Origin: Gammaproteobacteria bacterium
Lineage (GTDB): Bacteria > Pseudomonadota > Gammaproteobacteria > Immundisolibacterales > Immundisolibacteraceae
NCBI GenBank assembly: GCA_038113925.1
Contig: JAYNPV010000001.1
Location: 1 to 29,668, forward strand
Reading direction: 5' to 3'
DNA length: 29,668 nt
Shown in pieces: positions 1 through 29,668 of this stretch. The notes beneath the pieces are model-generated. The model did no database searches and was not told the origin of the DNA. It saw nothing but the letters and a program-made list of their open reading frames with translations. Numbering within the stretch: the first letter of the stretch is position 1; the number at the start of each line of letters is the position of its first letter. Position numbers and translations under genes: made by a program.

Positions 1-2
1 GA

Positions 3-821
3 ATACAGCCCTGGCCGCTGACCGCTGAAATATTTCACGCTGCCCGCGATAGCGGCTATCACTCCATCAGTCTTGATCTGATCTATGGCCTACCCCACCA
101 GAGCCAAGACAGTTTTGCCACCACCCTGGATGAGGTGATTAAACTCGGCCCTGATCGTCTGTCGGTATTTAACTATGCCCATATGCCCCAGCTGTTTAAG
201 GTGCAGAAACAGATCAAGGACGCTGACCTGCCCAGCGCAGCAGAAAAGCTGGCGATACTGAAAAACAGCACCGAACAGCTGTTGGACGCCGGGTACCGCT
301 ATATCGGCATGGATCATTTCGCCAAACCCGATGATGAGCTGGCGCTGGCTCAGGACAATGGCACCCTCTACCGCAATTTTCAGGGCTACAGCACCCATTC
401 GGAGTGCGACCTGGTGGCCCTGGGCAATACCGGTATTGGCATGGTCGGACGTAGTTATAGCCAGAATGAAAAGGGACTGGAGGCCTATCACCAGCGTATT
501 CAACGGGGTGAAATACCCCTGTTTCGGGGTATTGAGCTGAGCGATGATGACCTGCTGCGTCGGGAAGTAATCACTCAGTTGATTTGCAACTTCATGCTTG
601 ATTTTGCCGATATAGAATCGCGATATGCGATTAACTTCGGCGAATACTTCGCTAATGAGTTGGCAACGCTGAAAACGATGGAGCGCGACGGGCTGTTACT
701 GCTCAAGGGTCGCGGGGTTCAGGTGAAGCCCGGTGGCCGTCTGCTGATTCGTAACATCTGCATGGTATTCGACCATTATCTGCCCAAAGCCAGCCAGCAG
801 CGGTTCTCCCGGGTTATCTGA
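3..821 (+). CDS. hemN: Oxygen-independent coproporphyrinogen III oxidase, 5' end outside the window
   Basis: Frame is open from position 3 (IQPW...SISLDLIYGLPHQS...PDRLSVFNYAHMP...YIGMDHFAKPDDEL...RNFQGYST...GRLLIRNICMVFD...RFSRVI). These are HemN-typical motifs. Confidence 0.95.
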   Translation: MQPWPLTAEIFHAARDSGYHSISLDLIYGLPHQSQDSFATTLDEVIKLGPDRLSVFNYAHMPQLFKVQKQIKDADLPSAAEKLAILKNSTEQLLDAGYRYIGMDHFAKPDDELALAQDNGTLYRNFQGYSTHSECDLVALGNTGIGMVGRSYSQNEKGLEAYHQRIQRGEIPLFRGIELSDDDLLRREVITQLICNFMLDFADIESRYAINFGEYFANELATLKTMERDGLLLLKGRGVQVKPGGRLLIRNICMVFDHYLPKASQQRFSRVI

Positions 822-839
822 CCCAGCCTGGTGGGCGGC

Positions 840-1505
840 ATGCGTCATTTCGATGATATTCATACCGAGGTAATCACCCGCCTTGGCGATGCCGGACTCG
901 CTGAGCAGTTGATTGTGCCCGCCAGCGATCGGCAGCTGGCCTCCCTGGGCGATGATCGTTACCTGTCATTGATGAGTCTGCGGATATTTCGTGCCGGACT
1001 AAAACACAGCATGGTCGACGCAAAATGGCCCGCTTTCGAGGAAGTTTTCTACCAGTTTGATCCTGTTAGCGTCATCAATATGCCTGATGAACACCTGGAG
1101 GAGCTTGCCAGTGACGCCCGACTGATTCGCCATTGGGGTAAATTGCAGGCTGTTCGCACGAATGCCGCCGAAATAGCGCGTATTAGTAGTGAAAATGATG
1201 GGTTTGGTAGTTATATTGCGAACTGGCCGGTGGATAATATCGTCGCGCTATGGGCGGAGCTACAGCAGCAGTTCAGCCAGCTTGGCGGCAGTTCGGCGGC
1301 TAATTTTCTGCGCATGGCCGGCAAAGACACTTTTCTGTTCACCCAGGACGTGGTCTCAGCGCTGATCCGCGAGGGGGTCTGCAGCGGCGATCCAAAAAGC
1401 AAAAAAGCCAAAGCGCAGGTGCAGGAGGCCTTCAACACCTGGGCGGACCAGAGCCAGCTGCCGCTCTGCCAGATCAGTAAAATACTGGCATTGTCGACGG
1501 GCTAA
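840..1505 (+). CDS. DNA-3-methyladenine glycosylase I family protein (Tag-like)
   Basis: Motifs DDRYLSLMSLRIFRAGLKHSMVDAKWPAFEEVF..FDP and LIRHWGKLQAVRTNA. ATG at 840 preferred over the upstream GTG at 831. Confidence 0.8.
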   Translation: MRHFDDIHTEVITRLGDAGLAEQLIVPASDRQLASLGDDRYLSLMSLRIFRAGLKHSMVDAKWPAFEEVFYQFDPVSVINMPDEHLEELASDARLIRHWGKLQAVRTNAAEIARISSENDGFGSYIANWPVDNIVALWAELQQQFSQLGGSSAANFLRMAGKDTFLFTQDVVSALIREGVCSGDPKSKKAKAQVQEAFNTWADQSQLPLCQISKILALSTG

Positions 1506-1619
1506 GCCGCTCCCAGACTTGTTTCGTGGCGATCCGGTTTGAAGGTGAACCCTGCTGGTTGGCGGAGTGGGTCAGCGCGAAACCTCTTCATTCGTTATTT
1601 TCGTTGATTCTGTCCAGAA

Positions 1620-2672
1620 TCAGCAGATTCTCGGTAGTTGCTCGCCGGACAACAGATCTAATACCCGGCTGCCGCCAATGCGGTTTTCCAATACCACCGT
1701 GCCAGGGTGTTCGGCGTTAAATTCACCAATCACCGCCGCCTGGTCGCAGCCGCATTGTTTTAGCACCTCAACGGCCCGGGTGGCTCCTGTGCTGGGTAAC
1801 ACGGCTACGAACCTGCCCTCACAGGCGACATAAAGGGGGTCCAGCCCAAGCAGTTCACAAGCATCATGCACGGCGGGACGAACCGGAATGGTTGCTTCTG
1901 CTACCCGTACTCCGAGCCGGGCACCGCTTGCCAGCTCATTGAGCAGGGTCGCCAGGCCCCCCCGGGTGGGATCGCGCAGGCAGTGAACCGGAATGTCTGC
2001 GTCATAGAGTGCGCGGACCGCTGGAAACAGGGGTGCAGCATCACTCAGCAGCGGTTCTTCAAAGGCCAGGTTTTCCCGCAGGCTCATGATCGCGGTGCCG
2101 TGATCCCCCACCGGGCCGCTGACAATGATGCAATCACCCGCCTCTATCTGTTCAGGCCCGGGGGGCCGCGCCCGGGCCCCTGCAAGCAACTCACCGATGC
2201 CGGTGGTGGTGATATAGAGCCCGTCGCACTTGCCGCGCTCCACCACTTTGGTATCGCCGGTGACAATGGTGATCCCGGCGGTGCTGGCAGCAGCGGCCAT
2301 TGAGTTGACCAGGGTCTGCAGATCGGCCATCGGCAACCCCTCTTCGAGAATGAAGGAGGCAGAAAAATAGCGTGGCCGCGCCCCACACATGGCCAGGTCG
2401 TTAGCGGTGCCGTGGATGGCGAGACTGCCGATGTCGCCGCCGGGGAAAAACAGCGGCGAGACGGTGAAGGCATCGCTGCTCATCGCCGTCGAGCCGTTCA
2501 ACTCAAAACAAGCGCCATCGCCCTGCCGGTTGAGCAGCGGATTATCGAAGGCGCGTCGAAAACAGTCGTCGATCAGGCGCAGCATCAGTCGCCCGCCGCC
2601 GCCATGGGCCAGCACGACACGCGGGTATTGTTGACCCGGCAGCGGGCAGCTCAGGTCGATGTTATCGGTCAT
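1620..2672 (-). CDS. hypE: Hydrogenase maturation carbamoyl dehydratase HypE
   Basis: N-terminal LAHGGGG, GGDIGSLAIHGTANDLAM, VTGDTKVVE, RDPTRGGLA, and the invariant C-terminal PRIC. Confidence 0.97.
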   Translation of the reverse strand: MTDNIDLSCPLPGQQYPRVVLAHGGGGRLMLRLIDDCFRRAFDNPLLNRQGDGACFELNGSTAMSSDAFTVSPLFFPGGDIGSLAIHGTANDLAMCGARPRYFSASFILEEGLPMADLQTLVNSMAAAASTAGITIVTGDTKVVERGKCDGLYITTTGIGELLAGARARPPGPEQIEAGDCIIVSGPVGDHGTAIMSLRENLAFEEPLLSDAAPLFPAVRALYDADIPVHCLRDPTRGGLATLLNELASGARLGVRVAEATIPVRPAVHDACELLGLDPLYVACEGRFVAVLPSTGATRAVEVLKQCGCDQAAVIGEFNAEHPGTVVLENRIGGSRVLDLLSGEQLPRIC

Positions 2673-3778
2673 GTTGAGATACCCGCCGGGCCAGCAGTTT
2701 GACGGTATCGAAAATAGGCGGCGCAGGCTCCTTCAGTGGAGACCATAGGTGCCCCCAGTGGGTGTTCGGGCTGGCAGCGGTTACCGAATTGCGCACATTG
2801 ACTGGGCCGGATCAGCCCCTGGAGGACGCTGGCCGCCGGGCAGTCGGTGGGTTCTCTGACCGAGCCGATATCCCAGTGAAAGCGCGCTGTCGCGTCGTAT
2901 TCAGCAAAGGTTTCACGAATGGTGAGCCCCCCCTGGGCAATTACGCCCAGCCCGCGCCAGGCCCGGTCGGTGACAGCAAAGATCTCATCAACCATGCTCC
3001 GGGCGATGGGGTTGCCCTCTGCCTGCACGGCGCGGGCGTAGCGATTATCCACTTCGGCACGGCCCTGTTCGAGCTGGGTTACGGCGGCATCAATGCCGAG
3101 CAAAATGTCGAGGGGCTCAAAACCGGTGATCACAATAGGCACCGCGTAGCGAGCGGCGATGGGGGGGTATTCACCGGTGCCGGTTACTGTACAGACATGG
3201 CCGGCGGCCAGAAAGGCATCCACCCGGCAATCGGGAGAGTCCAAAATAAGCTCCATCGCCGGCGGCACTCGCACATGGGCCGCCAGCACCGAAAAGTTAC
3301 CCAGTGCTAACTGCTTCGACTGTTTGATGGCAATAGAGGTTGTCGGTGCGGTGGTTTCAAAGCCCAACGCAAACAGAATGACATCGTGCTCGGGATTTTC
3401 CTGGGCAACGGTTAATGCATCCAGCGTGCTGGTGATAATGCGCACGTCAGCGCTGCGGGAGCGGGCATCGAACAGGTCGCCCGTTAATCCCGGCACCCGC
3501 ATCATGTCACCGAAGGTACAGAGAATGGTGTCGGGCTGCAGAGCCAGGTGAATGGCCGCTTCGATCTGTTCCAGGGGGGTGACACAGACCGGGCAGCCGG
3601 GGCCATGGATCAGGTCGATCTGCTCGGGCAGTAACTCTTCAAGGGCATAGCGGGCGATGGTATGGGTTTGGCCGCCACAGACTTCCATGATGGTCCAGGG
3701 CCGGCTGACCCGGTCTGCAATACGCTTTAATAGCGGCTGGATCGGGTCGGCATCGCGGAATTCGGACTGATATTTCAC
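2669..3778 (-). CDS. hypD: Hydrogenase maturation protein HypD
   Basis: MEVCGGQTH, GPGCPVCVT, GFETTAP, GHVCTVTG, and the C-terminal Fe-S cysteines with PMVSTEGACAAY. Overlaps hypE by 4 nt. Confidence 0.97.
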   Translation of the reverse strand: MKYQSEFRDADPIQPLLKRIADRVSRPWTIMEVCGGQTHTIARYALEELLPEQIDLIHGPGCPVCVTPLEQIEAAIHLALQPDTILCTFGDMMRVPGLTGDLFDARSRSADVRIITSTLDALTVAQENPEHDVILFALGFETTAPTTSIAIKQSKQLALGNFSVLAAHVRVPPAMELILDSPDCRVDAFLAAGHVCTVTGTGEYPPIAARYAVPIVITGFEPLDILLGIDAAVTQLEQGRAEVDNRYARAVQAEGNPIARSMVDEIFAVTDRAWRGLGVIAQGGLTIRETFAEYDATARFHWDIGSVREPTDCPAASVLQGLIRPSQCAQFGNRCQPEHPLGAPMVSTEGACAAYFRYRQTAGPAGIST

Positions 3779-4071
3779 TGCATCGGGCTCCCCTGGTCAG
3801 ACTGGGCACCGGGCAGTTCATTGAGCAGCGCCAGGGTCGCCTCCGCCGCAGCCTGGTCGAGTATCTGCAGGGCGAATCCGGTATGGGCGATGATGTAATC
3901 GCCAGGCAGCGCCTCCGGGGTATAGGCCAGGCATATTTTCTTGATGACACTGCCAAATTTCACCCTGGCGAATTTCATGGTTCCGTTGGCCAGATCAATC
4001 GCAGGCTCATTATCCCGGTCATCGGTAGCGCCAATCAGTTCAATGATCTCTCCCGGCACAGCTAGGCACAC
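3775..4071 (-). CDS. hypC: Hydrogenase assembly chaperone HypC
   Basis: N-terminal MCLAVPG (GTG start) and GDYIIAHTGFA, located between hypF and hypD. Confidence 0.93.
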   Translation of the reverse strand: MCLAVPGEIIELIGATDDRDNEPAIDLANGTMKFARVKFGSVIKKICLAYTPEALPGDYIIAHTGFALQILDQAAAEATLALLNELPGAQSDQGSPMQ

Positions 4072-6293
4072 GAGCGATGCTCCCCATTTTGAAGTTGTTT
4101 AGCGTAACCAGCATTGGCCACCCAGGCCTGACCCAGCGCAAGGCCGCCGTCCCCCGGGGGCAATTGTTGCGCAAAAATCACTCGGTAACCACGATCTACC
4201 AGAGTATCGAAACAACTCTCGACCAGTAATTTATTTTGAAAACAGCCGCCGCAGAGGGCAACTGTTTCGGGCTGCTGCGCTTCAACGACAGTGATTACCA
4301 TCGCCACCAGGGTTGCGTGAAAGCGGGATGTCAGGCGGCCGGGCGCTCCCCGGTCTGCAAACATCTCTGCCAACATTGGCTGCCAGTCGAGCTCGTTATC
4401 GGTAAAGCTGAAGGGGTAGGGTGGGGCATCCGCATTAGCGGCATGCTCAACGGCCATCGCCGCCTGACCTTCGAAGGTGGGTGCCGGGCACAACCCGGAA
4501 ACTGCTGCCACGGCATCGAACAGTCGCCCGACGCTGCTGCTCTGCGGGCAGTTGCCATTGCCTGCCAGCGTCAGATAGGGCTCGATATTGGCGTTGATAT
4601 CATCCGGCACCTGTTCACTCTGTGCAGATAACCCCGCCACCACCCGCCAGCCATTACGAGCCGCCGCCTCACCGCCCGGCAGGGGAAACGGGCGCAGGCT
4701 CGCCACCCGCCGATAGCCGGCCCGATTCAGCTGTAAAAATTCGCCCCCCCAGCTGTTGCCGTCGTCACCGTATCCGGCCCCGTCCCAGGTGACGCAGAGT
4801 GCTTGATCTAAACCATGTTCCGCCAGGCAGGCAGCGCCGTGGGCGTGATGGTGCTGCACGGTAATGGCGGTGCGGGGGTGCTGTTCGGCCCAGAGGCGGG
4901 TGGCGTAATCGGGATGGCGGTCGGTGGCCACTCTATTGACGTGCTGGTTGAGGAATTTCGGTAGTGCCTCCAGGCTGTCAGCCATCGCCTGGCGCGCGGG
5001 CCAGGAGTCAAGATCGCCTACCTGCGGCCAGCAAATGGCCTGCCCATTGCAGAGCAATAGTGGCGTCTGTTTTAAATGCCCGCCGGTGGCAAGTATGGAC
5101 GCTGAACCGCCGGGCATGGGAAAAGCGCGCGGTGCAAACCCCCGGGCAAACCGCAGCATCTGCACCTTGTCTCTAACAATCTGTACCACCGAGTCGTCTA
5201 CCGCGTGGACAATGGCCCGGTTGTGGCTGAGAAATCCATCGGCAATTTTGCCCAGTTTTTGCCGCGCCTCGGCATCGTCGGTGATGATCGGCTCGCCGTG
5301 CAGGTTGCCACTGGTGACCACCAGTGGCCTCTCCATCCGCCGGGCAAGCAGGGCATGCAGGGAGGATGCCGGCAGCATGATTCCCAGCATGGGGTTGCCT
5401 GGTGACACTGACGCTGGCAGTGATCGCCCTGCGGCTGGCAACAACAGGATAGGTGCGGCGGGACTCCTTAGCGTCTGCGCATCGAGGTCGTTAATCGTCG
5501 CATAGTCAGCGGCTGACTCCAGATCCCTGACCATCACCGCAAAGGGTTTAGCCGGCCGCCGCTTTCTCTGACGCAGGGTGGCAATCGCCTGCTCATTGTC
5601 TGCCGCCACCAGTAACTGGTAGCCCCCCACCCCTTTCAGCGCGAGGATTTTTCCAGCTTGTAACAAATCGATAGCCGCCTGTAAGGGGTCTATTTCAGCC
5701 GGATCGAAAGGGTGGGCGGGGCCGAAGAACTCCAATGTTGGCCCACAGCTCCCGCAGCAGATCCCCTGGGCATGAAAGCGCCGGTTCTCTGCATCGTGAT
5801 ATTCATCCGCACAGTGAGCACAGGGCTCAAACTCGGCCATGGTGGTATTGGCGCGATCAAAAGGAGTGGCGCGAATCATGGAAAAGCGCGGTCCGCAGTC
5901 CACACAACTGATAAACGGGTAGCGATAACGGCGGTTGGCGGGGTCGTCCAGCTCCTGTAGACAGGCGGGGCAAGGTGCCAGATCAACCGGTGTGGACAGT
6001 TCTGTGTTGCCCCCTGGTTGGCTGTCGACAATGGCGAATGTTCTGCTGCCCTGGGGCGAACAGTGCGTCCAGTGGGTTTTGCTGATCTTGCTATTTGGTG
6101 GCGCTGAGGGGATCAACTGCTCGACAAACTGTTTGATGGCGTCGGCGGGGCCTTCAACCTCCACCGTCACCGACCCCGCACAGTTTTGAACGAATCCGGT
6201 CAGGGCAAATTGCCTCGCCAGACGCACCATAAAGGGTCGAAAGCCGACCCCCTGTACGATGCCACTGATCACCCCACGCTGGCGTTGAATCAA
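4062..6293 (-). CDS. hypF: Carbamoyltransferase HypF
   Basis: Acylphosphatase domain (GIVQGVGFRPF), two Zn fingers (CPAC...CVDCGPRF; CAHC...CGSCGP), HHHAH, SSVGRLFDAVAA and PPGDGGLALGQ. Confidence 0.97.
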   Translation of the reverse strand: MIQRQRGVISGIVQGVGFRPFMVRLARQFALTGFVQNCAGSVTVEVEGPADAIKQFVEQLIPSAPPNSKISKTHWTHCSPQGSRTFAIVDSQPGGNTELSTPVDLAPCPACLQELDDPANRRYRYPFISCVDCGPRFSMIRATPFDRANTTMAEFEPCAHCADEYHDAENRRFHAQGICCGSCGPTLEFFGPAHPFDPAEIDPLQAAIDLLQAGKILALKGVGGYQLLVAADNEQAIATLRQRKRRPAKPFAVMVRDLESAADYATINDLDAQTLRSPAAPILLLPAAGRSLPASVSPGNPMLGIMLPASSLHALLARRMERPLVVTSGNLHGEPIITDDAEARQKLGKIADGFLSHNRAIVHAVDDSVVQIVRDKVQMLRFARGFAPRAFPMPGGSASILATGGHLKQTPLLLCNGQAICWPQVGDLDSWPARQAMADSLEALPKFLNQHVNRVATDRHPDYATRLWAEQHPRTAITVQHHHAHGAACLAEHGLDQALCVTWDGAGYGDDGNSWGGEFLQLNRAGYRRVASLRPFPLPGGEAAARNGWRVVAGLSAQSEQVPDDINANIEPYLTLAGNGNCPQSSSVGRLFDAVAAVSGLCPAPTFEGQAAMAVEHAANADAPPYPFSFTDNELDWQPMLAEMFADRGAPGRLTSRFHATLVAMVITVVEAQQPETVALCGGCFQNKLLVESCFDTLVDRGYRVIFAQQLPPGDGGLALGQAWVANAGYAKQLQNGEHRSCA

Positions 6294-6547
6294 GAGGTTT
6301 CTTCGGTTAACTCGATTGACTCAATCTCAATACCCCCGAGAAATTCCCCATCTTCAACGATTTCCAGGGCTATCGTGCCCAGATTCCGCTGGCTGATTTC
6401 CTGTTCGAAGTGTTCTCGAAGGTGATCGGCAGAGCCGCCGGCGAGTACGCCCAGGCGAATGTGGATGCCGCGCAATTCGCCCCCCTGCTCGGTGGCACCA
6501 TTGAGCGCGGTTTGCAATAGTTGGCGGATCAGTCCGGATTCATGCAT
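6290..6547 (-). CDS. hypA: HypA-like nickel chaperone, 85 aa, lacking the Zn-finger subdomain
   Basis: N-terminal MHE Ni-binding motif, HIRLGVLAG strand and C-terminal IEIESIEL strand. Strong RBS (AGGAGG) upstream and 4-nt overlap with hypF. Contains no cysteines. Confidence 0.8.
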   Translation of the reverse strand: MHESGLIRQLLQTALNGATEQGGELRGIHIRLGVLAGGSADHLREHFEQEISQRNLGTIALEIVEDGEFLGGIEIESIELTEETS

Positions 6548-6696
6548 GTCGGTATCCTCCTATAGCGGTTAGTCTGGTTGGCTGCCCTTGAGCCCAGGTC
6601 GGGGTGAATGCCTCAACGCCTGCATAAACGGCCGGGCAGCAGCGAGATCGGTTAACCGCCGTGAGCGAACTTCATGGAACAGGGGAACCCTATCGG

Positions 6697-9414
6697 TTAG
6701 TGGTTCCGCTCACGGCGCAAAGCCAGACGAATCTGCTTCTCGGTTTCAATGATGGTAAATAGTGCCACGCCGATGGCAATGATCAGTACTCCATCCGTAA
6801 ACGGGATCGATTCAGTTGCAAATATCGCCTGTAGCGGTGGCAGATAGGTGATTGCAAGCTGCGCCACGGTAACGGCAATCACTACCATCCAGACCACTTT
6901 TGTGCCTCGCACGGCTTTCCAGGTCAATGAAGTCCCGTAGATATTGCGAATGAAGAACAGTTGAAAAATCTCCATTACCACCAGGGTGTTCACTGCCAGG
7001 GTTCGTGCCAGCTCCAGAGAATAGCCACTATCGATAGCGTAGTAATAAATACCGTAAACACCACTCAGGAAAAGCAGGGAAACCAAAACGATATGCCATA
7101 CCAGCTCACCACTGAGTAAAGGCTCATCTCGCGAACGGGGCGGGCGGCGCATGGTGTTCTCTTCAGTCGGTTCGAAGGCGAGGGCGATGCCCAGCGTAAC
7201 TGCGGTAACCAGGTTGATCCATAGAATCTGAACCGGGGTGATCGGCAGGGTCATTCCGAAAAACAGCGCTACAATAATAGTCATGGCCTCACCGGCGTTG
7301 GTGGGCAGCGTCCAGCTGATCACTTTCTTCAGGTTGTCATACACGGTACGGCCTTCACGCACAGCGGCTACGATGGAGGCGAAATTGTCATCCGCAAGTA
7401 CCAGCTCCGCCGCCTCCTTGGCAGCCTCGGAACCTTTAAGCCCCATGGCGATGCCGGCGTCGGCCCGTTTCAGTGCGGGGGCGTCATTAACCCCGTCGCC
7501 CGTCATTGCAACGGTCATGTCGTGTGCCTGCAAAGCGGTGACAAGGCGCAGCTTATGTTCCGGACTGGTGCGAGCGAAGATGTCGCAGTCGACAACGGTC
7601 TCTTTTAACTGTTGATCATCCATGCGATCCAGGTCGATGCCGGACAGCACTTTGTCCGGGTTTTGTAAGCCGATCTGCCTGCCAATCGCGGCGGCAGTCG
7701 TCCCATGATCGCCGGTAATCATCTTCACCCGGATACCTGCGTTATGGCATTCCGTGACTGCGGTAATCGCTTCCGCTCGCGGCGGGTCGATCATCCCGAC
7801 CATGCCAAGCAGGGTGAGGGTGCCTGGTAGATCCGGATGTTCCAGTACCGTGTGTTCAGGCTGCACCGGCTTCACGGCAAAGGCCAGCACACGCTGCCCC
7901 TGTGCGGCTATGACTTCTGCTTTGTGCTCCCAGTAGCGGGTATCCAGCGGTTCCTGCTCTCCGTCTGCTCCACGCTGGTCGTGGCACATGGCGAGCAGGC
8001 TTTCCGGCGCACCTTTGACAAATATAAATGCATGTCGCGCGTGATCATGGTGCAGGGTAGCCATAAATCGGTGACGGGCATCGAAGGGAATGGCATCGGT
8101 ACGGGTCCAGGCCGCCTGTTCTTTGCGCACATCCACGTCCATTTTCCCGGCAAAGGTCAGCAGGGCTCCCTCCATGGGGTCGCCCTCGGCATGCCACACT
8201 CCGTTTTTCTCATGTAATGCCGCGTCGTTGCAGAGCGCTGCGGTCCGGGCAAGTTCCTCGACCACGCTATGCTCGGCGGGAGAGATATGGGCATCCTCCA
8301 GCTTCAACGCCCCCTGGGGGGCGTAACCTTCGCCTTCAAGGGTAAAGAGCTGTTGCTGTGTCAGTACCGAGGCGACCATCATCTCATTGCGTGTCAGCGT
8401 ACCGGTTTTATCGGAACAGATAACAGAAACCGAACCCAGCGTTTCGATGGCGGGCAGTCGTCGCACAATCGCCTGCCGTCTTGCCATCCCCTGTACTCCC
8501 ACAGCCAGGGTAATGGTGAGTACGGCGGGTAAGCCTTCGGGGATGGCGGCAACAGACAAACCCACCACCGACAGGAACAATTCCGCTAAATCGTGACGAC
8601 CGACAAAATAACCATAAATCAGCAATAGCGCCGCAATCAGTAAAATAACCACCGTCAACCACCTGGCGAAGATACCCATCTGTTTGACCAGGGGGGTGGT
8701 GAGCGTTTCTACTTCAGCAAGCAGGCTGCTGATTCGTCCGATCTCGGTATTACTACCGGTAGCCACGACCATGCCCTTGCCCTGACCGGACGCCACCAGC
8801 GTGCCGGAATAGGCCATGCAGGAACGATCCCCCAGCGCTGAATTCCCGGCGACCGGATTAATCTGTTTTTCGGCGGGCACGGACTCGCCGGTCAGAATCG
8901 CTTCCTGCATCAGCAGGCCGTGGGCGGTCAGCAGGCGCAGATCGGCGGGTACCTTGTCGCCCGCTTCCAGCAGCACGATATCGCCAGGTACCAGGTGGTC
9001 GCCATCGACGCTGACACGCTCACCGCCCCGAATGACATGGGCGCGAGGCGCAAGCATCTGGCGTATCGCATCCATGGCCTTCTCTGCCTTGCCTTCCTGA
9101 ATGAAGCCGATAATAGCGTTGGCAACCACCACTGCCAGGATGACACCCGTATCGATCCAATGCCCCAGCGCCGCGGTAATCAGTGCAGAGCCGAGCAGCA
9201 CATAGATGAGAATGTTATGGAAATGGAGCAGGAAACGTACTACCGCGCTGCGTTTTGCCGCTTCCGGTAAACGATTGGCACCATATTGTGCGAAACGTGC
9301 CTCGGCCTGGTGTTGGTTCAGGCCATCGCTGGAGGTTGTCAGCGCCTTAAGCGACTCTTCTACAGAGAGGTTATGCCATCCAGCCTGTCCCTTATCCGGT
9401 TTTGGGGTCTGCAC
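6697..9414 (-). CDS. Cation-transporting P-type ATPase, type II (CtpF/PacL-like)
   Basis: TGES, PEGLP, phosphorylation motif DKTGT, GDPMEGA, KGAPE, TGD, MTGDGVNDAPAL, and TM6 QILWINLVTAV. Confidence 0.93.
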   Translation of the reverse strand: MQTPKPDKGQAGWHNLSVEESLKALTTSSDGLNQHQAEARFAQYGANRLPEAAKRSAVVRFLLHFHNILIYVLLGSALITAALGHWIDTGVILAVVVANAIIGFIQEGKAEKAMDAIRQMLAPRAHVIRGGERVSVDGDHLVPGDIVLLEAGDKVPADLRLLTAHGLLMQEAILTGESVPAEKQINPVAGNSALGDRSCMAYSGTLVASGQGKGMVVATGSNTEIGRISSLLAEVETLTTPLVKQMGIFARWLTVVILLIAALLLIYGYFVGRHDLAELFLSVVGLSVAAIPEGLPAVLTITLAVGVQGMARRQAIVRRLPAIETLGSVSVICSDKTGTLTRNEMMVASVLTQQQLFTLEGEGYAPQGALKLEDAHISPAEHSVVEELARTAALCNDAALHEKNGVWHAEGDPMEGALLTFAGKMDVDVRKEQAAWTRTDAIPFDARHRFMATLHHDHARHAFIFVKGAPESLLAMCHDQRGADGEQEPLDTRYWEHKAEVIAAQGQRVLAFAVKPVQPEHTVLEHPDLPGTLTLLGMVGMIDPPRAEAITAVTECHNAGIRVKMITGDHGTTAAAIGRQIGLQNPDKVLSGIDLDRMDDQQLKETVVDCDIFARTSPEHKLRLVTALQAHDMTVAMTGDGVNDAPALKRADAGIAMGLKGSEAAKEAAELVLADDNFASIVAAVREGRTVYDNLKKVISWTLPTNAGEAMTIIVALFFGMTLPITPVQILWINLVTAVTLGIALAFEPTEENTMRRPPRSRDEPLLSGELVWHIVLVSLLFLSGVYGIYYYAIDSGYSLELARTLAVNTLVVMEIFQLFFIRNIYGTSLTWKAVRGTKVVWMVVIAVTVAQLAITYLPPLQAIFATESIPFTDGVLIIAIGVALFTIIETEKQIRLALRRERNH

Positions 9415-9490
9415 GCTTGCTTCACGTCCTTATCTGTTACCGACTTGATCTGACCCTCTTGTAGTCGCGAACCTTCTTGGGCCTGGCTCA

Positions 9491-9580
9491 ATTATCCTGA
9501 TCAAGGTGTTGTCGACTAACAGCTTATGAATATTTCATCATAATTTAAAATTGTAACTATTTATTAATACAGTATTGTTA
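9491..9580. promoter_or_regulatory. AT-rich divergent control region with an FNR-like box and palindromes
   Basis: ATTATCCTGATCAA at 9491-9504 matches 8/10 of TTGAT-N4-ATCAA. Palindromes: TTATGA-N8-TCATAA (9524-9543), ATGAA-N3-TTCAT (9526-9538) and AATAC-A-GTATT (9566-9576). Lies between the divergent ATPase/hyp and hydrogenase operons. Confidence 0.4.
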
Positions 9581-9611
9581 AGCTCTGCAGACAGCTCTAA
9601 ACGGGTAAATA

Positions 9612-10097
9612 ATGTCTAATTCAGCCATTAGAATTGACCCCGGCCTGACCAGGGAGATGGAGTTATTCAGGGAGCTTGGCGAGGAGGATGCCGCTTCGCT
9701 TGCCGCCATAGCGTCCCTGCGCGAGGTTGCCGGGAAAACCGATCTTTTCTCCCAGGGTGATGCGGCCGATAGCCTCTATATTCTGGTTGAAGGCCGGATA
9801 TCCCTCGCTATTCAGGTGCCGGGCCGCGCCCATGCCGAGTCGGTGGTTTCGACGGTTTCTACCGGTGAACTGCTGGGGTGGTCAGCACTGTTGCCTGACA
9901 GGGTTTGGCAGGTATCGGCACACGTTATCAAGCCCAGTCGGCTTATCGACATTCCCGGCGCAGAGCTGCGGCAACTGTGCGAGCGCAATTGTGGTCTGGG
10001 TTACAAGATAGCAACGCGAATGCTCGCCGTGGTGGGCCAGCGGCTCACCGAAAGTCGCGTGCAGTTTCTCGATATTTTCGGCCAGACCAGTGAGTGA
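9612..10097 (+). CDS. Stand-alone cyclic-nucleotide-binding (Crp-type effector) domain protein, no HTH
   Basis: LFSQGDAADSLYILVEGRI...GELLGWSALL...VSA beta-barrel pattern. At 161 aa it is too short for a Crp HTH. First gene of the hydrogenase operon. Confidence 0.88.
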   Translation: MSNSAIRIDPGLTREMELFRELGEEDAASLAAIASLREVAGKTDLFSQGDAADSLYILVEGRISLAIQVPGRAHAESVVSTVSTGELLGWSALLPDRVWQVSAHVIKPSRLIDIPGAELRQLCERNCGLGYKIATRMLAVVGQRLTESRVQFLDIFGQTSE

Positions 10098-12066
10098 TAC
10101 AGCAGTTAACCCTATCAATGCCATGCCTACCGAGGGGCTGGCTGTCCTGCTGTCGCTGCTGAGCCAACAGGGTTTTCGGCTGGTGGGGCCGCGCATCGGT
10201 AACGGGGCCATTCTTTATGACCAGATAGAAACGGTCGATGACCTGCCCGTCGGCTGGACCGATAAACAGGCCCCCGGTAGTTATCGTCTTGAAAAACGGG
10301 CTGACAATCGCGCGTTCGGCTATGTGGTGGGCCCACAATCGTGGAAAAAAGAGCTGTTTCTCCCCAGAGAGGTGATCCAGCAGAGCTCGCTCGAAACCGG
10401 CGCCTATCAGTGGCAGCCCGTTACCGCGCCGGTATCGCCCACGGCGTTTATCGGGGTTCGCGCCTGTGATCTGGCCGCTATCGGTATTCAGGATCGGGTT
10501 TTCGTTAGCGCAGAGCAGGCGGACCCAGCCTACGACGCCCGGCGTCAGTCGGCCTTTATCGTTGCCATTAACTGCACCGAGGCTGGCGAACTCTGCTTTT
10601 GTGACTCCATGGGCAGCGGACCGCGGGCTGAGAGTGATTTCGACCTCTGTCTCACCGAATTTGACGACTATTTCCTGGTGGAAACCGGTAGTGAAAAAGG
10701 GGCAGCCATCGCCCGGCAGTTGCCGCTAAAGGCCGCTAGCGATGCCGAAAAAAGCGACCTGAGCGCAGGTATTGAACAGTGTCGGCAACAGATGGGCCGT
10801 TCCCTTAATACGGAGGGCTTACCAGAGCTGCTGTTCGGTAATCTCAATCACCCGCAATGGGATAAAGTGGCTGACAGCTGCCTGGCCTGTGGCAACTGCA
10901 CTTCGGTCTGCCCGACCTGCTTCTGTTATTCGGTCGAAGAGGTTGCCGACCTGGGGGTCGGCGCGGCGGAGCGCGAGCGCAGCTGGGATTCCTGTTTTTT
11001 GCAAAATCACTCAAAGATTCACGGTGCAACTTTTCAATCTGAAATTAAAGACCGTTACCGTCAGTGGCTGACCCATAAATTTGGCAGCTGGCATTCACAG
11101 TTTGGCACTAGCGGTTGTGTCGGCTGTGGCCGGTGCATCGCCTGGTGTCCCGTCGGCATTGACCCCACCGAACAGATCGAAGCCATTCAGCAGGATGCCG
11201 CCGAGCCGGTGGCGCTGCCGGTGTATCGCGCCGAGGCACCGATTACCGACAGGCGCAATCTGTTTGAATCCACGGTCGCCAAAATCACCGCCATCAAGGC
11301 TGAAACCGACGACGTGGTGACTCTGGCGCTGGATTTGCCCGGCAATTATCACTACCAACAAGGCCAGTTCAATATGCTCGCCCTGCCCGGGTTGGGCGAG
11401 GTGCCCATCTCGGTGTCGGGCGATAGCAACGGCCAGATCGAACACACGATTCGCGACGTCGGTGCCGTTACTGCCGCGCTTACTTCACTCAAGGCCAATG
11501 ACACCCTGGGCCTGCGCGGACCCTATGGCACCGCCTGGCCGCTGGCTAAAACGACGGGGCGGCCGGTGACCATCATCACCGGCGGCATTGGCCTGGCACC
11601 GCTGCGGGGCGTGATGCGTAACCTCGCCAAACAAATTCGAAACCCGGACAGCGAATGGGTGAGCCTGGTCTACGGCGCGCGGGAAGAGAGCGGCCTGCTG
11701 TTCAGGGATGAACTGGAACAGTGGCAACGAAACCCGGCAATCAAGGTAGCGGTTACCCTTGATCGCGCCTCCCCCGGTTGGAGTGGCAACATTGGGACCG
11801 TCACCACGCTGCTGCAACGCAAACAGCTGCCGGTCGATGGGCTCTATCTGATCTGTGGTCCCGAGGTGATGATGGCGGCGGTGATTCGACAGTTAAACGA
11901 GGCTGAAATAGCGCCGGAAAATATCTACCTGTCGATGGAGCGCAATATGAAATGTGCCGCTGGTCACTGTGGCCGCTGCCAGTATGGCCCCTACTTCATC
12001 TGTAAAGACGGCCCGGTGTTCAACTATCCGCAGCTCGATTTTCTGTTTGGTCAGCAGGGGTTTTGA
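10090..12066 (+). CDS. Group 3b [NiFe]-hydrogenase (sulfhydrogenase) fused beta (2x[4Fe-4S]) and gamma (FAD/NAD(P), [2Fe-2S]) subunit
   Basis: Beta part has [16 protein letters not shown] and [16 protein letters not shown]. Gamma part has GQFNML...[29 protein letters not shown] and [14 protein letters not shown]...CKDGPVF. Single 658-aa ORF. Confidence 0.9.
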
Positions 12067-12070
12067 GGCA

Positions 12071-12859
12071 GTGACAGAGATAGCGACCGATAATCGACCC
12101 ACGCTAGGGGTGTTTAAGCTGGCCTCCTGTGATGGTTGTCAGCTTACCCTGCTCGATTGCGAGGATGAGCTGCTGTTGCTGGCCGAGCAGATCAATATTG
12201 TCCACTTCCCCGAAGCCACCTCTCCCGGTCAACACCGGGGGCCTTTTGATCTGGCGATCATCGAAGGCTCGGTCTCCACTCCGGAGCAGCTGGAGGAGGT
12301 GCAGCAGATACGCGGCGATGCCCGGGTGCTGATCACCATTGGTGCCTGTGCCACCAGTGGCGGCATTCAGGCGCTGCGTAATTTTGGTGACCACGATGAG
12401 TACCAGCGGGTGGTCTATGCCCGGCCCGAGTACATCTCCAGCCTGGCCACTTCAACCCCGGTGGCGGACCACGTGGCGGTTGATTTTGAACTGCGCGGCT
12501 GCCCGGTATCCAAAATCCAGTTGCTGGAACTGATCACCGCCTGTTTGCAGGGCCGTACCCCGGCCATTAACAACGAAAGTGTCTGCGTCGAGTGCAAGCG
12601 TAACGGCACCGTCTGCGTGATGGTGTCGCAGCAGATGCCCTGTCTTGGGCCGGTTACCCATGCCGGCTGTGGTGCCATCTGCCCGGCGTTCAATCGCGGC
12701 TGCTTCGGCTGTTATGGCCCCAAAGAGTCGGCAGCCACTGAATCGCTGGCGGCGCAGATAAAGGCCCAGGGTCAGACCGATGCCGAGATTAAAAGGCTGT
12801 TTCGTCTGTTCACCGCCGGGTCAGAAGCCTTCAGCACAGAGAGCCAACGTCATGAGTGA
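12071..12859 (+). CDS. Group 3b [NiFe]-hydrogenase small (delta) subunit
   Basis: KLASCDGCQ, EGSVS, IGACATSGG, GCP, and a C-terminal CVEC...CLGP...CGAIC...CFGC cluster. GTG start at 12071 inferred after GAGG. Confidence 0.92.
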   Translation: MTEIATDNRPTLGVFKLASCDGCQLTLLDCEDELLLLAEQINIVHFPEATSPGQHRGPFDLAIIEGSVSTPEQLEEVQQIRGDARVLITIGACATSGGIQALRNFGDHDEYQRVVYARPEYISSLATSTPVADHVAVDFELRGCPVSKIQLLELITACLQGRTPAINNESVCVECKRNGTVCVMVSQQMPCLGPVTHAGCGAICPAFNRGCFGCYGPKESAATESLAAQIKAQGQTDAEIKRLFRLFTAGSEAFSTESQRHE

Positions 12860-14186
12860 GTCACCCGTTTCCGGCGAAAAAACCTACAAGGTCGATCTGC
12901 TCACCCGGGTGGAGGGTGAAGGTCGCTTTTACCTGAAGGTCAAAGACAGTCAGGTGGTCGAATCGAAACTGAATATTTTTGAGGCACCCCGTTATTTCGA
13001 AGCCCTGCTGCGGGGTCGCAGTATCGAAGAGGTCCCCGATATCGTCGCCCGCATTTGCGGAATCTGCCCCGTCGCCTATCAGATGAGCGCTGTCCGCGCC
13101 CTGGAAACCGGGCTGGGCATGGTGCCCTCACCCCAGATTCGCGCCCTGCGCCGCTTACTCTATTGTGGTGAGTGGATCGAAAGCCATGCGCTGCACGTCT
13201 TTTTGCTGCACGCCCCGGATTTCCTTGGTTACGACAGCGCCATGGCGATGGCGGCTGATCATAAAGATATTGTTGAGCGTGGCCTGAAGATGAAAAAGGC
13301 CGGCAACGCCCTTGTCGAAACCCTGGGCGGGCGGGCGATTCATCCCATCAGCATTCGCGTCGGTGGCTTCACCAGTACGCCGGACAAACGAGCCTTCAGG
13401 CAACTGCGGGTCGACCTGGAGAATGCCCTGGCCGACGCGGTCGATACCGTCGCCTGGACAGGCCAGCTGACCTTCCCCGATTTTAATCGCGACTACACCT
13501 TCGCCTGTCTCGATGGCGACCAGTATCCGCTGGAGTGGGGTGACTCCATCCATATCAGTGGTGTTGGCAGTTTTGCGGTAGAGGAGTTTCATCAGCAGAC
13601 CCGTGAGACTCATGTCGAGCACTCCACGGCGCTGCAATCCCATACCAAAAAGGGACAAACCTATCTGTGCGGCCCCATGGCGCGGCTCAATCGCCACCAT
13701 CAGCGCCTGCATCCCACCGCCCTCAGGGCGCTGGCGCAATCCGGCCTGACCCTGCCGGTCACCAATCCCTACCAGTCCATTGTGGTGCGGGCGGTGGAGC
13801 TGGTTCATGCCCTGGCCGAGGCCATCGATATTATTGATAGTTACCAGCAACCCGGCGCGCCCTTTGCCGATTATCAGCCCCGCGCCGCCACCGGCAGCGG
13901 CGCTACCGAAGCGCCCCGCGGCCTGCTGGTGCATCGTTACCAGTTCGGTGCCGATGGCCTGATTAAAGACGCAGAAATTATTCCCCCCACCTCGCAGAAC
14001 CAGGCGCAGATTGAGGGCGATCTCTGCTCCATCGCGCCACGGCTGATGGAGCTCGATCACGCTGCGGCCACCCATCTATGCGAGCAGTTAATTCGCTCCT
14101 ACGACCCCTGCATCTCCTGCGCCACCCATTTTCTCAAGCTCGAAATTGACCGCGGCAATGAACAGAGCGGAGATAGCAACCCATGA
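12852..14186 (+). CDS. Group 3b [NiFe]-hydrogenase large (alpha) subunit
   Basis: TRVEGEG, L1 motif RICGICPVAY, EAPRG, and L2 motif DPCISCATH followed by an 18-aa cleavable C-terminal tail. ATG at 12852 overlaps the delta stop region. Confidence 0.95.
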   Translation: MSESPVSGEKTYKVDLLTRVEGEGRFYLKVKDSQVVESKLNIFEAPRYFEALLRGRSIEEVPDIVARICGICPVAYQMSAVRALETGLGMVPSPQIRALRRLLYCGEWIESHALHVFLLHAPDFLGYDSAMAMAADHKDIVERGLKMKKAGNALVETLGGRAIHPISIRVGGFTSTPDKRAFRQLRVDLENALADAVDTVAWTGQLTFPDFNRDYTFACLDGDQYPLEWGDSIHISGVGSFAVEEFHQQTRETHVEHSTALQSHTKKGQTYLCGPMARLNRHHQRLHPTALRALAQSGLTLPVTNPYQSIVVRAVELVHALAEAIDIIDSYQQPGAPFADYQPRAATGSGATEAPRGLLVHRYQFGADGLIKDAEIIPPTSQNQAQIEGDLCSIAPRLMELDHAAATHLCEQLIRSYDPCISCATHFLKLEIDRGNEQSGDSNP

Positions 14187-14659
14187 GCCTTAAAATTATC
14201 GTCCTCGGCAATGCCACTGCCGGGGATGACGGTGCCGCGATCCTCGCCGCAAAGGCGCTTCAACTGGAATCCGATAACCGGGTCGAGATTATCTTTGCCG
14301 GCCGCCCCGGCACCGGACTGCTGGATCTGCTGGAAGGGCCCGAGCCGGTGATACTGATGGATGTGGTCAGCGGCAGCGGTGAGCCGGGAGGAATCATTTC
14401 GATATCGCTGGATCAGCTCACCGAACAGCTGCAACCGGCTGCACAAACCTCCTCCCACGGTTTCGGCCCTACCGAGGTGCTGAGCCTGGGTAAGGTGCTG
14501 GGGCGGCAGCTGCCCAGCGGTTATCTGGTGGGCATCGAAGGGCAGCGGTTTGACCCGGGAGAGCAGCTCACTGCCGCGGTGCAACAGCAGCTACCTGAAT
14601 ATATAGCGAGGGTTCAGGCATTGATTTCCATGGGTGGGCAAGCCGCTCCCGGTCCATAG
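14183..14659 (+). CDS. Hydrogenase maturation endopeptidase
   Basis: IIVLGN...GDDG, VILMDVV and SSHGFG motifs. Overlaps the large-subunit gene by 4 nt. Confidence 0.9.
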   Translation: MSLKIIVLGNATAGDDGAAILAAKALQLESDNRVEIIFAGRPGTGLLDLLEGPEPVILMDVVSGSGEPGGIISISLDQLTEQLQPAAQTSSHGFGPTEVLSLGKVLGRQLPSGYLVGIEGQRFDPGEQLTAAVQQQLPEYIARVQALISMGGQAAPGP

Positions 14660-14820
14660 TTTTCGCTCATCCCCGGGGCCTGCTATCCGCACCGGCTGGG
14701 CCCGGAACATGGCCCAGGTCAATTACTCGAACGATTGTGAACAGTCGCTGGTGTTTCTGTGCGATTTTTATCTCCTTGGTTTGGCCGAACGGTTAGCCGC
14801 ATTCCCACGGAGGAGAGGAG

Positions 14821-16158
14821 ATGGATCAGCACTACGAACCCGAGTTATTAACCGCCGAAGACCTTGACGATATGTTGATCGATCAGCCCGAGGCGGGCCG
14901 CTTTGAGGTGGGCCGGCGGATGTTTGAAGACCCCGCTGTCTTCGAGCTGGAGATGCGCTACATCTTCGAATCGACCTGGATTTACGTCTGTCATGAGAGC
15001 CAGGTTCCTAACCCGCATGACTATTTTGCCGGCCGTATCGGGGTCAACAAGGTACTGATCACCCGTAACGGTGATCGTGAAATCAGGGGATTCTTAAATA
15101 GCTGTACCCATCGAGGTGCCCAGCTCACCACGCAGAAACGGGGTAATCAGAAACATTTTATGTGTCCCTTCCACGGCTGGGTGTTTAACAGTGATGGGGT
15201 CTGTTCGGTGGATAGTCATGATGATGGTGCCTACAGCGACTTGTTTGATGCCCAGGATCACAATCTGGTCGCGTTGTCGAAACTGGAGAGTTACCGGGGG
15301 TTCATCTTTGCCAGCCTGAGCGCTGATGTGCCCCCGCTAAAGGACTTTCTGGGCGGGGCGGCCATTGCCCTGGATATGTTCGCGGATCAGTCCGAAGATG
15401 GGCTGGAGGTGCTCAAAGGAGAGATTCGCTACTCATCGCGGGCAAACTGGAAAATCCAGCTGGAAAATATTGACGGATACCATTTCTTCCCGACCCACAT
15501 GAGCTACATCGGTCTGATCCAGAAGCGCATGCAGGAGGATAATCCCACGGTGCAGACCATCGATGCTACTGAAATGGCGAACATGCCCGGTGGCGCCTAT
15601 GAGTTTGAAAACGGCCACTGCATGAACTGGACCTTTATGCCCAATGGCGATGACCGGCCCCTGGGGTTCCAGCGCCAGCGTATTGAAAAGAAGTACGGCA
15701 GCGAACGCAGCCGCTGGATGATTGACCATGTGCGCAACGTAATTATTTATCCCAGCGTACTGTTTATGGACCAGTCCTCCACCACTATTCGCCTGGTCCA
15801 CCCGGTCAGCGCCACCGAATCACTGGTGGAAATCTACTGCATTGCCCCCAAAGGCGAACCGGCGGAAGCTCGCGTGCGGCGCATTCGTCAATACGAAGAT
15901 TTCCTTGGCCCTGCCGGGCTGGCAACCACCGATGATCAGAGTCTGTTCGAGGCCTGTCAGCGCTCGGTGATGAGCCAACAGATTCCGATGATGCACGGTT
16001 ATGGCCGCGGTATCGAGCGGATGAAACCGGGCACTGACGAAGCCGGCAAGGCCGTGGGTATCGACGCCCTTAACCATGGCGACATCAACGATGAAACCAT
16101 GATCTACGGCTCCTACCGCCTCTGGAAGGAGTTATTGGCCAAAGGAATGCGGGGTTAA
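14821..16158 (+). CDS. Rieske aromatic ring-hydroxylating oxygenase alpha subunit (benzoate/anthranilate-type)
   Basis: Rieske ligands CTHRG...CPFHGW, mononuclear Fe motif NWKIQLENIDGYHFFPTH and distal DD..LFEACQ. Strong RBS GGAGAGGAG. Confidence 0.9.
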   Translation: MDQHYEPELLTAEDLDDMLIDQPEAGRFEVGRRMFEDPAVFELEMRYIFESTWIYVCHESQVPNPHDYFAGRIGVNKVLITRNGDREIRGFLNSCTHRGAQLTTQKRGNQKHFMCPFHGWVFNSDGVCSVDSHDDGAYSDLFDAQDHNLVALSKLESYRGFIFASLSADVPPLKDFLGGAAIALDMFADQSEDGLEVLKGEIRYSSRANWKIQLENIDGYHFFPTHMSYIGLIQKRMQEDNPTVQTIDATEMANMPGGAYEFENGHCMNWTFMPNGDDRPLGFQRQRIEKKYGSERSRWMIDHVRNVIIYPSVLFMDQSSTTIRLVHPVSATESLVEIYCIAPKGEPAEARVRRIRQYEDFLGPAGLATTDDQSLFEACQRSVMSQQIPMMHGYGRGIERMKPGTDEAGKAVGIDALNHGDINDETMIYGSYRLWKELLAKGMRG

Positions 16159-16425
16159 AACCCCATCGGGAAGAAGTTACTTTGGCGCTTGCTGACCGGT
16201 GAAAGCCAGTACCTTTGCTTTGTTAGGGCGCGTGGTTCGGGGAGTGATCAGGCCCGGGTCAGTGGTGGTCAGGGCGGTGACCGATTCCCTGATCATTGGT
16301 GAGAATTTTCGGGGGACGGCATTCGGGTTGGGGCGTTTTGGCGCATCAGGTCGGCACGACACTGCAGGTTGCGCAGCGTCGGTCGGAAAGGCGGCGAACG
16401 TAGGTTACCCCGGTATCTCGAACGG

Positions 16426-16456
16426 CTGCCCTCTCCCTCGAAGGGGCAGAGGGCAG
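16426..16456. terminator. GC-rich hairpin just downstream of acnA (terminator or mRNA-stabilising stem)
   Basis: CTGCCCTCT (16426-16434) and AGAGGGCAG (16448-16456) form an inverted repeat with an inner CCCT/AGGG stem. There is no clear U-tract. Confidence 0.4.
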
Positions 16457-16469
16457 TGGCATCAAAGAA

Positions 16470-19163
16470 TCAGGCGGCGTTCATAAAGTCGCGCAGGACA
16501 TAATTGAGGATGCCGCCGTGGCGGTAGTAGTCCACCTCGATGGGGGTGTCGATACGCGCCAGGGCCTTGAATTCACGGCTTTCACCCTCGGCAATGACCC
16601 GCACGGTAATCTGATCACCGGGACGAATGTCATCACCCAGATCGGGGAATGCAAACTCTTCGTTGCCGGTAAGGCCGTGGGTCGCCGCACTTTCACCTTC
16701 AAGGTACTGCAGCGGTAACACGCCCATACCAATCAGATTGCTGCGGTGAATCCGTTCGTAGCTCTCGGCGAGCACCACTTTTACCCCCAACAGGAAAGTG
16801 CCTTTGGCGGCCCAGTCGCGGGACGAACCGGCGCCGTACATCTGCCCGGCAAGTACCACCAGGGGGGTGCCGTCGGCCCGGTATTTCGCGGCGGCGTCAT
16901 AAACCGAAAGTTCTTCACCGCTGGGCAGGTAACGGGTCCAGCCGCCTTCGCGGGGGGCGACCAGGTCATTCTTGAGGCGAATATTGCCGAAAGTGCCCCG
17001 GGTCATCACCCGGTCGTTACCCCGCCGGGAGCCGAAGCTGTTCCAGTCGTCCTTGTCGACGCCATGTTCCAACAGGTAGGCGGCAGCCGGGCCGTCAGCG
17101 GGAATGACCCCCGCAGGACTGATGTGATCGGTGGTGACAAAGTCCCCCAGTTTGAGCAGGGCGCGGGCACCGCTGATCGGGGCGATGGGCTGCGCTGTTT
17201 CGGGAAAATCAACGAAGAAAGGCGGCTCCTGAATATAAGTGGAGGAGGCTTTCCAGTCGTAAACGGCGGCAGAGTCGTCTGCCTCGATGGCGTTCCAGTC
17301 TGCGTTGCTGCTGGCCACATCTTTATAGCCGGCGGCGTAAAGCGCCGGGTCGTTGGCCAGCTGCATCGCCTGGGCCACCTCTTCGGTGGAGGGCCAGATA
17401 TCCTTGAAATAGACCGGCTCGCCACTGCTGCCGGTGCCGATGGGGTCGCTGTTGAAATCCACCTTGACATTGCCAGCCAGGGCATAGGCGACCACCAGCG
17501 GCGGTGAGGCCAGATAGTTGGCCTTGGTGTGGGGACTGACGCGACCTTCAAAGTTGCGGTTGCCGCTGAGCACGGCGCTGACCACCAGCTCTTTTTCATT
17601 GATGGCGTCAACGATGGCCGGGTCGAGGGGCCCGGAATTACCAATACAGGTGGTGCAGCCGTAACCGACGGTCTGAAAACCGATCTGGTCGAGGTAGTCC
17701 TGCAGGCCGGCTTTTTCGAGATAGCCGGTCACCACCCGCGAACCGGGGGCCAGGCTGGTTTTTACGGTGGGGGCCACGGTGAGTCCTTTTTCAACCGCCT
17801 TTTTGGCCACCAGGCCAGCGGCCACCATGACCCCCGGGTTGGAGGTGTTGGTGCAACTGGTGATGGCGGCAATCACCAGGGAGCCATGAGTTAATTCAGC
17901 ACCGTCATAACCGGCGACCACTGCCGTGGCATCTTCCGCAGTCACGCCAAAACCCTCGTCAGCAACCGGTTGCGGCAGACTCTGTTTGAACTGACTGGCC
18001 ATGTTGCTAAGGGCGATACGGTCGTGGGGGCGGCGCGGACCGGCCAGGCTCGGTTCAACGCCGCCGAGATCGAGTTCCAGGACATCGGTGAATTGCGGTT
18101 CCGGCATGTCGGCGGTGCGGAACATGCCCTGAGCGCGGTAGTAGTCTTCCACCAGCTGAATCTGCTCTTCACTGCGACCGGTGATGCGCAGGTAGTTCAG
18201 GGTTTCCTGATCGACCGGGAAAAAGCCCATGGTGGCGCCGTATTCAGGTCCCATGTTGGCGATGGTGCCGCGATCGGCGAGCGGCAGGTTATCCAGGCCG
18301 GCCCCAAAAAATTCGACGAACTTGCCGACCACGCCATACTTGCGCAGCTGCTGGACAATGGTCAGGGTCAGGTCGGTGGCGGTGACGCCCTCCTTCAGCT
18401 TGCCGGAGAGGCGGAAACCGATCACTTCCGGCATCGGGATATAGATCGGCTGGCCGAGCATGCAGGCTTCTGCCTCGATGCCGCCCACGCCCCAGCCGAC
18501 CACGCCGAGGCCGTTGATCATGGTGGTGTGGGAATCGGTACCCACCAGTGAATCGGGGTAGGCAACAGTGCCGTTTTGCTGCTTGGACAGCACGCTTTTT
18601 GCCAGGTGTTCAAGATTCACCTGGTGGACAATTCCCACCGACGGCGGGGTGATGTTGAGGGTTTCATAGGCGCCCTGGCCCCAGCGTAAAAATTCGTAAC
18701 GTTCCTGATTACGCTGAAATTCCAGGTCACTGTTTTGCTGCAGCGCCGAGGCACTACCGGCTTTATCAACCTGTACCGAGTGATCAATGACCAGATCAAC
18801 CGGCACCAGTGGCTCAATTTGACTCGGGTCCTTGCCGGCCCGTTTCATCGCGCTGCGCAGGGCCGCCAGGTCAACCACGCAGGGCACGCCGGTGAAATCC
18901 TGCAGTACCACCCGGCCGGGGATGAAAGGCACCTCACCGTCACCGCCTGTCTGACCCCATTTCATCAGCGCTTCGATATGAGCATCCTCAACCGCGGCGT
19001 GATCCTGATTACGCAGCACGGATTCGAGCAGCACGCGGATTGACAGCGGCAGTCGGGAGGTTTCACACAACCCTTTTTCTGCCAGGCTGGGCAGGCTGTA
19101 GTAATCAACCTCGCCGCTGCCGGATTGCAGGGTTTTACGGGTGAAAGAAAAATTAGAACTCAT
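16470..19163 (-). CDS. acnA: Aconitate hydratase A
   Basis: [69 protein letters not shown] and [13 protein letters not shown] at 19163 preceded by GGAG. Confidence 0.97.
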
Positions 19164-19309
19164 AACCGATCTCTCCATCGAAAAGAGTGGCCTGTGCAAT
19201 AGCTGCAAGTTTAGATACAGGCGAATGTCTGAACAGCCGCTACGCTGCGGCTCGTCCCCTGAGGGTAAGGTCAGCCCGGGGCTAAAGAAGGCGCTACAAA
19301 AAGGGTAGA

Positions 19310-19318
19310 ATTATAACA
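19310..19318 (-). promoter_or_regulatory. Extended -10 promoter candidate for acnA
   Basis: Minus strand reads TG-T-TATAAT, about 145 nt upstream of the acnA start. Confidence 0.4.
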
Positions 19319-19338
19319 TCGCCGCCCGCTTAGTTTAG

Positions 19339-20748
<1,410 letters not shown>

Positions 20749-20763
20749 GCGGTCCGGCTAATC

Positions 20764-21669
20764 ATGATCGCGGGTGGAGATCGTCCCGCTGACACCGATC
20801 AGGGCGACCGGCAACCCTGGGAAATACATCTAACCGTTGATGCGGCCGCGGATGCGGCCACTCTACTGGCAAGCGCGAGCGGGCTGACAAAAACACGGGT
20901 CAAGCAGGTGATGCAGCGGGGCGCGGTCTGGTGGCAGCAGGGTGACCAGGTGCGTCGGCTGAGGCGTGCCAAACGCCAGGTAGCCGCCGGTGAGCAGCTC
21001 CATCTTTATTACGATGCCCGGGTGCTGGCGATGGAGCCACAGGCAGCGATACTGATCGCCGATGAGGGCAGCTACAGCGTCTGGAACAAGCCAGCCGGGA
21101 TGCTCTCGCAGGGCTCCAAATGGGGGGATTACGCTACCCTGACCCGCTACGCGGAGCAGCATTTGACCCCTGAGCGCAACGCCTTTCTGGTGCATCGGCT
21201 CGATCGCGACGCCCGCGGGTTAATGGTCGTCGCTCATACCAAAAGCAGTGCCCGTGAACTGAGCCGCCAGTTTCAACATCGAGAGGTGACCAAAATTTAC
21301 CGCGCCCAGGTAAGCGGTCGAGTACCCGAAAATTCTCAATCGATCGAGCTGACCGAGCCGCTGGATGGCAAACCGGCCCAGAGTCAGGTCACCTTGCTTG
21401 GTTATGACCAAACCCTGGATTGTTCCTGGGTAAGCGTCAACATTCTTACCGGCAGAAAACACCAGGTGCGCCGCCACCTGGCAGGGGCCGGTTGGCCGAT
21501 TATGGGGGACCGCCGTTACGGCGAGAGCCGGCCAGAACAAACGGCCGGGGTCGACAGCGAACCGCCGGGGTTGCAACTGGTGGCCGCCGAGCTAACCCTC
21601 ACCGATCCGCAGAGCGCAGAACTGCGTCATTATCAATTACCTGCCGATCGGGTTTTTCACACTAAATGA
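20764..21669 (+). CDS. RluA-family RNA pseudouridine synthase
   Basis: VWNKPAGMLSQ, catalytic HRLDRDARG, KIYRA, TGRKHQVRRHL and PIMGDRRYG. Confidence 0.92.
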   Translation: MIAGGDRPADTDQGDRQPWEIHLTVDAAADAATLLASASGLTKTRVKQVMQRGAVWWQQGDQVRRLRRAKRQVAAGEQLHLYYDARVLAMEPQAAILIADEGSYSVWNKPAGMLSQGSKWGDYATLTRYAEQHLTPERNAFLVHRLDRDARGLMVVAHTKSSARELSRQFQHREVTKIYRAQVSGRVPENSQSIELTEPLDGKPAQSQVTLLGYDQTLDCSWVSVNILTGRKHQVRRHLAGAGWPIMGDRRYGESRPEQTAGVDSEPPGLQLVAAELTLTDPQSAELRHYQLPADRVFHTK

Positions 21670-21676
21670 AGCGGAC

Positions 21677-21706
21677 AAAAAAAAGCGCTACTTTTGGTAG
21701 CGCTTT
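21677..21706 (-). terminator. Intrinsic terminator acting on the minus strand
   Basis: Perfect 10-bp stem (21682-21691 / 21697-21706) with a 5-nt loop. The A8 run at 21677-21684 reads as a U8 tail only on the minus strand. Confidence 0.75.
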
Positions 21707-21821
21707 GGAGAAGAGCGTTGTGCTCTTAGGGGGGAGGATTTCGGGACCCATACAAACTCCGCTTTTGGCATCGGTTGTAGGGTTAACAAGCACTCATAAA
21801 TTTGGTGATTGCTTAAAGTTG
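21677..21821 (-). ncRNA. Candidate sigma54-dependent small regulatory RNA (about 145 nt)
   Basis: Bounded by a -24/-12 promoter and a minus-strand terminator, with no substantial ORF between them. Contains internal hairpins (21788-21814, 21711-21727) and an unpaired anti-SD tract AAUCCUCCCCCCU. Confidence 0.5.
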
Positions 21822-21831
21822 TTTAGATAAA

Positions 21832-21848
21832 AGCCAGTTTCGTGCCAA
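21832..21848 (-). promoter_or_regulatory. Sigma54 (-24/-12) promoter
   Basis: Minus strand reads TTGGCACGAAACTGGCT: GG-N10-GC spacing is correct and TGGCAC is perfect, with one deviation from TTGC(A/T). The upstream region is AT-rich. Confidence 0.6.
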
Positions 21849-22085
21849 CTTTTTAATCAAAGCCCAACTCGGTAGAGTTAGTTGCTTTAACGACCTTGTT
21901 TACAGGCTCTTTAGGGCTAAATTGAAAATAAATCGCCGGGAGCAGCCTGGGATATTCCGGGGGGTATCGGCAGGCCGTCGTCGTTTTTACGGCGCAGTGC
22001 CAAGCGCTCTGTCAACGTTTTGGCGTGGAGTCAGCTGAGCCGGTTGTTGGGAAACCGATTGATTATCCTTTGTTCGATGACACTT

Positions 22086-22206
22086 TCCCTTCGGCTCCGC
22101 TCCCTTCGGCTCCGCTCCCTTCGGCTCCGCTCCCTTCGGCTCCGCTCAGGGTGCGCCGAGGGTAGACACCGACCGTACTCGTTCCCTGAGCGGAGCCGAA
22201 GGGAGC
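22086..22206. repeat. REP-like element A: four tandem 15-mers plus an inverted-repeat doublet
   Basis: TCCCTTCGGCTCCGC x4 (22086-22145). Perfect 23-bp inverted repeat at 22129-22151 / 22184-22206 around a 32-nt spacer. Confidence 0.92.
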
Positions 22207-22333
22207 GATTCGGGAAATTGAGACCCAATCAAATGCGTCGATATATTCGATGTTTTTCGACATATTGTGTTGATCTGTTGATCGCTTCGACATAACCTTG
22301 GGATATGACCAAAAAATAGCCAATAATCAACAT

Positions 22334-23455
22334 ATGTCTTTTCAACCGGAACAGCCCTTCAACGATCTGCCGGATCTGCCCCCCGCGGCAGAACTGGAAA
22401 CCATGGCTGTTTTAAAGCGTTGTATTCGCGCACGAGCCGCCCTGGGCGAACTGAAACAGGCAGGCGCACTGATCCCCAATCCCTCGGTGCTGATCAATAC
22501 CCTGCCACTGCTTGAGGCGCGCGACAGTACCGAAATCGAGAATATCGTCACCACCTCCGATCGCTTGTTCCGTTTTGCTGCCAGCGAACAGCGCGGTGAT
22601 CCGGCCACCAGAGAGGCGCTGCGCTACCGCAAGGCACTGGTCGAGGGCTTTGCCAGCCTGGAAAGTCGTCCGCTTTGCACCGCAACGGCAGTGCGCATCT
22701 GCCAGATCATCAAGGATGCGCCGCTGGATGTGCGCAAAGTACCCGGTACCAGGTTGGCCAATGCCACCAGTGGCGAGGTGATCTATACCCCGCCGGAAGG
22801 GGAGGCTCTGTTGCGCGACAAGTTGGCCAACTGGGAACGGTTTATTCATCAACAGGATGCGCTGGATCCTCTGGTGCGTCTTGCGGTCGCGCACTACCAG
22901 TTTGAGGCGATTCACCCCTTTACCGATGGTAACGGCCGTACCGGACGGGTGCTGAACTCCTTGTTCCTGATTGACACCGGTCTGCTCACCTTGCCCATCC
23001 TCTACCTGAGCCGCTACATGCTGCGGCATCGCGCTGATTACTATCGGCTATTGCTTGGCGTTACCCGCGAACAGGCGTGGGAAGCCTGGCTGCTGTTCAT
23101 GCTCGAAGGCATCGAAGAAACCGCCTTGTGGACCTTGAACAAGATCACGGCGGTACGTGAGCTGATGACGCACACCATTGAATATGTGCAAAGTGCACTA
23201 CCGATGATCTACAGTCGCGAATTGCTGGATTTGATTTTTGAACAACCCTATTGCCGAATCGCCAACCTGGTGAGCGCAGGTATCGCCCAACGCCAGACGG
23301 CCTCCGAGTACCTGAAGAAACTGGAATCCATTGGGGTGTTGCGCCAGGAACAGGTGGGGCGGGAAAAGCTGTTTATCCATTCACACCTGATGCACCTACT
23401 CACTGAAGAGAGCAATACCTTTACGCCTTACCCGCGGACACGGGAGGAATCGTAA
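22334..23455 (+). CDS. Fic-domain protein, class II (N-terminal inhibitory helix), with a C-terminal HTH-like region (SoFic-like architecture)
   Basis: Canonical HPFTDGNGRTGR motif and inhibitory (S/T)xxxE(G/N) motif STEIEN. C-terminal RQTASEYLKKLESIGVL. ATG at 22334 preferred over 22298. Confidence 0.92.
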   Translation: MSFQPEQPFNDLPDLPPAAELETMAVLKRCIRARAALGELKQAGALIPNPSVLINTLPLLEARDSTEIENIVTTSDRLFRFAASEQRGDPATREALRYRKALVEGFASLESRPLCTATAVRICQIIKDAPLDVRKVPGTRLANATSGEVIYTPPEGEALLRDKLANWERFIHQQDALDPLVRLAVAHYQFEAIHPFTDGNGRTGRVLNSLFLIDTGLLTLPILYLSRYMLRHRADYYRLLLGVTREQAWEAWLLFMLEGIEETALWTLNKITAVRELMTHTIEYVQSALPMIYSRELLDLIFEQPYCRIANLVSAGIAQRQTASEYLKKLESIGVLRQEQVGREKLFIHSHLMHLLTEESNTFTPYPRTREES

Positions 23456-23481
23456 GCAATGTTGCTTTAATGCCAACTTCC

Positions 23482-23572
23482 TTCCCTTCGACTTCGCTCC
23501 CTTCGGCTCCGCTCAGGGTGCGCCGAGGGTAGGCACCGACCGTACTCGTTCCCTGAGCGAAGTCGAAGGGAA
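23482..23572. repeat. REP-like element B
   Basis: 23498-23571 matches 22131-22204 at 71 of 74 positions. Preceded by a 15-nt variant copy (23483-23497); right arm at 23551-23572. Confidence 0.92.
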
Positions 23573-23593
23573 CTAAAGCGAAAGGAGTTGATA

Positions 23594-24028
23594 ATGCCGT
23601 TCATGTACATCCTAAAATGCTCTGATGGCAGCTATTACACCGGCAGCACCTGGAACCTGGAAAAACGCTTTGCCGAACATCAGGCGGGTCTTGGTGCCAA
23701 CCACACCCGCAAACAGCTACCACTAGAGCTCGTATATTTTGAGGAATGCGAACGGGTAGAGGATGCCTATTTCCGTGAGAAGCAAATTCAGGGCTGGAGC
23801 AGAAAGAAAAAGGAAGCGCTGATGGCAGGGGAAACCAACGCCTTGCATCAATTGGCAGCATGTCGAAATGAGACCCATCATTCTGGCTTCGGCTCCGCTG
23901 GCTTCGGCTCCGCTCAGCCAACGTATTTCGACTCCGCTCCCTTCGACTCCGCTCAGGGTGCGCCAGCGGATAGCGAAAACCGTTCCCTGAGCGAAGCCGA
24001 AGGGAACGATCCGGCAGCAAAGAAATGA
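23594..24028 (+). CDS. Stand-alone GIY-YIG nuclease family protein with a repeat-encoded C-terminal tail
   Basis: MYILKCSDGSYYTGST..LEKRFAEH...YFEE...AYFREKQIQGWSRKKKEAL, including the conserved Tyr/Gly, Arg and Glu. RBS AAGGAG at 23582-23587. Confidence 0.9.
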   Translation: MPFMYILKCSDGSYYTGSTWNLEKRFAEHQAGLGANHTRKQLPLELVYFEECERVEDAYFREKQIQGWSRKKKEALMAGETNALHQLAACRNETHHSGFGSAGFGSAQPTYFDSAPFDSAQGAPADSENRSLSEAEGNDPAAKK

Positions 24029-24085
24029 GCCATAGCCCATCGGCTGAGCATATCAGTACCCCGTAGGCTGAGCGGAGTCGAAGCC
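23885..24085. repeat. REP-like cluster C: nested inner and outer doublets overlapping two gene 3' ends
   Basis: Outer arms 23900-23923 / 24062-24085 (22/24 complementary; the right arm starts cGTAG). Inner arms 23939-23958 / 23985-24004. Each left arm is preceded by a 15-nt partial copy. Confidence 0.9.
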
Positions 24086-24832
24086 CGCCGGTTTGATCGC
24101 CCGGATATGACGCAGCTGCCAGGGTAGGTTGATGCCACCCTGGTCATCGGTCTCGATGCAAAGATAGGCAGCGAGCTGATCAAAAAACTCCCGCTGCGCC
24201 AGCGGTTGCAGGCCAAACTGGTCGCTGCAGAAGCTCACCAATGCCTGCTCGCTGGCAAAGTGCCACGGGTAGTGCCGCTCCTGAACGCTGTCGATGACAA
24301 AGCCTGCCTGTTGCAGCTGCTGCGTGGCGAGGTCGTCAAGATAATAGCCGTGGTGGCCCTGCGGGTTATGGGTGTCGACAAAGCCGTCCAGAAAAGCCGC
24401 TACCGGTGAGTTGGCGGCGACTTCAGCCAGTAGCAGGGTTCCGCCGGGTAGCAGGCAGCGCCAGGCTTCGCTAAAAAAATGGCGTTTATCTTCTACGTGA
24501 TGAACGCCGGCGACCGAGATAATCTGGTGAGCACACTGGTCAATCACCGGCCAGTTATCGCCATCGGCACGGGCATGGGGGCATATTTTTTCCCCGCTGC
24601 TAAAGCCAGCGGCGCACTCCAGCCGGGCCACCCGGCAGTCTGGGGGTAAAAACCGGCTCAGCATGCCGCCGCCGGCGGGTACATCCAGAATCAGCTGGCC
24701 GGCCTCGGGCCGGGCCGATGCGACTGCGGCTGCAAACTCTTCTGCCCGGGCATCCGGATAATTGTTCAGTGCGCGCAGATAACGGGCACCCCGCTCAGCA
24801 AAAATATCCTGATAACGGCCGACAGAAGCCAC
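24053..24832 (-). CDS. Class I SAM-dependent methyltransferase
   Basis: Motif I ILDVPAGGG, SVAGVHHV, and a motif III-like EAWRCLLPGGTLLLAE. Starts 4 nt after the argH stop. Confidence 0.8.
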   Translation of the reverse strand: MASVGRYQDIFAERGARYLRALNNYPDARAEEFAAAVASARPEAGQLILDVPAGGGMLSRFLPPDCRVARLECAAGFSSGEKICPHARADGDNWPVIDQCAHQIISVAGVHHVEDKRHFFSEAWRCLLPGGTLLLAEVAANSPVAAFLDGFVDTHNPQGHHGYYLDDLATQQLQQAGFVIDSVQERHYPWHFASEQALVSFCSDQFGLQPLAQREFFDQLAAYLCIETDDQGGINLPWQLRHIRAIKPAGFDSAQPTGY

Positions 24833-24836
24833 GAGT

Positions 24837-26231
24837 TTATGAGCTGGGGGTTAAGGTTTGCCGATAGCGGGCCACGGCCTGGCGCACCTGCGCCGGTGCG
24901 GTGCCGCCGATATGGTCGCGCGCGCCCACCGAACCTTCGAGGGTTAGTACCTCGTAAACCGATTCGTCGATATCGGCGCTGATAGCCTGCAGGGCAGGGA
25001 GTTTCAACTCCGCCAGATCAACGCCCTCGTCGATGGCCAGGCGAACTGCCTTGCCGACCACTTCATGGGCATCTCGAAAGGGCACGCCCCGGCGTACCAG
25101 GTAATCGGCCAGGTCAGTGGCGGTGGTAAATCCGGCCCGGGTGGCGGCGAGCATCCGGTCGGCGTTAACGGTCATTTCACCGAGCATGCCGGTATAGACA
25201 AACAGGCAAGCGCGTACCGTATCGACACTATCGAAAAGCGGCTCTTTGTCTTCCTGATTGTCCTTGTTGTATGCCAGGGGCTGCGCTTTCATCAGCGTGA
25301 TTAGATTAATCAGGTTACCGATCACCCTGCCGCTCTTGCCGCGCACTAGCTCGGGCACGTCCGGGTTTTTCTTCTGCGGCATGATCGATGAGCCGGTGCA
25401 GTAACTATCGCTCAGGTTGACGAAATCAAACTGCTGCGAAGACCAGAGCACCAGCTCTTCAGACATGCGCGACAGGTGCACCATCAGCAGCGCCGCAGCG
25501 GCGTTAAATTCGATGACAAAATCGCGATCGCTCACCGCATCCAGGGAGTTGGCGGCGACCCGGTCAAACCCCAGCTGCTCGGCGACGAATTCGCGGTCAA
25601 TCGGGAAAGTGGTGCCCGCCAGCGCCGCCGCCCCCAGGGGTAATACGTTGACCCGCTTGCGACAATCACTAAACCGCTCCCGGTCCCGCAGCAGCATCTC
25701 CAGCCAGGCGAGCATATGGTGACCAAAGGTGATCGGCTGCGCGGCCTGCAAATGGGTAAACCCGGGCATGATGGTATCGGCCTCGCGTTCAGCAATGTCC
25801 AATAATACCTGCGCCAGTTTCTCCAGGTCGTGGTCGATACCGTCGAGCTGGTCGCGCAAAAACAGCCGCACATCGGTGGCCACCTGGTCATTGCGAGAGC
25901 GTCCGGTGTGGAGCTTCTTACCCACCAGGCCGATGCGGTCGGTGAGCCGCGCTTCGATGTTCATGTGCACGTCTTCAAGCTCTACCGACCAGCCGAAATC
26001 GTCGCGCTCAATATCGTCGCCAATGGCTTCCAGGCCGGCGACAATCTTGTTCATCTCCGCATCACTGAGCACGCCGACCCTGGCCAGCATCCGCGCATGG
26101 GCGATGGAGCCGGTAATGTCGTAGCGAGCCAGTCGCTTGTCGAACCGGATGGACGCGGTAAACTCCTCAACAAAGGCATCGGTGGCGGCCGTAAAACGGC
26201 CACCCCAGGGTTTTTGTATCTGCTCGTTCAT
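24837..26231 (-). CDS. argH: Argininosuccinate lyase
   Basis: [51 protein letters not shown] and [10 protein letters not shown]. Start at MNEQIQK (26231). Confidence 0.97.
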
Positions 26232-26281
26232 AATCGCGATCCAACCGTAAACAGGGGCGCGAATTATACAGGACGCTCCCA

Positions 26282-27331
26282 TTGGTCGATTCCGATAACT
26301 CCGCGGCACTTGATATCTTCGTTCCGGACTTTTGCCAGCCCCGGGCGGTGGCGGTGATGGTTATCGGCGCTGAGTTATTGGCGTTTACCCTGGTGCTGGC
26401 CAATGCCAGCAGCTGGGCGGAAGGCCTGGATCAGCTCGCGTCCACTTCGCTCTACGTGCAGTGGGCAGCGCTTCTCAGTGGTGGATTGCTCTGTTTGTCT
26501 CGCCGGGGACTGGTCCGCCTGACTAACCGTCAGGCCGCAGCAGCAGCGTTTGCGATTCCGTTACTGGCAAATTTGTTGGTGACGCTGGCCGCCGATCTAC
26601 TTGCCCGTCAGGGGTTGATGTCGATTCTCGGCAGCGGCCAGCCGCCACTGGCGGCAGCTTTGCTGCGTAATCTTCTCATCACTGCCATGGTGGGCGGGGT
26701 GGTGCTGCGCTATCTCTACATCCGCCACGAGGCGGAAAAAAGCCTGGCCGCTCAGCATCAGGCCAACCTGGGGGCGCTGCAGGCGCGGATTCGCCCCCAT
26801 TTTTTGTTTAATAGTTTGAACACCATTATCAGTCTGGTGCGTGAGCAGCCCGATGTAGCCGAAGAGGCGCTGCAGGATATGGCAGAGCTGTTTCGGCATA
26901 ACCTGCGCCAGAGTGAACAACTGACCCGGTTGGGTGATGATATTTCGCTCTGCAGGCAGTATCTGGCGCTGGAAAAACTTCGCCTCGGCGAGCGCTTAAA
27001 CATCCTCTGGCAACTCGATGACCTGGATCCGACCATCAATCTACCGCCCCTGGTGCTGCAGCCCCTGCTGGAGAATGCGGTGTATCACGGCATCGAGCCG
27101 CTCACCGGCAGCGGCACCATTACCATCGAGGGGCGAAGCGTGGAAGCGGGTTATCAGATACTGGTGAGTAATCCCCTGCCCCCGGCCGGCCGGGGAGGGC
27201 AGAGCGGCGGCCACCGCATTGCCGTGGATAATGTTCGCCAGCGGCTGGCGGCGCACTTTGGTGATCGCGCGGCGCTACAAATCGATGTTTCAACGGATCA
27301 GTACTGTGTCACCCTCACCCTCCCTGCCTGA
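26282..27331 (+). CDS. algZ: LytS-family sensor histidine kinase (AlgZ/FimS-like)
   Basis: FVPDFCQP N-terminus, transmembrane segments, [17 protein letters not shown] and [11 protein letters not shown]. Divergent from argH, as is typical for algZ. Confidence 0.8.
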
Positions 27332-27335
27332 CCCG

Positions 27336-28061
27336 CTGAGGCTGCTGATTGTCGACGATGAGGCCCCGGCTCGACGCCGGCTTCGTCAGCTGTTGGCCGA
27401 GGATGATCGGTATCTGTGCGTGGGGGAGGCCGCCGATGGGGTTGAGGCCCTGGCCAGGGTAGATGAACTGCAGCCGGATGTGCTGCTGCTGGATATTCGT
27501 ATGCCTGGTATGGATGGTCTGGAGGTCGCCCGTCACCTGCAACAGCTGGACCCGCCCCCGGCGGTGATTTTTACCACGGCCTATGATGAGTTCGCCCTGC
27601 AGGCATTCGATGCCAACGCTGTTCACTACCTGGTTAAACCTATCCGTCAACAGCGGCTATTGGAAGCGCTACAGCGGGTCGCGCTGGTCGATCATGACAG
27701 CGGGCTACCCGCCAATCTCATCGAGGAGCAGCCACGGACCCATTTTAGTATTGTTCAGCAGGATGACCGTTACCTGGTGGAGGTGGGCAGGGTGCTCTAC
27801 ATGCAGGCGGAGCAGAAGTACGTCACCCTTCACGGCGCGGATCAGGAGTGGCTGATTGACGAATCGCTGGTGAAACTGGAGCAGGAGTTTGCCGGGGAGT
27901 TGATCAGGGTGCATAGAAATGCCCTGGCCTGGCGGCGGGCGGTGTCGGGGGTGGGCAAGGAGGGAGAGGGATTCAGCCTGCTATTTCACCAGACCGATAA
28001 ACGATTGCCGATCAGTCGACGCCGGGTTGCCCAGGTGCGCAAAGAGCTGGGGTTGAGGTAA
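27336..28061 (+). CDS. algR: LytTR-family response regulator (AlgR-like); start codon uncertain
   Basis: LLIVDDEAPAR, LLDIRMPGMDG, IFTTAY, YLVKP, AEQKYVTL, IRVHRNAL and ISRRR. The aligned start position carries CTG (27336); the nearest in-frame ATG is at 27285. Confidence 0.85.
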   Translation: MRLLIVDDEAPARRRLRQLLAEDDRYLCVGEAADGVEALARVDELQPDVLLLDIRMPGMDGLEVARHLQQLDPPPAVIFTTAYDEFALQAFDANAVHYLVKPIRQQRLLEALQRVALVDHDSGLPANLIEEQPRTHFSIVQQDDRYLVEVGRVLYMQAEQKYVTLHGADQEWLIDESLVKLEQEFAGELIRVHRNALAWRRAVSGVGKEGEGFSLLFHQTDKRLPISRRRVAQVRKELGLR

Positions 28062-28292
28062 TTCTCAGGCCAGGACCGGTTAAGTCCTCTGCGGGGCTGA
28101 CGTTAACACTACAATGCGGTTTTTATTTGCACGTTAAGCCATAAACTGTGACCTTTTTGCCCCGGTTTGGGTGAAAATATGGCCACGCAGTGTGGAAACC
28201 GCGACTTAGACTCCATGCTGGTCAACCTCGATAATCGCGGACCGTTAAAGTCGCGCAGCGTGGCGCTTCCGTCCAATTCCACTGGAAGATTC

Positions 28293-29668
28293 ATGACCGA
28301 CACAATATCCACTGGTAGCGCTGGCTATCTCGATATCCTCTACGAGGATTTTCTGAAAGACCCCAACTCAGTGCCCGAGGAGTGGCTCGATTATTTCCAG
28401 GAAATGGGGGCCAGCGCGGCCTCCGGGACCCAGCTTTACCACTCCAAGGTTCGGGCCGATTTTTTAAAGATTGGCCAGACCAAATACCGCGCCGGTGCCG
28501 CCATGGCAGCGCCGGCTGTCACCGGTGGTAGTCAGCATGCGGAGAAAATCTACGCGGTGCGGTCGTTAATCGGGGAGTATCGCAGCCGCGGTCACATGGC
28601 GGCCCAGATGGATCCGCTTTTTCTGCGCGACAAGGATCCGGTTGAAAGTCTCGAACTCGGCTACCACGGCTTGTCCGCCGCGGACCTGGAATCAACCTTT
28701 ATCGCTAATTTTCCTGGTCAGCCGGCGGAGATGAAACTTCGCGAAATCATTGATTATCTGCAACAGACCTACTGTTCGAATTTTGGCTGGGAATACGCCT
28801 ACATCAACGACCGAGAACAGGTTGAGTGGATGCGCGAGCGGATCGAATCCAACCGCGGGCGGCCCCGGTTTAATGCCGAGACCAAACGTGAAATTCTCGA
28901 CGCTGTTGTAGGCGCGGAAGGGCTCGAGCGGTATTTGCATCGTCGCTATGTCGGCCAGAAACGCTTCTCCCTGGAAGGGGGCGACAGTCTGATTCCGCTG
29001 TTAGACCAGTTGGTTCAACACGCCGGTACGCTGGATGCGAAGGAGATTGTCATCGGCATGGCCCACCGGGGTCGACTCAATGTGCTGGTCAATATTCTCG
29101 GCAAAAAGCCGGGTGAACTGTTTGACGAGTTTGAGGGTAACGTCGAGCTGCCGGCGGATGGTTCCGGTGACGTCAAATATCACCAGGGGTTTTCTTCTGA
29201 CCTGGTGACGCCGGGTGGCGGTGTGCATATCACCCTGGCGTTTAACCCGTCGCATCTGGAAATTATCAATCCGGTGGTGGAGGGATCGGTACGATCGCGT
29301 CAGGAACGCCGCGATGACATGGAGCGCAAGCAGGTATTGCCGGTTCTGGTGCATGGGGATGCGGCATTTTCCGGCCAGGGCGTGGTCATGGAAACCCTGA
29401 ATCTGTGCAATGTGCGCGGTTACTCCACGGGTGGCACTATCCACGTGGTGGTGAATAATCAGATCGGTTTTACCACCAGTAATCCGGTGGATGCCCGCTC
29501 CACCCACTACTGTACCGATATTGCCAAATTGATCCAGGCGCCGATTATCCATGTCAATGGCAATGACCCGGAGGCGGTGGTGCACGCCGCCCATATCGCC
29601 ATGGAATATCGCGCAAAATTTCATAATGACGTGGTCATCGACATGGTCTGTTTTCGTCGCCATGGCCA
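28293..29668 (+). CDS. sucA: 2-oxoglutarate dehydrogenase E1 component, 3' end outside the window
   Basis: Not in the ORF track because it has no stop in the window. Translated by hand: MTDT...YLDILYEDFLKDPNSVPEEW, YRSRGH, KRFSLEG, GMAHRGRLNVL, GDVKYHQG, FNPSHLE, HGDAAFSGQG and NNQIGFTT. Confidence 0.96.
   Translation, partial: MTDTISTGSAGYLDILYEDFLKDPNSVPEEWLDYFQEMGASAASGTQLYHSKVRADFLKIGQTKYRAGAAMAAPAVTGGSQHAEKIYAVRSLIGEYRSRGHMAAQMDPLFLRDKDPVESLELGYHGLSAADLESTFIANFPGQPAEMKLREIIDYLQQTYCSNFGWEYAYINDREQVEWMRERIESNRGRPRFNAETKREILDAVVGAEGLERYLHRRYVGQKRFSLEGGDSLIPLLDQLVQHAGTLDAKEIVIGMAHRGRLNVLVNILGKKPGELFDEFEGNVELPADGSGDVKYHQGFSSDLVTPGGGVHITLAFNPSHLEIINPVVEGSVRSRQERRDDMERKQVLPVLVHGDAAFSGQGVVMETLNLCNVRGYSTGGTIHVVVNNQIGFTTSNPVDARSTHYCTDIAKLIQAPIIHVNGNDPEAVVHAAHIAMEYRAKFHNDVVIDMVCFRRHG

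Follow-up and report, generated by a model that had tools for sequence, protein, structure and literature searches.

The window analysed here, a stretch of 29,668 nucleotides, carries between an rluA-like pseudouridine synthase gene and a SAM-dependent methyltransferase gene a block of DNA that contains a Fic gene, a small GIY-YIG gene, and a series of short hairpin repeats. The repeats are designated F or R according to whether their loop sense lies on the forward or the reverse strand. The features of the locus, in order, were as follows.

20764-21669, + strand: rluA-like pseudouridine synthase gene, resident, left flank
21856-24089, no strand: inserted segment relative to the same-genus genome G017, right end exact at 24089/24090
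22086-22135, - strand: stutter of 15-nt truncated units (loops 22091, 22106, 22121), running into the first complete R hairpin
22128-22155, - strand: R member of doublet A (minus-strand loop sense)
22180-22207, + strand: F hairpin of doublet A, CGTTCCCT-GAGCGGAGCCGA-AGGGAGCG
22208-22333, + strand: Fic leader, with a promoter-like site at 22218-22247 and repeated TCGACAT/ATGTCGA motifs
22334-23455, + strand: SoFic-type Fic protein adenylyltransferase gene, with Fic_N, Fic, and SoFic-like_C domains
23495-23522, - strand: R hairpin of doublet A', preceded by one truncated unit (stretch 23483-23522)
23547-23574, + strand: F member of doublet A', with its end 20 nt short of the GIY-YIG start codon and the ribosome-binding site AAAGGAG in the gap
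23594-24028, + strand: GIY-YIG ORF of 144 residues, domain 1-95 plus read-through tail
23594-23878, + strand: GIY-YIG nuclease domain, residues 1-95 (PF01541, E 1.3e-17)
23879-24028, + strand: ORF tail, crossing hairpins (..GFGSAQPT..PFDSAQG..RSLSEAEGN..)
23896-23923, - strand: R hairpin with GGCT/AGCC stem, starting 18 nt past the GIY-YIG domain; conserved downstream partner of the gene
23925-24008: one truncated unit and doublet B, the latter made up of an R hairpin (23935-23962, - strand) and an F hairpin (23981-24008, + strand)
24053-24832, - strand: SAM-dependent methyltransferase gene, resident, 3' end rewritten by the insert
24062-24089, + strand: terminal F hairpin with GGCT/AGCC stem, doublet partner of 23896-23923

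Domain searches agreed with the original prediction, made on this DNA before our analysis, in placing a small GIY-YIG gene and a Fic gene amid the repeats. The Fic protein matched NCBIfam NF046030 over its full length (612.9 bits, cut-off 550) and the PADLOC SoFic model with an E value of 1e-120; SoFic is a single-gene anti-phage defence family. The TCGACAT/ATGTCGA motifs of its leader also preceded Fic genes from elsewhere that were 72-82% identical. For the GIY-YIG protein PF01541 was the only Pfam match, at residues 2-73, and the conserved part ended near residue 95, as for a single-domain protein. Residues Y5, Y15, G17, R25, H29, and E62 were all present and did not vary when the protein was aligned with NTS-flanked, UPF0213, and sister-clade proteins, and the predicted nuclease thus retains its catalytic residues intact. 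The tail of the ORF is probably not a functional domain. Among homologues the tails ranged from 0 to about 120 residues and spelled the same repeat-encoded peptides, with some proteins stopping directly after the domain, and in more than 100 homologues they spelled the hairpins as GFDSAQPT...RSLSGVEGN. Neither NCBIfam nor PHROGs gave an informative name for the nuclease, the NCBIfam intron endonuclease model matching weakly at 17.9 bits (cut-off 56 bits), and the protein was not among the defence proteins listed by PADLOC.

The rluA-methyltransferase site is empty in a relative. The same-genus genome G017 contained the rluA, methyltransferase, and argH genes and had no Fic gene, GIY-YIG gene, or hairpins. 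Homology to this genome resumed at window position 24090, while the left end of the insert was uncertain, between 21856 and 22085, because the intergenic DNA of the relatives has diverged. Read on the minus strand, the terminal F hairpin contributes the final 11 codons of the methyltransferase ORF along with its stop codon, and the product ends in ..IRAIKP-AGFDSAQPTGY* in the window and in ..IRAIKPV* in the G017 orthologue. The GC content of the two cargo genes was 0.50-0.55, compared with about 0.60 in the flanks. Since the G017 site is without hairpins, the hairpins and the genes arrived together at this locus. In contigs of four metagenome studies gene order was the same and depth was even, with no joint that skipped the insert. 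These contigs broke at every hairpin array, and as evidence on polymorphism they are weak because contigs drop rare variants; with one arrangement kept in all four studies and no empty-site joint, current mobility at this site is without support.

Hairpin units in the window and across the family

Scanning the window for the loop core GAGCGNAGNCGA gave 13 copies, 4 forward and 9 reverse, all of them at 22091-24081, and the pattern CTGAGCGRAGYCGAAG with up to two mismatches gave 12 matches, all inside 22089-24083, against a chance expectation of 0.11. Eight copies belong to complete hairpins, four R and four F, that pair into four doublets; doublets A' and A were 94% identical over 89 nt, spacer included. 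The remaining five R units were truncated 15-nt stutter copies at 22091, 22106, 22121, 23488, and 23928. Their period of 15 nt equals the spacing between two copies of GAGCG, one opening the loop and one within the 3' stem flank, AGGGAGCG, and the stutter would most simply be explained by replication slippage between these two microhomologies. Except for one match with a single mismatch on contig C125, the rest of the 2.63-Mb, 304-contig assembly contained no further match. This fragmented draft shows only one hairpin locus, a count that is a lower bound because draft genomes often leave repeats unassembled. No Rfam family reached its gathering score in a scan of the window.

Each arm of a doublet is itself a hairpin. 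It has a 5' CG tag and a stem of 5-8 bp that encloses an invariant loop of 12 nt, GAGCGNAGYCGA. In 392 units, drawn from 81 loci, we counted 188 distinct stems around the one invariant loop, stem pairs 3 and 4 alternated among G-C, C-G, and A-T, and the mean stem measured 5.2 bp, versus 2.5 bp when the partners were swapped. These compensatory stem changes show that the unit is a hairpin. The conserved 5' flank over the same units was C(-8) G(-7) N T(-5), or CGNT, with C and G at positions -8 and -7 in 68% and 92% of units, respectively. The four inverted doublets of the original prediction, and their confinement to this cluster within the 29.7 kb, were both recovered at the same places, but the 20-nt arm of a long palindrome that it had described as the unit is replaced by the small hairpin with its conserved loop. 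Likewise, the letters GTAG are present at 24063-24066 as it had stated, but do not constitute a conserved tag; the position frequencies over the 392 units indicate that GTAG is confined to units with T at N and an A at the start of the stem. Folding of whole doublets gave long hairpins of very high stability (-21 to -38 kcal/mol, z-scores -3 to -9).

Linkage of the hairpin to the nuclease gene

The hairpin and the nuclease gene are linked throughout the family, in a fixed orientation. A unit was found within 500 nt of the gene at 74 of 80 homologous loci, and on both sides at 51 of the 80, with a unit density over the 80 loci of 4.09/kb near the gene versus 0.072/kb farther off, a 57-fold local enrichment. 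The nearest upstream unit was F in 51/60 loci and the nearest downstream unit R in 52/65, so that relatives share an order of F hairpin, gene, and inverted R hairpin. As in the window, the upstream unit of the relatives lay 25-45 nt before the start codon, and in most of them the downstream R unit was at +16/+17. The 12-nt loop accompanied 77 of 83 relatives with at least 60% identity, and an 11-nt loop, GAGCNTGTCGA, accompanied 13 of 16 members of a sister clade with 45-53% identity, showing that the loop type follows the nuclease clade. With this enrichment, orientation, and switch of loop, the pairing of repeat and GIY-YIG gene that had been proposed from this one locus is no local coincidence.

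Relatives within the clade numbered more than 5,600 database proteins at 60-85% identity, from Proteobacteria, Cyanobacteria, Bacteroidota, Spirochaetes, and others. The distribution of the clade was patchy, with one carrier among 16 genomes of the source's own order, and its members occupied unrelated intergenic spots such as hsdM|hsdS and parE|parC. Genomes that carry the clade had 19-112 dispersed units, mostly as R-F doublets 37-43 nt apart. The complete genomes G118 and G090 held 61 and 74 units, respectively, with no gene of this clade, and therefore hairpins are able to persist, or to spread, where no nuclease is resident. In a sample of 151 genomes, at least 10 units were present in 24 of the 131 that lacked the clade, and units in hairpin-rich genomes of this kind adjoined no small GIY-YIG or Y1 transposase gene. 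An unpublished genome, G465, was included in one count over 401 genomes, and none of our conclusions depends on it.

The Fic gene is bracketed by hairpins in the same F-gene-R order as the nuclease gene. A Fic gene was found at 0 of 80 related nuclease loci, and the closest database homologues of the Fic protein (82% and 72% identity), as well as family homologues at about 65%, were without hairpins. On these grounds we rejected Fic as a regular partner of the nuclease, and the suggestion that it travels as a passenger of the repeat element was not borne out as a regular partnership.

Comparison with known nuclease and repeat systems

A characterised pairing of a nuclease with hairpin repeats is that of SsnA of Neisseria meningitidis with NTS/SRM (Chenal et al. 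2025, Nat Commun, PMC11893778), contrary to the original prediction, which knew of no characterised system of this kind. According to that work, bare GIY-YIG domains can cut single-stranded DNA in a sequence- and structure-specific manner, each with its own hairpin, SsnA does not bind RNA, and the authors themselves remark on a likeness to insertion sequences and REP/RAYT (PMC11893778). Beyond this study and that of Di Nocera et al. (2013), our literature search returned nothing on this hairpin or clade. The window protein shares with Ssn nucleases a single GIY-YIG domain of about 95 residues, the same catalytic residues, and a REKQIKGW(S/N)R motif. The F-gene-R order was also seen around the NTS-flanked SsnA-type genes L131 and L135, the unpaired 5' tag of the hairpin begins with CG in both systems, and in both the repeats also bracket other genes and are dispersed as doublets, in the present clade in genomes other than the source.

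In contrast, the window protein was only 36-44% identical to the NTS-flanked proteins, with pairwise E values of 1e-16 to 3e-14 against L131, L135, and L133, which stood in for the meningococcal SsnA. Membership of the SsnA clade would call for cd10448 as the top CDD hit and for a blastp E value below 1e-10 at 75% cover against SsnA itself. In an unrooted tree the NTS group formed a separate clade (100/99), with the window clade (97/95) nearer to UPF0213, and against the UPF0213 structure 1zg2 the window protein scored 51 bits and an NTS-type protein 17.6 bits. The hairpins differ as well, NTS combining a loop of 4 nt with a conserved stem of 8 bp and the window hairpin an invariant 12-nt loop with a free stem. 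The SRM consensus (HGTCWY..YYVSBRH..WNVSBRG..RNCYNB), searched with a regular expression that does recover the NTS copies around L131, L133, and L135, fitted none of the hairpin units; its sole match in the window was a stray one at 24080-24112, and the genome contained 20 matches versus 28 after shuffling, which is the chance level. The hairpins were therefore rejected as SRM repeats. A plasmid search for SRM-flanked relatives recovered a Sphingomonas gene of 45% identity that was flanked by the 12-nt-loop hairpin, without SRM. Because our tree sets the protein apart from the clade of NTS-flanked SsnA genes, and because the hairpin departs from the SRM consensus, the Ssn analogy appears to cross a family border. 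The Ssn-type pairing is thus already published, and judged from the sequences the enzyme branch and the hairpin type found here differ from the published ones.

The nearest relatives with solved structures are UPF0213 proteins (YhbQ of E. coli and Klebsiella, YazA of B. subtilis), the structure matches being 1zg2 BH0048 (E 1.4e-12) and 1ywl EF2693 (E 1.9e-10). The genome has a UPF0213-like paralogue of its own on contig C196, 42% identical to the window protein and with no hairpin units around it. By annotation, the YazA and YhbQ loci are in housekeeping contexts, and UPF0213 proteins lack both the GW(S/N)R motif and the conserved C-terminal ..LHxLAxCRNE(T/S)H. The tree placed the window clade outside the UPF0213 clade (97/98), which takes in YazA, YhbQ, and the C196 paralogue.

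Short hairpin repeats, often in inverted doublets and dispersed in tens to hundreds of copies, are typical of REP/REPIN-RAYT systems (Nunvar 2010; Bertels & Rainey 2011, via PMC11893778 and PMC3733652); the window clade shows such dispersal in other genomes, and a single locus in this fragmented draft. In both cases the repeats bracket a single-copy gene for a small nuclease with a proposed action on single-stranded hairpins, but the window repeats are without a conserved GTAG tag and the enzyme is a GIY-YIG protein. HUH enzymes rejoin DNA through covalent intermediates, whereas GIY-YIG enzymes form none, and cut DNA without joining it. The Y1/HUH transposase family PF01797 had no match in the genome (95.7% complete), and in three hairpin-rich genomes none of the 14 Y1 loci had a unit within 1 kb. 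We thus rejected an involvement of RAYT, in agreement with the original prediction.

The CGTC-tagged palindromic repeats, an 'orphan' REP superfamily that includes dRS3 of Neisseria (Di Nocera et al. 2013, PMC3733652), likewise have an unpaired 5' tag beginning with CG, occur mostly as head-to-head dimers, and have no dedicated transposase. They differ in their stems of 8-9 bp, loops of 4-5 nt, and CCA-like tail (PMC3733652), compared with the variable 5-8 bp stem, invariant 12-nt loop, and CGNT tag of the window units. Free-standing GIY-YIG homing endonucleases, such as the Seg proteins of phage T4 and I-TevI, resemble the window gene as selfish-looking, horizontally spreading genes between host genes. 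Homing endonucleases have a separate DNA-binding domain and double-stranded targets, whereas the window protein is a bare catalytic domain. Integron gene cassettes with their attC hairpins lie next to an attI site and a gene for a tyrosine-recombinase integrase, but no integrase or transposase was present among the 22 large ORFs of the window, all of which were housekeeping genes, Fic, or GIY-YIG.

Interpretation and alternative explanations

Overall, we think it rather probable that the locus is an Ssn-like nuclease/hairpin module, horizontally acquired together with a SoFic gene as an insert of roughly 2.0-2.2 kb between the rluA-like and methyltransferase genes. Such a module would pair a GIY-YIG nuclease, made of one domain of about 95 residues, with its cognate DNA hairpin. 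By analogy with SsnA and NTS, the nuclease would recognise the hairpin in single-stranded DNA and nick beside it on the loop-carrying strand, and the F-gene-R order would place both nicks outside the bracketed gene. Host repair or recombination may then let the module, with its doublets, maintain itself selfishly and spread; alternatively, the nicks may restrict incoming single-stranded DNA at the bracketed genes. Cleavage of the hairpin by the nuclease, like any mobilisation of the Fic gene, is a prediction.

The original prediction went further, with the nuclease mobilising repeats and passengers. In this reading the GIY-YIG protein would substitute for the transposase of an autonomous REP-like element, excising or copying hairpin-bracketed segments, multiplying doublets, and carrying passengers such as Fic. 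A whole block, hairpins included, that a same-genus genome lacks at this site and that ends exactly at a hairpin that rewrites the neighbour's stop codon is consistent with such an element, as are the unrelated sites of the relatives, their 60-85% identity across phyla, the 19-112 dispersed units of clade genomes, mostly in closely spaced R-F doublets, and the identical bracketing of Fic and nuclease. We nevertheless regard it as unlikely, for we know of no strand-transfer or ligation activity of GIY-YIG domains, Fic accompanies this clade here only, its closest homologues being hairpin-free, the source genome has a single locus, no polymorphism of the insert was seen in the four metagenome studies, and orphan hairpins are abundant, at 61-74 units, in complete genomes without the gene. 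Thus the pairing, the absence of RAYT, and the empty site withstood analysis, while the GTAG tag, the novelty of kind, and the Fic partnership did not, and mobilisation by the nuclease was not supported. The orphan hairpins, in tens to more than 100 units per genome and next to no small GIY-YIG or Y1 transposase gene, would be expected if the hairpins were independent REP-like or host-used repeats, for example recombination or replication-pause sites, and the nuclease gene a separate selfish hitchhiker with the hairpins as its target or neighbourhood. This appears distinctly improbable given a G017 site free of hairpins, a strict F-gene-R geometry with a fixed +16 downstream offset across phyla, and a loop type that switches with the nuclease clade.

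Finally, the stability of the folded doublets and the placement of hairpins exactly between genes could point to a role in RNA, with the hairpins ending transcription, stabilising mRNA, or serving as a site of autoregulation for the two genes and their link to the nuclease gene being regulatory. However, units point either way, and in each case the strand with the loop sense carries the same conserved loop and 5' tag, which fits recognition of a DNA strand and not of one transcript. No T-run follows the hairpins and none was among the terminator-like sites found, no Rfam family reached its gathering score in the window, and SsnA does not bind RNA (PMC11893778); we consider this explanation very improbable indeed.

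For the nuclease/hairpin module that we prefer, what is new is a separate and very widespread clade whose predicted hairpin has the opposite design to NTS, an invariant loop with a free stem. If the enzyme reads the loop, it would represent a new specificity class for single-stranded-DNA tools, offer a testable function for UPF0213-like proteins, and provide a natural series of nuclease/site co-evolution, from the 12-nt loop to the 11-nt loop to NTS. A bolder proposal, which we hold to be doubtful, is that the clade, together with its 12-nt-loop hairpin, makes up a minimal mobile element that is autonomous and needs no HUH enzyme. In it the nuclease would nick extruded hairpins and host repair would copy the bracketed segments, so that the element would seed doublets through genomes and could bracket and move defence genes, for instance SoFic or segments of type I restriction operons. 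Were this true, it would be a second and mechanistically different counterpart of REP/RAYT. With SoFic as its neighbour here and a place between hsdM and hsdS in another case, the clade tends to sit in defence loci, which suggests that it may shuffle or protect defence genes. For annotation, the hairpins explain why GIY-YIG ORFs carry odd tails, repeat-encoded and of varying length, and why neighbouring genes have rewritten 3' ends.

Hairpin units and genes of the locus

The repeats lay among the following genes:
20764-21669, rluA-like pseudouridine synthase
22334-23455, SoFic-type Fic adenylyltransferase, above the NCBIfam equivalog cut-off and matching the PADLOC SoFic defence model
23594-24028, GIY-YIG open reading frame
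24053-24832, minus strand, SAM methyltransferase

The core GAGCGNAGNCGA was found 13 times within 22086-24089, with four copies on the plus strand (F) and nine on the minus strand (R), and a looser 16-nt pattern gave 12 matches in the window against 0.11 expected. Neither pattern occurred elsewhere in the window, and the remaining 2.63-Mb, 304-contig assembly held a single match, with one mismatch; this genome-wide count is a lower bound, since draft genomes often leave repeats unassembled. Eight copies were complete units forming four inverted doublets around the GIY-YIG and Fic genes, so the original prediction was correct both in this arrangement and in confining the unit to this part of the window. 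The genome yielded no Y1/HUH transposase. The rest of the window contained housekeeping genes and no integrase or transposase.

A 20-nt repeat had been taken as the arm of an inverted-repeat palindrome, but each 28-nt unit folds on itself, for example as CGTTCCCT-GAGCGAAGCCGA-AGGGAACG. We compared 392 units, drawn from the window and from 80 related loci. Their 12-nt loop was invariant except at positions 6 and 9, and the stems comprised 188 different sequences, with pairs 3 and 4 alternating among G-C, C-G, and A-T. Mean uninterrupted pairing was 5.2 bp, compared with 2.5 bp when 3' partners were swapped among units, and the two types of stem in the window (CCCT/AGGG and GGCT/AGCC) differ by a double compensatory change. 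Long hairpins (-21 to -38 kcal/mol) can also form from whole doublets; the stems of the two units in one doublet differ in many relatives, and therefore the small hairpin is the conserved structure and the unit is a conserved-loop hairpin rather than a palindrome arm. On the 5' side of the stem, positions -8 (C in 68% of units) and -7 (G in 92%) were conserved while their would-be partners were not, indicating that the unit has polarity and a 5' CGNT tag. The predicted GTAG tag is present at 24063-24066 but is not conserved, being the CGT of this tag running into a stem that starts with AGG.

The doublets on either side of Fic were 94% identical over 89 nt, spacer included, which points to a recent duplication of the whole doublet. 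The five remaining copies were truncated, with a 15-nt period, and all lay on the same side of an R unit. GAGCG occurs twice, 15 nt apart, in units with the stem flank AGGGAGCG, and replication slippage between these two copies could have produced the stutter with no enzyme required. The stutter is one instance of a general tendency of hairpin units to amplify, as relatives carry tandem arrays in which whole or partial units recur every 24, 21, or 39 nt, as many as 15 times (long arrays in comparison genome G103:C1:5584188-5584537 and in fetched loci L032, L053, and L012 5357-5480).

Linkage of the hairpin to a nuclease clade

The GIY-YIG domain occupies the first 95 residues of its reading frame, with Y5, Y15, G17, R25, H29, and E62 all present, and beyond residue 95 the frame reads through hairpins. 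A database search returned more than 5,600 relatives, the best 120 of which were 67-87% identical and 95-218 residues long, with tails that in most cases encode the same repeats (GFDSAQPT...RSLSGVEGN). We fetched 80 genomic loci (59-82% identity) from Gamma-, Beta-, and Deltaproteobacteria, Cyanobacteria, Bacteroidota, Spirochaetes, and others. The predicted enrichment of repeats at GIY-YIG homologues was evident: 74 of the 80 loci had a unit no more than 500 nt from the gene, 51 had units on both sides, and density was 4.09 units/kb near the gene versus 0.072/kb at distances above 1.5 kb. Upstream, the closest unit was F in 51 of 60 loci and lay 25-45 nt 5' of the start codon; downstream, the closest was R in 52 of 65, typically 16 nt past the domain. 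Together these comparisons demonstrate a structured, oriented hairpin in tight, oriented linkage to a bare GIY-YIG domain with intact catalytic residues.

The same 12-nt-loop hairpin accompanied a Sphingomonas plasmid gene of 45% identity and all three further close relatives. A sister clade (45-53% identity) had the same geometry with an 11-nt loop, GAGCNTGTCGA, in 13 of 16 loci, and 12-nt units near just two of the 16. Loop type therefore matches nuclease clade, as a cognate enzyme and site pair predicts, in a descriptive comparison among related genomes that share labels. When translated, the 11-nt loop GAGCYTGTCGA gives the common FDKLR / PELVEG-type tails; such sister-clade genes are at L108 (G019:C324) 400-660, L125, and L148-L162.

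Genomes carrying the clade contained 4-112 units each (0-2 for a reversed-pattern control), scattered over the chromosome and often arranged as R-F doublets 37-43 nt apart or as 24-nt-period tandem arrays. Among 151 genomes of one order, whose counts are non-independent, at least 10 units were present in 13 of 20 genomes with a close- or sister-clade gene and in 24 of 131 without one. The complete genomes G118 (G118:C1) and G090 (G090:C1) held 61 and 74 units and no cognate-clade gene, so persistence of the hairpins evidently needs no resident nuclease; G126 likewise held 136 units of the 12-nt-loop hairpin and no such gene. The units in all three are thus orphan hairpins. In these three genomes no Y1 transposase or other small GIY-YIG gene was flanked by a unit, and a RAYT was rejected as the enzyme of the hairpins on the Y1 result.

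Relation to Ssn and a possible mechanism

In Neisseria meningitidis, the 94-residue GIY-YIG protein SsnA has single-stranded DNA as its sole substrate, which it binds and cuts beside the NTS hairpin, and its gene is arranged NTS-ssnA-NTS (Chenal et al. 2025, PMC11893778). Related hairpins, termed SRM, accompany thousands of homologues (cd10448), and the authors note a resemblance to insertion sequences and REP/RAYT (PMC11893778). The statement that no system of this kind had been characterised is accordingly out of date; the observation behind the original prediction was confirmed and its interpretation supported in part.

Exact NTS copies occurred in 79 of 401 genomes of one order (up to 213 per genome), from which we took, as NTS-type proxies, three GIY-YIG genes flanked by NTS in the same F-gene-R order (L131, L133, L135). 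One of these SsnA-type genes was preceded by a tandem array of four NTS copies about 230 nt apart, at L133 (G411:C1) 680-1395. The NTS-flanked proteins were 36-44% identical to the window protein. In a maximum-likelihood tree, unrooted and built from short proteins, they formed a separate clade (100/99), and the window clade (97/95) fell on the side also holding the UPF0213 group (97/98) of YazA, YhbQ, and a paralogue from the window's genome that lacks hairpins. Scores against UPF0213 structure 1zg2 were 51 bits for the window protein and 17.6 bits for an NTS-type protein. The published SRM consensus recovered NTS copies and matched no hairpin unit of the window; a REKQIKGW(S/N)R motif was common to all hairpin-linked proteins and missing from YhbQ and YazA. 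The CGTC-tagged repeat superfamily, with 8-9 bp stems and 4-5 nt loops (PMC3733652), differs in hairpin design from the 12-nt-loop unit, and our literature search found no paper on this hairpin or its nuclease clade. We conclude that the locus is an Ssn-like nuclease and hairpin pair whose hairpin design differs from the published ones and whose enzyme probably belongs to a different branch.

By analogy with SsnA, the enzyme would bind the hairpin in DNA made single-stranded by replication, transcription, conjugation, or transformation, and would then nick beside it on the loop-sense strand. In the F-gene-R order, the two nicks would fall outside the bracketed gene, one per strand. The outcome could be repair-mediated copying, and hence selfish spread; alternatively, incoming single strands could be restricted at bracketed genes, as happens in Neisseria.

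Insertion site and the Fic gene

Within the host order (16 genomes), the clade was present in the window's genome only; the order also yielded one 47% identical sister-clade gene. The predicted empty site was found in G017, a genome of the same genus, which has rluA, the methyltransferase, and argH and lacks Fic, the GIY-YIG gene, and any hairpin unit; in genomes G019 and G015 the methyltransferase was missing in addition. DNA homology to G017 resumes exactly at 24090, and the left border lies somewhere within 21856-22085. The methyltransferase ends ..IRAIKPV* in G017 versus ..IRAIKP-AGFDSAQPTGY* in the window, where 11 residues (AGFDSAQPTGY; 24053-24089, minus strand) encoded by the terminal hairpin replace the single V, showing that the insert rewrote the C-terminus of its neighbour. 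The GC content of the cargo genes was lower, at 0.50-0.55 versus about 0.60 in the flanks. These data show that the locus arrived by insertion. Contigs from four independent metagenome studies shared the arrangement, with even depth, about 1% strain differences, and no joint skipping the insert, so the insert appears fixed among the populations sampled.

The F-gene-R bracketing of Fic is exactly that of the nuclease gene, and mobilisation of passenger genes along with the repeats had been proposed. None of the 80 related loci had a Fic gene, and no hairpins were found at the Fic genes of family members, which are roughly 65% identical, or at 82% and 72% identical database relatives, making the pairing unique to this locus among those compared. 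Fic has its own promoter-like site, and the 82% and 72% identical relatives share its TCGACAT-rich leader. We read Fic as a defence gene that became bracketed here and not as a regular passenger. In the leader (22228-22310), several TCGACAT/ATGTCGA repeats recur 5' of the 72-82% identical genes in unrelated contigs (L144 about 100-220; L146 about 3870-4000), and are thus a candidate operator of the SoFic gene family.

Elsewhere the cassette separates hsdM from hsdS in type I restriction systems (L016, L024, L045) or parE from parC (L018, L019), repeatedly occupying a spacer within an operon, above all in type I restriction-modification operons. Its position beside SoFic here and in restriction operons elsewhere may reflect a link to defence loci.

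Directly 3' of rluA, a 65-nt element (21674-21740) comprises the hairpins GCGCTAC..GTAGCGC and AAGAGC..GCTCTT followed by GGGGGAGGA. It resembles a terminator or small RNA, and no sequence in the window reached the Rfam gathering score. Across the family the element was 80-87% conserved, unlike the spacer around it; it is duplicated in G017 and was located at L104 1174-1241 and 1416-1480, L102 2423-2488, and L103 2443-2504.
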